From an archaeon (GTDB lineage Archaea; Nanobdellota; Nanobdellia; Woesearchaeales; UBA9642), in assembly GCA_020057295.1 (NCBI GenBank), contig JAGVGF010000003.1:32001-96000 (forward strand): 64,000 nt of DNA, read 5' to 3'. A program made the translations under genes and the position numbers. Shown here piece after piece: positions 1 through 64,000 of this stretch (positions are counted from its first letter, which is position 1; each line of letters begins with the position of its first letter). The notes under the pieces are model-generated. The model saw nothing but the letters and a program-made list of their open reading frames with translations, did no database searches and was not told the origin of the DNA.

Positions 1-563
1 TCAACAAGACTTATGATTTGCTCTTTTCTTGGAAGTCTAAATATTTCTGTAGGCATAACTATATGTTCAACACCATTCTCTTCAAATATTTCAGTGATTA
101 AACTATCAATCGCGAGTTGAAATTCTTTACTATCGCTTCGTACGCCGTCCTTTGTTATATCTGGTTTCCATATAGGAATTCTATATATTAATTGATAAGG
201 ATGATTTTTTGTAAATTGAAGTATAGACTCTCGCATAGCTTCGGTTTTTGCTTTTCCAAACTTTAGTCTAGGATATGCATAGTCATCCCATCTTGTTCGA
301 TCGCATATTATATGATCAAACTTTCCTTCTCTAGAAAGATCTTCGTAATCTATTTCTCTTTTTGCTTTAACATTTTGGATGCGCCATTGTGCTTCAAGCG
401 TTGTTTGATCGTTAATCGGTAAGCGTTCTGTTAATAATAGTTCTCTTGCTATCTCAGGAATTATTTCACAATTTATACTCATCTGTTTGTAATAGAATGC
501 AAGAAAAGATACTAGTGCTGTTTTACCGACACCATGCGTACTAGCAAATGCGATTTTACTCAT
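1..563 (-). CDS. P-loop nucleotide kinase-like ATPase (AAA_28/NadR-Ttd14-like), 3' truncated by window edge
   Basis: Not in ORF track. Manual translation from ATG 563: MSKIAFASTHGVGKT...IPEIARE...ICDRTRWDDYAY...DGVRS; P-loop plus CDR and DGxR motifs typical of AAA_28. Confidence 0.75.
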   Translation of the reverse strand, partial: MSKIAFASTHGVGKTALVSFLAFYYKQMSINCEIIPEIARELLLTERLPINDQTTLEAQWRIQNVKAKREIDYEDLSREGKFDHIICDRTRWDDYAYPRLKFGKAKTEAMRESILQFTKNHPYQLIYRIPIWKPDITKDGVRSDSKEFQLAIDSLITEIFEENGVEHIVMPTEIFRLPRKEQIISLV

Positions 564-679
564 GATAAACCCCTCAGATAATTTTGTGCAATCGCTGGTT
601 TAAATATTTACCCCATCATCGACGATAAAAATTTATTTGTTATTACCGCGGCCGAGTTATTTCTTCTAATTTTTTATAG

Positions 680-746
680 AGAACTTTGAATAAGCTATAT
701 TCAAAGTTCTTCTTAGAGAGTTTTCGAGATATTTCAAAACTCTCTA
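680..746. repeat. Two tandem inverted repeats in the divergent promoter region
   Basis: AGAACTTTGAATA-agcta-TATTCAAAGTTCT (680-710) and TAGAGAGTTTT-N11-AAAACTCTCTA (714-746). Confidence 0.7.
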
Positions 747-783
747 TAGTAATCTTTAAAAACGTAGTATAATACTTCTAATC

Positions 784-1821
784 ATGGGTACTAAGATTAC
801 TGAATTGATGCAGTCTAAAGAATTATCTATTGATGATTTGAAAGGAAAAATTGTGGTTGTAGATGCATTTAATCAATTATACATGTTCCTATCAAGTATA
901 AGACAGCCAGATGGTTCACTATTAAAAGACTCACACAATAATGTGACATCACATTTGAATGGATTATTTTATAGATTTACCAAATTAATGCAGCATGATA
1001 TAAAATTTGTATTTGTGTTTGATGGTAAAGCTCCTGAACTAAAATTAAAAGAAAGAGAGAGAAGAAATGCATTAAAGCATGATGCTGAATTAAAGTTTGA
1101 AAAAGCAGCTGAAGAAGAAAACTTAGAAGATATGAAGAAATATGCTTCTAGAACTAGCAAATTAACTCCTGAAATGATTTCTGATGTTAAAGAATTGATT
1201 GCTGCACTTGGCTGTCCTATTATTCAGGCACCTGCAGAAGGAGAAGCACAAGCAGCATTACTCGTTAAAAATAAAGATGCATATGCAAGTTTAAGTCAGG
1301 ATGCCGATTCTTTATTATTCGCTTGCCCGTTAGTTGTTAAAAATCTAACTTTATCTGGAAGAAAGAAATTACCTAATAAATTATCTTATGATACTATCAC
1401 TCCGGAACTAATTTCCTTAACAGATACACTTAATTCTTTAAGTATTGATCAGGATCAATTAATTGTCCTTGCGATGTTGACAGGTACCGATTATAATATT
1501 GGTGGTATTAAAGGTATCGGTCCAAAGACTGCACTAAAATTAGTTAAAGAATATGGTTCCGGAGCAGACAATTTTGAAAAACTATTCGATGAATATAAAT
1601 GGAATGAACATTTTAATTATGATTGGAAAGAGGTTTTTAATATAATTAAACATACAGAAACAACGAATAATTACAAACTAAATTTTTCCGATGTTGATGA
1701 TGAGAAAGTTGTTGAAGTATTGTGTAAAAATCATGATTTTAATGAAGAAAGAACAAGAAAAGTTTTAGAAACATTACATAAAAGACCATTAGCGCAGAAA
1801 GGTCTTGGAGAGTATTTCTGA
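784..1821 (+). CDS. fen: Flap endonuclease 1
   Basis: DAFNQLYMFLSSIRQPDG, EGEAQAA, SQDAD, GTDYN-GIKGIGPKTAL (H3TH) and C-terminal PIP box QKGLGEYF. Confidence 0.97.
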   Translation: MGTKITELMQSKELSIDDLKGKIVVVDAFNQLYMFLSSIRQPDGSLLKDSHNNVTSHLNGLFYRFTKLMQHDIKFVFVFDGKAPELKLKERERRNALKHDAELKFEKAAEEENLEDMKKYASRTSKLTPEMISDVKELIAALGCPIIQAPAEGEAQAALLVKNKDAYASLSQDADSLLFACPLVVKNLTLSGRKKLPNKLSYDTITPELISLTDTLNSLSIDQDQLIVLAMLTGTDYNIGGIKGIGPKTALKLVKEYGSGADNFEKLFDEYKWNEHFNYDWKEVFNIIKHTETTNNYKLNFSDVDDEKVVEVLCKNHDFNEERTRKVLETLHKRPLAQKGLGEYF

Positions 1822-2855
1822 TGTTAGGATTAAAAGTTCCATTAAAGGATGCAGAAAAATGGAAACAATATATTATTGTAAATAACTTCATTAATAATAA
1901 TTATCAGTATTTGAAGGATAAAAACCATATTTATTTTCCTCTAATAAGCGAGTTTACTATAATACGTTCTCAAGGTTTAGAATTCGTAGATAAAGAATTT
2001 AATAAAACGAAGCACAAAGGTACACTAAGAGAAAATTTAGGCAAGTCCTTAACAAAGGAAGAGTTAGAGTTTGTAAAAACTGCGCATGATATTATAGGAT
2101 CTATAGCAATCCTTGAAATCCCTCAAGATTTAGTATTTAGAGAGAAGGTTATTGCTGAAACATTACTACAAACTAATAAACAGATTAAAACAGTTCTAAA
2201 GAAGGCAGATATTCATGGTGGAGTTTATAGAACTCAGAAAATGATTTATTTAGCAGGGGAGAAAACTAAAGAAACGATTTATAGAGAAAATAACGTTCAA
2301 TTAAAGCTAGATGTAGAAAAAGTTTATTTTTCTATACGTTTATCTAATGAACGTAAACGTATAATGAAATTAATACAGCCGGGAGAAGAAGTGTTAGTTA
2401 TGTTTAGCGGATGTGCTCCATATCCTGTAGTTTTAGCTAAAAATACAGAAGCGAAACATATCTTAGGAATTGAAATAAATCCAGACGGACATAAATATGG
2501 TTTAGAAAACGTCAAATTAAATAAAATCAAGAGTGTCGATCTAATATGCGGAGATGTACATGAAGTGATTCCAAAATTGAAAGAAAAAAATTCTAAATTA
2601 ACGTTTGATAGAATTTTGATGCCTTTGCCAAAAACAGCTGACGAATTTTTAGATGATGCATTAGCTGTTTCAAAAAAAGGAACTATGATACATTTCTATG
2701 ACTTTTTAGAATTAGGAAAATTTGATGAAGCAACAGAAAAAATTGATAAGGCATGTAAAAAAGCAGGATTTAAACATAAGATTTTAGAAATTGTAAAATG
2801 TGGTCAGCATGCACCATACATCTACAGAATCTGTGTAGATTTTAAGATAATATAA
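1821..2855 (+). CDS. trm5: tRNA m1G37 methyltransferase, Trm5/Tyw2 (Met-10+) family
   Basis: DIIGSIAI, KVYFSIRLSNER, MFSGCAPY, EINP, DRILMPLP motifs; translationally coupled to fen. Confidence 0.85.
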   Translation: MLGLKVPLKDAEKWKQYIIVNNFINNNYQYLKDKNHIYFPLISEFTIIRSQGLEFVDKEFNKTKHKGTLRENLGKSLTKEELEFVKTAHDIIGSIAILEIPQDLVFREKVIAETLLQTNKQIKTVLKKADIHGGVYRTQKMIYLAGEKTKETIYRENNVQLKLDVEKVYFSIRLSNERKRIMKLIQPGEEVLVMFSGCAPYPVVLAKNTEAKHILGIEINPDGHKYGLENVKLNKIKSVDLICGDVHEVIPKLKEKNSKLTFDRILMPLPKTADEFLDDALAVSKKGTMIHFYDFLELGKFDEATEKIDKACKKAGFKHKILEIVKCGQHAPYIYRICVDFKII

Positions 2856-2887
2856 TAGCCGGTTTTTAGAATTCTATAAATTTTAAG

Positions 2888-2970
2888 TGTGCGCTCAGCA
2901 GTTACTTCCGTTAATCATTTCTCAAGTTTTACCTTGAAATCATCGGGTGTTCACAACCTCATCGCGCACA
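2888..2970 (-). ncRNA. Candidate box C/D guide sRNA
   Basis: 7-bp terminal stem TGTGCGC/GCGCACA, box C-like GCGATGA, D' CCGA, internal hairpin, C'-like ATGATTA, box D CTGA; TATA box TTTATAAA at 2991-2998 on the minus strand. Confidence 0.65.
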
Positions 2971-3066
2971 ATAACTAGAATGAATGATTGTTTATAAAGT
3001 TTATATGAAAATTTGTGAAAGAAAATTAAAGAAAGATATTTTTAGAAATATAGAATTGCTTTAAGT

Positions 3067-4293
3067 TTATCCGAACATACTTACATAATCTTTACCGTAT
3101 TGATCTTCGTCTTTTCTAATTTTTACAATTGCCTTTGTGAAATCTTCTTCAGTAACAACATCTCTATCTTCTCTTATTGCGAAGTATCCTGCTTCTGTTG
3201 TTACAGCACGTATCTCTGCTCCAGATAATTCTTGTGATAGGTCATATAATTTATTCAAATCTAACTTCTTTTCCACAGGCATATTTTTCATATGTATTTT
3301 ATATATTTGTTTTATTCCTTCTTTGTCAGGATTTGGTACTTCGATTAATCTATCCATTCTTCCAGGTCTTAAAATAGCGGGGTCAAGAATATCCTTTCTG
3401 TTAGTACATCCTATGATTTTAACGTTGTCTAATGATTTGAATCCATCAAGCTCCGCTAGTAATTGCATGAATGTTCTCTGAACTTCTCTTTCTCCTGATG
3501 TTCCTAATTCTATTCTCTTTGCACATAGCGCATCTAGTTCGTCAATGAATACTATTGCTGGAGCTTTAGATTTTGCTAATTGAAATATTTCTTTAATTAA
3601 TTTTGCACCATCGCCTATGAATTTTTGTATGATTTCAGAGCCTACTACTTCTATGAATGTAGCGTCCGTACTGTTAGCGATTGCTTTTGCAAGTAATGTT
3701 TTTCCAGTTCCTGGAGGACCATGTAATAATATTCCTTTAGGAGGATTTATGCCTAACTTCCTGAATAATTCGGGTTTCTTTAATGGTAGTTCTATAACTT
3801 CCTTTATTTCTTCAACTTGTTCTGTTAATCCGCCAATCTCGTTCCATGTAGTTTTAGGTTTTTCTATTATAACAAATCTTTCAACATCAAAATTTTTAGA
3901 AATATTAATCTTGTCAATAATATTTAAATTTTTTTGCTCAACTAATACTCCGTCACCAGCTTCCAATTTCTTAAGATTTGAAGATATAGTTACAAAAAAT
4001 TTATTACCGTTAGGAATTTTTATTATTGCACGATTATTTGGCAGCACATCTGTAACTTCTGCAACCATCAAAGAAGGAGCTCTTAAACGTTCAACTTCAT
4101 CTCTTAAAGAATTTAGCGCTTCTTTTAATATCTTGTTTTCATCCTCTAAAGCACTATTAAAGTTAGCAGTAGTATATGAATAACCTACATTATTATTGCC
4201 GTTAGTAGAACTAGTGCTCTTTACTTTCGTATCAGAATCTTTACCAACCATTACCGAGGGAAATACGAATTTATTTATAAACTTTTGCGTCAT
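3067..4293 (-). CDS. pan: Proteasome-activating nucleotidase (AAA+ ATPase)
   Basis: Coiled coil + OB fold, [40 protein letters not shown]; C-terminal HbYX-like MFG. Confidence 0.95.
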   Translation of the reverse strand: MTQKFINKFVFPSVMVGKDSDTKVKSTSSTNGNNNVGYSYTTANFNSALEDENKILKEALNSLRDEVERLRAPSLMVAEVTDVLPNNRAIIKIPNGNKFFVTISSNLKKLEAGDGVLVEQKNLNIIDKINISKNFDVERFVIIEKPKTTWNEIGGLTEQVEEIKEVIELPLKKPELFRKLGINPPKGILLHGPPGTGKTLLAKAIANSTDATFIEVVGSEIIQKFIGDGAKLIKEIFQLAKSKAPAIVFIDELDALCAKRIELGTSGEREVQRTFMQLLAELDGFKSLDNVKIIGCTNRKDILDPAILRPGRMDRLIEVPNPDKEGIKQIYKIHMKNMPVEKKLDLNKLYDLSQELSGAEIRAVTTEAGYFAIREDRDVVTEEDFTKAIVKIRKDEDQYGKDYVSMFG

Positions 4294-4333
4294 AAATTGC
4301 TATATTTAAATAGAATTTTAGTTAATGTTGTGC

Positions 4334-4849
4334 TTAAGGAGTATTTTTTGCGGCTATAGTTTTAATTATGTTAAGTTTTTCTATAACATCATTATCACTG
4401 TTAATAAAATCCTCATATCGTTCATGTAATAATCCGAATAGTCTATCAAACCCTTTTTTTACACCTTCAGAATTATTTATTGCGCCAGCAGTAATCCATC
4501 CTGTTATTTCTTTCAAATTTTTGATGTAAGCATCTAAGTCATAAATCATATTTCCTAAATCTGTTAGCACTTGATTATACACCGTTTCTGCAGGTCCGCC
4601 GGCAAATTCACTCTTTCTACTGGCAAATGCTTCCAGTTCTCTTGTGCATATATCTCTAATAGGTACTAATTTTTTTGAACAACTTCTTAATTTTTCTACC
4701 TCGGCAAGTGCGTTCCCAGAATCTTGTATAACATCGTTCATGTTTTTATATTCGTTGTAGAACATTATTGCCTTCTGCTGTATAGTACGTACAACATCTT
4801 CTATTTTTGCATCCATATATCTTTGTTCTTCAATAAATTGATTTTCCAT
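4334..4849 (-). CDS. Hypothetical alpha-helical protein
   Basis: 171-aa ORF tightly packed between neighbours in the same orientation. Confidence 0.6.
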   Translation of the reverse strand: MENQFIEEQRYMDAKIEDVVRTIQQKAIMFYNEYKNMNDVIQDSGNALAEVEKLRSCSKKLVPIRDICTRELEAFASRKSEFAGGPAETVYNQVLTDLGNMIYDLDAYIKNLKEITGWITAGAINNSEGVKKGFDRLFGLLHERYEDFINSDNDVIEKLNIIKTIAAKNTP

Positions 4850-4850
4850 T

Positions 4851-5486
4851 TTAATCTTTTCCTAAAAGATCTGCAGTACATGCTCCCACAACCGCGGCAA
4901 GCATCACTCCTGCAACCATCTTATATGATTCTTCAAAATTATGTCCGAACGAAGGATAGAATATGTATAACACTAATATAGACATTATTAGTGAACAAAC
5001 ATATAATACTAGTAATCTTAATGGCATAAACATTAATATTTTAGTATCTTTGACCTTTCTAAATCCTGTAGCGTAGATAAATAATAATCCTACTATAAAA
5101 GTCAAAGGAAATAACAATGTGGCTCTAGTTATAGTCATTTTTTCTGAAATTTCTACACCATAAATAAATGTGTAATGTATAGCAAGTCCGATGAATGCTC
5201 CTACTAAACCTTTAGTAAAATCTTTTAATGTTACTGTTGCTAAAGGATGCTCTCCTACTTCAGCTCTTATTTCTTCTTCTAATTTTTCTAATTTTTGTAT
5301 ATCGTTAGATTCGGTATTTAAGCTTCTCTTTATATCTTCAACACCTTTCTCTTCCTCTGCAAGAAGTTCTTCCTTTTTTTCTACAAGTTTTTCCTCTCGT
5401 AAAAGATTATTTTCTGCTTTTAGAATACTATCCAATTTATTATTAATAGATTGCTTCTTAGATTTTTTAACTTTCTTTTTGACCAT
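4851..5486 (-). CDS. Membrane protein (DUF2391-like) with N-terminal coiled coil
   Basis: Charged coiled coil followed by 4 predicted TM helices ending GACTADLLGK. Confidence 0.65.
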   Translation of the reverse strand: MVKKKVKKSKKQSINNKLDSILKAENNLLREEKLVEKKEELLAEEEKGVEDIKRSLNTESNDIQKLEKLEEEIRAEVGEHPLATVTLKDFTKGLVGAFIGLAIHYTFIYGVEISEKMTITRATLLFPLTFIVGLLFIYATGFRKVKDTKILMFMPLRLLVLYVCSLIMSILVLYIFYPSFGHNFEESYKMVAGVMLAAVVGACTADLLGKD

Positions 5487-5511
5487 TGTTACTTACCATT
5501 ATTAAAGATTT

Positions 5512-6840
5512 TTAAATGTTCTGTTTATCTCTAAAATATTTTTCTATATGGTATATTCCTCTTCGCGGAGCATCTATAAATCCTTGGATTGCTGCATCTG
5601 CAAGTCTACCGTCTTGTAACCAATAATCGAGCCAATCTTTAACAAACACAGGATCCTCTTGGACAAATCCTGAACCAATATGCTCAAGCCATTCTTTATT
5701 ATAGGTCTCGTGTGCACCTATTGGTGGCGCAATAATTATTGGTAATCCCAAAGCAGTATAGAATGACATCTCGCTAGGCTTGGTCCATAATATATCTGTT
5801 ACTCTGAGTATTTTGTTTGTTTCAGAAAATATTGTTTTCTTATCAAATGCAAATATTATATTAATATTTTTTCCAATATATTCTTTTAAACCCATTTCTA
5901 TTAAGGATTTTTCGAAAAATATTTTTAATTCTAATTTTACACCAACAACAATGTTTATTATAATATTATTAGTTATAATTTTTTCTTGTAATGAAGATAC
6001 AATGCTTAATGCTATCTCGCGCTGGGCTCCCGCACCACCTATAGCATAAGTTATTGTTAATTTATGAGTCTTACATTTTGATAAACTTTTAATATCGAAT
6101 TTTTGAGATTTTTTTAATCCAAGTTTTTCGATTAATAATCCTTTATATTTCTCAAAAAATATTCCCGTAGGATCAAGATTTATTAGTCTTGGAAACATAT
6201 CTTTTTTTACTATTTCATCTTTTTCTCCAATATTCTCTTTAGGGAGAGGGAATCCTGTTTCTATTATCTTCTCATCTGATACTCCGTATTGTTTCAATCT
6301 TAAAACCACGTGTTTACATGGAGCAAAATATATTATTTTACTTTTTTTCGGATCATCCGCAACCCATATTCTATTAATATCTGTGTCAGTAACTACTGAA
6401 TAAACTTCTTTGCCGTTATAATCTAGTAGCAAGGAGGGAATGGGATGAGTGGTTATTACAGGGATATTTTCTCTAGATACATACTCTAACAAACTCTTAC
6501 CAAATCCTCTATCTATTATCGATTTCATTCTTAAAGTGCTAAAATTAGGTTTAGATTGATCTCTAAAAGGATAGAATGGAGAAATTTTTTGTAATCGATC
6601 ATATAAGTCAAATGTTACGCTGCCAACTACGGGAATATTTTTTAGTCTAGAAACATTTTCATAAAATAGTCTCGTACGTTCCCACAATCTCTTATCACTA
6701 TCAGATACGATTTTATCATTATTCGCTGTTAGAATACGCTCATAAGCAATATCTTTCAAAGGATATGCTGCACGTTGATGTCCATAACCCATATCAACAG
6801 AAATAATCCATGCCTTAATATCTTTATTTTTTTTAATCAA
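5512..6840 (-). CDS. GT-B glycosyltransferase-like protein (MGDG synthase/GT28-like)
   Basis: SVDMGYGHQRAA, TTHP, VVTDTD, TGFPL, GGAG, WTKPSE, PIGAHE motifs. Confidence 0.7.
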   Translation of the reverse strand: MIKKNKDIKAWIISVDMGYGHQRAAYPLKDIAYERILTANNDKIVSDSDKRLWERTRLFYENVSRLKNIPVVGSVTFDLYDRLQKISPFYPFRDQSKPNFSTLRMKSIIDRGFGKSLLEYVSRENIPVITTHPIPSLLLDYNGKEVYSVVTDTDINRIWVADDPKKSKIIYFAPCKHVVLRLKQYGVSDEKIIETGFPLPKENIGEKDEIVKKDMFPRLINLDPTGIFFEKYKGLLIEKLGLKKSQKFDIKSLSKCKTHKLTITYAIGGAGAQREIALSIVSSLQEKIITNNIIINIVVGVKLELKIFFEKSLIEMGLKEYIGKNINIIFAFDKKTIFSETNKILRVTDILWTKPSEMSFYTALGLPIIIAPPIGAHETYNKEWLEHIGSGFVQEDPVFVKDWLDYWLQDGRLADAAIQGFIDAPRRGIYHIEKYFRDKQNI

Positions 6841-7028
6841 AATATCTTATCCTCTTTTTATGTATATCTCAGATACGGAGATTACTGTTTTAAATAATTA
6901 TCGGAATATTTCTTGTAAAATAATAAGAATGTAAAACTTACGCAAAATTTAAAAATACTAACTGAAGAGTAGTATTAAGGATGATGTTTTGTGTGTTTTA
7001 TAACTATCCGATTATATTTTGGTGTTAT

Positions 7029-7838
7029 ATGGTTAATGGTCTTGCAAAAATAATAAAAGATTATGAGGACGATGGTTTTATAGTTATTAAACTCTCTGAA
7101 GATGAAGTTTTAGACGGAGATAGATTAAGAATATATAATCATACAGTTTTTAATTATCCTGACAAAGAACTATTCTATGCTTGTCTTGCTACAGAGTATG
7201 CTAAACAAATTGCGAAAGAACGTAAGGGTAAAAAAGTTAATGCTGCCAAAGAAGTCGAATCTTTTGCTAAAGATAAAAAGTTTCCAGATGATCTTCACTT
7301 AACATATTCTCAACTTCCGTTAATTAGAGGTAATGTTCCATATTATGCTTTTATTAGCATGATATCAGAATATAAAATAGGATTAGAAGAGCGCATGAGT
7401 ATGCAGGGATTCAGCGAGATGTATAGAAACAATTTAGGATTAATTGCTGATGAAGTTCTTATGAATGCCTTCAAACACGGAAATAATGGCGGAATACGTA
7501 AAGAGATAGAAGTTAATGAAATATATATGCGAGGATTATCTAGACACGGATATGTAATTATAGTGCGAGATAGTGGCGCAAAAATGTTGACCAAAGAAAT
7601 AATTGAGGAACATAAAACAGCAATTGATTCCTCGACTGGAAAACCTAAAATGACAACATCTAAAAGAGGCTTTGTATTGATCGATGCGTTATCTGATAGA
7701 TCTTGGGTTCTCCCTGGCTTAGGTAATAATGTTGGTGTGCATTTATTTGAACCAATGCCAGAACATATTATGGGAAATCATTATGTTCAAAGAAAAAGGA
7801 GCAAAATTTATGTTCCTGAACATTTAGAATCACAGTAG
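7029..7838 (+). CDS. GHKL/HATPase_c protein, RsbW-like anti-sigma kinase fold
   Basis: N box EVLMNAFKHG, G1 VRDSG, G2 RGFVLIDALSD; start placed at ATG 7029 after GGTG SD. Confidence 0.65.
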   Translation: MVNGLAKIIKDYEDDGFIVIKLSEDEVLDGDRLRIYNHTVFNYPDKELFYACLATEYAKQIAKERKGKKVNAAKEVESFAKDKKFPDDLHLTYSQLPLIRGNVPYYAFISMISEYKIGLEERMSMQGFSEMYRNNLGLIADEVLMNAFKHGNNGGIRKEIEVNEIYMRGLSRHGYVIIVRDSGAKMLTKEIIEEHKTAIDSSTGKPKMTTSKRGFVLIDALSDRSWVLPGLGNNVGVHLFEPMPEHIMGNHYVQRKRSKIYVPEHLESQ

Positions 7839-7884
7839 ACATTCTCGGAAAAAGTTTTTAAACAAATAATATTTCTTATAATTT

Positions 7885-8745
7885 ATGGTCTCTGCTACTC
7901 AGCTTTCAAGTTATCTTTATTGTCCTAGAAAATTATTTCTTAGTAATGTGTTGTTAGTCGAGGAACCAATAAAAGCAGAACTTGTTTTAGGAACTATATG
8001 GCATCAAACTTACGAATCATTAAATAATTCTGAAGAGTCAATAGTCACCAGTATAGCTACGAGTAATTATCAAGAAATATTCGATATCTATCGTCATAAG
8101 TATTCTAAAATATTGCGTGATGTAATACTTAAAAATAAATCTAAATTGAAAGAATTTAATACTTCAATGATTGATGTGTTCAATAAATATTGGCCGAATT
8201 TCGAGGAGGAAGCAAAAGAACATGCATTAAATATTTCTAGTTTCATTTCTAAACATAAAATTTTCGGAAAAGAATTATGGAACGAGTTGACTCCTAAAAT
8301 TTTATCAGAACAATATTTCAAGTCGAAGAAATTAAATTTATCAGGAGTAATAGATGTGATTGAAATTCATGAAAATAAATTTCATGTTCCTATAGAATTA
8401 AAGACAGGAAAATTTCCCGAAAAAGGAATGTGGGACGGACATAGAATACAATTAGCTGCTTATATGTTACTTCTTGACGATGCAGGAAAGAATGTTAACG
8501 AAGCTGTTATGAAATACCGAGGAACTGATAAACGAATATTATCGATGAATTCTTTTTTAAAAGAAGAGGTTTTAGATTTAATAAATAAAACCAGCACTGT
8601 TCTGAACAGTCTTGAAGTTCCAAAATACGTCGATAATAAAAACAAATGCAAGAGTTGTCAATTCAAAGATACTTGTTACGACCAAGACGCAATAAAAAAA
8701 TTACTTGCTGATGCCACTAATCGTCTAAAAACTTCTAAAAAATAA
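7885..8745 (+). CDS. cas4: Solo Cas4-family RecB-like Fe-S exonuclease
   Basis: YLYCPRK, G-x-x-WH, SGVIDVI, IELKTG, QLAAY, C-x2-C-x5-C; no array or cas1/cas2 in window. Confidence 0.85.
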   Translation: MVSATQLSSYLYCPRKLFLSNVLLVEEPIKAELVLGTIWHQTYESLNNSEESIVTSIATSNYQEIFDIYRHKYSKILRDVILKNKSKLKEFNTSMIDVFNKYWPNFEEEAKEHALNISSFISKHKIFGKELWNELTPKILSEQYFKSKKLNLSGVIDVIEIHENKFHVPIELKTGKFPEKGMWDGHRIQLAAYMLLLDDAGKNVNEAVMKYRGTDKRILSMNSFLKEEVLDLINKTSTVLNSLEVPKYVDNKNKCKSCQFKDTCYDQDAIKKLLADATNRLKTSKK

Positions 8746-8913
8746 TGATTTTAATGCCTTTTTATTAGAAAAAATTATTTTTTTTTGAATTTAAGCGATT
8801 TTTACTCATACTTTATCCTTTTAAATTAAACATTTTCTAATAGTAAAATTTATATATGACTAACCTCTTTATCTTCTTATATTGACGAAAGTTTATGCTT
8901 AAGGTGATGTATA

Positions 8914-9207
8914 ATGGCTGATATGATGAATAAATCGGAAGCGAAAATGACTGATGAGAAAAAATTCTCAAAACAATTAATCGGTAAAACTGTTATTTCT
9001 AAATCAGGAAAGAGATTTGGTGAAGTTGGAGATATAGTATTCGAAGCTAGAACAGGCGAATTAATACATATAGTATTGGTAAACCCTACTACTTATATCG
9101 AAAAATTAGAGTTAGAAAAGACTAAGGAAGGAAACATTCTAGTACCATTTTCAGCAGTAATTGCTGTCGGTGACTTCGTAGTTTTAGCAGAAGAAGATAT
9201 TATATAA
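8914..9207 (+). CDS. PRC-barrel protein (CdpB-like)
   Basis: LIGKTVISKSGKRFGEVGDI...VPFSAVIAVGDFVV. Confidence 0.85.
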   Translation: MADMMNKSEAKMTDEKKFSKQLIGKTVISKSGKRFGEVGDIVFEARTGELIHIVLVNPTTYIEKLELEKTKEGNILVPFSAVIAVGDFVVLAEEDII

Positions 9208-9298
9208 AATCTTCTGATTTTTATTTTATTTTAACCAATTTTTTCAAATTTTTTGTTTCTTGATAAAAATTATAAACTAAAGATATTCTTATGCTTTT

Positions 9299-9694
9299 AT
9301 GCTAATGAATAAAAAAGCTAAAGGAAGTAATTCTGAGAGAGATTTGATTCATAAATTCAATAATAATGGATGGGTCGCAATACGTAGTGCAGGTTCTGGA
9401 AGTTCACAGTTTCCAAGTCCGGATATTCTTGCGGGAAATAATTTGCGAAGAGTAGCTATTGAATGCAAAGCTACAGCTGATACGAAGAAGTATTTGACGA
9501 AAAAAGAAGTCGATGAACTAGTTTTTTTTGCTAACAAATTCGGTGCAGAAGCTTGGATTGGAGTAAAATTCGACAGAATGGATTGGTTCTTTATCAATAT
9601 TGAAGATCTTGAAAAAACAGAGAAAAGTTATTTGATTGATATTCCTTCGGCAAAACGTAAAGGACTTTCATTCGAGCAATTAATTGAAAAATAA
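9299..9694 (+). CDS. hjc: Archaeal Holliday junction resolvase
   Basis: KGSNSERDL, RSAGSGS, PDILAG, AIECK. Confidence 0.92.
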   Translation: MLMNKKAKGSNSERDLIHKFNNNGWVAIRSAGSGSSQFPSPDILAGNNLRRVAIECKATADTKKYLTKKEVDELVFFANKFGAEAWIGVKFDRMDWFFINIEDLEKTEKSYLIDIPSAKRKGLSFEQLIEK

Positions 9695-9761
9695 CACAAA
9701 ATATATAAATGTCTTATACGATATTCGTTTATAATCACGATTTTTAAAAGAGGTGCGTAAA

Positions 9762-9971
9762 ATGGCATTAGACACGGTAATTTTAGCAATAATTATAGGT
9801 ACATTAGCTGCAATAGTTTATAGTCTAAGGGTTCTTGTATTATTGGAGCGAAGAATAGCTCGTATGGACGAGAATATAGAGAAAATGACTCTACACTTGG
9901 CTAAAGAAGAACAGCAAGTATTGAATGAAGAATTTAAAATCGAAAAATCTCTTAAGAGAAGAAAGAGATAA
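9762..9971 (+). CDS. Small single-TM coiled-coil protein
   Basis: N-terminal TM (IIIGTLAAIVYSLRVLV) followed by coiled coil; GAGGTG SD. Confidence 0.7.
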   Translation: MALDTVILAIIIGTLAAIVYSLRVLVLLERRIARMDENIEKMTLHLAKEEQQVLNEEFKIEKSLKRRKR

Positions 9972-10014
9972 ATATTCATAACCTTTTTATTTTCATATTT
10001 TTCCTTCTATTATT

Positions 10015-10644
10015 ATGATTATTCACAAATCTTTCAAGCACGGATGGTTCTATCATTATCGTATACATGATCCCAAAACTCAAAAGTTGTGTTGTAATGG
10101 ATTATCGTCTATTAATGAATATTTACATCATGTTATAGATCATTGTCCTAATGAATATTTCGAGAAAGGTCCTAGAAGTAGTCAATTGCGTATGAAATTT
10201 GATGTGGGTATGAAACAGATTGATGGGCACGAAGTTTCTGAATTAGCGCGTAAAGGTCTAGAATTCTCTAAATTTAATACCGCTCATACTAATGTTCAAA
10301 TGTTTATGTTACAGAACGATAATAAAACTATCAGTATAGAAGTTCCAATATGGCTTTTAGAGAGTGAAATACCTCATTATCATGATTTATTATCCTCTAA
10401 AGATGCGTTAACAGGACATATTGATGCATTACGTATTGAAGATGGTAATGTTTGGGTGTGGGATTATAAACCTAATGCTGCTAAAGAAAAATATGCTGCT
10501 ACACAGATACAATTTTATGCAATAATGCTTAGTCAAAGAACAGGCATCCCTATTGATAAATTTAGATGTGGTTATTTTGATGCAGACACAGCATTTGTAT
10601 TTAAACCATTAAAATGTGACGTCTTAAAATCGAAACTTATATAA
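10015..10644 (+). CDS. PD-(D/E)XK nuclease family protein
   Basis: IEVPIW, TGHIDAL, VWDYKP, QIQFYA motifs. Confidence 0.8.
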   Translation: MIIHKSFKHGWFYHYRIHDPKTQKLCCNGLSSINEYLHHVIDHCPNEYFEKGPRSSQLRMKFDVGMKQIDGHEVSELARKGLEFSKFNTAHTNVQMFMLQNDNKTISIEVPIWLLESEIPHYHDLLSSKDALTGHIDALRIEDGNVWVWDYKPNAAKEKYAATQIQFYAIMLSQRTGIPIDKFRCGYFDADTAFVFKPLKCDVLKSKLI

Positions 10645-10702
10645 ATAACGTTATTATTTATGTAGTAGTTAAAACGATTTAATGCATAGCAGGTGATTTA
10701 AG

Positions 10703-10972
10703 ATGTTGAAGATGAAAAAAGTTTCTGAAACTTATGAGATGAGAGTTTTTACTGATACTGGCGACTATTTCGGTGACGTTGAAGAAGCAATCATACAGAA
10801 TACTAAGATTACAGGATGGAGAGTACGTGCGACAAAGAATTCATTCCTAAATAAAGTCTTAGGAAGTGCTAAAGGCGTAATTATTCCACACAACTTAGTA
10901 AAGAGTATTGGTGATATAATGATCATCAATAGACAAGCAATTCCAAACGCTCCAGAAGGAGACGCGGAATAA
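10703..10972 (+). CDS. PRC-barrel protein (CdpB-like)
   Basis: MRVFTDTGDYFGDVEE...IIPHNLVKSIGDIMII; AGGTGA SD. Confidence 0.85.
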   Translation: MLKMKKVSETYEMRVFTDTGDYFGDVEEAIIQNTKITGWRVRATKNSFLNKVLGSAKGVIIPHNLVKSIGDIMIINRQAIPNAPEGDAE

Positions 10973-11004
10973 ATTTTTATTTTTCTTCCTTATTTCTAAT
11001 AACA

Positions 11005-11310
11005 ATGGCTTCTATAAGAATTTCTGATGACGAAGAGTTAAAGATTGGTCAAGCTATAGATTTATTACAAGAACTATCTGTTTTAATAGAAGATAACTCA
11101 TTTGATAAAGCCAAAATATTATTTTCAGAAATAGATGGTTTATTAAAAGAATTAAACCCTTTGTTCAGTGTTAATCTGGATAAAAACTATTTGAATGCTT
11201 TCAAAGAATTTGTTCGAGATTTGGGCGAGAGCATAAATAATAAAATAAAATCCGAATCTAGACTCAATTGTGGTCTAGTAAAAGATGAATTATTAAAACT
11301 AGTCTCTTAA
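11005..11310 (+). CDS. Hypothetical protein
   Basis: 101-aa ORF co-oriented, 2 bp before next gene. Confidence 0.55.
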   Translation: MASIRISDDEELKIGQAIDLLQELSVLIEDNSFDKAKILFSEIDGLLKELNPLFSVNLDKNYLNAFKEFVRDLGESINNKIKSESRLNCGLVKDELLKLVS

Positions 11311-11312
11311 TC

Positions 11313-11963
11313 ATGATTATAAGAAAATATCGAAAATCAGATAGATCTCAAGTCGAGCATATTCAATTTGAAACATATTTTTTAGGAAAATCTGGAAGTC
11401 TTATCGCCACTAATCCTAAAAGATTCCATAAAGAGATAAGATATTATCTAGAAAAAGAACAGGAAAGTTGTTTTGTCGCTGTTAATAATGGAAAAGTTAT
11501 AGGATATCTTTTAGGATGTTTAGATGATGAGAATCATGAAGAGTCTATAAACGCATTCTTATTAAAAAGTATATTTCTGTTTTTTCAATTACCTTTTATG
11601 AATAGGAAAGACAGAACATTTTGGTTTGGAACTATCAAAATGATATTTGGCGCAATTCTGGGGAAATCCGAAGAGAAAAATTTTATTCCGCCTAAAAATT
11701 CAGGTCACATCCATATAAATTTATTACCCGAAGCTAGAGGTAAAAGTACCGGAACAAAACTTTTAAAAGCATTCCTCGAGTATGCAAAATCCAAAAATGT
11801 TAAGTTAATTCATGCTGACTCATTTCAAACAAGAGTCAATCCTAACAAGAATTTTTGGATAAAGAACGGATTCAAAGAATACATCAAGGTCAAAACATCC
11901 ATGTGGAAAACGTATTATCCCAAAGAAGACATAAGGCTTGTTTGCTATGTGAAAAAATTATGA
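11313..11963 (+). CDS. GNAT N-acetyltransferase
   Basis: GKVIGYLLG, HIHINLLPEARGKSTGTKL, NFWIKNGF. Confidence 0.85.
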   Translation: MIIRKYRKSDRSQVEHIQFETYFLGKSGSLIATNPKRFHKEIRYYLEKEQESCFVAVNNGKVIGYLLGCLDDENHEESINAFLLKSIFLFFQLPFMNRKDRTFWFGTIKMIFGAILGKSEEKNFIPPKNSGHIHINLLPEARGKSTGTKLLKAFLEYAKSKNVKLIHADSFQTRVNPNKNFWIKNGFKEYIKVKTSMWKTYYPKEDIRLVCYVKKL

Positions 11964-12006
11964 TTTTTTTCGTTAACTTTTTAATTATAGTATCTTAAAA
12001 TATATT

Positions 12007-12690
12007 ATGTCTTCAAGCCTGCCATGCAACATTCCGTACGTTTTAAGTTTAGTTTCTAAAAATGTCTTTGCAAAGTCAGATTTTAAGAAATTAAATATTA
12101 AGGATGTGATGGACGGAAAGCCACTTCCTCTCCCTAAATTTTCTATTCTTGATGTAGGTTTTGGATTTGGTAAATGGGGATTTCTTATACGAGACACATT
12201 TGATGTAATGATTGGTCAAAATTTCAAAAAAGCGGATTGGAAAATACAAATTACAGGAATAGAACCATTTAATAAATGTATAACCCCTATACAAAAAGAA
12301 GTTTATAACAAAATAATCAAGAAAGATGTTTTTGAGGTAATAGATAAACTTGGGAAATATGATTTAATCATGTTTGGCGACGTAATAGAACATTTCGAGA
12401 AGGATAAAGCGTACAAATTATTAGATAAATTATTACAGCATTCTAATAATATTATTATATCTACGCCGTTAGGATTTATGCCTCAAGGCGCATGGGCCGG
12501 AAATGAACGAGAGATACACAGGTCGGGATGGGTTCCAGAAGACTTCAAAAAATATCATGTTGTAGAATGTAAGATAATAGAAGATGATTTGTTCTCAGAT
12601 ATAATGAAAAAAGATATAATAAAAAGTATTCCTGATTTACCTAAGGATGCGATTAGTGCAAAATTGCTTGTGTTATGGATAAAGAAATAA
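12007..12690 (+). CDS. Class I SAM-dependent methyltransferase
   Basis: ILDVGFGFG, GIEPF, YDLIMFGDVIEH, ISTP. Confidence 0.8.
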   Translation: MSSSLPCNIPYVLSLVSKNVFAKSDFKKLNIKDVMDGKPLPLPKFSILDVGFGFGKWGFLIRDTFDVMIGQNFKKADWKIQITGIEPFNKCITPIQKEVYNKIIKKDVFEVIDKLGKYDLIMFGDVIEHFEKDKAYKLLDKLLQHSNNIIISTPLGFMPQGAWAGNEREIHRSGWVPEDFKKYHVVECKIIEDDLFSDIMKKDIIKSIPDLPKDAISAKLLVLWIKK

Positions 12691-13185
12691 TTAATTCTCT
12701 TCGCTTTCGTCTTCTTCTGAATTTGTGCCTTCCTCGAACATCGATGTCTTCTTTTTTCCTGCCTTTATTTCCGCAACCTTTCCATTTGCTGTATCAAACA
12801 TTGTTCGAAGACCAGATTCTATGCTTTCCGGATCCGCTATCATAGAATGTGTGTGAGGATTTATTACCCATTTATCGTTTATCTTTAAGTTTACGAATAC
12901 AAAACTTAGATTTTTTATTTCGGATAATTTTTTCCAGTTTTTTATTAAGAATTTAAAATTTAGTTCATCGTTCAGGCAAACTATAACTTTATACTCGTTA
13001 CCTTTTATTCTTTCAAACAGTTCATCTTTTAGTTGCTCTAGAATATGATGCGTTATTACTTTATCTTTGAATTGGAAGTCTATGTACTCTTTGCTAAGAT
13101 GCTCATCCCATTTTACTAATTTTCTGAACGTTAAATCTCTATTCTTTACGTAATTTATTGTCCAATCCTTTAATTCTTTATTCAT
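12691..13185 (-). CDS. Hypothetical protein
   Basis: 164-aa ORF with KWVINPHTH motif and acidic tail. Confidence 0.65.
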   Translation of the reverse strand: MNKELKDWTINYVKNRDLTFRKLVKWDEHLSKEYIDFQFKDKVITHHILEQLKDELFERIKGNEYKVIVCLNDELNFKFLIKNWKKLSEIKNLSFVFVNLKINDKWVINPHTHSMIADPESIESGLRTMFDTANGKVAEIKAGKKKTSMFEEGTNSEEDESEEN

Positions 13186-13211
13186 GTCTATATATCTTTT
13201 ATAACTTATTT

Positions 13212-13715
13212 TTAAATTTCTCGATTCTTACGAACTTGATATACTATGTGTGGTATTAAAAACACTGCTGCGTAGATACTTGCTATAACATATATGTTAT
13301 GTGTTAGTGTCAATCCAGATTTAGTTCCGAACTGTCCTGAAAAATATATTATAAAATAGAAATTTATCAAACTTGCAACTATAAAACCTATGAATAAGTC
13401 TAATTCTCTTCTCGGATGAGTTTTCTCCACATCATATATAGCTATAGTAAATAATATGCTAAATACGAATGCTATTAAAGATACTATGACAATCACAAAT
13501 GATGAATGCATTGCATATATGAACGGAATAATTACTGCCGAACATACAAACACATTAACTAACAATAATCCTGCTAATAATGCAATGAGTATTTTATCTA
13601 TAGTTTTGCTTCTAGAATGCTTATGTTCTTCGGCGTGTGCAATAACTCTTGACGCATGATCTATCTCTGAAGCTTTCCAACCTTTAGATAGAAGATCCAA
13701 CTTATTAATATTCAT
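13212..13715 (-). CDS. Membrane protein (4 TM)
   Basis: LLSKGW N-terminal motif followed by four hydrophobic segments. Confidence 0.65.
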   Translation of the reverse strand: MNINKLDLLSKGWKASEIDHASRVIAHAEEHKHSRSKTIDKILIALLAGLLLVNVFVCSAVIIPFIYAMHSSFVIVIVSLIAFVFSILFTIAIYDVEKTHPRRELDLFIGFIVASLINFYFIIYFSGQFGTKSGLTLTHNIYVIASIYAAVFLIPHIVYQVRKNREI

Positions 13716-13771
13716 ATACCCTCTTTTTAGAATACGAGATTGGTTATTATTTAAATTTTGTTGTTATGGTG

Positions 13772-14914
13772 CTATAGATCCATCTCGTTAGTTTTCTCGT
13801 CAACAAATATTTTCTTTTGTTTTGCCAGTCGTTCTCTCTTTCTTTCAGCGATTTTACTGACTTCTTCTTTGGTTATTCTTCCGCTTAAACCAACTTGTGG
13901 TGTTTGTTTTAAGAAATCGTATTTATCATAATCCTTATTAGAATTTACTAGTTCATGCCATTTGTCGAAATCAATCCATGTAAACCATTTATCATTTTTC
14001 TTGAATGTTTTTTTTGCACACATTACTACTCTTGACGGTACATGTTCAGTAACAATCTCATAATCGGATAAATATTTCATTAATTCTTTACTAAATTCTA
14101 CTATTTCCTCATGCCAAGGCATATGATCTATTGTTAGTCTTTCCCTAGATGGTCCGACATGCATGTATGATTTTATTTCGATAAAATCAGGATTGCCTTT
14201 CATTATAAGTTTAGCATATTCTTCGATGTTTGCATCGTTTAATCCTTTAACTATTGTTAATCTTATACATGTGCGATCTTTTTTTTGAGCGCAATATTCT
14301 AAACTTTTATTTAATCTCTCCCAATAGTCGGGAAATAAAGGTACATCTATCTTTTTTAATAAATCTTTAGTTGGTGCATCAACGCTCAAGTATAGTTGTG
14401 TCACACGATTTAAATCTCTTATTTGATCAGGATATTGAGAATTAGTCACAAGAAATGTGCTTATGCCTTCTTTGTTAAACCGTAATAATAACTCGTTCAT
14501 TCTAGGATATGTTATAGGTTCTCCTGTCAAACTTAAAGCCACATGTTTTACTGTTTTAGACATTTCAAACATATGTTTTGCTTCTGGCTGTCCCCCAAAT
14601 CCTGCTAATAATTTATGATGTGCTTCTATACTTCCATCAAATATTAATTCAGGATCATCAACACCCCACTTCCATTCCTTAGAAACGGGTGCTTTATACC
14701 CTCTCCAACAGAATACGCAACGATTAGCACAAGATATTGATGTGGTCATCTGCATACACTGATTGCTCATTATTCCATAGAATTTGAGTTTATAACATCC
14801 GCCCTTGCCCTTAATCATGTTCTTCGTCCAACCACATGTCTTTACGGCACTATGTTCACCAACAATTCTATACTGTTGTCTTATTAGTTCATCCTTAGCA
14901 GTTTGTGTAAGCAT
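13772..14914 (-). CDS. taw1: 4-demethylwyosine synthase (radical SAM, Taw1/TYW1)
   Basis: HSAVKTCGWT, CYKLKFYGI, CANRCVFCWR, ALSLTGEP, STFLVTN. Confidence 0.93.
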   Translation of the reverse strand: MLTQTAKDELIRQQYRIVGEHSAVKTCGWTKNMIKGKGGCYKLKFYGIMSNQCMQMTTSISCANRCVFCWRGYKAPVSKEWKWGVDDPELIFDGSIEAHHKLLAGFGGQPEAKHMFEMSKTVKHVALSLTGEPITYPRMNELLLRFNKEGISTFLVTNSQYPDQIRDLNRVTQLYLSVDAPTKDLLKKIDVPLFPDYWERLNKSLEYCAQKKDRTCIRLTIVKGLNDANIEEYAKLIMKGNPDFIEIKSYMHVGPSRERLTIDHMPWHEEIVEFSKELMKYLSDYEIVTEHVPSRVVMCAKKTFKKNDKWFTWIDFDKWHELVNSNKDYDKYDFLKQTPQVGLSGRITKEEVSKIAERKRERLAKQKKIFVDEKTNEMDL

Positions 14915-14945
14915 GATTAGAAGAAAAATATCTATATTAAAAAGA

Positions 14946-16187
14946 TTATTGCTTATTTGTCTTTGTAGAATCTAATTTGACTTTTGTAAAATCTTCTAGT
15001 GATGTTTTCGGAACCCATCTATAAATTCCTTCACTGCTAGATGCCGGTTCATATCTTAAGTATGTCCATCCAACATCTCTATAAAATTTTTTTAAATATT
15101 TTTCAGTTTGTAATAATCCTGCTAATTTATTTACTGTTTCTATGGTTGGAGAATATTTTATAGTGTCTAATTCCTCCCGCAATCCCTTTAATCTCTTAAA
15201 GAATCTATGATATTCCGTAGTATCAGGGTATGATGGGAGTCTGGTTAGTGTTTCGGAAGTTCTTGAATACGCTCTTAATATGTTTAAAGCCTGTTCAGGC
15301 AGAATCTCTATATTTTCTGTCTCTTGCTTTATCCTTCCTATTGCTTTTTCAAAGGATTCTTCTCCATGTCTGTTTGAAAGTGCCAGATTTTCTTGTGATT
15401 CTAATTGAATAGCGTAAACTACATTTAATATTTCGTACGCTTCATCTATGGTTTTATTTTTTTCGGACAGATTATTTACAAAAAGTGTTCCCAAAACAGA
15501 ACCTGTAATTAAAGTGCCGGCTGTTAACGCTGTTAAGGTTTTTCTGTGTCTTTCTTTCCAATTTTCCCACATTCTCTTTCGTAAACTTTTTGTTTTTACA
15601 CTCTTTTTTGGAGCTAATTTTGCGGTTTCTTTATCAGAAATTGTTTTAAGGATGTCTCTGGCCATTCCTAAGTAGGCTTCTGCTTGAGAGTTTATCCATT
15701 CCGATTCGCTTCCTTCTATTGCTTTTTGTGATCCATTAATAATATAGTGCCCTTGACCATGTCCTTTCATATTTCTTATTTGAACCAAGGGACTGGTTGG
15801 TAAATAATTGTGTGCTCTTCTGTGTCTTTCAAATACTGTTTCACCTGTGTCTAGTTTTGGTGCTTCTCGCGTATTTTTTTCTATATCTTTTAAATTTCCT
15901 TTATATGTTCCGTACAAAACTTGTAAAAAAATGTTTAAATTATCTGCAAGATTTTTAGCATCTAATGCAAATTCGGCGATATATCTGCTTCTTTCAAAAT
16001 CTTCATATGATTTGTTGAAGGCAGTATATTTTTGCATTAACGTTTTAGAATCGCTTTTTATTCCGGATAATGACCTAAGAAAATCTATGTTTGTTAAATA
16101 TGTTTGAGAATTTTTGTTAGCTTTAACTCTTTGTTCTATTTCATCTGTTAGCACTTCTATTTCAGCTAATTTTCTTTCTAAGCTCAT
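14946..16187 (-). CDS. Hypothetical protein with central TM helix
   Basis: 413-aa ORF, one hydrophobic segment (LTALTAGTLITGSVLGTLFV). Confidence 0.65.
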   Translation of the reverse strand: MSLERKLAEIEVLTDEIEQRVKANKNSQTYLTNIDFLRSLSGIKSDSKTLMQKYTAFNKSYEDFERSRYIAEFALDAKNLADNLNIFLQVLYGTYKGNLKDIEKNTREAPKLDTGETVFERHRRAHNYLPTSPLVQIRNMKGHGQGHYIINGSQKAIEGSESEWINSQAEAYLGMARDILKTISDKETAKLAPKKSVKTKSLRKRMWENWKERHRKTLTALTAGTLITGSVLGTLFVNNLSEKNKTIDEAYEILNVVYAIQLESQENLALSNRHGEESFEKAIGRIKQETENIEILPEQALNILRAYSRTSETLTRLPSYPDTTEYHRFFKRLKGLREELDTIKYSPTIETVNKLAGLLQTEKYLKKFYRDVGWTYLRYEPASSSEGIYRWVPKTSLEDFTKVKLDSTKTNKQ

Positions 16188-16247
16188 TCTATGGTGTTCT
16201 AGTTATAATTTATAAAGTTGATTATTTTAATCACTGTTTAGTAGCAC

Positions 16248-16281
16248 TATTTTTGTTTTAATCTTATTTTTGTTTTAATCT
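16248..16281. repeat. Tandem 17-bp direct repeat within T-tract region
   Basis: TATTTTTGTTTTAATCT twice in tandem. Confidence 0.6.
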
Positions 16282-16523
16282 TGATTATTTTTTCTTTTTT
16301 TACATTTTTTTACGTTCTCGTCGACAATTTTTTTTATTCTCGTCTATTTTTTTTTATCTTTTTTTTAATGTTTCTGTCTTTTTTTGCTTAAAAGTTATGC
16401 TCACTTGAGCACAAAACGGAACATTTAAATATAAGCCCCACCACTAAAATAACTATTGGTATACAAAAGCGTATACCTAGATACATCCAATTAACTGTTT
16501 ACATCCAATAATCCATAACGAAA

Positions 16524-17342
16524 ATGAACGGCTCCGCAGTATTTGATAGGCTTAATATTACTTACATAGTAGGAATATGGCTCCTCGGCGTGCTCATTTT
16601 CGGTTCACTGTATTTCGGCTTAACATTCACAAATCAACCCCTAATGTACAAAAACGGACCATTAACGAGTGATGTTATTGGTTTAGGAAACAGCCTATAT
16701 TTCAGTTTTATAACTGCATTAACAATAGGATACAACGATATAACACCAGTAGGCTTTGGAAAATTAGCTGTGATATTAGAAGCAATATTTAGTGTAGCCT
16801 TACTAGGATTGTTCGTAGCAAAAATAGTTGCAGTAAAACAAGAAGAACTGTCACAAGAAGTAGAAGAGCTAAGTTTCGAAGAATCAACTAATAGCGCAAT
16901 TTCAGAATTATATATTTTCAGAAATGACGTTAAAAATATTCAAGACAAAATAGTCACAACAAAGAAATTAAGTAACGAAGTAAAAACTTTCGAGCAAACA
17001 TTACCAAACATGCGTTTAGCATTAGAAACTTTAGAACACGCAACAGATAAATTATCAAGCGAACAAAAACAAAATAGTTCATTAAGAGTAGAGCTGATCA
17101 TTAACAGCATAAACTTTTCACTCTCAAGAATGATTGAAATGTTAGAGGCATTCAATCACAAAAAAGCGGATTGGAAAAAAGAGTCTACAACAGCAACAAT
17201 CACCGAATGCGCGAGGATTACACAGAAACTATACGACCAGTACAGTTTACTAAGATCCAATGAGCACTCAGGAACGAAAGTAGCAGAGAAGTTGGACGAC
17301 TTGAATAAGACTTTAGCAACACTGAATGAATCACTAAAATAA
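16524..17342 (+). CDS. Two-TM potassium channel family protein (Ion_trans_2) with C-terminal helical domain
   Basis: TM1, pore helix SLYFSFITALTIGYNDITPVG, TM2; filter reads GYN instead of GYG. Confidence 0.85.
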   Translation: MNGSAVFDRLNITYIVGIWLLGVLIFGSLYFGLTFTNQPLMYKNGPLTSDVIGLGNSLYFSFITALTIGYNDITPVGFGKLAVILEAIFSVALLGLFVAKIVAVKQEELSQEVEELSFEESTNSAISELYIFRNDVKNIQDKIVTTKKLSNEVKTFEQTLPNMRLALETLEHATDKLSSEQKQNSSLRVELIINSINFSLSRMIEMLEAFNHKKADWKKESTTATITECARITQKLYDQYSLLRSNEHSGTKVAEKLDDLNKTLATLNESLK

Positions 17343-18205
17343 GCGATCGAATGTGCTTTGAACTGATTCAACCCTTCAAAATCCAAGTTTTTGGATAACA
17401 ACAGAAGGATATGAAAATACGGTACTGAAAAATTCATGTTGTATAAAGCAAAACTTTGGTTTTATTCCCGAAACGTTTTGAGTGCGAGTTTGACTCTGCA
17501 TTCAATCAGACTTGTATTTTCAAAAATATGTTTAGAAATCGAAAAAATCATGCTGAAGTCAAGTCACTTCGTTTGTGACTTCACCGTTCACATAGTTCAC
17601 GCTGAAGTATTCACGCAATCCTTGACCTCCTGGAGTTAATCTAGGAGGGCCCATTCCATTCAACAAATGTAGTAACAAGAAAACAAGTAATAACTAATAG
17701 AAACAACAAGTAACAACAAAAACGACGAAGAGCGCCGGGAAAAAGAGATAAAAGACAAAGAACATAAAAACCAAGAGAATATTGGTACCGTAACAGATAG
17801 TAAGAATAAAGAAATTTATTCCTAAACACCTAAATAATGCCTAGCTAAAAGGTGTCGAAAAATTGAGGTATAAACCATAATCAAGTCCGCGCAATAGCAC
17901 ATAAGGACTTGATGAAGTTAGCCAGTGAAAAAATATTCACAGAGGAAAACATCTAACAGTGTTTTTCAAAGACAAAACTAGAATAAAGTTTTCAAAACCA
18001 CAACGGCAAAAAAGAAGATTGGGAACTGAGATTGGCGTACAGTCACACAAACACACAACAACGATTGTAACAATCACAAAACCGTCGAGCCACAGAAACA
18101 ATAGAAAACCATAAAACTAGTCGAATATAAGTAACCAGTGAGACAATAATGGTCGAAAAAATCAACTATCGGCACCGCAAGTTAGTCAAATCATCTCCAA
18201 TTATG
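17343..18205 (+). ncRNA. Candidate large structured non-coding RNA / very long structured 3' region
   Basis: About 860 bp with no credible ORF, more than 10 stem-loops, G-U pairs only in + orientation, A-rich U-poor linkers. Confidence 0.45.
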
Positions 18206-18208
18206 TTC

Positions 18209-19069
18209 TTATTCTTTAAATTTAGATAGAATTTCTTCCCTCAATTTGTCAGCTATGGTTTTATTCTTCATCACCATTACTTTGATCTTTGTTTTAAATC
18301 TAAGTATGTCTGCAATTTTTATAAGATCTAATGTTTCTAAGTCTTTTGTACTTTGATAGAATTCTTCTAGTCTTGAGTATATCTCTTCTGGATAGTCATA
18401 TTGAATTATGTATTCTCCGAATACGTTTAAAGCAGTTTTTATTTCAGTCGAATCAGGATTTATCTGATATCTTCCATATTTTCCATAAAATTTCTTTTCC
18501 CACTTATCTAAAACCGTATTTCCGTTGGTTAAATTGTATATTTTTATCTTGTGTAAAAAAACATCTTCCAAAACTGCTTGTTCCATGCCTAGGTGTGCAA
18601 AAACATACCATAAATGTGGTCCATTGAAGAAAAATCTATTATCATCACTCTCTTTCATATTGTATACTAAATCAAAGATTACTTCATTTACAAATTGATC
18701 TGCTAGAATAAGTGTTTCAAATTCGTATGTTGATATTGCTTCCTTTGTTTGTGTAGGTAGACTTTTTCCTCGTTTGTCTCCAGCAAAATAATTTCTCATT
18801 ATTTGATCTGATATTCTTTTTAATTCTAAACTATAATTTTTATCAATGGAGTATGATTTATCTTTTAACGATAGAATTTTTCTTTCAACCATTGCATTAA
18901 GGCTTTTTCTGATTGCTTGAAAACTTAATTCAACATGAAATTCATTTTTTAGTCTATGACATATTTCTCCAATTTTTAACGGATATTCTTTTGCTAGAAC
19001 TAAAAGTATTACATCATGTAGTTGTTTTTTATACTCTCCATATCTAGAATCAATAACTTCTAAAGCCAT
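18209..19069 (-). CDS. Putative winged-helix transcriptional regulator
   Basis: N-terminal wHTH pattern (PLKIGEICHRL...LSFQAIRKSLNAMVERKIL..KDKSYSI) plus C-terminal effector-like domain. Confidence 0.65.
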   Translation of the reverse strand: MALEVIDSRYGEYKKQLHDVILLVLAKEYPLKIGEICHRLKNEFHVELSFQAIRKSLNAMVERKILSLKDKSYSIDKNYSLELKRISDQIMRNYFAGDKRGKSLPTQTKEAISTYEFETLILADQFVNEVIFDLVYNMKESDDNRFFFNGPHLWYVFAHLGMEQAVLEDVFLHKIKIYNLTNGNTVLDKWEKKFYGKYGRYQINPDSTEIKTALNVFGEYIIQYDYPEEIYSRLEEFYQSTKDLETLDLIKIADILRFKTKIKVMVMKNKTIADKLREEILSKFKE

Positions 19070-19198
19070 ATTTGTGCTTAGATGCTTAGATATTTAAACT
19101 TTTTGTATCTATTTAACTTTTAGTTTAATGCCTCTTTAACACAACATTTATATAAAAGTATTCACTTCCTAGTAGTATTATTATTTATAGGGGATAAC

Positions 19199-19936
19199 AT
19201 GAAAAAAACACCATTATTACTAATTTTAGCAGCTCTATTGGCTGGTCAAGTAAAAGCTCAAACTTCACCCGAGACATCTAAAACTAAGCTTGAAACAACT
19301 GTTGTTCAGGATTTCTTTGATCTTTATAGAATGAGAGGATTAAATTTTTCCACTGGTCCAGTTTCTCAAACAAATTTGATTATGAATTATGGAAACCTTG
19401 CAGGAATTGTTCTTGTAAACCATAATTTCGATAGAGGGCATATTGACGAATATGATTTTGTAGCAAGGTACACAGACACTCTTAATGTAAATATTGCTGG
19501 AGCTAAACCTATAGTTTTTGGACAATTCGTTTATTTAGATATGGCGCGTCAACAAGCCGGCAAGTCAAAAGAAGCAGCAGTTGTAGCAACTTTGCCAATA
19601 TCATTAAATTCGAAAATGACTTTAACTCCTACGGTTACAGTAGCTAAAGATTTTGATAAAGGAAAAGGAGAATATCTTGGATTAGGCTTTAGTCAAGATA
19701 TTGCTGTAGATTCAGCATCAGGAATTGCTGCCAATATTTCAGGAGTAGTTGGTTACAATAATAAATATTGGAACTCTACATCAACATGGTCGCATGCAGA
19801 TATTTCTGCGAGAGTTTCCGTTCCTCTCGGAAATGGTTGGACAGCAACACCTAATATAACTTACAGCGGTAGTCTTAACAAAGAGTATTTCTCTAATGCA
19901 ACAGTTGCTGGTTTACAAATAAGTAAACAATTTTAA
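19199..19936 (+). CDS. Secreted beta-barrel-like protein resembling bacterial outer-membrane TorF/MipA-type barrels
   Basis: Sec signal (VKA|Q), YRMRG...PVSQ start motif, alternating amphipathic strands, C-terminal Phe (GLQISKQF). Confidence 0.6.
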   Translation: MKKTPLLLILAALLAGQVKAQTSPETSKTKLETTVVQDFFDLYRMRGLNFSTGPVSQTNLIMNYGNLAGIVLVNHNFDRGHIDEYDFVARYTDTLNVNIAGAKPIVFGQFVYLDMARQQAGKSKEAAVVATLPISLNSKMTLTPTVTVAKDFDKGKGEYLGLGFSQDIAVDSASGIAANISGVVGYNNKYWNSTSTWSHADISARVSVPLGNGWTATPNITYSGSLNKEYFSNATVAGLQISKQF

Positions 19937-19957
19937 TTTATTTTAGAATTATTTTAT

Positions 19958-22447
19958 TTATTCTTTTATAATTTTCGACATATTAATTGCTTTATCAGTA
20001 GAACCTAACTTAATTAAACGAACTCCTTGAGTGTTTCTTCCGACTGTAGAAATTTGTTCACATGATGTTCTTATTAGGATTCCTTTTTTAGAAATAAACA
20101 TTACTTCGTCATCATCCATTACAGATAATATTGCACTTACATTTCCATTTCTTTCTGAACAAATTATATTAATCACTCCTTTTCCGCCACGATTAATTAA
20201 TCTGTATTCCGTTGTTTCTGTTTTTTTACCAAATCCATTCTCTGTTAACGTTAATACTTTATGCGTATCTTCAGCAATTATCATTCCGATAACATAATCT
20301 TTATCTTCAAGTCTTATTCCTCGAACTCCTTGACTCGTTCTACCCGTACTTCGTACATCTTCTTCACTAAATCTTGCTGCTGCGCCTTGATGTGTTGCTA
20401 ACATTAAATTCTTAGTACCATCAGTCATTACAACATTGATTAATTCATCTTTTAGATCTTCATCTAATTTTATTGCTGCAATTCCGCCCTTTCTAGGATT
20501 TGAAAATTCTATTAGGTTACATTTCTTTATTGTTCCGAACTTTGTAGCCATTACGATATAATGTTTATCGTCGAATTCTCGAACTGGGATAATTGCATTA
20601 ACTTTTTCATCTGCATCAAGCTCTAACAAGTTTACTATTGCTTTGCCCATTGATTGTCTTGATGCATCTGGAATTCTATGAACTTTGATCCAGTATAATT
20701 GACCTTTGTTAGTAATTATTAATAAATATGAGTGTGTTCTAGCTACAAATAATTTTTCTATGTAATCTCCATCTTTAACATCTGATGCAATAACTCCTTT
20801 TCCGCCACGATTTTGAACCTTATATGTTTCTATTGGTAATCTTTTGATATATCCTGAATGTGTCATAGTAATTACTACAGGCTCATCAGGTATTAAATCT
20901 TCAACTTCATAATCTAATTCCTCGTCTTTAGCATCAACAATTTTTGTTTTACGCGGATTATTCTTGCCGTATGTTTGTATGATCTCTGTCATTTCGTCTT
21001 TGATTATGTTTCTTACTCTAGTTTCAGAGTTCAATATATCTTTTAATTCTTTAATTTCTAATTGTAACTCAGCATGTTCGGTGTTTATCTTTTCTTGCTC
21101 AAGCATTGCAAGTCTTCTTATCTTCATTTCAAGTATTGCATTGCTTTGAGGTTCGCTAAGTGCATATCTTTTAATAAGTTCGGCTTTTGCATCTTCGTCA
21201 GCACTTCTACTATTCTTTAATATTTTAATTATTTCATCAATATTTTTAAGAGCAATGATTAATCCTTCAAGAATATGTGCTCTCTCTTGAGCTTTTCTTA
21301 AATCAAATGCTGATCTTTTTCTAACAACTTCAATTCTGTGTTCAACGTAATGTCTTAGATATAATTTTAATGATAATAATTTCGGCTCAGTTCCATGAAC
21401 TAATGCGACCATATTAATTCCGAAACTATCTTCTAAACGTGAAAAGTTATATAACATATTTTTTACAATTTCTGGATTTACATCTTTCTTTAATTCAATA
21501 ACTATTCTTACACCATCTCTGTCAGATTCATCTCTTAAATCAGAAATTTCCGTAATCTTCTTTTCTTTGACTAGATTTGCTAAATCTTCTACTAATTGTG
21601 ATTTATTGACTTGATACGGTATCTCGTTAACAACTAATCTTTGACGACCTTTCTTTTCTTCAACGGTAATTACTGATCTTATTCTGATGCTTCCTCTTCC
21701 TGTATTATATGCGTCAACTATTCCTTTTCTACCAACAATTTCTGCGCCTGTAGGAAAGTCTGGACCAGTCACAATTGTCAATAATTCTTCAGTACTAATT
21801 TCTGGATTGTCAATCATAGAAGTTACTGCAGTACATATTTCGGTAATGTTGTGTGGAGGAATGTTTGTTGCCATACCAACAGCAATACCCGAACTTCCAT
21901 TAATAAATAAATTTGGAAATTTACTCGGAAGAACAACAGGCTCTTTTAACGTTCCATCGAAGTTAGAAGTAAAATCAACAGTCTCTTTTTCAATATCTTG
22001 TAGCATTTCATCTGAAATTTTTGCGAGTCTTGCTTCAGTATATCTCATAGCAGCAGCAGAATCTCCATCTATAGAACCAAAGTTTCCTTGGCCCTGAATT
22101 AAAGGATAACGTAATGAAAATTCTTGTGCCATTCTAACTAATGAATCATACACTGCAACATCACCGTGAGGATGATATTTACCAAGTACTTCTCCAACGA
22201 TTCTAGCACACTTTTTGTAAGGTTTATTGTAAGTGTTGCTCAATTCATTCATAGCATAAAGAATTCTTCTATGAACGGGCTTTAAACCATCTCTCACATC
22301 AGGAAGAGCTCTTCCAACAATAACAGACATAGCATAATCTAAATAAGATCTCTTCATCTCATCTTCTACAGTCTGTAAAATCATTCGGGGATTAAACTCA
22401 GAAGTACTTCCATTTTCATTATTTTGAGCAGTTTTATCGTCAACCAT
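19958..22447 (-). CDS. gyrA: DNA gyrase subunit A
   Basis: [32 protein letters not shown] (catalytic Tyr), GyrA box QNRGGKG, pinwheel repeats. Confidence 0.97.
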
Positions 22448-22564
22448 TTTATTTAAATTTGTATCTAGACTGTGATTTTTATGATAAAAAGAATTATCTA
22501 TTATTTATAAGTGTTGCGGTTTGTTTATCGACGATAAAAGATAAGAAAAAAGGTTTTTTTAGAA

Positions 22565-22816
22565 CTATTTTATATCTGCTCTGCATGTGTCTTTTTCTGT
22601 AACCTTACCGCGTTTATTGCTATCAAATATGCTTTGCATTACAAATATTAATGATTCCTCGTTGGCTTCAACATTCAACTCGCACGACTTAAGATTCATA
22701 ATTTCTCCTGCTACCATTCCTTCTTGTTCAGGATGTTCTTCATGTCTGTATCCTTGCTGTTTTGCCATCCATAATTGCACTTTTGTTACTGTATCACCAT
22801 TGTCTATGCGTGCCAT
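22565..22816 (-). CDS. Hypothetical small protein
   Basis: 83-aa ORF preceded by GGAGG SD. Confidence 0.55.
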   Translation of the reverse strand: MARIDNGDTVTKVQLWMAKQQGYRHEEHPEQEGMVAGEIMNLKSCELNVEANEESLIFVMQSIFDSNKRGKVTEKDTCRADIK

Positions 22817-22824
22817 TTCGCCTC

Positions 22825-22974
22825 CTAATTAATTATTCTACTCTTAACCTGATTTGAATGTACTTTAAACGAACATCCGCAATATACACATCTCTTAATT
22901 TTATCTGTTATACTGCCTGTTTGTGGTTGATAACTCTGAATTTTTTTACATCTTGGACATGATACTTTTAACAT
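22825..22974 (-). CDS. Small Zn-ribbon protein (49 aa)
   Basis: Not in ORF track: MLKVSCPRCKKIQSYQPQTGSITDKIKRCVYCGCSFKVHSNQVKSRIIN; two CxxC pairs. Confidence 0.7.
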   Translation of the reverse strand: MLKVSCPRCKKIQSYQPQTGSITDKIKRCVYCGCSFKVHSNQVKSRIIN

Positions 22975-22980
22975 AATAAA

Positions 22981-24324
22981 TCACTTCTGCATTTTTTCTT
23001 TTACTCGTTGTAATTCATCTTTAAATTTCTTCTCTAATTGTTTCTTCGTTAGTTGTTTAGGTTTAAGATGTTGATCTTCAGGTTTCTGAAAATGGTGTTC
23101 TCCATCAGCACTATCTGTAGTAATAACAATATCCTCGTCATCTTTTATCTTTACTGCTCCCCCTTCAATTATTTCTGGAGGTTGCTCAGTAACAGCTTCT
23201 AATGGCACTTGTGGAGGTTCCTGTTCATGCATTGGTCTCGGAATATCGGCAGAATATTCATCAGTTCTTTTAGATGTGGCTTCTATTTTATTATGCATCT
23301 GTTCTAGGAATGCTTTCTCAGAAATCTTATCCTCTTCACGATATTCTATACGTCTAGTTTCTATTGTTTCTAGAGTTTTTAGCAATTTTTCTCTAGAATC
23401 AATAATTTCTTCTGTAGGTTTAGTCTCTTCTAGTGTAGTCTGTACTGTAGGAATCTTGGCTTCACTCATAACACTTTGTAAATTCTTTTGATCTATATCA
23501 AAATAGTTATAGAATTTATCTGTGGTTTTTATAACATAACTTCTTCCTTTCTTTATTTTTGTTATAAACCCAGCAGTTTCTAATTCTGCAATATGATCAT
23601 AGCACTTATTTCCTCTAATTCTAACAACTTCATTCTGATATATTGGACTCTTCCATGCAATAACTGACAATGTCTCCATTATAGATTTAGATAATTCTGT
23701 GTCAGAGACTATTTTTCTAACCAACGAAAGATATTTTTCTCTAACATTAATCTTCCAATTATTGCCTTCTTGAATAATAATAAGCGCAGATTTTTTTGAA
23801 TCATAATCTTTCTTTAATTCTTCTAAAGCTTTTTTAGTATTACGCTTATCTATCTCACATAGTTGTGAAATGGATTCTTCCTCAAGATATTTGCCTACAG
23901 CAAATAATATTGCTTCAACTCTAGCTTTATTATCTTCTAAAGGATTGCTTTTATCTTCTTTTAGAACATGAACTTCAGGATTATGTATTATTAGAGGATT
24001 TTCCTCAAGTTTTTCTAGAATTTTTTCTTTCATATCTTCTAGAGATTTTATTTCTATTTTTGGAGCAGGCGATTCTTCTATTTTTGACTCTAATAAAGGA
24101 GTAGGTTCAATGTGTATTGTTTGTTTAACATTTTTAATCTCTTTATCTATCTTAGTTTTATCTACATGTTCAGATTTCTTGATTTTTGATATTTTTTTAT
24201 CTTTTTTTTTAGATATTTTTTCCTTAGAAAGCTTAACTACTTGTTTAATCTTTGTTGAATGTTTCTTATCAACAACTTCCAAATGTTTTTTAGAATTTTT
24301 AACTGCTTTTACGATACTTCTCAC
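22981..24324 (-). CDS. scpB: SMC-Scp complex subunit ScpB with long N- and C-terminal extensions
   Basis: RVEAILFA, ELSKSIMETLSVIAWKSPI, VVRIRG, TTDKFYNYF; start uncertain. Confidence 0.85.
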   Translation of the reverse strand: MRSIVKAVKNSKKHLEVVDKKHSTKIKQVVKLSKEKISKKKDKKISKIKKSEHVDKTKIDKEIKNVKQTIHIEPTPLLESKIEESPAPKIEIKSLEDMKEKILEKLEENPLIIHNPEVHVLKEDKSNPLEDNKARVEAILFAVGKYLEEESISQLCEIDKRNTKKALEELKKDYDSKKSALIIIQEGNNWKINVREKYLSLVRKIVSDTELSKSIMETLSVIAWKSPIYQNEVVRIRGNKCYDHIAELETAGFITKIKKGRSYVIKTTDKFYNYFDIDQKNLQSVMSEAKIPTVQTTLEETKPTEEIIDSREKLLKTLETIETRRIEYREEDKISEKAFLEQMHNKIEATSKRTDEYSADIPRPMHEQEPPQVPLEAVTEQPPEIIEGGAVKIKDDEDIVITTDSADGEHHFQKPEDQHLKPKQLTKKQLEKKFKDELQRVKEKMQK

Positions 24325-24889
24325 CGTCTTTAACCAAAGTCTTTTCTCTAATCATTGCATCAATGAATGGTTGTATGTGTTCAGTATCAATACCAACTTT
24401 TTCGGATACTTCCTCTAAAGTTTTAGGTTCAGTAATGGCCAAGACCACACAATTTCTTATAGCCCTGTTCAAATTAACTTTTAATAAATCGTTTTCTCCG
24501 TTTAAATTCTTCAGACTTATTCCAACTTCGTGTAGTCTAGACATAAGATCATTATACCAATCACCCATTTTTTTATCGCTTATAGTGAAATTTTCTGGCT
24601 GTAATATTTCTATACTTGCTGGTCCAAGATTAAAACATAATATATTTAATTTATCGAAGCTACTTATCAATATTTCAGCTTCATAAAATGTACTCCATAC
24701 TCCTTCGGTCTCTTCTGCAGGAGCCATATATTCTTTAGTAAATATGTAATCTGGATCTTCCTTAATTGTGTGAATATAACTCATTAAGGTTTTTTCTACA
24801 TGATCTTTAGGATTACCTGCCATTTCAAATATTACTCTACAAAATATGTGTCCTTGGCTTATAAAATCTTTTAACTCTTTATCATTCAT
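24299..24889 (-). CDS. Conserved-looking archaeal hypothetical protein with C-terminal wHTH
   Basis: IFEMAGNPKDHVEKTL, PASIEILQP, C-terminal HTH-like segment. Confidence 0.7.
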   Translation of the reverse strand: MNDKELKDFISQGHIFCRVIFEMAGNPKDHVEKTLMSYIHTIKEDPDYIFTKEYMAPAEETEGVWSTFYEAEILISSFDKLNILCFNLGPASIEILQPENFTISDKKMGDWYNDLMSRLHEVGISLKNLNGENDLLKVNLNRAIRNCVVLAITEPKTLEEVSEKVGIDTEHIQPFIDAMIREKTLVKDGEKYRKSS

Positions 24890-25004
24890 AAAAGTCCTCC
24901 AGACTTTTAAGTCCTAGAAATCGTAGATTTCTATGACATAAAAATACACCTTAAATAATTAGAATATAAACCTGTTCTTTTTTATAAATCTATCGTTTGA
25001 ACGT

Positions 25005-26501
25005 TCAGTAGTCATCCTTGATTTTATGTGCTTTCTTAGACAAGAATTTGTATGATGCTATGGTTATACTAGCAAGTCCTAATAGTATTAATCCTATGAG
25101 TGAATAAAATTTATTTTTCTGATTAGGAGATTCATAGATTACTTTTCCACTTATTCCTAAAAGTTCTTTAGAAGAATTAATTGTGTTATTAGCAGAGTTT
25201 GTTATTGCCTTATTGTTTGATTCTATACTAAGATTTTTCTGATTTATATTTGACGTTTCATCATTGTTTTTATTATCTTGATTGGATGTTTGGTTAGATC
25301 TAGATTGATTGCATACATTTACGGTTTTTATTACCATCTCTTTTGAACATTCGAGAGTGTTTAAAGGTATATTCCGACAATTACAAACATCACATTTAAT
25401 GGTCTTGCATGATGAGGACGGACAATTCGGCAATGGTGCAATATATTGGTTATTATTTACTAATATCATTTTTTCAGTAGGAGTATTATTAAATGTACAA
25501 TTTATATCTTTAATTACTGCCTTGATTAATAATATTTTGTCTCTCTCATCAATTTTTGGTGTAAAACTTTTTTCATCTTGATTATTCGTAACTATATGAT
25601 TTTTAATGAGCATTCCAGAGAGATCTTCCACCCAATATTCTATAGAATAATTTATATCTTCCATTTCAGATATTAGTAAAGGATTTATTGATATCTTAAT
25701 GTAGAATTTTATCGACATTCCTTCATCGTATATTGCGGAATAATTTTTTAATGTGATATTTATAGATGCATAGCATGATGAATTATTTTTTGTAGAAATA
25801 TTTTCTAAATATAAATTATTAGATAAGTTAGATAGATTCATTGAGTTGTTGATATTTAATGTAATATTTGATGTACTGTTTGAGGTAATATTCTCTTCTT
25901 CGGTTATGTTTGCATTTGAAGCGTTATTAAAAAACACTTTAGTTATATTTCCAGGTTCTCCTTTATTTATGAACGATTCTCCCCATATTTCATCAATATA
26001 CTCAATAGTATATCCTTCACGTATTGTTACATACTGTAATATTGCGGTATAATTTATTTCGTCAATTATAGAATTTCCGTAATTTATTCCAATTGTTTCA
26101 CCAGTATTTCCGAGGTTAAACGCACTTCTATATAGGGCGATTTTTTTTGAACTATCATTCAAATCGTTTGATGTATCATTCAACATTGTATTGATTAGGG
26201 GATAATCTTCAAGAAACTTATCTATATCATTACATAATATAGCGTAATTACAAGCAACATCGCTCGTATAAGAATAGATGTTATGATTTGTGTTCTCTTC
26301 GAATAATTTGTATTGTGTAAAATTTATGCATCCTTCGCTGTTATTTATCTGTATTTCAATCCATTCTCTTCCACTATCCGCTCCTTGTGGATTAAACATT
26401 ATTTCTGTAAATTGTAAAGCGCAAATATGTGGTACTGTAATTAATGCTATACTGCACATTATAAATAAATTTATGCTTATAATTTTCTTTCTAAATTTCA
26501 T
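25005..26501 (-). CDS. Lamin-tail-domain surface glycoprotein
   Basis: Signal peptide, FTEIMFNPQGADSGREWIEI, many NxS/T sequons, C-terminal TM anchor. Confidence 0.75.
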   Translation of the reverse strand: MKFRKKIISINLFIMCSIALITVPHICALQFTEIMFNPQGADSGREWIEIQINNSEGCINFTQYKLFEENTNHNIYSYTSDVACNYAILCNDIDKFLEDYPLINTMLNDTSNDLNDSSKKIALYRSAFNLGNTGETIGINYGNSIIDEINYTAILQYVTIREGYTIEYIDEIWGESFINKGEPGNITKVFFNNASNANITEEENITSNSTSNITLNINNSMNLSNLSNNLYLENISTKNNSSCYASINITLKNYSAIYDEGMSIKFYIKISINPLLISEMEDINYSIEYWVEDLSGMLIKNHIVTNNQDEKSFTPKIDERDKILLIKAVIKDINCTFNNTPTEKMILVNNNQYIAPLPNCPSSSCKTIKCDVCNCRNIPLNTLECSKEMVIKTVNVCNQSRSNQTSNQDNKNNDETSNINQKNLSIESNNKAITNSANNTINSSKELLGISGKVIYESPNQKNKFYSLIGLILLGLASITIASYKFLSKKAHKIKDDY

Positions 26502-26604
26502 CTTATCGATAAATAATATCTTTTAATAAGTCTATCTACAGAATTATCGTAAATTGTTCAAAGATATCGAAAAATCTTCAATAAATTTTTACGCTCTGGA
26601 ATGA

Positions 26605-27618
26605 TTAGAATTCTCCAGGAATTTTTACTCCGCATTTGGTACACTTACTCTTTTCTATTCCAACAATTTTTACATGATAGTTTTCTCTATCTACAAGCAA
26701 TGTATTACATTTTGAACAGCAAGTATTATCGAGAAATCCTAAATTCCCAATATAAACATAGTTTAATCCTATTTCTAGTGCAATTTTCTTTGCATTCTCA
26801 ACAACTTTCGAAGGAGTCGGAGTTATGTCTTTTGCATGATAATATGGATAAAATTTTGAGAAATGTAACGGCACATTAACTCCTACATTATCTTTTACCC
26901 ACTTACATAATTTTTTTATATCTTCAGTATTATCATTTAATTTTGGAATTAGAAGGTTTGTTAATTCAATCCATACTCCTGATTCATATAGTGTTTTTAT
27001 GGTATTTAATACTGGCTGCATTTTTGTCTTACTGTATCCCTTATAAAATTCTTCTGTTATTCCTTTAAGATCTATATTTGCTGCATCAATATATTTTATT
27101 AATTCTTTTAATGGTTCAGGATTAATATATCCGTTACTTACTATAATATTTTTTATTCCTTTCTTTCTAGCAAGTTTTGCAATATCGATTATGTATTCAA
27201 AAAATATTGTTGGCTCGTTGTATGTATATGCTATTAATTTAATGTTATTTTCTAAAGCTAAATCCACTATTTCTTCAGGATGATAATATTTTAATTCAGA
27301 AGTTTCCTTAGCATCTCTACGTGTAATATCGAAGTTTTGGCATCCTCTACAAAATAAATTACAACCAAATGTTCCAAAAGATAATATTTCGCTGCCTGGA
27401 TAGAAGTGATATAGTGGTTTTTTTTCTATTGGATCTACATGAATACTACAAGGATAACCATAAACCATACTATAAAATTTTCCATTAATGTTTATTCTGG
27501 TCTTACATAATCCGCTTTTACCTTCAAGAATCACACACTTATTAGGACACAAATCACACCGTATGTTATTATTTTCGAGTGTCTGGTAGTATTTTTTTAT
27601 TAAGTGCGCTTCGACCAT
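26605..27618 (-). CDS. amrS: AmmeMemoRadiSam system radical SAM enzyme
   Basis: CDLCPNKC, DPIEKKPLYHF, GCNLFCRGCQN, YTYNEP, ANIDLK, PLHFSKFYP. Confidence 0.9.
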   Translation of the reverse strand: MVEAHLIKKYYQTLENNNIRCDLCPNKCVILEGKSGLCKTRININGKFYSMVYGYPCSIHVDPIEKKPLYHFYPGSEILSFGTFGCNLFCRGCQNFDITRRDAKETSELKYYHPEEIVDLALENNIKLIAYTYNEPTIFFEYIIDIAKLARKKGIKNIIVSNGYINPEPLKELIKYIDAANIDLKGITEEFYKGYSKTKMQPVLNTIKTLYESGVWIELTNLLIPKLNDNTEDIKKLCKWVKDNVGVNVPLHFSKFYPYYHAKDITPTPSKVVENAKKIALEIGLNYVYIGNLGFLDNTCCSKCNTLLVDRENYHVKIVGIEKSKCTKCGVKIPGEF

Positions 27619-27758
27619 AGTTTAGTTATATTGTTTAAGTATTAATTTATTACTAAAAACAACATCCTCGATAAATTATTTTTACCATTATGTAATAATA
27701 AGAAAACTTTTAATACTGTTTTAAAATATAAGCATATAGAGTAAAAAAGGGGTGTATT

Positions 27759-28439
27759 ATGGGTTTGTTCGATTTTTTGAAGAAAAAGGAGTCAGATCAA
27801 CCTATAAGTCAGTCTTTTGATAATCAATCTATACCTTCTGATTTACCTTCTATTGACGGAAGTGCTGCTCAGCAATTACCTCCAATAAGTTTAAGTAAAG
27901 GGTTTTCAGATTCTTCTGAATCAAAATCTATAAGTCTAAACATGCCGACTCTAGATTTTAGTCTTCCTCCATCAGATGAAGTTCCAGTACAGAAACCTGT
28001 AGACAAAGGTTATTTATCTGTTGAAGATCTTAATAAATTATTTTTATCTGATAACTGGAAAGAACCAGATTGGCAAAATTTCGAACCATATTCTCAAGAA
28101 AAGATTGAAGAACCCAAACCCGAAGATTTTGGAGTTGTCGGACATTCAGATCTTCCATCATTTGAAGAAGATCATTCTCCAATACCGGTTGCTCCTCCTC
28201 AAGAAGTTAAGAGAGCAGGACCAAAACCTGTAGAATTATACATTAAAGGTAAAGCATACAACAGAGTTTTTATAGAATTAGATTCAATGAGTCAAGCATT
28301 ACAACAGAGAGATATAAAAATTTCGCATTATGAAAATCTTGTCAAATCAGAAGAGCCTCTATCAACAAGTGCCAAGGAAAATATGGAATATTTGTATAGA
28401 AAATTAGCTCAAGTAGACAAAAAGATATTTGCTCAATAA
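27759..28439 (+). CDS. Hypothetical protein: MGLFDFLKK start, Pro/acidic linker, C-terminal strand + coiled-coil domain
   Basis: C-terminal 70 aa align by eye with the product of 28451-28675. Confidence 0.7.
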   Translation: MGLFDFLKKKESDQPISQSFDNQSIPSDLPSIDGSAAQQLPPISLSKGFSDSSESKSISLNMPTLDFSLPPSDEVPVQKPVDKGYLSVEDLNKLFLSDNWKEPDWQNFEPYSQEKIEEPKPEDFGVVGHSDLPSFEEDHSPIPVAPPQEVKRAGPKPVELYIKGKAYNRVFIELDSMSQALQQRDIKISHYENLVKSEEPLSTSAKENMEYLYRKLAQVDKKIFAQ

Positions 28440-28450
28440 AAGGTGATATT

Positions 28451-28675
28451 ATGGATAAAAATGTTCCAGTATTCGTGAAGATTGCTGATTACAAAGAAGT
28501 ATTAGATATAGTTGATGTGATGAAACAGAAATTAAAGGAAACAACTCAAACTTTAGAAAAGTTAAAGGAGTTAAAAGCCGAAGAGGATAGGGAATTGCAG
28601 GAGTGGGAGAAAAATGTTACAGAAATCTCACGAAGATTAGCATTTATAGATTCAGCATTCTTTGAAAATGAATAA
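28451..28675 (+). CDS. Small coiled-coil hairpin protein
   Basis: PVFVKIADYKEV...RLAFIDSAFF; AGGTGA SD. Confidence 0.75.
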   Translation: MDKNVPVFVKIADYKEVLDIVDVMKQKLKETTQTLEKLKELKAEEDRELQEWEKNVTEISRRLAFIDSAFFENE

Positions 28676-29093
28676 GAAAATCGTAAAAAGAAAATTAGAA
28701 GTGCCGACAGAGCACGAAACATACTTCATATATTTGAAGAATCCTTTAGAGTATAGAAGACAATTGCTTGAGAGTTCTAGAAAAACACTCTATAGTTTAA
28801 AAAATTATCAAAAGATATTGTTAATTAGAACTAAGAAGCTCGAGGAATTACATAAATTAAGAACTTCAGTTAAAGAATTATTATATCTTAATAAAAAATT
28901 CAATGATAAACTGCCAAAATATGAATCTAAAGTTTTAGGTGGATTAAATTCAGAAGACAAGGTTAAAAATGTGAAAATGCATGTAATAAATGTAAAGAAA
29001 CCTAGTACTCCCGTATCAAGAGAAAAATCTGAGTTAGAAAGATTAGAAGAATCATTAGCAGGTATTGAGAAAAAATTAAGAACGTTACAATAA
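28668..29093 (+). CDS. Coiled-coil hypothetical protein
   Basis: Overlaps upstream stop; YFIYLKNP then heptads; C-terminal SELERLEESLAGIEKKL. Confidence 0.7.
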   Translation: MNKKIVKRKLEVPTEHETYFIYLKNPLEYRRQLLESSRKTLYSLKNYQKILLIRTKKLEELHKLRTSVKELLYLNKKFNDKLPKYESKVLGGLNSEDKVKNVKMHVINVKKPSTPVSREKSELERLEESLAGIEKKLRTLQ

Positions 29094-29193
29094 ATCTTTT
29101 TCTTTTCAAATAATTTTATAAACCATTAGATAGTCCTATGAGTATGTCGCTATAGGCGACCTTTTTTGATAAACCTTTTTTCTAAAAAGGTTT

Positions 29194-29277
29194 GCGGGGA
29201 TACCAAAGTGGCCAAATGGGGTGGACTCAAAATCCTCTGGCTTAGTGCCTTCGTGGGTTCGAATCCTACTCCCCGCA
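29194..29277 (+). tRNA. tRNA-Leu(CAA)
   Basis: Acceptor GCGGGGA/TCCCCGC + discriminator A, D arm, anticodon loop CT-CAA-AA, long variable arm, GGTTCGAATCC; CCA not encoded. Confidence 0.93.
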
Positions 29278-29395
29278 TTTTTTACAAAAAATGCAGTAAA
29301 AGTAATGAACATCACGAAAACGTGAGTTCATCTGTTACTATTTATGTTGCTTTAGCTTCTTTTTCCCAAGGCTTTTTCTAAAAAGGCTTAGGAGT

Positions 29396-29410
29396 ATCCT
29401 ACTCCCCGCA
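29396..29410 (+). repeat. Direct repeat of tRNA-Leu 3' end (att-like)
   Basis: ATCCTACTCCCCGCA identical to 29263-29277. Confidence 0.8.
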
Positions 29411-29604
29411 CTTTTTTCTTTTACAAAGAAAAACCTGCGCTAAAAAGAAAAGGCTGACAAGGTCAGCATTTTCTAAATGTTTTCTAAGACGACAAAAGAC
29501 CCCTGAATTCTTCACTACTTATCAATAACAACCAAAACCTTTATAAAGCACTTAATAATCTGAACATCCGGTATACAAATGTATATCATAACGGAGGAGA
29601 TAAA

Positions 29605-30360
29605 ATGACTAGAGTTCACGAACCAAAGCAAATACAAGTAAATAAAGTACAATCTTCAAAGATAAAGAATTTTTTATCGGATAAAGGATATCCTGAAGCG
29701 GAATATATTATGGGTGAAGGAATGGAAACTGTTTACATTAACAGCCCAGACGCTCAAGCAAGTTTAATGTTATTATTCAGCGAGTCATTAAATCATTATG
29801 CGAGAACTACAAGAGGATTTGTAGAAGCATGTTTAAGAGATGAGGTTAGATCTAAGGAACACCCAAATGGAAGAGTTTACATAAAATTAAGTACTGATGG
29901 TGTAGCTTTCTATAAGAAAAATTTAGATCCTAACAGTTCAGTGTTTGGTTTAGATGATCCACAAGGATTTTTACATTCTGATGATCTTAGCGTAGAACCA
30001 TCAGCAACATATAAAATTAATGGACGTATCAATCGAAGATTCTCTGCAGTAGCACCTGGTATAGATAAAAGAATACCTTCTGATTTAGAAATGAATGTTT
30101 TGGATGGCGCAGAATCTGTTGTGTCAATACCTATTACTGAAGATCAGATTTTAGGATGCTCAGAAGTAGTTGAATTTAATCAACCTGGTTTTAAAAAAGG
30201 TAAGGGAAAATATTCTGGATCTCTTGGCATACCTACTCCAAAACGTGATTGTTTAGATGTAGTTTGTTCTTTAGGTTCTAATTTAGTTTATCTAAGAATG
30301 GATCCTGAAGTTGCACAACATCTTGATAACTTAAAAAAAAGTATGGAACAAGAAAAATAA
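29605..30360 (+). CDS. Hypothetical protein
   Basis: 251-aa ORF with GGAGG SD and upstream TATA. Confidence 0.65.
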   Translation: MTRVHEPKQIQVNKVQSSKIKNFLSDKGYPEAEYIMGEGMETVYINSPDAQASLMLLFSESLNHYARTTRGFVEACLRDEVRSKEHPNGRVYIKLSTDGVAFYKKNLDPNSSVFGLDDPQGFLHSDDLSVEPSATYKINGRINRRFSAVAPGIDKRIPSDLEMNVLDGAESVVSIPITEDQILGCSEVVEFNQPGFKKGKGKYSGSLGIPTPKRDCLDVVCSLGSNLVYLRMDPEVAQHLDNLKKSMEQEK

Positions 30361-30522
30361 TTTTTTATTTTTTTTAATTAAAAAACATTCTTTAAAAGGA
30401 TGTTTTCATTACATTTTTAAAGTTCTTCTTCTGAACATAATTACATTTGATACAAGATAAAATAAAAGGATTAAATACTAGTAATAACTAGTGATAATAA
30501 ATATAGAGGTAAAATAAATAAA

Positions 30523-31842
30523 ATGATAGAAATTATGCCAATTGGCGGATTTAGAGAAGTCGGTAAGAATTGTACCGCAATAAAAGTTGATAATGAAGTG
30601 ATTATTCTCGATATGGGTTTACATTTACAGCATTACATAGATTATACACAAGATGAGGATGAAGCAGATTTATCCTTAGAAAAATTGATTGAAATAAAGG
30701 CTGTGCCAGATATTAATATGATTAAGGATTGGATTCCATTAACAAAAGCTATCTGTATTAGTCACGCACATTTAGATCATGTAGGTGCAGCACCATTCTT
30801 AGCATCAAAGTTCAAATGTCCGATACATGGAACACCTTATACTATAGAAGTTTTAAAGGCATTAATTGCAGATAAGGAGATACGCGTACATAATAAATTA
30901 ATATCACACGATGCTAATGCCATGTTCAGAGTTTCTGACAATATAAAAATAGAGTTTATCAGCGTAACACATTCAGTAGTTCATACAGCATTAGTGGCTG
31001 TGCATACAAAGTATGGCACAGTAGTTTATGCTAATGATTTCAAGCTAGATAATCAACCAACTCTTGGTTTAAAGTCGAATATAGGGCGAATGAAAGAAAT
31101 GAAAAACGTTAAAGCTTTGATAATTGATTCATTATATGCGCATAAGCCTATAAAGACTCCATCGGAATCAGTTGCCAGGGAATTGTTAAGAGATGTGATG
31201 TTGAGTACTAATAGTAAAGGAAAAGCAATGATTATATCTACATTCTCAAGTCATCTTGCAAGAATAAAATCTATACTAGAATTTTCAAAAATTCTTAATA
31301 GACAAGTAGTATTTCTTGGTAGAAGTATTGAAAAATATATTATGGCGGGAGAAAGATGTGGTATTGTCGAATTTTCTAAGCAAGCAAAGATAATAAAATA
31401 TCGGCGTGAAGTTCAAAAATTCTTGAAAAATTGTAAAAATCCAGAAGATTATGTATTTGTAGTTACAGGACATCAGGGAGAACCAAAATCTGTTCTAGCA
31501 AGAATGATATTCAACAATTATTTCCAGTTTAGGACTGAAGATATTGTAATATTTAGTTGTCACGTCATTCCAGGAGAAGCTAATATCAAGAACAGAGAGA
31601 TAATGGAGACAGAATTAAAACGTAAAAAAGTAAGGATTTTCAGAGATATTCACGTATCTGGACACGGTGCAAGAGAGGATCAAAGAGATTTAATAAATCT
31701 TATAGAACCGCAAATACTTTTGCCAGCACACTCAGAAATAAACGTAACAGAACAATTCTTAGAACTAGCAGAAGAAATGGGATACAAAGAAAATAAGAAC
31801 GTCTTCATATTAAAGAATGGACACAAGTTTAAGATAGAATAA
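30523..31842 (+). CDS. rnj: Ribonuclease J (beta-CASP metallo-beta-lactamase)
   Basis: GGFREVGKN, SHAHLDH, THS, DFKLD, FSSHLAR, TGHQGEP, HVSGH, PAH. Confidence 0.92.
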   Translation: MIEIMPIGGFREVGKNCTAIKVDNEVIILDMGLHLQHYIDYTQDEDEADLSLEKLIEIKAVPDINMIKDWIPLTKAICISHAHLDHVGAAPFLASKFKCPIHGTPYTIEVLKALIADKEIRVHNKLISHDANAMFRVSDNIKIEFISVTHSVVHTALVAVHTKYGTVVYANDFKLDNQPTLGLKSNIGRMKEMKNVKALIIDSLYAHKPIKTPSESVARELLRDVMLSTNSKGKAMIISTFSSHLARIKSILEFSKILNRQVVFLGRSIEKYIMAGERCGIVEFSKQAKIIKYRREVQKFLKNCKNPEDYVFVVTGHQGEPKSVLARMIFNNYFQFRTEDIVIFSCHVIPGEANIKNREIMETELKRKKVRIFRDIHVSGHGAREDQRDLINLIEPQILLPAHSEINVTEQFLELAEEMGYKENKNVFILKNGHKFKIE

Positions 31843-31854
31843 GCTATTATAAAA

Positions 31855-32508
31855 ATGGAAAAATATCTCGGAATATTAGAAAATGAATTAAAGAAAACAT
31901 TTAAGAAAGATTATTCTCATGATGTACATCATTTGAAAAGAGTTCTAAAACTATCTTTGTTTATTCAAAAACATGAAGGCGGAGATAAGAAAGTGATTGC
32001 GATAGCAGCATTATTGCATGACGTTCATCGTTTAATTCAATCTGAAACAGATAAGTATTGTTCTCCAAAAGATTCAATCTCTGAAATAAATAAATTTTTG
32101 TTAAAAATTAGTTTGACGGAAGAGCAGAAAGAAAAAATATTATATGCTATAGAATGTCATGAGAGTTATCCTTTTGGTAAAAATTCTGTGAAGATAAAGT
32201 CTATCGAAGCAAAAATATTGCAGGATGCTGATAGACTCGATGCTACCGGAGCGATAGGTGTAGCTAGATGTTTTATGTATTCTGGAAGGTATAAACAACC
32301 ACTGTATGTTCCAGAAATTTCTCTTAAAGGAAAATATGATGTTTCGAAAATGACTGATCCATCAAGCATACATCATTTCTACTATAAATTACTAAAATTG
32401 GGTTCTAATATGAACACTAAAACTGGTAAGAACTTGGCATCGGAAAGACATAGATTTATGGAACATTTCTTAAAAGAATTCTTCGATGAGTGGGAAGGAA
32501 AGAAATAA
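31855..32508 (+). CDS. HD-domain phosphohydrolase
   Basis: HDVHHLKRV, AALLHDV, QDADRLDATGAIGVAR. Confidence 0.88.
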   Translation: MEKYLGILENELKKTFKKDYSHDVHHLKRVLKLSLFIQKHEGGDKKVIAIAALLHDVHRLIQSETDKYCSPKDSISEINKFLLKISLTEEQKEKILYAIECHESYPFGKNSVKIKSIEAKILQDADRLDATGAIGVARCFMYSGRYKQPLYVPEISLKGKYDVSKMTDPSSIHHFYYKLLKLGSNMNTKTGKNLASERHRFMEHFLKEFFDEWEGKK

Positions 32509-32535
32509 GTATTTTTACTTTCTCTCAACGTTGTT

Positions 32536-32934
32536 CTAATCAAAATATCTCGGATCATCGCTTCTAACGATTTGATTACGAGATTCTTGTTTCTTTTTAA
32601 TTTCAGGATTTTTCTTTTCCTGTTCAAATTTTATTTGTTTAACTTTGTTACTTATAATTTGTTCTTTAACCTTTGGCGTTTCCATGACTTGAGAATTTAT
32701 TTCTAGAGCTTTTTTCATGTTTATATTTCCGCATCTTAAACAATTAAAGAAAACACCGAATTTTCCTTCTTGCATTAATAAGTATTCTCCGCACGCACAC
32801 TTCATGTCTTTTAGTATAGAATCTTTGTGATCCTTACATACAGGAACTCCTTGAGAATTCTTGATAAATGCTTGTCTACCACAGAATGGGCACGAGTCTA
32901 TCTTCGATTCACCATAGCGTTTTGGAATAAACAT
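32536..32934 (-). CDS. Zn-finger hypothetical protein
   Basis: CPFC...CKDH and CAC...CLRC motifs. Confidence 0.7.
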   Translation of the reverse strand: MFIPKRYGESKIDSCPFCGRQAFIKNSQGVPVCKDHKDSILKDMKCACGEYLLMQEGKFGVFFNCLRCGNINMKKALEINSQVMETPKVKEQIISNKVKQIKFEQEKKNPEIKKKQESRNQIVRSDDPRYFD

Positions 32935-32976
32935 TATAAAAGTTCAGAGAACTTATTTATATGTTTTTGTATTGAT

Positions 32977-34794
32977 TTATTTTAACTTCCTTAATTCTTC
33001 AATTTCTTCTCTTATTATATTAAATCCACGTTGCCAGAATTCTTCAGATTCAACATCTATCTCTATATCTTTTAATAATTTCATTGGAGGAACGCTTCCG
33101 CCAGCACTTAATAATTTAATATATTTGTCAACAAATTTCTTTCCTTCTTTTTTATACATGTCGAATAAGGATAATACTAATAAATTACCCCATGAATAAG
33201 AATAACAATAGAATGGATGATTGAACATGTGTGCAATGTATGCCCACCCTTTATCGAATACTTCTGGTATATCCATATCTCCGAATTGTTCTACTAAAAG
33301 CTTTCTGTTTTCGACTTCTAAATCTTTAGATGTTGCTCCTGCTAGTATTTTATCATGAGCAATTTGCTCAAACAGTGTGATATATGTTTGTCTTGTTATT
33401 GTTGCAAATTGGTTGTCTAATAATTGTACTAAAACATATTTTCTCTCATTATTGTCTTTAGATTCTTTTAACAACCTATCAGCTAATAACATTTCACTAA
33501 ATACTGATGCCGTTTCACATATAGGAAGTCCAGCATGGTATTGCAGATTATTGTTTTTATTTGCAAACACGAAGTGCACAGCGTGTCCGGTCTCATGAAC
33601 CATTGTAAACAAATCTCTTAATTTATTATTATGATTTAAGAATATATAAGGTATTACATCCGTAGTTGTTGGTGAACAAAATCCTCCTCCACGCTTATTT
33701 GGTGTGGATATAGAATGTATGTGTTTTCCATCGAATATCTTTAGTGCATTATTATAAAATCTCGGATCAAATTTCTGGAAAGTTTCTAGTGTGAAATTTT
33801 TGCAATATTCATAATTGTAAAATTTTTCTTTAATTTTTACAGGTGCGTAAAGATGATATCTTGAGTAAGGATACTTTTGCCCGTCTTTAATGTTTATTGA
33901 ATATTTAAGTTTAAAATATTCTTGGAATAATTTAGTGTTTTTCTTTACAGTATTCATCATTGCATTAACTGCCTTGTCCGTAACATCATCACTAAATGTT
34001 CTTATGCTTATAGGATTTTTATATCCTCTTATTTTTACACCATCATTATACCATGATAATACTACATTTTTGTAAATTTCAGAAAGCAACGTAATATCTT
34101 GTCCGAATCTAGTGAATAGTTTATCAAAAGCCTCTTTACGAAGTTTAGGACTATCCGAATGAATATAAGACACCAGCTCTTCCATGCTTACTTTTTTCCC
34201 TTCAATCTCAAAAGAGTAGTTTGATGTTATAATATCATACATGTCAGAAAATGCTCCAGAACCCGTAACATCTTTTATGTTTATTATTTTCTCAATCTCT
34301 TCACTTTTAGTGTAAGGTTTGGATTTGCGTAATAACTCTAAATAATATTTATAATCTTGTAGATCTTTTGATTCTAGATATCTTTTAGCATCGTTATCAT
34401 TTAATGCTATAAACCATAAAGAGAAGAATATTCCATCATTAGAAAACGTACTAGCTAGCTGTTTTAATTGTGACATCTTAGCAAGGGCATCTTTATCAGT
34501 CGTATTCTCTGCGAACTTCATCTCATAATATGCGCCTATTTTACCAGCGCGAACAATTATGCTTTCTTCAAGAAGAAGTATTTTCCTAAAATCCTCAGGA
34601 TTTAAGTCTTTATTAAGCATAACTCTAAACTTTTTGAATTCTTCAACCATTCCTGTTATTTCTCTAATATGTTGATCAAAACTTTTGCCATTAAGGAGTT
34701 CTTTAAGATCCCACACATCGCCTTTAGCTTTATTGGAGCCAGAATTCGTCTTGATTATGTTTTTAGATGTCTTTGTAGATTTTTGTTTCATCAA
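32977..34794 (-). CDS. pepF: Oligoendopeptidase F (peptidase M3B)
   Basis: WDL start, KRGGGFC, HETGHAVH, ETASVFSE, PFYCYSY, LSAGGS. Confidence 0.9.
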   Translation of the reverse strand: MMKQKSTKTSKNIIKTNSGSNKAKGDVWDLKELLNGKSFDQHIREITGMVEEFKKFRVMLNKDLNPEDFRKILLLEESIIVRAGKIGAYYEMKFAENTTDKDALAKMSQLKQLASTFSNDGIFFSLWFIALNDNDAKRYLESKDLQDYKYYLELLRKSKPYTKSEEIEKIINIKDVTGSGAFSDMYDIITSNYSFEIEGKKVSMEELVSYIHSDSPKLRKEAFDKLFTRFGQDITLLSEIYKNVVLSWYNDGVKIRGYKNPISIRTFSDDVTDKAVNAMMNTVKKNTKLFQEYFKLKYSINIKDGQKYPYSRYHLYAPVKIKEKFYNYEYCKNFTLETFQKFDPRFYNNALKIFDGKHIHSISTPNKRGGGFCSPTTTDVIPYIFLNHNNKLRDLFTMVHETGHAVHFVFANKNNNLQYHAGLPICETASVFSEMLLADRLLKESKDNNERKYVLVQLLDNQFATITRQTYITLFEQIAHDKILAGATSKDLEVENRKLLVEQFGDMDIPEVFDKGWAYIAHMFNHPFYCYSYSWGNLLVLSLFDMYKKEGKKFVDKYIKLLSAGGSVPPMKLLKDIEIDVESEEFWQRGFNIIREEIEELRKLK

Positions 34795-34862
34795 TTAAAA
34801 AGTATTATGCTTCTTTAAATATTTTGTTAAAAGAATAACTCTCATAATTAGAATAATCAAAT

Positions 34863-34932
34863 TTTCTCACTACGTTCGAAACTATTCCTTTTAGACTCTA
34901 AACGGAATATTCTTTCACTTCGTTCAAGGATG
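34863..34932. repeat. REP-like three-hairpin element with TCACT(A/T)CGTTC loops
   Basis: TTTC-TCACTACGTTC-GAAA; TATTCCtTTTAG-act-CTAAAcGGAATA; ATATTCTT-TCACTTCGTTC-AAGGATGT. Confidence 0.5.
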
Positions 34933-35036
34933 TTTTATCTTGGACAAAACATTTTTAAACTCTAAAGAGTTTACAACACTATAATAAGAGTTAATATTTA
35001 AGATAATATTTAAGCACATTAATGGGGGCGTTTAGT

Positions 35037-35774
35037 ATGAAACTAGTCTTAGCTGAAACAAAGCTTATCAAAGAGCCAATAACAATAATTTCTGATCTTG
35101 TTACAGAGGCAAAATTCAAGATAGGAAAGAATGGTATTGAAATGATTGCTATGGATCCAGCAAATGTTGCTATGGTAGTATTCAGATTATTGAGTTCTGC
35201 ATTTGTAGAATATACTGTCAAAGAAGAAACATCTATTGCAATAAATCTAAACAATCTTAAGCAAGTATTGCGTAGAATCAAAGGTAATGATAATTTAACA
35301 TTAGAAGTTGCAGAAAACAAGTTAAAATTGATATTGAGTGGTTCTACTGTTAGAACATTCTTTTTACCATTAATAGATCAGCAGGAAAAAGAGTATAAAG
35401 AGCCAGATTTAAAATTCAAGAGCGTAATTAAGTGTCCATCAACGATGCTTAATGATGCTATTGAAGATGTAGAGATTGTTGCAGAAAGTGTAACATTTCA
35501 ATCAGAAGATAAAAAATTCATTGTAAGCGCTTCAGGCGATTCTGGTAAAGCAACTGTAGATATCAAGGCTGAAGAAGGTGTAAATATTGAAACTACTGAA
35601 AAAGTAAAATCCAAATATTCTGTAGAGTATTTGAAGAAGATGATTCAGGGAAGTAAGATTAGTGGTCAAGTGCACATACAGTTTAGTAAGGATTATCCAT
35701 TAAAACTTGAATATAAAGAAGTAGACAAGATACAGATGGCATTCATCTTAGCACCAAGAATCGAGAACGATTAA
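35037..35774 (+). CDS. pcn: DNA polymerase sliding clamp PCNA
   Basis: AMDPANVAMV, KYSVEYLKKM, DYPLKLEY, FILAPRIE. Confidence 0.95.
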   Translation: MKLVLAETKLIKEPITIISDLVTEAKFKIGKNGIEMIAMDPANVAMVVFRLLSSAFVEYTVKEETSIAINLNNLKQVLRRIKGNDNLTLEVAENKLKLILSGSTVRTFFLPLIDQQEKEYKEPDLKFKSVIKCPSTMLNDAIEDVEIVAESVTFQSEDKKFIVSASGDSGKATVDIKAEEGVNIETTEKVKSKYSVEYLKKMIQGSKISGQVHIQFSKDYPLKLEYKEVDKIQMAFILAPRIEND

Positions 35775-35845
35775 ACTCGATTAATTTTTTATTCTCTATT
35801 TTATTTAATCACAACTTTTTTTAATTCTATATTATTCCATCTATT

Positions 35846-36364
35846 ATGAAGACATATTGCGAAGCTGTTAGGGGTTTACCTGAAGATAATGTTCACAGGA
35901 TTCATCATGACACGGAACACGGTTCAATGCCTGAAAGTGATGATGATATATTCAGAAGGTTAATTTTGGAAATTAATCAGGCAGGATTATCTTTTGATAT
36001 AGTTCTTAAAAAGAAGAAAACACTATATGAAGCATATCCTTCTATAGCTAAAGTTGCCAAATACACGCAAAAGGATATTAAGCGATTAATGAATAATTCT
36101 GGAATCATTAGAAATAGATTAAAAATAGAAGCCGCGATATACAATGCTAAGAAAATACAAGAATTACAAAAAGAATATGGGTCGTTGAGGAAATGGTTAG
36201 ATATAAATCATCCAAAAACTAAAGATGAATGGGTTAAATTATTCAAGAAAAATTTTAAATTTACTGGCGGAGAAATAATCAATGAATTCATGATGAGTAT
36301 ATGTTATTTGCCCGGAGCACATGTCAAAGGCTGTAAATTATATATTAACAGATTACATAAATGA
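35846..36364 (+). CDS. tag: DNA-3-methyladenine glycosylase I
   Basis: HHDTEHG, LILEINQAGLS, GIIRNRLKI, FKFTG, HVKGC. Confidence 0.9.
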   Translation: MKTYCEAVRGLPEDNVHRIHHDTEHGSMPESDDDIFRRLILEINQAGLSFDIVLKKKKTLYEAYPSIAKVAKYTQKDIKRLMNNSGIIRNRLKIEAAIYNAKKIQELQKEYGSLRKWLDINHPKTKDEWVKLFKKNFKFTGGEIINEFMMSICYLPGAHVKGCKLYINRLHK

Positions 36365-36437
36365 TAATTTCAATCTTGTTAGAAGATATGGTCTTATTTA
36401 TATATCGATAAGATATTATAATATTAAAGGTGAAATC

Positions 36438-37175
36438 ATGAAATATGTTGAATATATATTATTAGGCTTATTTATTGCTGTAATTATTGTTTCTGGATGT
36501 GAGAACTCTATACAGACAGACAATCCACCATTTAACGCTCCATGTACTGCCGATGCAAAACTATGTTCTGATGGTACTTCTGTTGGAAGAAATGCAACTA
36601 ATAATTGCGAATTTAATCCTTGTAACGATATAATTTTGAATGAAAAAATATATGTGAGTAATGATACAGAGCAATGTAAAGTTATTAGATTTATGTGTGT
36701 TCAAGGAAAACAACCCTTTTCAAATGAAAATGGCTGTGGATGTGAGTCTATTCCAGCAAACAATTTAACAACAGGTAAATTAAAAACTTATGAATGCATT
36801 GATCCTAGACCAATTGCGTGTACAAAAGAATATATACCTGTATGCGGAAGAACAAACATACAATGTATTACAACGCCATGTAATCCTATAGATGAAACTT
36901 ACGCAAATAAATGCGAAGCATGTTCAAATAAGCTTGTGGATTATTATATAGAAGGTGTATGTCAAAAATCCGCTAGTGAATTGGAGGGACAATGTTTAAG
37001 TGTTAATGGAAGATGGCTTTCCGAGTCAAGAGAATGTGAAGGAATATCACAAGATCATTGCGAATTTATGGGTGGACAGTTTGATGAATGTGCAAGTGCA
37101 TGTAGAAATTATCCTCCAGATGTAAACAGGGCATGCACAATGCAATGTGTTCAAACGTGTCGTTTTAAAATATAA
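36438..37175 (+). CDS. Cys-rich putative lipoprotein with Kazal-like module
   Basis: Lipobox IVSGC, CTADAKLCSDGTSVGR...CEFNPC, CTKEYIPVCG...TYANKCEAC; start at ATG 36438 after GGTGA. Confidence 0.75.
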   Translation: MKYVEYILLGLFIAVIIVSGCENSIQTDNPPFNAPCTADAKLCSDGTSVGRNATNNCEFNPCNDIILNEKIYVSNDTEQCKVIRFMCVQGKQPFSNENGCGCESIPANNLTTGKLKTYECIDPRPIACTKEYIPVCGRTNIQCITTPCNPIDETYANKCEACSNKLVDYYIEGVCQKSASELEGQCLSVNGRWLSESRECEGISQDHCEFMGGQFDECASACRNYPPDVNRACTMQCVQTCRFKI

Positions 37176-37251
37176 TTTTTTTCTTTCTTTTCAACAAATT
37201 TATAAACTTATTATTCCATGGTTAATCTATCATTAAATCAGATGACCAGGG

Positions 37252-37506
37252 GTGGTTTTATTGGCTGAAGACAAAATTGAAAAGAATATGGCAATAGTTG
37301 GTCTTGTATTGAATGTAATAATTCTTCCAGGACTTGGAACATTAATTGGTGGCGGATCAAAGTATAGAACTCAAGGAATCTGGCAATTAATAGTTGCTAT
37401 AGTTAGCATACCATTAATGCTTTTAGTTATAGGATTCTTCTCATGGGCCGCTATGTGGATTTGGGCATTAATCACTGGAATAAAGATGATTCAAGAATCA
37501 ACTTAA
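37252..37506 (+). CDS. Small membrane protein
   Basis: LNVIILPGLGTLIGG plus further TM segments. Confidence 0.65.
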   Translation: MVLLAEDKIEKNMAIVGLVLNVIILPGLGTLIGGGSKYRTQGIWQLIVAIVSIPLMLLVIGFFSWAAMWIWALITGIKMIQEST

Positions 37507-37572
37507 ATTTTCATTTTATTTTTCTTTTCTTCTTTCACAATCTTTAAATAACCCTATCTGATATCATATTCT

Positions 37573-38097
37573 ATGCGTAACAAGTATGTAGGAATAATTG
37601 TTGTTGGTATTTCCTTGCTTATAGGATTTTTAGTATGGTTATTCAATAAATCATTATCAACTATTGTTAACGATAGTTGTAGTCATGGTCCTACATGTCC
37701 TATGTGGGGAAGTATAAGTTTTCAGACTAATGTGGGTTTAGGATTAATGGTTTTTGTAACAGTCGTCGGTTTGTATTTAATATTTTTTGCTAAGGATGAT
37801 CCACAGATAATCAGGGAAGTTCATAGAGAAACAAAAATTGTCAAGGAACAAGTTAAGCCTCGAACTTTAAGTAAAGGGCATTATAGAGATATTTTAGAAA
37901 AATTAGAAGGTGATGATAAGAAAGTTCTTAGTTTAATTATAGATTCTGAAGGTTCTGTATTTCAATCAGAGATAGTTTCAAAAATCGGATTAACAAAAGT
38001 TAAAGTAACAAGAATTCTAGATCGATTAGAAGGTAAAGGTCTTATAGAAAGAAAGAGACGTGGAATGACTAATGTTGTTATACTAAAAAATAATTGA
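37573..38097 (+). CDS. Membrane-anchored wHTH (MarR-like) regulator
   Basis: 2 TM with CSHGPTCPM loop; FQSEIV..TKVKVTRILDRLEGKGLIERKRRGMTN. Confidence 0.8.
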   Translation: MRNKYVGIIVVGISLLIGFLVWLFNKSLSTIVNDSCSHGPTCPMWGSISFQTNVGLGLMVFVTVVGLYLIFFAKDDPQIIREVHRETKIVKEQVKPRTLSKGHYRDILEKLEGDDKKVLSLIIDSEGSVFQSEIVSKIGLTKVKVTRILDRLEGKGLIERKRRGMTNVVILKNN

Positions 38098-38237
38098 TTC
38101 TTCATAATACTTATAAATGCTTATTTTATACTTAGTTCTATGCGTAACAGTTCTTGAAACTGGTTTCACTACTATGTTTATAAGGAGTTTCATTATCCTA
38201 TATACTAGAACTATTGAATTAGCTCAAGGGTGTAACT

Positions 38238-39053
38238 ATGAAAGATTTTATTATTAAGAGAAAATTTGCAGTAATACTAACATGTATATTGCTTATAGTT
38301 GGTACAACACTATATTTTACATTGGGTGCTTACAATCTTGGAGAAATGTCAATAAAAAGCGCAGCTACAATTGAAGAATTAAATGTATTACGTAATGTCC
38401 AATTGAAAGCAGCATATACTGAAGAAGGTAGTATAGATATGTTTGTTCTTGCAAGAAATAATGATCTATCTAAGATTAAACCATTACAAGGTAATTCTAT
38501 ACCCGAAATAGGTGGTATGGTTATAGGTAATGTCGAAGGATCGATGATGCAAGAAGAAAACGAGTTTAAGAATATAGGAGATACTTTAGTTGATTATGAT
38601 ATTACTTTTAGAATTGATGGAATTCTTGATAAGACAGGAACATTCATGGATGATTTTCATTTTATAAGTTCAGAAGAATACACTAAACTATCTGGTGAAG
38701 AAAATGTTTTATTTGTAAAGTTCAAAGATGCAAAAACTCCCAAACTATTTTATTTGTACGATAAGAATAATCCTTCACCAGCGAAAATATCTTTATCAGA
38801 AGGTAATATAAATTTTTACTACAAACATATTATCGGCAAAAAAATCTATTATCCTATAATCATTGGCTATGAAGAGGCTAAGATGATGCGTGAAGAAAAA
38901 TTATTCAATAAAGTAGGAGATACTCTTGAAGGATTTTTTGATAGAGATGTTATGATTGTCGGAATAACACAAAAAACAGATACGGGCTTAGATATGATGC
39001 ATGTTGTAGAAAAAGATTTTTTCGATGAATCATTAAGAGGAACATTAGTATAG
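38238..39053 (+). CDS. Membrane-anchored protein with internal domain duplication (copper locus)
   Basis: N-terminal TM; VIGNVEGSMMQEENEFKNIGDTL and IIGYEEAKMMREEKLFNKVGDTL repeats. Confidence 0.7.
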   Translation: MKDFIIKRKFAVILTCILLIVGTTLYFTLGAYNLGEMSIKSAATIEELNVLRNVQLKAAYTEEGSIDMFVLARNNDLSKIKPLQGNSIPEIGGMVIGNVEGSMMQEENEFKNIGDTLVDYDITFRIDGILDKTGTFMDDFHFISSEEYTKLSGEENVLFVKFKDAKTPKLFYLYDKNNPSPAKISLSEGNINFYYKHIIGKKIYYPIIIGYEEAKMMREEKLFNKVGDTLEGFFDRDVMIVGITQKTDTGLDMMHVVEKDFFDESLRGTLV

Positions 39054-39061
39054 GTGAAAAT

Positions 39062-39271
39062 ATGAAAGATATTGAATTAAAACTTAAAGGAATGCATTGC
39101 AAAAGTTGTGTGATATTAGTTAATGATGCCTTAACAGATATTAAAGGTGTAAAATCTGCAAATGCCAATTTAGAGAAGAGTAATGTAAAGATATCATTTG
39201 ATGATAATTTAGTAAAAGAAAAGCAATTGATTGACGCGATTGAAAAAGAGGGCTATAAGGTGAATAAATAA
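39062..39271 (+). CDS. copZ: Copper chaperone (HMA domain)
   Basis: GMHCKSC, AIEKEGY. Confidence 0.9.
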
Positions 39272-41505
39272 TGGCAAAGAAGACAGATCTTAATATTGTA
39301 GGAATGCATTGCGCAAGTTGTTCTACACTAATAAATAGAGCTTTATCGAAGACTGAAGGAATAACGGAAGCAAATGTTAATTATGCTACAGCTAAAGCAC
39401 GCGTAGTTTATGATGAAAATAAAGTCTCTGAAGAGGACTTAATAAAAATTGTTCAATCTAAAGGTTACGATGCATCTATTAGCAGTAAAAATGATGCTGT
39501 TAATAAAGAATTATCTCAGAAAAAAGAAATTGAGGAAATAAAGAATAGCTTATATTTTAGTTTAATATTTACGATTCCAGCATTTTTAATCGGAATGGTC
39601 TTAATGTCGCTTGGTGTTAATGTTCCTTACGATCTATTTATATTATTCTTACTTGCAACACCGGTTCAATTTATTGTAGCATCAGATATCTACAAAAGTG
39701 CATGGGTCGCATTAAAAAATAAGACTGCAAATATGGATTCTTTAATAGCCATAGGAACTAGTGCAGCATACTTGTTTAGTATTTATGCAATATTTTTTGA
39801 TCCTATTCTTGGTCAATATTTTGAAACATCAGCAATTCTTATAACTTTTGTAATATTTGGAAGATATCTTGAAATTAATGCTAAAGGTAAAACATCCGAG
39901 GCAATAAAGAAACTTATGGAATTATCACCAAAAATAGCGACAGTTATTAGAAAAATTAACGGAAAAAATAAAGAAATGCAGATACCTGTAGATCAAGTAG
40001 TTTTGAATGATATTATCATCGTAAAACCTGGAGAAAAAGTTCCAGTTGATGGAATCCTGTTAGAAGGATTATCTTCTGTCGATGAAAGTATGATTACAGG
40101 AGAGAGCATCCCCGTAGAAAAAAAGAAAGGAGATACAGTAATAGGCGGAACAATAAACAAACACGGAACTTTTACATTTAAGGCAACGAAAGTAGGCGAA
40201 AATACTACTCTTGCAAATATAATAAAATTAATTGAAGATGCTCAAGGAAAGAAAGCTCCAATACAAAGATTTGCGGATAATATTTCTGCATATTTTGTGC
40301 CTGTAGTAATACTTATTGCGATTGTAACATTTAGTGTGTGGTTTTTCTGGGTAGGAAAACCCATAGCATTTGCACTGATTACAGCAGTTTCAGTATTAGT
40401 AATCGCATGTCCTTGTGCTTTAGGTCTTGCAACACCTACATCAATAATTGTGGGAACAGGAAAAGGTGCGAAAGAGGGAATACTAATTAAAGGAGCAGAT
40501 TCTCTTGAAGCAGCACACAAAGTTAAATATGTTATATTTGATAAAACAGGAACTATAACTAATGGTAAACCAGAAACAACTGACGTGATATCTTTTGAGA
40601 AGAGCATATCTCAAGATTCATTACTAAAGATAGCAGCATCTATAGAAAAACCTTCAGAACATCCTCTTGCAGATGCAATAGTCAGAAAGGCAAACGAAGA
40701 AAAATTAGCTATAATAAAAATTAAGAATTTTAAAGCAATACCAGGTTATGGAATTTCTGCGAAGATATCAAGCAAGCAATATTATTTTGGAAATACTAAA
40801 TTAATGCAGAAACAAAAAATTTCTGTAAGTAAATATGAAAGCAGAATTCAAGATATTGAAGAACAAGGAAAAACTGTAATGATATTATCTAATACAAAGA
40901 AAATTCTTGGAATAATCGCTGTTGCCGATACTATTAAGGAAACATCAAAACTTGCTGTAAAACAATTACAAGATATGGGTGTTGAAGTTTATCTAATTAC
41001 AGGAGATAATGTTAGAACTGCAGGAGCAATTGCAAAGCAGGCAGGTATAAAGCAAGATAATGTATTTTCTGAAGTCCTTCCTGAAGATAAGGCAAACTAT
41101 GTGAAGAAATTGCAGGATAAAAAAGATAAAAAGGGAAATTTTGCAAAAGTTGTAATGGTTGGTGATGGTGTAAATGATGCTCCAGCACTTGCACAGGCCG
41201 ATATTGGAATTGCAATGGGATCTGGAACAGATGTTGCTATGGAGTCAGGAAATATTGTATTAATGAAAAATGACTTACTTGATGTTCCAAAAGCGATCAA
41301 GTTAAGCAAACAAACCATGACTAAAATAAAACAGAACATGTTCTGGGCATTATTTTACAATGTCTTAGGAATACCAATAGCGGCAGGAGTACTGTATCCT
41401 TTTACAGGATGGCTTCTAAGCCCTATAATCGCTGGTGGAGCAATGGCACTTTCAAGCGTTAGTGTTGTAACAAATAGTTTATTGTTAAAGAGTTCAAAAT
41501 TGTAA
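39271..41505 (+). CDS. copA: Cu(I)-translocating P1B-1 ATPase
   Basis: GMHCASC, TGES, CPCALG, DKTGT, SEHP, GDGVND, YN and MALSS motifs. Confidence 0.96.
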
Positions 41506-41543
41506 ATTAATAAAAATATACATTAAGATTATAAGGTGATAAA

Positions 41544-42251
41544 ATGGTTAAAAATGAAAATTTAAATAAGAAAAAGCTTATGGCATTAAAATTTACAGAC
41601 AGCAATAAAATGTATTCTTATATGTTAGTTGCTTTCTTAGTATTATTAATATTAGATTTGATTGCATATTTTGGTTTTTTAAATAGAATTCCTGATTTTG
41701 CAAACAAATTCGGTTTCTGGATTTTTTATTTGAATATTAGTATCGTCACAATTGGTGGTTCTGTATGGTATTATGTAACTCACAAAGGTTATGTAAGCTG
41801 TATGGCTAGCATGATGATTGGAATGACTATAGGAATGCAAACTGGAATGATGATTGGAGCAGTATTCGGAGCTGTTAATGGATATTTTGTTGGTGCAATG
41901 GTCGGCATGATTCTTGGTGCATTAACAGGAGCGTTAAGCGGTAAAGATAGTATAATGGGATGGCTTCAGGGAATGATGATGGGATTAATGGGTGGAACAA
42001 TGGGTGCAATGATTACTGTAATGATGTTCACAGATAATGTATTATGGTTCATGCCATTCTATACTATACTCAATGTCTTATTGTTATTAGGATTTAATTA
42101 CATGTATTATGATGAAGTTGTAAGAGATAATAAAGAATTAATTAAAACAGATATAGATATTTTCACATTCATATCTGCATGTGTAATAGTAACTACTATC
42201 TTAACTGTTTTAATGATTTATGCACCAAAATCGGTGCTGTTCGGAGGATAA
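41544..42251 (+). CDS. Met/Gly-rich polytopic membrane protein (putative Cu-binding)
   Basis: CMASMMIGMTIGMQTGMMIG, QGMMMGLMGGTMGAM; directly after copA. Confidence 0.7.
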   Translation: MVKNENLNKKKLMALKFTDSNKMYSYMLVAFLVLLILDLIAYFGFLNRIPDFANKFGFWIFYLNISIVTIGGSVWYYVTHKGYVSCMASMMIGMTIGMQTGMMIGAVFGAVNGYFVGAMVGMILGALTGALSGKDSIMGWLQGMMMGLMGGTMGAMITVMMFTDNVLWFMPFYTILNVLLLLGFNYMYYDEVVRDNKELIKTDIDIFTFISACVIVTTILTVLMIYAPKSVLFGG

Positions 42252-42252
42252 A

Positions 42253-42849
42253 ATGAAAGATGTTTCAAAAATAATATTAGGAATAGTTGCGAGTTTAATA
42301 GTTATATCGGTGTTAGGACTATCTGCTAAAGCTCTAGTTTCGCCGACATTCTTGTCAACAAACAACTACGGCAATAATGGTGCACAGGTATCGCAAACAC
42401 AAAATACTTTATCAGGAAATACTCAAATTAATACTCAGACATCGCCCTTAGTTCAAGGAAATGTTCAAGAGGTTTCTCTTAAAGTTGTAGGTTCATCATA
42501 TGTTTTGAATCCTTCAGTACTAAAGAAAGGAGTTCCAGTTAGAATGACCGCAGATATTAATAATATGCCTGGTTGTTCTAAAGGTTTTAGAATTCCAGAC
42601 TTTAGTGTTACAAAGTCTATCCGTCCAGGAGATACTGTTGTAGAATTTACTCCTGATAAAACAGGAACATTTACGATTGCGTGTTTTATGAATATGTACC
42701 GTGGAACATTTAGTGTTACTGATGATGGAAGTGCTCCAACTGGAGAAGCGGCAAAGCAAGCAACACAAGTTCAAGCAACAGTTGCAAAACCAAGCGGTGG
42801 CGGATGTACAATGGGTGCGGGTGGCGGTGGCTGCGGTTGTGGTGGATAA
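42253..42849 (+). CDS. Membrane-anchored cupredoxin-like protein
   Basis: MPGCS...EFTPDKTGTFTIACFMNMYRG; C-terminal GGGCTMGAGGGGCGCGG. Confidence 0.8.
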   Translation: MKDVSKIILGIVASLIVISVLGLSAKALVSPTFLSTNNYGNNGAQVSQTQNTLSGNTQINTQTSPLVQGNVQEVSLKVVGSSYVLNPSVLKKGVPVRMTADINNMPGCSKGFRIPDFSVTKSIRPGDTVVEFTPDKTGTFTIACFMNMYRGTFSVTDDGSAPTGEAAKQATQVQATVAKPSGGGCTMGAGGGGCGCGG

Positions 42850-42890
42850 ATAGTTATCTAATTAATTAAATATCTTATAGGTGTGGCTAA

Positions 42891-43391
42891 ATGACTGATG
42901 ATAAAATAAGATGTGAGCTTTGTGATAGAGAATTTGCTAGTCAGGAAGCTATAGATGCACATAACAAATCTAAACATCACACTATTCACAGAGAAAAACG
43001 CAATAAATTTCCAACTATAATTATATCAGTTACAGCAATAATAATTCTTATTATAATAGGATTTGTAATATTTAGTACTACGGTTAATAAACCTATTAAT
43101 ACAAATAATACTTCCTCATCAGGCAACGTTCAAACAGCCACACTAAGTGTTTCTGGATCTAAATATATACTTGAGCCTTCTGTTTTTAAGAAAGATGTTC
43201 CTGTACAATTAACCGCAGATGTTAGTAGTATGCCTGGTTGTTCTAAATCTGTAACTATACCAACATTTGGTGTATTAAAATATGTTACGCCTAACGATAA
43301 CACCATAACATTCACACCGACAAAGGTAGGAACGTTTAGAATAGCATGTTCAATGAGCATGTATATAGGAAGTTTTACAGTTACAGAATAA
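42891..43391 (+). CDS. C2H2 Zn finger-TM-cupredoxin-like protein
   Basis: CELC..HNKSKH, TM, MPGCS...FTPTKVGTFRIACSMSMY; paralog of upstream gene. Confidence 0.8.
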   Translation: MTDDKIRCELCDREFASQEAIDAHNKSKHHTIHREKRNKFPTIIISVTAIIILIIIGFVIFSTTVNKPINTNNTSSSGNVQTATLSVSGSKYILEPSVFKKDVPVQLTADVSSMPGCSKSVTIPTFGVLKYVTPNDNTITFTPTKVGTFRIACSMSMYIGSFTVTE

Positions 43392-43433
43392 TATTATAAC
43401 AAAGTAATATTAAAAAATTATAGAAAAATATTT

Positions 43434-43751
43434 TTAAGGTTTTGGTTTTTCTTCTGTCATCAAATCTTTGTAGCTTTCACTCATAGGTTCTCTTAGTTCT
43501 TCATGATTTTTTGTTTTACGTATTAACTTCTCTAATGCTATATTATGATTTGCTGAGCTATGAAGTGATACAATAAATAATCCTATTGCTCCTATTACCA
43601 TTACAATCCCGACTATAGATACTAATCCTGCGTTGGGTCCGCTTGCACCAACAACGTTTGCTGTAATGCTTGCACTGTCAGAAAAAACATATGCTGTTCC
43701 TAAAGCAAATGCACTAACACTCGCTATAATATTAAAAACTCTAACATTCAT
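43434..43751 (-). CDS. Small membrane protein
   Basis: Two TM segments, ITANVV motif; AGGTGA SD. Confidence 0.6.
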   Translation of the reverse strand: MNVRVFNIIASVSAFALGTAYVFSDSASITANVVGASGPNAGLVSIVGIVMVIGAIGLFIVSLHSSANHNIALEKLIRKTKNHEELREPMSESYKDLMTEEKPKP

Positions 43752-43797
43752 GAAATCACCTATTGTATGAATTGTTTCTAATATATAAAATTTTGGA

Positions 43798-44805
<1,008 letters not shown>

Positions 44806-44886
44806 TTAACATATTATTATATCTCCTACTATATCTCGCGTATTAGAATTTATAAATATTGTGAACGGCTGGTTGATTATGTTTTC

Positions 44887-45621
44887 TTAAGAGTATCCAC
44901 CATCAATTTTTATGGTTGTTCCGGTAATAAAACTAGAATCTTCAGAGGCTAAAAATAGTGCTAGTTTCGCAATTTCTTCTGGTCTTGCAAACCTTTTTAA
45001 TAATATTCTAGCTGTTTCTTCTTTGATGAATTCTTTTGATAATCCTTTGTTAATATCTGTATTTACCCATCCTGGAGCTATGCTATTAACAAGAATGTTT
45101 GGTGCGAGTTCTGTTGCTAAATTCTTTGTCAATGATACTACTCCTGATTTTGATGCATCATAATCCATAGAATCTGGAGCAAGGCTATCTATAGCGTTAG
45201 TAGATGAAATATTTATTATTCTTCCTCCTTTCGGAATATGTTCTAATGCGTATTTTACACATAGAAATGGCCCTATTAGATTAACTTCTAATGTTTTTTT
45301 CCATTGTTCTGCTGTTTTTTCTTTAAAAGGAATATCGTAAACAATACCTGCATTATTTACTAATACATCTATTCTTCCGTATTTTGTAACAGCCTCTTTA
45401 ATCATCTTTTGAACTTGCTTCTCATCAGAAACATCGCATTTTATTGCAATCGCATCAGAACCTAATTTTTTTATATCCTGAACGACCTGTTTTGCTTCTT
45501 TTTCTGCATTAACATAATTAACAATTATTTTAGCTCCTTCTTTCGCAAATTCTAAAGCTATTGCTTTTCCTATTCCTCTGCTTGATCCTGTTATTAATGC
45601 AATCTTATTTTTTAGTTTCAT
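44887..45621 (-). CDS. SDR oxidoreductase (FabG-like)
   Basis: TGSSRGIG, NNAG, YDASK, IAPGWVNTD. Confidence 0.9.
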   Translation of the reverse strand: MKLKNKIALITGSSRGIGKAIALEFAKEGAKIIVNYVNAEKEAKQVVQDIKKLGSDAIAIKCDVSDEKQVQKMIKEAVTKYGRIDVLVNNAGIVYDIPFKEKTAEQWKKTLEVNLIGPFLCVKYALEHIPKGGRIINISSTNAIDSLAPDSMDYDASKSGVVSLTKNLATELAPNILVNSIAPGWVNTDINKGLSKEFIKEETARILLKRFARPEEIAKLALFLASEDSSFITGTTIKIDGGYS

Positions 45622-45647
45622 TTGTATAATCTCACTCGCGTGTGTTG

Positions 45648-45884
45648 TTATTTCTTTTCATTTTCTTTAAATGTCTCGTTAGTTTTCTTCCAAACTTCAT
45701 CATATGTTGTTATGCCTTTCTTTATTAATATTTCAACAACCGAGTCTAGTTGTGCTCTAGTTAATGCTAACTTGTATGTATTTATGAGAAGTAATTCTTT
45801 AATTTCATCGTTGCTCATCTTATTTAATTTCTTTTCAAAATCAGTAATTTCTGAATCAATTTTCTTTTTAGAAGTTTTAGGCAT
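45648..45884 (-). CDS. Hypothetical small protein
   Basis: 78 aa, ILIKKGITTYDE motif. Confidence 0.55.
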   Translation of the reverse strand: MPKTSKKKIDSEITDFEKKLNKMSNDEIKELLLINTYKLALTRAQLDSVVEILIKKGITTYDEVWKKTNETFKENEKK

Positions 45885-45915
45885 AATAATCTAATGTTAT
45901 AGAACTTTAAAAATT

Positions 45916-47223
45916 TTATTCTTGAGGAACGATTTTATCAGAAAGTAATGAGTCTGTTAAATCATCTTTGATGTTTACACTTTTGTGCATTAGTCCTTCC
46001 AAATCTTTTTTTATTTTTCCTACTACTTCTTCATTATCTATCTTTAATATATCGATATTCTTTTGTAATTTGTCAATGTTTAACTTGTGATATTTTATTT
46101 TATCCTCTGTTGCATTGATCCAATACTGTTGTTCAGAAAGATTTAGTGATGCACTATTGTGTGTTATCTTTGCTTGTGCTCTATGTCTCTGATCTTCTAA
46201 TTTTAATATCTTAATTTGTAATGTCTTCAAGTAATCTATTGTTAATTTATCGATAGTGTTTAAACATTTATCTTTATTTTTATCTTTCAAATCGATTTTA
46301 TTATCTTGAATGGCGTTCTTTATATCTTTTAATATTTCTACTATTTGTAAATTAGAATCCTTGATTAATCCGTTCTTTATATCTTCTAAATATTCTTTAA
46401 TTATTTTCTTGTCAGGATTTAAGTAGTAATATTTTTTTAACGGTGTGTCTAAGCATGAAAAGAATTCACCTTCGACTTGTAATACTCTTTTACTTTCCAT
46501 TTCTGATTCTTCTTTTTCTTTTTTGAACGTGTCTAAAGCACGATAATCTGTTCCGGTGGTTATTGTTTTAATTCGTTCATTTAATTTGTCAAGCTTTTCC
46601 TTATGTAGTGATATTTCTCTTTCTTCCTCTAATGTTTGTCTATTGAAATCCTTTATTTTTAGAACATTACCTGTAAAATCCTTGATATCTTTTTGTATAT
46701 TTTTTAATAGTTCTATTCCGTTCTTCTCAAGCATTACTCTTATATCTATTATTAGTTCTTCTAACTCGTGTAGTTTCTTATTTGTTGTTCTTACTTCATT
46801 ATCGAAGAAATGTTGTAGTACGAATATGTTTTTTTGTATGTCGCGATTTAATTGTTCTAGATTATGTGAAAATTGTATACAATAATCGTATGTGTCTAAA
46901 TAACTTTTTGGTACATCGATAGAGCTTACAAAGTGTGAGATTCTTTTAATGTAGTTCTCACGATTACCGTCCATTATATGTATTTCCCGTTCTGGAATGT
47001 TGCTATTCATTAAATGTGCTTTATGTAACCCTCTTAATGACAATATTACTTCCTCTTTTTTGGCGCTTATATCAACAATTTTTGATGTAATACTTCTATT
47101 AATGTATCCTAAACTATCTCTTAGAATAAAATTCATATGTTTATCTATCTTTGACAAAGAAACTTCTTCTGCTTGAGGTATTTCTGTATCTTTCTTAAAC
47201 CGGTCTAGGAATCTCTTAAGCAT
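45916..47223 (-). CDS. Long coiled-coil hypothetical protein
   Basis: 435 aa, heptad-rich. Confidence 0.65.
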   Translation of the reverse strand: MLKRFLDRFKKDTEIPQAEEVSLSKIDKHMNFILRDSLGYINRSITSKIVDISAKKEEVILSLRGLHKAHLMNSNIPEREIHIMDGNRENYIKRISHFVSSIDVPKSYLDTYDYCIQFSHNLEQLNRDIQKNIFVLQHFFDNEVRTTNKKLHELEELIIDIRVMLEKNGIELLKNIQKDIKDFTGNVLKIKDFNRQTLEEEREISLHKEKLDKLNERIKTITTGTDYRALDTFKKEKEESEMESKRVLQVEGEFFSCLDTPLKKYYYLNPDKKIIKEYLEDIKNGLIKDSNLQIVEILKDIKNAIQDNKIDLKDKNKDKCLNTIDKLTIDYLKTLQIKILKLEDQRHRAQAKITHNSASLNLSEQQYWINATEDKIKYHKLNIDKLQKNIDILKIDNEEVVGKIKKDLEGLMHKSVNIKDDLTDSLLSDKIVPQE

Positions 47224-47345
47224 ATTCTAGTGATATGATAAAGATTTAAATGCTTTACTAAAACATCCTACTTGTGATACTATTTTATAGGAGAAACTTT
47301 ATAAAAGATATTAGTTGTCCATAGGCATAGTTGCGGGGTGTTTTT

Positions 47346-48017
47346 ATGCCAAGACCAGATGAATTAGTGTTAGTAGTACAAAACAACGTATTATTTAATG
47401 ATAATGACGGATATTTTGAAGGATTTATGGATGCTTCTAAAGCAGATTATATGTCAACAATTTTAAAAAATCATTCTTTTATGAGACACGATAAAGCAAG
47501 TCTTTTGGCCGGTAAATATAAGCAACCTATAGCTTATTGTGCTATTGTTAATCCTACTACTAAAAAGGTTTACGTGTATACTAGAGCTTCAGGTGCAGAA
47601 GGAGATGCTGCTAATGTTGAAAAATTATTACAAGGCAATATATCTTTTGGCGCTGGTGGTCACATGGTTGAATCAGCTAAAGGAGTTGACGTGATTGTCG
47701 ATAATAAAATAAGAGAGCTTGCTGAAGAAACAGACATACAAGGTTCTAAGCAATTCCAATTCTTCGGATATATTAATAATGATGATGATCGTAATAATGG
47801 TGTCGGTAAGGTTCATTTCGGATTAATGTATTTGGTTATTACTGATGCAACTGTTGTTAGACCACTTGATAAAGAAGCTCAAATCGGCGGGATGGTTCAT
47901 ATTAGTGATTTAGAAAGAACTATCAGAGAATCTAGAAGAAAAGGTTCTAGTGTTATAGTTGAACCATGGTCGGAAATATCTTTCGAACCTCTTATGAGAT
48001 ATTTAGGACATAAATAA
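47346..48017 (+). CDS. NUDIX-fold phosphoesterase
   Basis: YKQPIAY, SFGAGGH, RELAEE, GYINND, VGKVHFG. Confidence 0.8.
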   Translation: MPRPDELVLVVQNNVLFNDNDGYFEGFMDASKADYMSTILKNHSFMRHDKASLLAGKYKQPIAYCAIVNPTTKKVYVYTRASGAEGDAANVEKLLQGNISFGAGGHMVESAKGVDVIVDNKIRELAEETDIQGSKQFQFFGYINNDDDRNNGVGKVHFGLMYLVITDATVVRPLDKEAQIGGMVHISDLERTIRESRRKGSSVIVEPWSEISFEPLMRYLGHK

Positions 48018-48052
48018 GTATCTTTATAAAATCTTTAGTACACTTTCTTTTC

Positions 48053-48361
48053 ATGCGTACTAAAGCACCTGGTTATTTAAAAATAGCTTCTGAACGTATT
48101 AGTAAATTATTATCTGAAGCAGATTCTGGATTTAAGGAGCATCCAGAACTTAGTAAAAGATACGTTTATCTTGCAAGAAAAATATCTATGAAGTACAAAA
48201 TTAAATTTACGCCTGAGCAAAAAAAGTTGTTTTGTAAAAAATGTAATTCTTACTTAAGAAATGGTGTTAGCTCTAGAGTTAGATTAGAACATGGAAAGAT
48301 TGTGACAACATGCTTAGGTTGCGGTGCCATGAAGCGAGTTTTATATAAGAAAAAGAAATAG
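48053..48361 (+). CDS. rnp4: RNase P protein component 4 (Rpp21)
   Basis: IASERI..L, RYVYLARKISMK, FCKKC, RVRL, CLGCG. Confidence 0.92.
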   Translation: MRTKAPGYLKIASERISKLLSEADSGFKEHPELSKRYVYLARKISMKYKIKFTPEQKKLFCKKCNSYLRNGVSSRVRLEHGKIVTTCLGCGAMKRVLYKKKK

Positions 48362-48426
48362 TATCACTCTCAAGTAACAACAAAATCGAAACATTTATAA
48401 ATTTAGATTTTTCACATATTTCTAGC

Positions 48427-49599
48427 ATGAGTCACAACAGATCATTTGCCTACATGTCAACCGATGAGCTTTATGTCAAGAAAGCCTTCGATGAATACAG
48501 GCTTAAATCATTGGAAGAAGGAATAGTTAGACCTATCAAAGCATATGGTTTTGATGGCTTAGATGAATCTATATTTGTTCTAAAGAACAGTTTATTGCCT
48601 GGAGCAAGAGCAAAAGCAGCAAATTATTACAAGGGACAAGTAGAAATTATTGAAAGAGAATTAAAAAAGCGTCCTTCTGAAGAAGTTTCTGCTTCATATA
48701 AAAAAATTTTAGATGTAAACATAAATCCTGCAACATTCAATGTTCTAAAAGAAGAAAGAGAAAAATTAAGAATTCAAAGAATAATGGATATGGGTTATCA
48801 GGGAGAACAATTATATCCCTCAGAGCGTTTCAGACGTTCAAGACAAAATATCGAAGACACAGTCAGCTCTGGTCTTTCCATATTTGGAAGAGCAGGAGAA
48901 TATTTTAGAAGAAATAGACTATGGTTTTCTACAGCAGCATTTTTGATAATGACTCCTATTACAATTCAGCAATATGTAGAAAAATTAGATGTGTATAATG
49001 AAGTTGCTTCTGAATATGTACAATCACATGAAGTAGGTCCTAATGCTAGAGCATTAAAAAGAGATATTCCTAGTCAATTAGAAAATGTGGTTTTAAATCT
49101 AACTCATACAAGCGAAGTAAGTATAGAACTTGATGAAGATACAGAGTTTACGATTCCAGAAAAACTTTCTGATCCACAAGCAGCAAGAATTAATATTCAT
49201 ACAATGGGTCAAATACTAAAGCAAAACATTTCACCAGAAGTTACTAATTCATATAAGACTGTTTTCGATGAAGATAAAAGACAGATATTAGCGCATGGTG
49301 CTGCTGCTAATTCTCGTTTTGAAAGTGCATACAATAGTTTAGCATTTGCATCAAATCCGCACGTATCTTATCCTGTAGAGATGGGTATAACTATTATGGG
49401 GAATTCTGAAGTTCAAAAAGCTGTAAGTGTAATGGAAAAATATATGCCCAAAGGCATTATTGAAGAGGAGAATTCAGCACATACCGATATGACTATATGG
49501 AAATGGCTTGCTAGAATCTCTGGCGGCTTGACAGTATTATTCGGCGTTAACGCTTATAGGAATCACAGAAGAAGAAAATTAATGGGAGAATATTATTAA
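48427..49599 (+). CDS. ORFan, 2-TM protein
   Basis: 390 aa with hydrophobic segments near aa 165 and 365; leaderless-type TATA. Confidence 0.65.
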   Translation: MSHNRSFAYMSTDELYVKKAFDEYRLKSLEEGIVRPIKAYGFDGLDESIFVLKNSLLPGARAKAANYYKGQVEIIERELKKRPSEEVSASYKKILDVNINPATFNVLKEEREKLRIQRIMDMGYQGEQLYPSERFRRSRQNIEDTVSSGLSIFGRAGEYFRRNRLWFSTAAFLIMTPITIQQYVEKLDVYNEVASEYVQSHEVGPNARALKRDIPSQLENVVLNLTHTSEVSIELDEDTEFTIPEKLSDPQAARINIHTMGQILKQNISPEVTNSYKTVFDEDKRQILAHGAAANSRFESAYNSLAFASNPHVSYPVEMGITIMGNSEVQKAVSVMEKYMPKGIIEEENSAHTDMTIWKWLARISGGLTVLFGVNAYRNHRRRKLMGEYY

Positions 49600-49613
49600 T
49601 TGGAGGGATAAAT

Positions 49614-49976
49614 ATGTTAGAAGAATTAGCTTATCATTATCATTTTACTGGAACAACTCCAGATAATGGTGTTCCACAAAATAGTGTGCCAGAACCAAGA
49701 AATTATGATTTAATAAAATCTTTGAAACATGAATTCGGAAAACTGTTGATGATTGGCGGTCTTGTAGTAGGTACAGCAACATATATTGCAATAGTTCCTA
49801 GAGATATTAATTTCTACACCGATCCTAATTACAAAATTCCAGAAAAACAGCAATTACATTTAAACGATGTAAAAACTGCAACAGGATTTGCAACAGTATC
49901 ATTAGTATCATTAATAACTGGACTGATATTATATGACTCTTCTTCAAGAAGAAGAACTGTTAAGACAAAGAGATAA
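49614..49976 (+). CDS. ORFan, 2-TM protein (paralog of 50199-50567)
   Basis: GGAGG SD; TM-IVPRDINFY-loop-TM. Confidence 0.65.
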   Translation: MLEELAYHYHFTGTTPDNGVPQNSVPEPRNYDLIKSLKHEFGKLLMIGGLVVGTATYIAIVPRDINFYTDPNYKIPEKQQLHLNDVKTATGFATVSLVSLITGLILYDSSSRRRTVKTKR

Positions 49977-49990
49977 TTAAAGAGAGCAAA

Positions 49991-50206
49991 ATGACATATC
50001 ATAGAATGATAAATCCAAAATATTTAGAGATATGTGAAATTATACAATCCGATACCGGATTACTTACTAGAATAGAATATCATCCTGTAGGAACATTCGA
50101 TAGACGTGTAACACAATCCCATGGTGCAAGTTACATGCATATAAGAAGTGATTATGAAAAATTAGAATTACACAGACTAGCTAGAGAGGCAAACAAACAT
50201 GACTGA
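49991..50206 (+). CDS. ORFan small protein
   Basis: 71 aa, overlaps next start. Confidence 0.55.
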   Translation: MTYHRMINPKYLEICEIIQSDTGLLTRIEYHPVGTFDRRVTQSHGASYMHIRSDYEKLELHRLAREANKHD

Positions 50207-50567
50207 ATCAAAATATTTTACAAACACTATGCCTAATGAACAGATAGAACCATTAGAGAATATTGCAAGCACATCAAGCAAGCCATCATTAACACGTAAA
50301 CAAAAAATTGGTAGATGGGGAAGAAGAATGGCTGTTGCAGGTTTATTGACTGCTACAGTTTCTTGTTTGTATGCAATAATGCCAAGAGATCCAGAATTTT
50401 ATAGTCACGATAAGTGGGTTCGAACAGAAGAAAGTCTACCATCCGCAGAAAATCAGAAGAAGGCAGCATATCTAGCTGGAGCATCAGTGCTTACAGCAAT
50501 TGCAGGATTTGCAATGGGTCTTTACAGTATCAAAGGCGAATATGAAGGTAAAAATAATCAGAGGTAA
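50199..50567 (+). CDS. ORFan, 2-TM protein
   Basis: GAGG SD; TM-IMPRDPEFY-loop-TM. Confidence 0.65.
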   Translation: MTESKYFTNTMPNEQIEPLENIASTSSKPSLTRKQKIGRWGRRMAVAGLLTATVSCLYAIMPRDPEFYSHDKWVRTEESLPSAENQKKAAYLAGASVLTAIAGFAMGLYSIKGEYEGKNNQR

Positions 50568-50573
50568 ATTAAA

Positions 50574-51446
50574 ATGAACGCAGCATTTAATTTAGGACAA
50601 ACAAGTCAACCATTAGAAGTAACTTTGAAAATAGATTCAAGAGGCTTTGAGATAAAAGCTGGAAGAGAAAGGATAAGATTTGCAGAAGAACGAGAGGAAA
50701 TCGCGTCTCTAATAGGAAACTTAACCATAGAAACAGCACAAGGAGACTTAATTTATGGAACATATATTCAGCCAAGTTCAAGAAGCGTTCCCGGACTTAT
50801 TATGATAAGAGAAACACTATCTCAAAATTATCTTCGTGCACTTCTTGATTCTCCCAAGAGAAAAAAATCAGAGCTTAATCTAGAACTAATAAAATATCTA
50901 CCTGAAGATTCTCATCCCTCCGCACTTAGACAAATGCAAAGGGATTCAACTGCGAGAGTAGAGGAACGAGAAGAAGAAAGAAGAAGACTGGAAAAAGAAG
51001 ATTTTTACTTCAGACCAAACAGTAAATCTTTGATAGATAGAATGTATAAATTACCCCCTGAACCAAAATTCAGATGGGAATTGGACGCGCAAGGAAAATT
51101 TGGTGAAAGACCTGAAAAGCTTACTGAAACTCCGATTCCATCAGATAGAAAATCTTTACACAACTACAGATTTGAAAAAGATCCGACTGATTCTTCTGAA
51201 ATTTTAAAAACGGAAAGAATCTTGAAAAAACCAATAATAGACTTGACAGATTTAAGTGCTGAACTAAGAAATCTTTCAGATGAAAGAACACAAATGAAAC
51301 TCGCTCAAGCAACAGCAAGGCATATGGCTGCAAGACTTGGACTTGACAGAGCATATCAAATAAGTCAATCAGTAAGAGCAATATTTTCAGCAGATTTCTC
51401 TCAATTAAGAGAAGGAATAACCTGCACGTACAAAGTTGACCAATGA
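50574..51446 (+). CDS. ORFan soluble protein
   Basis: 290 aa, GAGGT SD. Confidence 0.6.
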   Translation: MNAAFNLGQTSQPLEVTLKIDSRGFEIKAGRERIRFAEEREEIASLIGNLTIETAQGDLIYGTYIQPSSRSVPGLIMIRETLSQNYLRALLDSPKRKKSELNLELIKYLPEDSHPSALRQMQRDSTARVEEREEERRRLEKEDFYFRPNSKSLIDRMYKLPPEPKFRWELDAQGKFGERPEKLTETPIPSDRKSLHNYRFEKDPTDSSEILKTERILKKPIIDLTDLSAELRNLSDERTQMKLAQATARHMAARLGLDRAYQISQSVRAIFSADFSQLREGITCTYKVDQ

Positions 51447-51451
51447 GGTAA

Positions 51452-51625
51452 ATGAAAATGAATGAAGATGATAGTAAAGATTTCGAATTTGATGAAGTTC
51501 GTGGAGAGCATGGAAGAAAGCCTAAGATGGCTATATTGAATAAGACCAAGCTTTCAAAATATGAAATGGATGATTTATTCACCGCTGAAGATGTAGATGT
51601 TGCAGCGGCAGACGAGGCAGAATGA
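51452..51625 (+). CDS. ORFan acidic small protein (57 aa)
   Basis: Not in ORF track: MKMNEDDSKDFEFDEVRGEHGRKPK...DVDVAAADEAE; GAGGT SD; ATGA overlap with next gene. Confidence 0.6.
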   Translation: MKMNEDDSKDFEFDEVRGEHGRKPKMAILNKTKLSKYEMDDLFTAEDVDVAAADEAE

Positions 51626-52050
51626 TTTTTACATTTAAACCAAGAGTTACGGAGTATTTGTTAGGTGACAGACACAAAGGTTCTGGAATAATAACACCAA
51701 ACACGCTTCAAGATTATCAAGACATATGTATAGGTTTTAGAGGAAGAGCTTCTGTGGCTTCTGAGAAAGGAAAATCTCTAATTAACGAACAATTCTACAT
51801 GCACAAAGATGGCATTGCATTAGAGGTTAGGAACGTTACACATAATAGTTTACCTTTATCTCCTAAAGATAATACTGAAAAATGTCTAATATATATTGGA
51901 TGTGTTTCTTTGTCTTTCAAATCAAGAATTTTTAAACCTGAATATTTGAATAAATTATTGGAACAATTCAATGCTGATATATCTTTAAGACCTACATATA
52001 AGACTTTAGACCAATTAACACAATTTAGAGGGATAATACCAGGTGTGTAA
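51622..52050 (+). CDS. ORFan protein
   Basis: 142 aa, ATGA-coupled to upstream ORF. Confidence 0.6.
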   Translation: MIFTFKPRVTEYLLGDRHKGSGIITPNTLQDYQDICIGFRGRASVASEKGKSLINEQFYMHKDGIALEVRNVTHNSLPLSPKDNTEKCLIYIGCVSLSFKSRIFKPEYLNKLLEQFNADISLRPTYKTLDQLTQFRGIIPGV

Positions 52051-52110
52051 TTCTTTTATAAACCACATTTTTTCATAAACATTAAAAACCATCAATTATT
52101 CTCTTGTTAT

Positions 52111-52722
52111 ATGCGTAAAGTACTCTCTTCAGGGGCAGAAGCCACAATATATATTGATGGAGCAAATAAATCTCAGACTGTAGATAAGGAACGTTCTAAA
52201 AAAAATTATAGACATAATTCTATTGATGAAACACTCAGAAAAGCACGCACTAGAAAAGAATCAAAAATATTACATAGTTTAGAAAAATATGGTTTCGTTC
52301 CAAAAATTTTGAAACAAGACGAATACAATATAATTATGGAATATGTTGATGGTGTACAGTTAAAAAAAGCAATCGATAAGGATCCAAAGCTTGCTCTTCT
52401 TGTAGGTAAGAATCTTACAATTATGCATGATAATAATATTATTCACGGAGATTTAACTACTAGTAACATGTTATTAACAAAAAAAGGAAAAATCCAAAAA
52501 CTATATTTTATAGATTTTGGTCTCAGCTATACCAGCACTAGAGTTGAAGATATGGCTGTCGATATACATCTGTTTAAGCAAGCTTTAGAAAGTAAACATT
52601 ATAAAATTGCAAGTAAAGCATATATACAATTTATTAAAGGTTACAATCCAAAAAATAAAAAAGAGATTTTAGAGAGATTAGAGATTGTCGAACAACGTGG
52701 ACGCTATAAGGAGAAAACATGA
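52111..52722 (+). CDS. bud32: KEOPS complex kinase Bud32
   Basis: GAEA, KER..K.YR, RTRKE, HGDLTTSNM, IDFGL, EDMAVD, RGRY. Confidence 0.93.
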   Translation: MRKVLSSGAEATIYIDGANKSQTVDKERSKKNYRHNSIDETLRKARTRKESKILHSLEKYGFVPKILKQDEYNIIMEYVDGVQLKKAIDKDPKLALLVGKNLTIMHDNNIIHGDLTTSNMLLTKKGKIQKLYFIDFGLSYTSTRVEDMAVDIHLFKQALESKHYKIASKAYIQFIKGYNPKNKKEILERLEIVEQRGRYKEKT

Positions 52723-54488
52723 AAAAAATATATATCACATTAATATTTTTGTTAGTATCGCTGCTAGTAACAACTTCTGGCACAGCAGCATCTTCAGGAC
52801 ATATAGGATTACTAACGGTTTCAGAATCATCATTAAATTCTTCTGACTCTAGTGTTGAAAAAGGCGGGATTGCAGATTTATATCTGGTTGTTAAACAGGG
52901 ATCTGGAAGAATATTTATCGACAGTTTTCCATTATCCAAAATCGATACTCAAATAACTATGCGTTTTGCTACAGAAATAGCTTGTGATTTATTAGAAAAG
53001 GATTGTTCAGATTACGATTTCTTTTATACAATCACTGCAAATAGTGCCATTGTGGGCGGTCCAAGTGCTGGAGCAGCGGCAACAGTATTGACTGTAGCAT
53101 TGCTTGACAATCAAGAATTATCGAATGACACTATAATGACTGGAACAATTAATTCAGGAAATCTTATCGGCCCAGTAGCTGGTGTTCCTGCTAAAGCTCT
53201 AGCAGCACAAGTTAATGGATACACGCGAGTTCTCATACCAGAGTGGGACATTGCTAATAATACTCCACAAAATCTATCTATAAGCGTTATACCAATTTCG
53301 ACACTCGAGGAAGCATTATACTATTTTACTGGAAAGAATTATAGTATTGGCGACGATGTAGTTATACATTCCAAGGAATACAGCAAAATCATGCGTGAAG
53401 TCACACTTGATTTATGTTCAAAATATGGTGCTATACAAGATGGTGTGTTAATACTTCCTAATCTTACATCATACGATATTAATTTGACTAATGAAAGTCA
53501 AGATAATTTCAAATTAGCAATAAATGCTATTAATAACGGATCTTATTATAGCGCTGCAAGTTTTTGTTTTGGTGGTAATGTAAGAATTACGAGTGCATTG
53601 TTCAAAAATTTGACAAATAATCAATTAAAGATATTATATGCTCAACAATTAGAAAATGTAAGTACTTTTGAAAGAAATTTTGATTCTAAATCTAACAAAT
53701 TATCAACTATTTCAGAACTAGAAACTTATATGATTGTTGCCGAGAGATTATATGACACTAAACAAGTTTTATCAAAGCAAGATCTTAATAATATCTCATC
53801 ATCGGATTTAGCTTATGCCCGTGAACGTTTTAGTACGGCGATTGTTTGGGAAAAATTTTCAACTATTCCTGGTCAGAAATTTGTTATGGATCAAGATTTA
53901 TTAAAAATTGCTTGTTCAAAGAAATTATCTGAAGCAGAAGAAAGAATTAATTATATGGAATTATATTTCCCTAAGAAAGATATTCGAGAAGAATTATCTA
54001 AAGCGTATAATTACTATTATCAGAAAGAATATGCACTATGTATATTTACTGCATCAAAGGTTAAGGCACAATCAGGTATAGTATTAAGTGCTATATTTGT
54101 TCCAGAAGACAATATGCAAAAATTATTGGAAGAAAAAATCAGTGCAGGAAAAAGGGCAATATCTAAACAAGAATCAGCAAATATTTTCCCAATACTTGGT
54201 TATAGTTATTATGAATATGCTAATACGTTAAAGAATACTGATCAGTATTCATCATTATTATATGCTGAATATAGTTTAGAATTGAGTAATTTAGATATGT
54301 ACTTCAAGAAAAGACCTCCCGTACAAATAATAGACACTACTAATATAAATTATGTTTACGTTTTTGCAATAGGTGCAATTGCAGGCATAATATTTACTAC
54401 AATAGTTTTCGTAATATTTAAACTAATTAGTAATTACATTAAGAACTCTTCTGTAAAAAAGAAAATTAACAAGAAACATAAAAAATAA
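52719..54488 (+). CDS. Membrane-anchored extracellular S16 (Lon-like) serine protease
   Basis: Signal peptide, VGGPSAG, MTGTINSG..GPVAGVPAK (Ser-Lys dyad), C-terminal TM. Confidence 0.85.
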   Translation: MKKIYITLIFLLVSLLVTTSGTAASSGHIGLLTVSESSLNSSDSSVEKGGIADLYLVVKQGSGRIFIDSFPLSKIDTQITMRFATEIACDLLEKDCSDYDFFYTITANSAIVGGPSAGAAATVLTVALLDNQELSNDTIMTGTINSGNLIGPVAGVPAKALAAQVNGYTRVLIPEWDIANNTPQNLSISVIPISTLEEALYYFTGKNYSIGDDVVIHSKEYSKIMREVTLDLCSKYGAIQDGVLILPNLTSYDINLTNESQDNFKLAINAINNGSYYSAASFCFGGNVRITSALFKNLTNNQLKILYAQQLENVSTFERNFDSKSNKLSTISELETYMIVAERLYDTKQVLSKQDLNNISSSDLAYARERFSTAIVWEKFSTIPGQKFVMDQDLLKIACSKKLSEAEERINYMELYFPKKDIREELSKAYNYYYQKEYALCIFTASKVKAQSGIVLSAIFVPEDNMQKLLEEKISAGKRAISKQESANIFPILGYSYYEYANTLKNTDQYSSLLYAEYSLELSNLDMYFKKRPPVQIIDTTNINYVYVFAIGAIAGIIFTTIVFVIFKLISNYIKNSSVKKKINKKHKK

Positions 54489-54494
54489 TTTTTT

Positions 54495-55973
54495 TTATCT
54501 CGAAACGTAATCTGTAATTACTTGTTCTCTTCTAGGACCTGTGGCTATGGTGTTTACTGGTAATCCTGTATACTCCGATATGAAATGTATAAAATTCTGC
54601 GCATTTGTTTCTATGTCTTTGAAACTTGTTTTTCCGTATGTATTATTAAATCCTGGTAGACTTATTATTTTTTTGCCGTTGTGTTCGTCATCAACTAGTA
54701 CATGTATTGTCTTTATTCCATCATACACATCTAATTTTGTGAATGCTAAATGTGTGAATCCAAATTTTTCATTATGTTCTTTTACAAGTGTTAAATCTAA
54801 CATTCCTATTCTTCTTGGTCTTGCAGTAGTCGCTCCGTATTCTCCGCCGTTTGTTTTATCGTCATTTACTCCGACATTTCTGAAGTATTGTCCGATTTCG
54901 AAAGGAGTTGCTGTTCCGTTATTAATCTTTTCTAGTATTAAAGAATTATCTTTTCTGTTTAATCCTAATTCTTTTCTTGTTTTTCCTCTTATATCACTAT
55001 ATTCTCCATACTCTCCTACAAACGGACCTTCTCCTACCCTGCTAGGAACTAACTTTACTACAGCAACGTAATTTCTTATGAATTTTCTTGGTATTCCTAG
55101 ACCTGTTTCTACTGATACTGTTCCACAGTTTGACGCAGTTACGTAAGGGTATGTTCCCTGATCTTTATCTAGTCCAGCACCCTGTGCTAATTCTACAATC
55201 ACATTTTTTCCTAAGTTTAGATTTTCTAAAACGAAAGTTCTAGTATCTATAACATGAGGTTTTAATTCTTGCCCCATCTTATAATAATCTTCTACTATTT
55301 TATCAACTTTTAATCCGGTTTCTTCATCGTAGTATTCTATTATTCTTTCTGATAAAAACAATTTTATATCTTCTAACTTACTTCCGCTATACTTTCCATC
55401 TTTTACTCTTTGTTTTAATTTTGGAACGAATGCTTTTGCATATTGATCAAATTCTTCTTTATCATCAAGTAATGCTTCTCTTAATGTTTCAACGTTAAAT
55501 AAATCTTGTACTCTTAACCCTGTTCTATACATTTGTCCTGCGTATGCTGGTCCTACCCCGCTTCCTGTCGTTCCTATAGGATGTCTTCTTATAGAATCTT
55601 TAATAACATCAATATATTTGTGATGCGGAAATGTTACAAAAGCTTTATCGCTTATCATTAACTTGTGTGCATCTATTTTTAATCCAGCATCTCTTAGTTG
55701 ATATATCTCTTTTAGTAATTGTTTAGGATTTATTAGAACGCCATTTCCTATTATAGAAATCATATGATCATTAATTATAGATGATGGAACTAAATGCATT
55801 ATGTATGTTTTTCCGTTAACATCTACTGTATGTCCTGCATTATCTGCGCCGTTAGTTCTTGCTCCTATACTCGCTTGCTCGCCCATTTGGTCAACTACTT
55901 TTCCTTTTCCTTCGTCTCCAAATTGGCTTCCGCCTACAACATCAATGTATCCTTGTTTGTGCTCTTGTTTCAT
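54495..55973 (-). CDS. purA: Adenylosuccinate synthetase
   Basis: QFGDEGKGK, NAGHT, IGTTGSGVGPAY, GTYPYVT, EYGATTARPRR, TKLD; ATG 55973 after GGGGG SD. Confidence 0.95.
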   Translation of the reverse strand: MKQEHKQGYIDVVGGSQFGDEGKGKVVDQMGEQASIGARTNGADNAGHTVDVNGKTYIMHLVPSSIINDHMISIIGNGVLINPKQLLKEIYQLRDAGLKIDAHKLMISDKAFVTFPHHKYIDVIKDSIRRHPIGTTGSGVGPAYAGQMYRTGLRVQDLFNVETLREALLDDKEEFDQYAKAFVPKLKQRVKDGKYSGSKLEDIKLFLSERIIEYYDEETGLKVDKIVEDYYKMGQELKPHVIDTRTFVLENLNLGKNVIVELAQGAGLDKDQGTYPYVTASNCGTVSVETGLGIPRKFIRNYVAVVKLVPSRVGEGPFVGEYGEYSDIRGKTRKELGLNRKDNSLILEKINNGTATPFEIGQYFRNVGVNDDKTNGGEYGATTARPRRIGMLDLTLVKEHNEKFGFTHLAFTKLDVYDGIKTIHVLVDDEHNGKKIISLPGFNNTYGKTSFKDIETNAQNFIHFISEYTGLPVNTIATGPRREQVITDYVSR

Positions 55974-56135
55974 AGTAATATCCCCCAAAGTTCATTCCTC
56001 TTTCTATTTATTAATTTATTTTTTTTGTTCCTCTTTTTTTTAATTATAAACCCTGGAAGGCTCTGCATTGCTGCAGAGTTTCTTCCCGGGAAAAAGAGGT
56101 GAGCATAATATTATTAGAATGAAACACCTCAAATT
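55974..56135 (-). promoter_or_regulatory. Structured purA 5' leader with alternative pairings
   Basis: TATA at ~56160-56168; GAGGTG/CACCTC stem + U5; GC-rich hairpin with GCAA tetraloop; CCTCTTTTT/AAAAAGAGG alternative helix. Confidence 0.55.
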
Positions 56136-56284
56136 TCCAAGATTAAAGTTATCGTAATACTATTTAAAGGTTTCGATTGTAACTATTTAATAATGGTTAA
56201 AAAATTAAAATTTATCGTTCCAATTTGGTGACGAAAATTAAGATAATTAGTAAAATGTTTAAATTTGTTCAATAAAATAGTTTC

Positions 56285-56455
56285 ATGCGTAAAAATAATT
56301 CTAAAGAGAAAAAAATAGAGAAGAACAAGAAATCACACGAATCTTTAGACAAATTTTACTCTGATGAGCAAAAACATCGTGAAAAGATAGAAAAAATAGA
56401 AGATGAAATATTTGAACATCTAAAAAATCATACTAAAAAAGTGTTAAAAAAATAG
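56285..56455 (+). CDS. Small highly charged protein (56 aa)
   Basis: Not in ORF track: MRKNNSKEKK...EIFEHLKNHTKKVLKK; TTTAAA about 25 bp upstream. Confidence 0.5.
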   Translation: MRKNNSKEKKIEKNKKSHESLDKFYSDEQKHREKIEKIEDEIFEHLKNHTKKVLKK

Positions 56456-56517
56456 TTCTTCGGATATTTTACGGATAATAAGAGCAAATATTATAAAAAA
56501 ACACATAATAATATATT

Positions 56518-57183
56518 ATGCGCAGATGTTTAATTATAATTATATTCATGCTTTCAATAATTCTATCTTCTGGTATAGTTATTGCATGGACTTCTTATAC
56601 GCATGAATGGATATGTAATAAAGCAGGACTTTCTGAACTCGATTGTAAATCTGCAGATTATAATAATATAAAATCACAACACCCAGATTTAAGATCTGTT
56701 AATCATCATTGTACTAGCGATTTTGATAATTGCAATGCGAGAGTTTATGCAAGGAAATATCTTGATATTAATACTGAAGAATCTAAAGGATTCGCCGCAC
56801 ATTTATTCGCTGATAGTGTGGTTCCTGCACACTGGTATAGTCTTGACTATGATTCATGTCATAAAGTATTTGAAGATAAGGTAGAAGAAAGATTGAAGCA
56901 AGCTGAAAACGTGAAGTACTCGATACTCGGATCGACATTTGATTTTTCGTCATGGAATGTTACTATGCAGTGTGATGATAAGAAGAATAATACTATACAC
57001 TTATCCGCTGATAATCAATATATGAATCAAGTTGCAAAGTATGTTGCTGAAGAAATGCATTCTAACTATATTGAGCAGAATGTTGAAGAGTATGATTTTT
57101 CTTCAGTTGTGATTATAGTATTAGTACTATTGACGCTTGTTTTAATATTATTTCTATATACAGGTTTTAAAAATAGAAAATAA
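56518..57183 (+). CDS. Membrane-anchored Zn-dependent phospholipase C / S1-P1 nuclease fold protein
   Basis: Signal peptide then W-x4-H, AHLFADSVVPAH, HKVFE; C-terminal TM. Confidence 0.7.
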   Translation: MRRCLIIIIFMLSIILSSGIVIAWTSYTHEWICNKAGLSELDCKSADYNNIKSQHPDLRSVNHHCTSDFDNCNARVYARKYLDINTEESKGFAAHLFADSVVPAHWYSLDYDSCHKVFEDKVEERLKQAENVKYSILGSTFDFSSWNVTMQCDDKKNNTIHLSADNQYMNQVAKYVAEEMHSNYIEQNVEEYDFSSVVIIVLVLLTLVLILFLYTGFKNRK

Positions 57184-57199
57184 AAAAATAGTTATAGAT

Positions 57200-58207
57200 T
57201 TAGTTATTTTTCTTTGCAAATGTTGATGCAACTATTAATGGAAATACTAAGCTTGCTTCCGCGTGTACTTTTGCGTGAAGTCCATTAACTTTTATTTTTG
57301 TCCATGTAATCGCTTCCTGAGGTCCACCGCCTGAATCTGATGCGTCATATTCTTCTGCTGTTGTTACGTAAACTGCATAGTCAAATCCATCTCGGAAAAT
57401 ATTTGCATTCAATATATAGTGTTTTGCGATTCCTCCACCAAGCATTATTGCGCCTGCTTTTTCTGCAGATAAAGCTAAATCTATAATCTTTTTATGATCT
57501 CTAATTATATCTACATAGAAATCTTTCTTATTTTGAAGTTCATAATACATGAAATGTCCTAATGTTCCATCCGTAAATCCTGGACAAAATATAGGTATGT
57601 TGTTCTTGTATGCCCAGTACAAAACCGATTCTTCTTTTGTATCTAACCTTTCCATTTCTTTTCCAAGTTCGTAGATGAATTCAGAAGGGGTGAACGGGAT
57701 TCCTCGTGCTTTATACTTTACATAAAGTTCATCAAAGAACTTTTCTGTAAACTGTTCAAAATAGGTATATCTATCAACAGGTACAAAAATATTTCCTATG
57801 CGAGAGATGCTTTTATCAAATAATACTCTTCCAGGAATATCAAATTTTCCAACAACAAATGGTTTAAGACACTTAATTATATCTTCTTCGATTCCTCCTG
57901 CTGTTATAGATATAGCATGAATCATCTTGTGCTTAACAAGATATTTTATTATTTCTCTATTTCCAGAACTAATCATATTTGAAGTGCACGAAAGAAATAT
58001 GGTTGCATTATCTGAAATCATCTTATTTATTATGTCGATTGCCATTCCAAGATTTGTCGCTTGAATTCCCATATATTTATATGAATCCATGAATTTGTCA
58101 AAATCAAATTTTTGATCAAAATCGTATCCTTTAATTTCTGGAAATCCTTCTAAAGTATCATACCCTCGCATTTGTTGCGCCTGTTCATCTGTATTTTCAT
58201 CAGTCAT
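57200..58207 (-). CDS. dys: Deoxyhypusine synthase
   Basis: TSNMISSG, GGIEED, RIGN, PIFCP, GGGIAKH, DASDSG, EAITWTK. Confidence 0.93.
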   Translation of the reverse strand: MTDENTDEQAQQMRGYDTLEGFPEIKGYDFDQKFDFDKFMDSYKYMGIQATNLGMAIDIINKMISDNATIFLSCTSNMISSGNREIIKYLVKHKMIHAISITAGGIEEDIIKCLKPFVVGKFDIPGRVLFDKSISRIGNIFVPVDRYTYFEQFTEKFFDELYVKYKARGIPFTPSEFIYELGKEMERLDTKEESVLYWAYKNNIPIFCPGFTDGTLGHFMYYELQNKKDFYVDIIRDHKKIIDLALSAEKAGAIMLGGGIAKHYILNANIFRDGFDYAVYVTTAEEYDASDSGGGPQEAITWTKIKVNGLHAKVHAEASLVFPLIVASTFAKKNN

Positions 58208-58401
58208 TGTAAATCCTCCAATATAATTTTATAATCTTTTTATAACATTTTGAATAAAAAATAAATATTTTTAATAATATTAAACAATATAGAAAAATCT
58301 AATTAGAACCTGTAATGACAATATGTTCCATAAACAAACAATTTAACCATAGAAATAGGATGATTTAACGGTTTTTAAATTTGATTAAATTTCTAGAACG
58401 C

Positions 58402-58632
58402 TTATCTTACGCTTATTAATCCTATCGTAGTCATTAATAATGTTATGGCTGCTATTAATGTAAATGCTGCAAAGAAGTACATGTATATTTCATCGGATAC
58501 CACGAATGATAATGTTAAAATATTAAATTTTTGTAAGAAAAATATCACACTTGTTATAATTCCGATTACTCCTGCAAGTAAGGCTAATGGCTCGAAGGCA
58601 CTTCTTGAACTGTTGGACATAATTCCTGTCAT
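58402..58632 (-). CDS. Small 2-TM protein
   Basis: Two hydrophobic segments. Confidence 0.5.
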   Translation of the reverse strand: MTGIMSNSSRSAFEPLALLAGVIGIITSVIFFLQKFNILTLSFVVSDEIYMYFFAAFTLIAAITLLMTTIGLISVR

Positions 58633-58735
58633 ATCTTTAATTCTATCAAATTATTATTTAAAGCTTGTGGTTTTATACATAATATTTATAAAAAGCCCTT
58701 CTTTTCTATTAGTACAACAATTGTGAGGGATTATT

Positions 58736-59203
58736 ATGGCTATTGTAGGATTTAACTTTACTAAAATTAATGCTGAGAGAAAACCTGTTACTGAACAGAA
58801 TGTGAATATTGAAAGTAATGCTGGGGTTTCTAACATTACAGAATTAAGTTCTATCGATCCTAAGAAGACTCTTATAAAATTTGATTTCAACTATTTATGT
58901 AAATTCGAGCCAGGACTCGGTAAGATAGAGATAGCTGGTGAAGTTGTTGAAATTTATGATAAAGATTTTGCAACTAAAGTTCTAGACTATTGGAAAGTTG
59001 AAAAAAAGATATATGGTGAAGTATTACAAGATGTGTTTAACAATATTCTTGCAAGATCTAATATGGAAGCAATATTTATCAGTAGAGAATTAGGCTTACC
59101 ATCACCAATACAGATGCCTAGAGTAGACTTAAAACAAGTCGAAAAAAAAGAAGAAAAACCTAAGGAAGACAAGGTTTCAAAATCAGAATCTAAGAAGAAA
59201 TAA
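58736..59203 (+). CDS. Conserved-looking archaeal hypothetical protein
   Basis: MAIVGFNFTKINAERK...SRELGLPSPI; GAGG SD. Confidence 0.75.
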   Translation: MAIVGFNFTKINAERKPVTEQNVNIESNAGVSNITELSSIDPKKTLIKFDFNYLCKFEPGLGKIEIAGEVVEIYDKDFATKVLDYWKVEKKIYGEVLQDVFNNILARSNMEAIFISRELGLPSPIQMPRVDLKQVEKKEEKPKEDKVSKSESKKK

Positions 59204-59252
59204 TTTCTGTAATTTTTAAGTATGATTCTGTAAAGAGCGTGAGGTGAAACTC

Positions 59253-60347
59253 ATGACAAAAGAAATCATAAGGAAAGAAAATGGTAAGGAAGTAGCTTAT
59301 GATAGAACATTCTTTGGAGACGTATCAAAACGCGAGCTTCATGAAAATTTGGATGGAAGCAAGGATACAAGAAATGTTTTTGGTACTCAGGTACATGTAG
59401 AAAGACAGGGATTTCTTGATAATGAAGTTAGAGGAACTGTCGATGGTGTGGAAGGTACCTTTCGTCACGGGTTCTTTGATACAAAAGATAGTCCTAGAGA
59501 GTTTATACCAGACGAGACAAAACGGAATACATCTGAGGATGATGATTCTTCTAGTTCTGATGATTATGTTCCTAGTCGAAATGATGGTTCAAGTTCTAGT
59601 ACATACAGTCATTCACAAAGTTCATCTGTTTCTACTCCTAAAAAGCATATAGAAAGAGAAATATCTTGGCATCCTATCCTTAAACTAATGGCGGCGCGTC
59701 ATCCTCACCCCTATACTCGTTTGTGTGCTGCGAAAGAAATGAAAAATCCTTACGTATTTTATATGATGGCGTTAAATGATAAGGATAATATTTATGAAGG
59801 AGTTTATGGTTTATGCAGTACGCTTGGCGTACAAGGAGAACCAACTGATGATAATTATTTTAGGACTACAACAGGACTTGTTTACAAGCTTGCACTTGAA
59901 AGAACGTTCGAGTCAAGTGTAAATACTATTCTTATAGATAGAGGTTTGTATTGGGCGAAACCAACTATTCCAGATTTAGAAAATTTAGTATCGCATGCTG
60001 TAAGTAAAGAAATCAGACTTAAATCTAAACAACTTATGTACAATAGATTTTTTTCTACTTCCTTTCCAAAACCAATCAAATTTGTTGTAAGCTTACTCGA
60101 TCCGAATAAATCAGATCATATCCCTAGACTTATTAGTGCATATAAAGGTCTTGATCCGGGAGGTTTTTTATTAGACCTAGAAGATAATTGGAAGTTTGAT
60201 TCTAAAACACTAGATCCAAATTCACATTTTGGGCGCATAATGTTAGCTTTAGAAGAAGGATGGAGAGAAGATTGTGCTAAAGGTGATCCTGAATCACATC
60301 TGAGAAGTATTATCTCTGGAGATGAGAGATATGTTCTTGAACTTTAG
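59253..60347 (+). CDS. ORFan with N-terminal short repeats, Ser-rich linker and helical C-terminal part
   Basis: GAGGTGA SD; FFGD/VFGT/GFLD/GFFD; poly-Ser. Confidence 0.6.
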   Translation: MTKEIIRKENGKEVAYDRTFFGDVSKRELHENLDGSKDTRNVFGTQVHVERQGFLDNEVRGTVDGVEGTFRHGFFDTKDSPREFIPDETKRNTSEDDDSSSSDDYVPSRNDGSSSSTYSHSQSSSVSTPKKHIEREISWHPILKLMAARHPHPYTRLCAAKEMKNPYVFYMMALNDKDNIYEGVYGLCSTLGVQGEPTDDNYFRTTTGLVYKLALERTFESSVNTILIDRGLYWAKPTIPDLENLVSHAVSKEIRLKSKQLMYNRFFSTSFPKPIKFVVSLLDPNKSDHIPRLISAYKGLDPGGFLLDLEDNWKFDSKTLDPNSHFGRIMLALEEGWREDCAKGDPESHLRSIISGDERYVLEL

Positions 60348-60500
60348 GAAATAATAACAAGCATAGTATCTATTCATAAGTAAATACTCTGTTTTTTCCT
60401 CCCTTTCAAAAATCATAACATTTATATTCTATTATCGCATATTTTTACTAATTATTGGGGTCGTTTAGAGATTTCACACTATTGATGTTGAGGTGGTTTC

Positions 60501-63125
60501 ATGGTCATTCCGGAAGTCAAATTAAAGGTTGCTGAAGCAATTCAGGATGATGTTACTAAAGGTATTGTTAGAGTTGATTCTGGATATATGAAACAAATCG
60601 GTATTCGTTCTGGTGATATTGTTGAAATTCAAGGTGGTCGAAAGACTGTTGCAATTGTTGATAGAGCATATCCTGGTGATATTGGATTAAACATTATTAG
60701 AATGGATGGTTTAATCAGAAGAAATTCTAAGACAGGAATAGGCGAAGTTGTTACTGTAAGAAAAGCTAATGTTAAAGAAGCCAAAAAGATTATTATTGCT
60801 CCAGCAAAAGAAGGCATATTAATTAGAGCAAATCCAATCATATTCAAACAAGGTTTACTTGGCAGAGCAGTTGTTAAAGGAGATATTGTTTCTTTAGGAG
60901 GAACAAGAACTAGAAGAACTGCAATGAGTCAAAGTCCGTTCTTCGATGATATTTTTAATATTGCCGGTGATGAGGCATTAATGGGTTTTGGTCTTGGTGA
61001 CCTAAAATTTATGATTGTTGATGTAAATCCTGCAAAGGAAGCTGTTATAATTACTGATTCTACTGAAGTAATATTCAATCCAGAAGCAATTCCTGAAGTT
61101 AAGGAAGATAAATTGCCAGATGTTTCTTATGAAGATATTGGTGGATTAGAAGAAGAATTAAAGAAAGTTCGTGAAATGGTCGAGTTACCGTTAAAACATC
61201 CCGAAATTTTCGAAAGATTGGGAATTGAACCACCAAAAGGAGTTCTATTACATGGTCCACCAGGAACTGGAAAAACTCTTTTAGCAAAAGCTGTTGCAAA
61301 TGAAACGCAATCAAACTTTATTCTAATTAATGGTCCAGAAATAATGAGTAAATATTATGGACAGTCAGAAGAAAATTTACGTAAAAAGTTCGAAGATGCT
61401 GAAAAGAACGCTCCTTCAATAATATTTATTGATGAAATAGATGCAATCGCATCAAAGAGAGAAGAGACACACGGTGAAGTTGAGAAACGTGTTGTTGCAC
61501 AATTACTTGCAATAATGGATGGCTTAAAATCTCGAGGAAAAGTCGTTGTTATAGCAGCATCAAATATTCCAAACGCTCTTGATCCAGCATTACGTAGACC
61601 AGGAAGATTCGATAGAGAAATAGAAATTGGCGTTCCGACAAAGGCGGGAAGACTTTCAGTTATGAAGATTCATACAAGAAATATGCCATTTAAAGGTTCA
61701 TTTCATAATGAAGTTGCACTTGATGCATTGAAACATGTTATTGAAGAAAAATCTAAGGATGGTAAGGATTCAAAAACAAAAAAGAGTTCTAAAACTGAAG
61801 TTGACAGGTTAAAGAAATTTTTAGAATCAAGCGATAAAGTTGAAAGATTGCTTAGTGAATTAAAAGCTATAGAAAATAGTGCTGAAATATGGGGTAGTAA
61901 TGATCCTAAAAGTAAATTTTTAGATATTGCTAAGAAGAAGTTAGATGATGAAATAGTAGAAATTATATGTACATTATTTGATGTAGGAATTTTGGGCAAA
62001 TCATTTTATGATGATGTTAGACAAAAAGGAGTTATTAATGATTTAAATGACATTGCGGAAATTACTTACGGATTTGTTGGCGCAGATATTGCATCATTAT
62101 GTAAAGAATCTGCAATGGTGGTTTTAAGAAAAGTTATTTCTGATTTAAACTTGCAAAGTAATGATCCGTTATCTGAAGAAATATTAGAAAAATTAATTAT
62201 TACTAAGGATGATTTCATGTCCGCATTAAAAACAGTAAGACCAAGCGCTCTAAGAGAAGTATTGATTGAAAAACCAACAACTACTTGGGAAGATATTGGC
62301 GGGGCTGATGAAGCTAAGCAAGAATTAAAAGAAGCTGTAGAATGGCCTTTGCAGAATAGTGTAGCATTCGAACGTTTAGGTATTAAACCACCAACAGGTG
62401 TATTATTATACGGTCCTCCAGGAACTGGAAAGACGCTTTTAGCGAAAGCAGTTGCTAATGAAAGTAAAGCTAACTTTATTTTGGTTAATGGTCCGGAATT
62501 AATGAGTAAATGGGTTGGAGAATCTGAAAAAGCTGTGAGAAAAATATTTGAGAAAGCAAGACAGACAAGTCCTAGCATAATATTCTTTGATGAGATTGAT
62601 AGTTTAGTTCCGAAAAGGGGCGCTAACTCGGATTCATCTGGTGTTACGGAAAAAGTTGTAAATCAATTATTAACAGAAATGAATGGGTTGCAAGAAATGA
62701 AGGATGTTGTTGTAATAGGTGCAACAAATAGGCCTGACTTACTTGATTCAGCATTATTAAGGCCTGGAAGATTTGATAGAATAGTGTTAGTTAGCGTTCC
62801 GGATGCTAAGTCACGTAAAGATATATTCAAATTACATACTAAGAGGATGCCATTATCTAAAGATGTTAAAGTTGAAGAATTAGTTTTAAAAACTGAAGGA
62901 TATGTTGGAGCAGATATTGAATCTGTATGTAGAGAAGCTGCAATGCTTGCATTAAGAGAAGATATGACTGCACGAGATGTTAAGATGAAATATTTCACTG
63001 AAGCATTAAAGAAAGTAAGACCATCAGCATCCAAGGATATTGAAAAAACATATGCAGAATTCAATGAAAACTTCAGAAAGACAAGAGCTGAAGAGATGAA
63101 AGATAAACCAAACTACTTTGGTTAA
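60501..63125 (+). CDS. cdc48: CDC48/VCP AAA+ ATPase
   Basis: N domain + two AAA modules (GPPGTGKT twice, [16 protein letters not shown]); helical insertion in D1; C-terminal YFG. Confidence 0.96.
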
Positions 63126-63134
63126 GGTTGTTCT

Positions 63135-64000
63135 ATGAAACATGTAAAGATTCTATTAGAGAACGAACATCTTGAAGGATTATTAATTAAAGAAGATGAT
63201 AAACATTTAGCTCTCAAATTATCTAATGGATATAATATCGGAATAAGTAAAAACAGAATAAAGAAAATTGAAGACATAAATTCTCGTGAAGATTTAGTTA
63301 AAGAACAACATTCCGAAAGGGTGCATAAAGAAATAGTCCAACATGTTTCGAAAGATGCAGTCAGTGATTTGCCTAAAGTTTTAATTTTACATACTGGAGG
63401 AACTATTGCAAGTAAAGTTGATTATCAAACTGGTGCAGTAACTCCTAAATTTACTCCTGAAGAATTGAATTCTATGTTTCCAGAAATAAAAGATATTGCA
63501 AATATAGAGAGTAGATTATTTAGGAATATGGCTTCTGATGATATGAGATTTTCTCATTACAACCTTATCGCAAAAGAGATTGAGAAAGAATTAACTGAAC
63601 ATAAAGATCTAAAAGGAATCATAATTACGCAAGGAACAGACACGATACATTATACGAGTGCAGCTCTTAGCTTTATTTTTGAACATTTACAAATTCCTGT
63701 GGTTATTGTTGGTTCACAACGTAGCTCTGATCGGGGAAGTTCTGATGCGGCAATGAATTTGATTAGTGCTGTAGCATTTATTGCAAATACAAGCCTTAAA
63801 GGAGTGTTTATATGTTTTCATGAAAATATTTCAGATGAATCATGCATAATACTTAACGGTCTTAATGCTAAAAAATTGCATTCATCAAGAAGAGATGCAT
63901 TTAAGCCAGTAAATGTTCCTTCAATCGCAAGGATAGATTATAATACTAAAAATATAGAATATGTTTCAGAACATCCAGAATCATCATTAAATAGTCCAGG
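63135..64000 (+). CDS. gatD: Glu-tRNA(Gln) amidotransferase subunit D, 3' truncated
   Basis: Not in ORF track: LKLSNGYNIGI, HTGGTIASKVDYQTGAV, QGTDT, GSQRSSDRGSSD, KLHSSRRDAF. Confidence 0.93.
   Translation, partial: MKHVKILLENEHLEGLLIKEDDKHLALKLSNGYNIGISKNRIKKIEDINSREDLVKEQHSERVHKEIVQHVSKDAVSDLPKVLILHTGGTIASKVDYQTGAVTPKFTPEELNSMFPEIKDIANIESRLFRNMASDDMRFSHYNLIAKEIEKELTEHKDLKGIIITQGTDTIHYTSAALSFIFEHLQIPVVIVGSQRSSDRGSSDAAMNLISAVAFIANTSLKGVFICFHENISDESCIILNGLNAKKLHSSRRDAFKPVNVPSIARIDYNTKNIEYVSEHPESSLNSP

Follow-up and report, generated by a model that had tools for sequence, protein, structure and literature searches.

A large structured RNA directly downstream of the gene for a variant K+ channel within a single genus of Woesearchaeota

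In the window analyzed here (64,000 nucleotides of one contig from a genome of the archaeal order Woesearchaeales), positions 17343-18208 lie without any ORF between an ORF on the + strand (16524-17342) and a convergent ORF on the - strand (18209-19069). A first-pass annotation, made from the letters alone, had singled out this stretch as the largest ORF-free gap of the window, which is correct when judged from the list of ORFs of at least 90 aa (the runner-up, at 22448-22980, measures ~533 nt), and had proposed that it carries an undescribed archaeal non-coding RNA of ~860 nt with many hairpins at 17343-18205 or else a 3' UTR, possibly transcribed together with the variant channel. We did find an element at this place, with the end of it located a few bases further on, at about 18217 (875 nt). 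The + strand of the gap is rich in A, with 358 A and 198 T residues in 863 nt, for an AT skew of ~+0.4.

In agreement with the proposal, the element is non-coding. Stops of mixed kinds interrupt each of the six frames of the gap 12-20 times, which speaks against a hidden ORF as well as against reassignment of a stop codon; likewise, an all-vs-all comparison of frames of at least 25 aa yielded no kept frame, with similarity only as expected from conserved DNA. Column entropy by phase displayed no codon periodicity in the element (0.998/0.996/0.961 vs. 1.246/0.975/0.811 in the channel coding region), and 300 of its 412 gap runs were not multiples of three vs. 8 of 38 in the channel.

To place the element among known RNAs, we searched Rfam 15 (4227 models, membership being a score at or above the gathering cut-off of the family), a set that includes OLE, GOLLD, ROOL, HEARO, group I and II introns, self-cleaving ribozymes and C/D sRNAs. 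At gathering cut-off there was nothing in the gap, with a tRNA at 29194-29277 as the only hit of the window; at E <=10, all hits in the gap were sub-threshold, the best being mir-1422 with 25.3 bits vs. a cut-off of 60, and the loci of 10 relatives returned 0 hits at E <=1. Two sub-threshold C/D hits fall outside the gap, at 18220-18275. The single match to archaeal RNase P RNA in this 1.2 Mb genome (RF00373, C1:216184-216494, 125.4 bits) is outside the gap and that to archaeal SRP RNA (RF01857, C2:11868-12140, 135.7 bits) is on another contig; both are rejected as identities of the element, and their presence elsewhere in the genome bears out its archaeal origin. We also discarded an IscB/TnpB-type guide RNA, given that the neighbors are the K+ channel gene and, in relatives, a convergent gyrA, with no adjacent nuclease gene. 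In addition, we found no such RNA in the literature searched. As far as tested, the element is a previously undescribed large structured RNA and constitutes a new RNA family; its features are collected in Table 1.

Table 1. Features of the channel gene and the downstream RNA element (window positions; relatives are members of the same genus)
Feature	Position	Strand	Remarks
TATA-box-like octamer, canonical archaeal type, upstream of channel gene	16424..16431	+	Putative promoter of the whole unit
Perfect 7-bp hairpin, probable 5' end of channel mRNA, followed by conserved leader to start codon	16458..16477	+	
Variant two-transmembrane K+ channel gene, 272 aa, helical C-terminal bundle	16524..17342	+	Pfam Ion_trans_2, E 1.6e-11
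Whole structured RNA element	17343..18217	+	875 nt here, 665-1067 nt in relatives
Stop-proximal hairpin, first base = last base of channel stop codon	17342..17357	+	4 pairs, 20 sequences
5' module: nearly invariant 5-bp helix around 6-bp hairpin with variable loop	17373..17408	+	
Nearly invariant 12-nt stretch, unpaired in whole-element consensus fold	17610..17621	+	
9-bp hairpin (9-12 bp in relatives), stem sequence differs by species	17626..17648	+	
11-nt purine-rich motif, in middle linker or at apex of last long helix, never both	17737..17747	+	
Closed 3' domain, ~285 nt, 33 predicted pairs in 6 helices	17873..18154	+	Covariation
3' domain closing helix	17873-17878 with 18149-18154	+	Partners ~275 nt apart, changes on both sides
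3' domain helix, capped by 17889-17892 with 17897-17900	17880-17888 with 17905-17913	+	
3' domain helix	17917-17926 with 18134-18144	+	
3' domain hairpin	17947-17952 with 17959-17964	+	
3' domain helix	18019-18022 with 18082-18085	+	
3' domain helix	18027-18034 with 18071-18078	+	
3' tail	18155..18217	+	Relatives: oligo-T end; here T-rich stretch only

The case for a structured RNA is built on covariation in 20 sequences. Within the 3' domain, 89.9% of the cells were paired in the 13 genome sequences vs. 28-48% when the partners were slid, and 91.0% vs. 32.9-44.9% in all 20, with both sides changed at 21 of the 33 pairs, including pairs of the closing helix. As the 13 genome copies were used to build the model, they match it by construction; among 7 held-out sequences, which stood outside the derivation of the structure, 216 of 231 cells were paired vs. 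33-47% upon sliding. Shuffling the 13 sequences 500 times reached the observed values in 0/500 cases on four measures and in 1/500 on a fifth, a significance that is overstated since all sequences belong to one genus, the slid-partner and held-out tests being less affected. At the level of these predicted pairs, the compensatory changes are those of a structured non-coding RNA. Folded as a single sequence, the + strand is more stable than its shuffles (z = -4.16, with 0/20 shuffles as stable), vs. z = -1.73 for the - strand. By part (100 shuffles), the z-scores were -1.43 for the 5' part, -1.22 for the middle and -3.04 for the 3' domain; only 1 of 41 background windows of 300 nt was as low as the latter (mean 0.01, sd 1.33), and the 5' and middle parts were no better folded in single sequence than this background. 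Single-sequence folding is thus suggestive only, and the structure exceeds chance once the comparative data are added.

The individual stems listed in the first-pass annotation fared unequally. Those that we checked (17358-17371, 17373-17408 enclosing 17381-17396, 17478-17505, 17626-17648 and 17880-17913) are all present in this genome at the positions given. In relatives, the stems at 17373-17408, 17626-17648 and 17880-17913 and the long-range 18027-18034/18071-18078 are kept with covariation, whereas the stem at 17478-17505, strong in this genome, is weak or variable, the one at 17561-17581 sits in a lineage-variable insert that only some relatives have, and those in 17770-17855 and 17926-17941 fall within poorly alignable stretches, as read from the alignment with no formal count.

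For the 5' and middle parts, a consensus structure is defined only for three modules. Both sides of the four pairs in the stop-proximal hairpin were changed in 4, 2, 10 and 10 of 20 sequences, respectively. The distance from the channel stop codon to the first conserved module is 15-34 nt in 13 genomes; all 5 pairs of the outer helix in the 5' module are formed in 13/13, while the 6 pairs of its inner hairpin comprise 3 invariant and 3 doubly changed ones (in 3, 1 and 9 sequences). Per-sequence folding revealed a hairpin at the place homologous to 17626-17648 in 20/20 sequences (-13.4 to -20.4 kcal/mol). As for the adjacent 12-nt stretch, its last 9 bases are identical in 20/20 sequences and its first 3 are missing in one; a block-level fold, as opposed to the whole-element fold, pairs some of its bases with the 3' arm of the hairpin next to it, and the whole-element consensus fold contains a candidate pseudoknot that joins the stop-proximal hairpin, through its loop, to this 12-mer (17349-17352 with 17609-17612), both of these pairings lacking covariation. 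In MAFFT block alignments, we obtained 0 consensus pairs for 17436-17512 and 5 for 17600-17662 because hairpin arms were misaligned; folding per sequence rescued the second block and did not rescue the first.

The 11-nt motif, counted with at most 1 mismatch, occurs in 15 of 20 sequences, in 8 within the linker and in 7 at the helix apex, these locations being mutually exclusive; we take this pattern, with one motif per RNA in either place, as a sign that the RNA works as one unit. The expectation from shuffling is 0.46 hits per 20 sequences. One extra copy with 1 mismatch was seen elsewhere in G012.

With respect to orientation, three observations point to the + strand for the RNA: 1) 78 G-U cells vs. 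32 A-C cells; 2) a terminal run of at least 5 T in 18 of 20 sequences, the exceptions being G000 and G009; 3) the difference between strands in folding z-score given above. A clean terminal oligo-T is absent from this genome and G009, and the T-rich stretch of this genome, at ~18207-18218, overlaps the end of the convergent gene. We detected no consistent tail hairpin across relatives. The first 45 nt of the element are devoid of runs of at least 5 T in 20/20 sequences; internal runs of 5-10 T, found in many copies, could end some transcripts early.

Two RNA-library contigs, from two libraries of two studies, cover parts of the element: one of 537 nt over 17804-18208, with 23 differences and an end at 18208, and one of 151 nt over 17364-17495, with 3 differences. 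Being assembled, they are blind to starts, ends, strand and level and could reflect DNA carry-over, and we left coverage gaps and contig depths out of the evidence; they hint that the element is expressed. Among the contigs placed, none joined the coding region and the element.

The element is strictly linked to the channel gene, residing directly 3' of it as one copy each in 13/13 genomes of the genus and behind the same gene in 9/9 metagenome contigs, 7 of these 9 loci sharing no more than 73.5-78.8% identity with the closest copy from a genome. A BLAST search with the gap in 19 genomes of the family recovered 10 of the 12 genomes of the genus, together with a 34-nt match at chance level. 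With a covariance model (R1), the best E in 6 genomes from the four other genera of the family was 0.007, and in two samples of 151 genomes each, one drawn from the order and one from the phylum, we recovered hits in the genus and otherwise only weak matches of 23-25 bits, namely 2 for the order and 3 for the phylum. One of these, in G034, appeared in both samples and falls inside a 273-aa ORF. In all, ~290 other genomes of the phylum contained no convincing match outside the genus. A pattern scan of 185,579 species genomes, which misses divergent copies because it requires three conserved motifs, returned 5 loci, all in genus genomes already counted, and phage and plasmid collections gave no match. 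As far as searched, the element is confined to a single genus of Woesearchaeota with small genomes. Behind a channel homologue from a different genus of the family (30% identity) there is no gap; therefore, the channel subfamily and the RNA appear together. On the other side of the element, gyrA is the conserved convergent neighbor in at least 7 distinct relatives. In a search for trans targets, complements of eight conserved motifs of the element occurred in its own genome in about chance numbers.

The channel has 54 relatives at 32-99% identity, and its AlphaFold2 model displays a mean pLDDT of 85.8. By inspection, its C-terminal bundle is acidic. Foldseek gave no significant match of this bundle to an RNA-binding fold, the best match (E 0.0039) being a fungal lipid-binding helical bundle and the translin-like rows being weaker, with TM-scores of 0.26-0.33 that are not significant; direct binding of the RNA by the channel is therefore without support. 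As for the region ahead of the gene, the 13 nt that immediately precede the start codon are almost the same in 13/13 genomes, and the leader hairpin is visible in 11/13 (the exceptions being G002 and G010). This hairpin was also listed as terminator-like on the - strand. The leader had no Rfam match, nor did we find any conserved pairing between leader and element, with the best duplex sites varying from species to species. The TATA-like motif recurs in all three relatives with a leader of sufficient length (G007, G011 and, in part, G005). No other canonical TATA box was seen, including in the interval that leads from the coding region to the RNA. Recognizing that the structure starts at the stop codon and that the sole TATA box seen lies upstream of the channel, we infer from this anatomy that the RNA is co-transcribed as a giant structured 3' extension of the channel mRNA.

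The reading that we favor, with a probability of about 0.6, is that of a new structured RNA which forms a 3' extension of the channel mRNA and acts as a folded RNA tied to the channel. In this scheme, the TATA-box promoter, ~100 nt ahead of the channel start codon, would give rise to a transcript that spans the 819-nt coding region, continues into the RNA and ends at an oligo-U tract. The RNA is modular, with a hairpin abutting the stop codon, a helix-plus-hairpin module, a single-stranded 12-mer beside a covarying hairpin, a variable linker rich in A and C and, lastly, the closed 3' domain with its six covarying helices. We speculate that the folded RNA, possibly after processing, is at work most likely as a ribonucleoprotein with protein partners and a function tied to the channel; its roles may include control of the channel mRNA or partnership with this membrane protein, akin to OLE RNA with OapA.

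The main competitor, which we regard as unlikely though deserving of serious consideration, is a separate non-coding RNA gene, transcribed from a promoter of its own that lies within the 3' end of the channel ORF and acting in trans on a target unrelated to the channel, with adjacency resulting from promoter overlap or from inheritance within one genus. Such a gene would be in keeping with the oligo-T end that the RNA has of its own, with a distribution in a single genus where gene order is largely inherited and gyrA is conserved as a neighbor as well, and with a channel C-terminal domain that shows no RNA-binding fold. A promoter inside the coding region may have escaped inspection by eye; however, no TATA-like motif conserved among relatives was visible in the last 75 nt of that region, the first hairpin sets in right at the stop codon, the strong canonical TATA box and the conserved leader belong to the channel gene, and the channel homologue of the other genus stands without a gap behind it. 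A second alternative, rather improbable in our estimation, would have the element serve purely in cis as a 3' UTR that only stabilizes, localizes or times translation of the channel mRNA. This alternative predicts the same anatomy as our preferred reading, being contiguous with the coding region and sharing one terminator, but an element of 665-1067 nt is large against the 819-nt coding region that it would serve, and a closed domain of six helices, invariant loops, a relocatable 11-nt motif and the lack of conserved leader-element pairing fit it poorly; known stabilizing 3' structures need less than this.

Far less probable is a mobile or selfish RNA, be it an intron, an element with a ribozyme or a guide RNA serving a transposon nuclease, or else a DNA site such as a replication origin: the element is large, structured and narrowly distributed as a mobile element might be, yet it is present as a single copy per genome, always in the same place, with no adjacent nuclease, reverse transcriptase or initiator gene, no Rfam match to an intron, ribozyme or guide RNA and no phage or plasmid match, while G-U pairs (A-C on the other strand) point to RNA rather than DNA structure. 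Scarcely credible is that the stretch is the remnant of a gene or that one of its strands encodes a small protein, for even though - strand frames reach 126 aa in some relatives and translated blocks are similar between species, the - strand is poor in stop codons because it is T-rich, the frames are not kept (here the longest on the - strand is 62 aa, with 12-14 stops per frame), three-base periodicity is lacking in entropy and gap runs alike, and paired columns covary.

The element is conserved about as well as the channel gene and is longer than that gene, in host genomes of 1.2 Mb with almost no spare DNA; that a reduced, symbiont-type archaeon keeps ~0.9 kb for one RNA argues for an important role. 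Its strict pairing with an atypical K+ channel offers a concrete, testable handle on that role, and it is well suited, as a clean new family, to curation of the Rfam type and to structural work, although its confinement to one genus, with 20 distinct sequences, limits generality. To our knowledge, RNAs such as OLE, GOLLD, ROOL and raiA, which are large and structured and have no known function, come almost only from bacteria, and we found no archaeal or DPANN example of such a large RNA in the literature searched.

Among the large structured RNAs of the archaeal cell, RNase P and SRP RNAs are the other examples, and the 3' domain (~285 nt) is similar to them in size. Regulatory RNAs derived from 3' UTRs likewise directly follow a coding region and end at the terminator of the gene. 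As a rule, they measure from tens to a few hundred nt and have simple hairpins, whereas the element is longer than its gene (875 vs. 819 nt) and harbors a closed multi-helix domain. GOLLD, ROOL and other giant bacterial RNAs are similarly large and ornate, were found by comparative genomics and have a narrow or patchy distribution. GOLLD and ROOL are often phage-associated and near tRNA genes; in contrast, the element lacks an Rfam match, resides as a single chromosomal copy behind one gene and has no phage or plasmid match. RNAs of the GOLLD/ROOL type form RNA-only assemblies, according to a preprint (bioRxiv 10.1101/2024.12.08.627333).

The closest analogue appears to be OLE (ornate, large, extremophilic) RNA of Bacillota, which measures ~600 nt vs. 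665-1067 nt here; both are large, intricate and non-coding with conserved loops, and each is encoded beside a gene for a membrane protein. They differ in that OLE is located upstream of oapA whereas our element lies downstream of the channel gene, that OLE is bacterial and the element archaeal with no Rfam-level match between the two, and that partner proteins are known for OLE (OapA) while the channel would be a conjectural partner of the element. OLE is reported to reach membranes through a protein partner (PMC3413148, PMC9723947). One may speculate, although we deem this doubtful, that the element represents the first class of large "ornate" RNAs in Archaea, a 0.7-1.1 kb RNA, freed from or attached to the channel mRNA, that would reside in a membrane-associated ribonucleoprotein with the channel or other proteins as a counterpart of the OLE particle that arose independently in one DPANN genus.

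The gap at 17343-18208, bounded by the stops of two convergent ORFs (16524-17342 on the + strand and 18209-19069 on the - strand), harbors 12-20 stop codons in each of the six frames and, counting ORFs of at least 90 aa, is the largest ORF-free gap of the window, as the first-pass annotation had held; those of its stems that we compared with the sequence were also correctly positioned. The + strand of the gap is A-rich (358 A and 198 T of 863). An Rfam scan of the whole window at the gathering score, as that annotation had suggested, returned a tRNA elsewhere as its sole match and nothing in the gap, where the best permissive score was 25.3 bits vs. a cut-off of 60. The tRNA at 29194-29277 (84 nt, 51.2 bits) is longer than the 71-position model, perhaps through an intron or an extended variable arm. 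Folding gives the + strand of the gap an energy of -174.5 kcal/mol (z = -4.16), a stability reached by none of 20 shuffles; for the - strand, z is -1.73. Divided into thirds, with 100 shuffles each, the gap yielded z-scores of -1.43, -1.22 and -3.04, the last for the 3' third. Because one third only stands out and 1 of 41 background 300-nt windows reaches -3.04, we regard these single-sequence energies as suggestive.

The fold was carried by comparison among the 13 genomes of the genus. RNAalifold on their alignment predicted 33 pairs in 6 helices within a 3' domain (17873-18154), with compensatory changes in 20 pairs. In these genomes, 89.9% of cells were paired vs. 28-48% when pairing partners were slid by 1-3 columns, and both sides changed in 21 of 33 pairs vs. 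3-10 in the slid controls; of 500 shuffles, a single one equalled the observed value on one of five measures, and none did so on the other four. When the structure was projected onto seven new metagenome sequences that had played no part in its derivation, 216 of 231 cells were paired (93.5% vs. 33-47% slid). For all 20 sequences together, pairing was 91.0% vs. 33-45% slid, with double changes in 21/33 pairs and 0/500 shuffles equalling the observed values on any of the five measures. The covariation and its agreement with the held-out sequences bear out the claim of a structured RNA, a reading to which we assign a probability of about 95%.

Features of the element and of the leader of the channel gene (window coordinates)
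Feature	Position	Strand	Remarks
Canonical TATA octamer	16424-16431	+	~100 nt upstream of channel start codon
Perfect 7-bp hairpin	16458-16477	+	~26 nt after TATA octamer, followed by conserved leader
Stop-proximal hairpin		+	first base is the stop codon's last base; 4 pairs covary, both-side changes up to 10/20
5' module	17373-17408	+	nearly invariant
Hairpin	17478-17505	+	-12.6 kcal/mol, strong in window genome, weak in most relatives
Stem	17561-17581	+	in insert of some relatives only, one to three copies
Hairpin, 9-12 bp	17626-17648	+	formed in 20/20 sequences, stem sequences differing
Closing helix	17873-17878 with 18149-18154	+	~275 nt apart; double changes at 5/6 pairs

Elsewhere, the middle part consists of an A/C-rich linker that varies in length. 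Before the invariant 12-mer (17610-17621), three relatives' loci (L009 in G008, L005 in G009 and L018 in G006) carry an insert, homologous to 17545-17600, that comprises one to three copies of a tandem hairpin unit; since the unit is tandem and resembles the beginning of a conserved motif, the insert may have arisen by local duplication. A purine-rich 11-nt word (17737-17747) recurs with at most one mismatch in 15 of 20 sequences (expectation, 0.46 matches in 20 shuffled sequences); 8 of these have it in the middle linker, 7 in the insert at the apex of the helix at 18027-18078, and none in both places; one relative (G012) has an extra 1-mismatch copy elsewhere. Its retention as a single copy per molecule, at one site or the other, is suggestive of a docking or protein-binding element and of joint action by the linker and the 3' domain.

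The 33 pairs include 78 G-U cells vs. 32 A-C cells, two U-G pairs being invariant or nearly so (20/20 and 19/20 sequences), and a terminal run of 5-9 T is present in 18 of 20 sequences, the window genome and G009 being without one. This G-U excess and the terminal T runs point to a + strand RNA with its end at a putative archaeal-type terminator.

With the channel gene and gap as query, BLAST against the 12 other genomes of the genus matched 11, and the gap alone matched 10, with blocks 68-88% identical, close to the identity of the coding region. Among 26 other genera, the joint query gave only a 27-nt match in one genome (E 6.9e-4), which falls in the downstream-gene portion of the query. 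Motif scans and alignments placed the element directly 3' of the channel gene in 12/12 relatives, where it spans 665-1067 nt and is poor in ORFs. Nine more loci came from metagenome contigs by a pattern scan: one is an exact genome copy, another shares 97.8% identity with the window and seven share 73.5-78.8% identity with the closest known copy; the channel C-terminus lies immediately 5' in all nine. The same pattern, run over 185,579 species genomes, found five loci, which coincide by contig coordinates with genus genomes already counted (two labeled Candidatus Woesearchaeota archaeon, three being assembly-pipeline records labeled 'uncultured Methanosarcinales'). A covariance model of 17864-18036, trained on the 13 genus genomes, has one strong match in each (13/13, 103-154 bits, its own training set). 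Its best E was 0.007 in 6 genomes of the family's four other genera; in samples of the order and of the phylum, each of 151 genomes, the matches besides those in the genus were weak, at 23-25 bits (2 and 3, respectively), with one genome, G034, common to both samples and its match falling within an ORF. Given only these weak matches, the element was not found outside the genus among the genomes searched. In sum, the element is conserved and single-copy, lies on the + strand, has a fold of several helices that covary, and in every case sits behind one channel gene.

How this RNA is made may be judged from its surroundings. Only 15-34 nt separate the stop codon from the first conserved module in the 13 genomes, and none of the 20 sequences has a run of at least 5 T in the first 45 nt of the element. 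The leader hairpin, visible in 11 of 13 genus leaders, sits at the predicted transcript start, and the final 13 leader bases are near-identical in 13/13. The leader (16424-16523) has no Rfam match and looks like a regulated one; it has repeated short C-rich words, and the 13 bases before the start lack an obvious Shine-Dalgarno sequence. 5' of the putative promoter, the intergenic stretch 16240-16400 is extremely T-rich with long T runs, a ~17-nt word is repeated near 16249-16285, and a 413-aa ORF (14946-16187), divergent from the channel gene, matched nothing in Pfam with E set at up to 0.01. We surmise that transcription would start at the channel promoter and pass through the gene, yielding the element as a giant 3' extension that would act, folded or as a ribonucleoprotein, in connection with the channel; on these sequence features, co-transcription with the channel gene is somewhat favored. 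Many copies hold internal T runs, so partial early termination is possible. Five sequencing runs contain part of the stretch, two of them RNA libraries from two studies. One contributes a contig of 537 nt that spans 17804-18208, with 23 differences and 2 gaps, and stops at 18208; from the second come a 151-nt contig spanning 17364-17495, with 3 differences, and short ones in 17172-17315. As assembled contigs, with DNA carry-over possible, they speak to presence and not to strand, ends or level, and constitute weak evidence of expression.

That the RNA has a gene of its own, its promoter lying within the channel coding region, is an unlikely though still appreciable alternative; by inspection, no conserved TATA-like motif was seen in the final 75 nt of that region. 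That the element is a purely cis-acting UTR seems improbable to us. A mobile or DNA-level element is very improbable, and phage and plasmid collections had no match. Least credible is a decayed gene, given that the three-base rhythm is absent (column variability by phase 0.998/0.996/0.961 in the 3' domain; control, 1.246/0.975/0.811 in the channel gene's final 420 nt) and that 300 of the 412 gap runs have lengths not divisible by three, vs. 8 of 38 in the channel. Open frames of up to 126 aa on the - strand in some relatives are expected, that strand being T-rich, and are not kept across species. The element is non-coding, as had been claimed.

The channel (16524-17342) has a Pfam ion-channel domain, with the second glycine of the selectivity-filter signature replaced by asparagine, and an all-helical C-terminal bundle of ~170 residues, modelled with confidence (mean pLDDT 85.8), that resembles no solved structure significantly (best E 0.0039). 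The channel's 54 relatives in the database share 32-99% identity with it; behind a 30% identical homologue from another genus of the family, the next ORF follows directly and the gap is absent. Convergent gyrA lies within ~140 nt of the element in G007, G001 (and an identical metagenome copy), G004, G006, G010 and the metagenome locus M058, and ~860 nt past it in another such locus, M056. Between element and gyrA (18209-19936), a 286-aa - strand gene is present in the window genome, its strain variant and G002 (copy 50% identical), and a 245-aa + strand gene in the window genome and its near-identical metagenome strain variant. Because gyrA directly follows the element in most relatives, these two genes look like an insertion.

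The window occupies C1:32001-96000 of its source genome (1.2 Mb, 6 contigs, rated 100% complete), and archaeal RNase P RNA and SRP RNA are both sited elsewhere in that genome, which rejects either as the identity of the element. Among the papers listed for openly accessible full texts, none treats a large structured RNA from DPANN or Woesearchaeota. With no Rfam family matched either, the view that this RNA is undescribed is to that extent supported, and we have filed it as a new RNA family. The bacterial OLE RNA resembles it in kind only, as a large ornate RNA beside a membrane-protein gene (PMC3413148, PMC9723947); by analogy, an OLE-like partnership between the element and a membrane protein may be entertained as a rather doubtful proposition.
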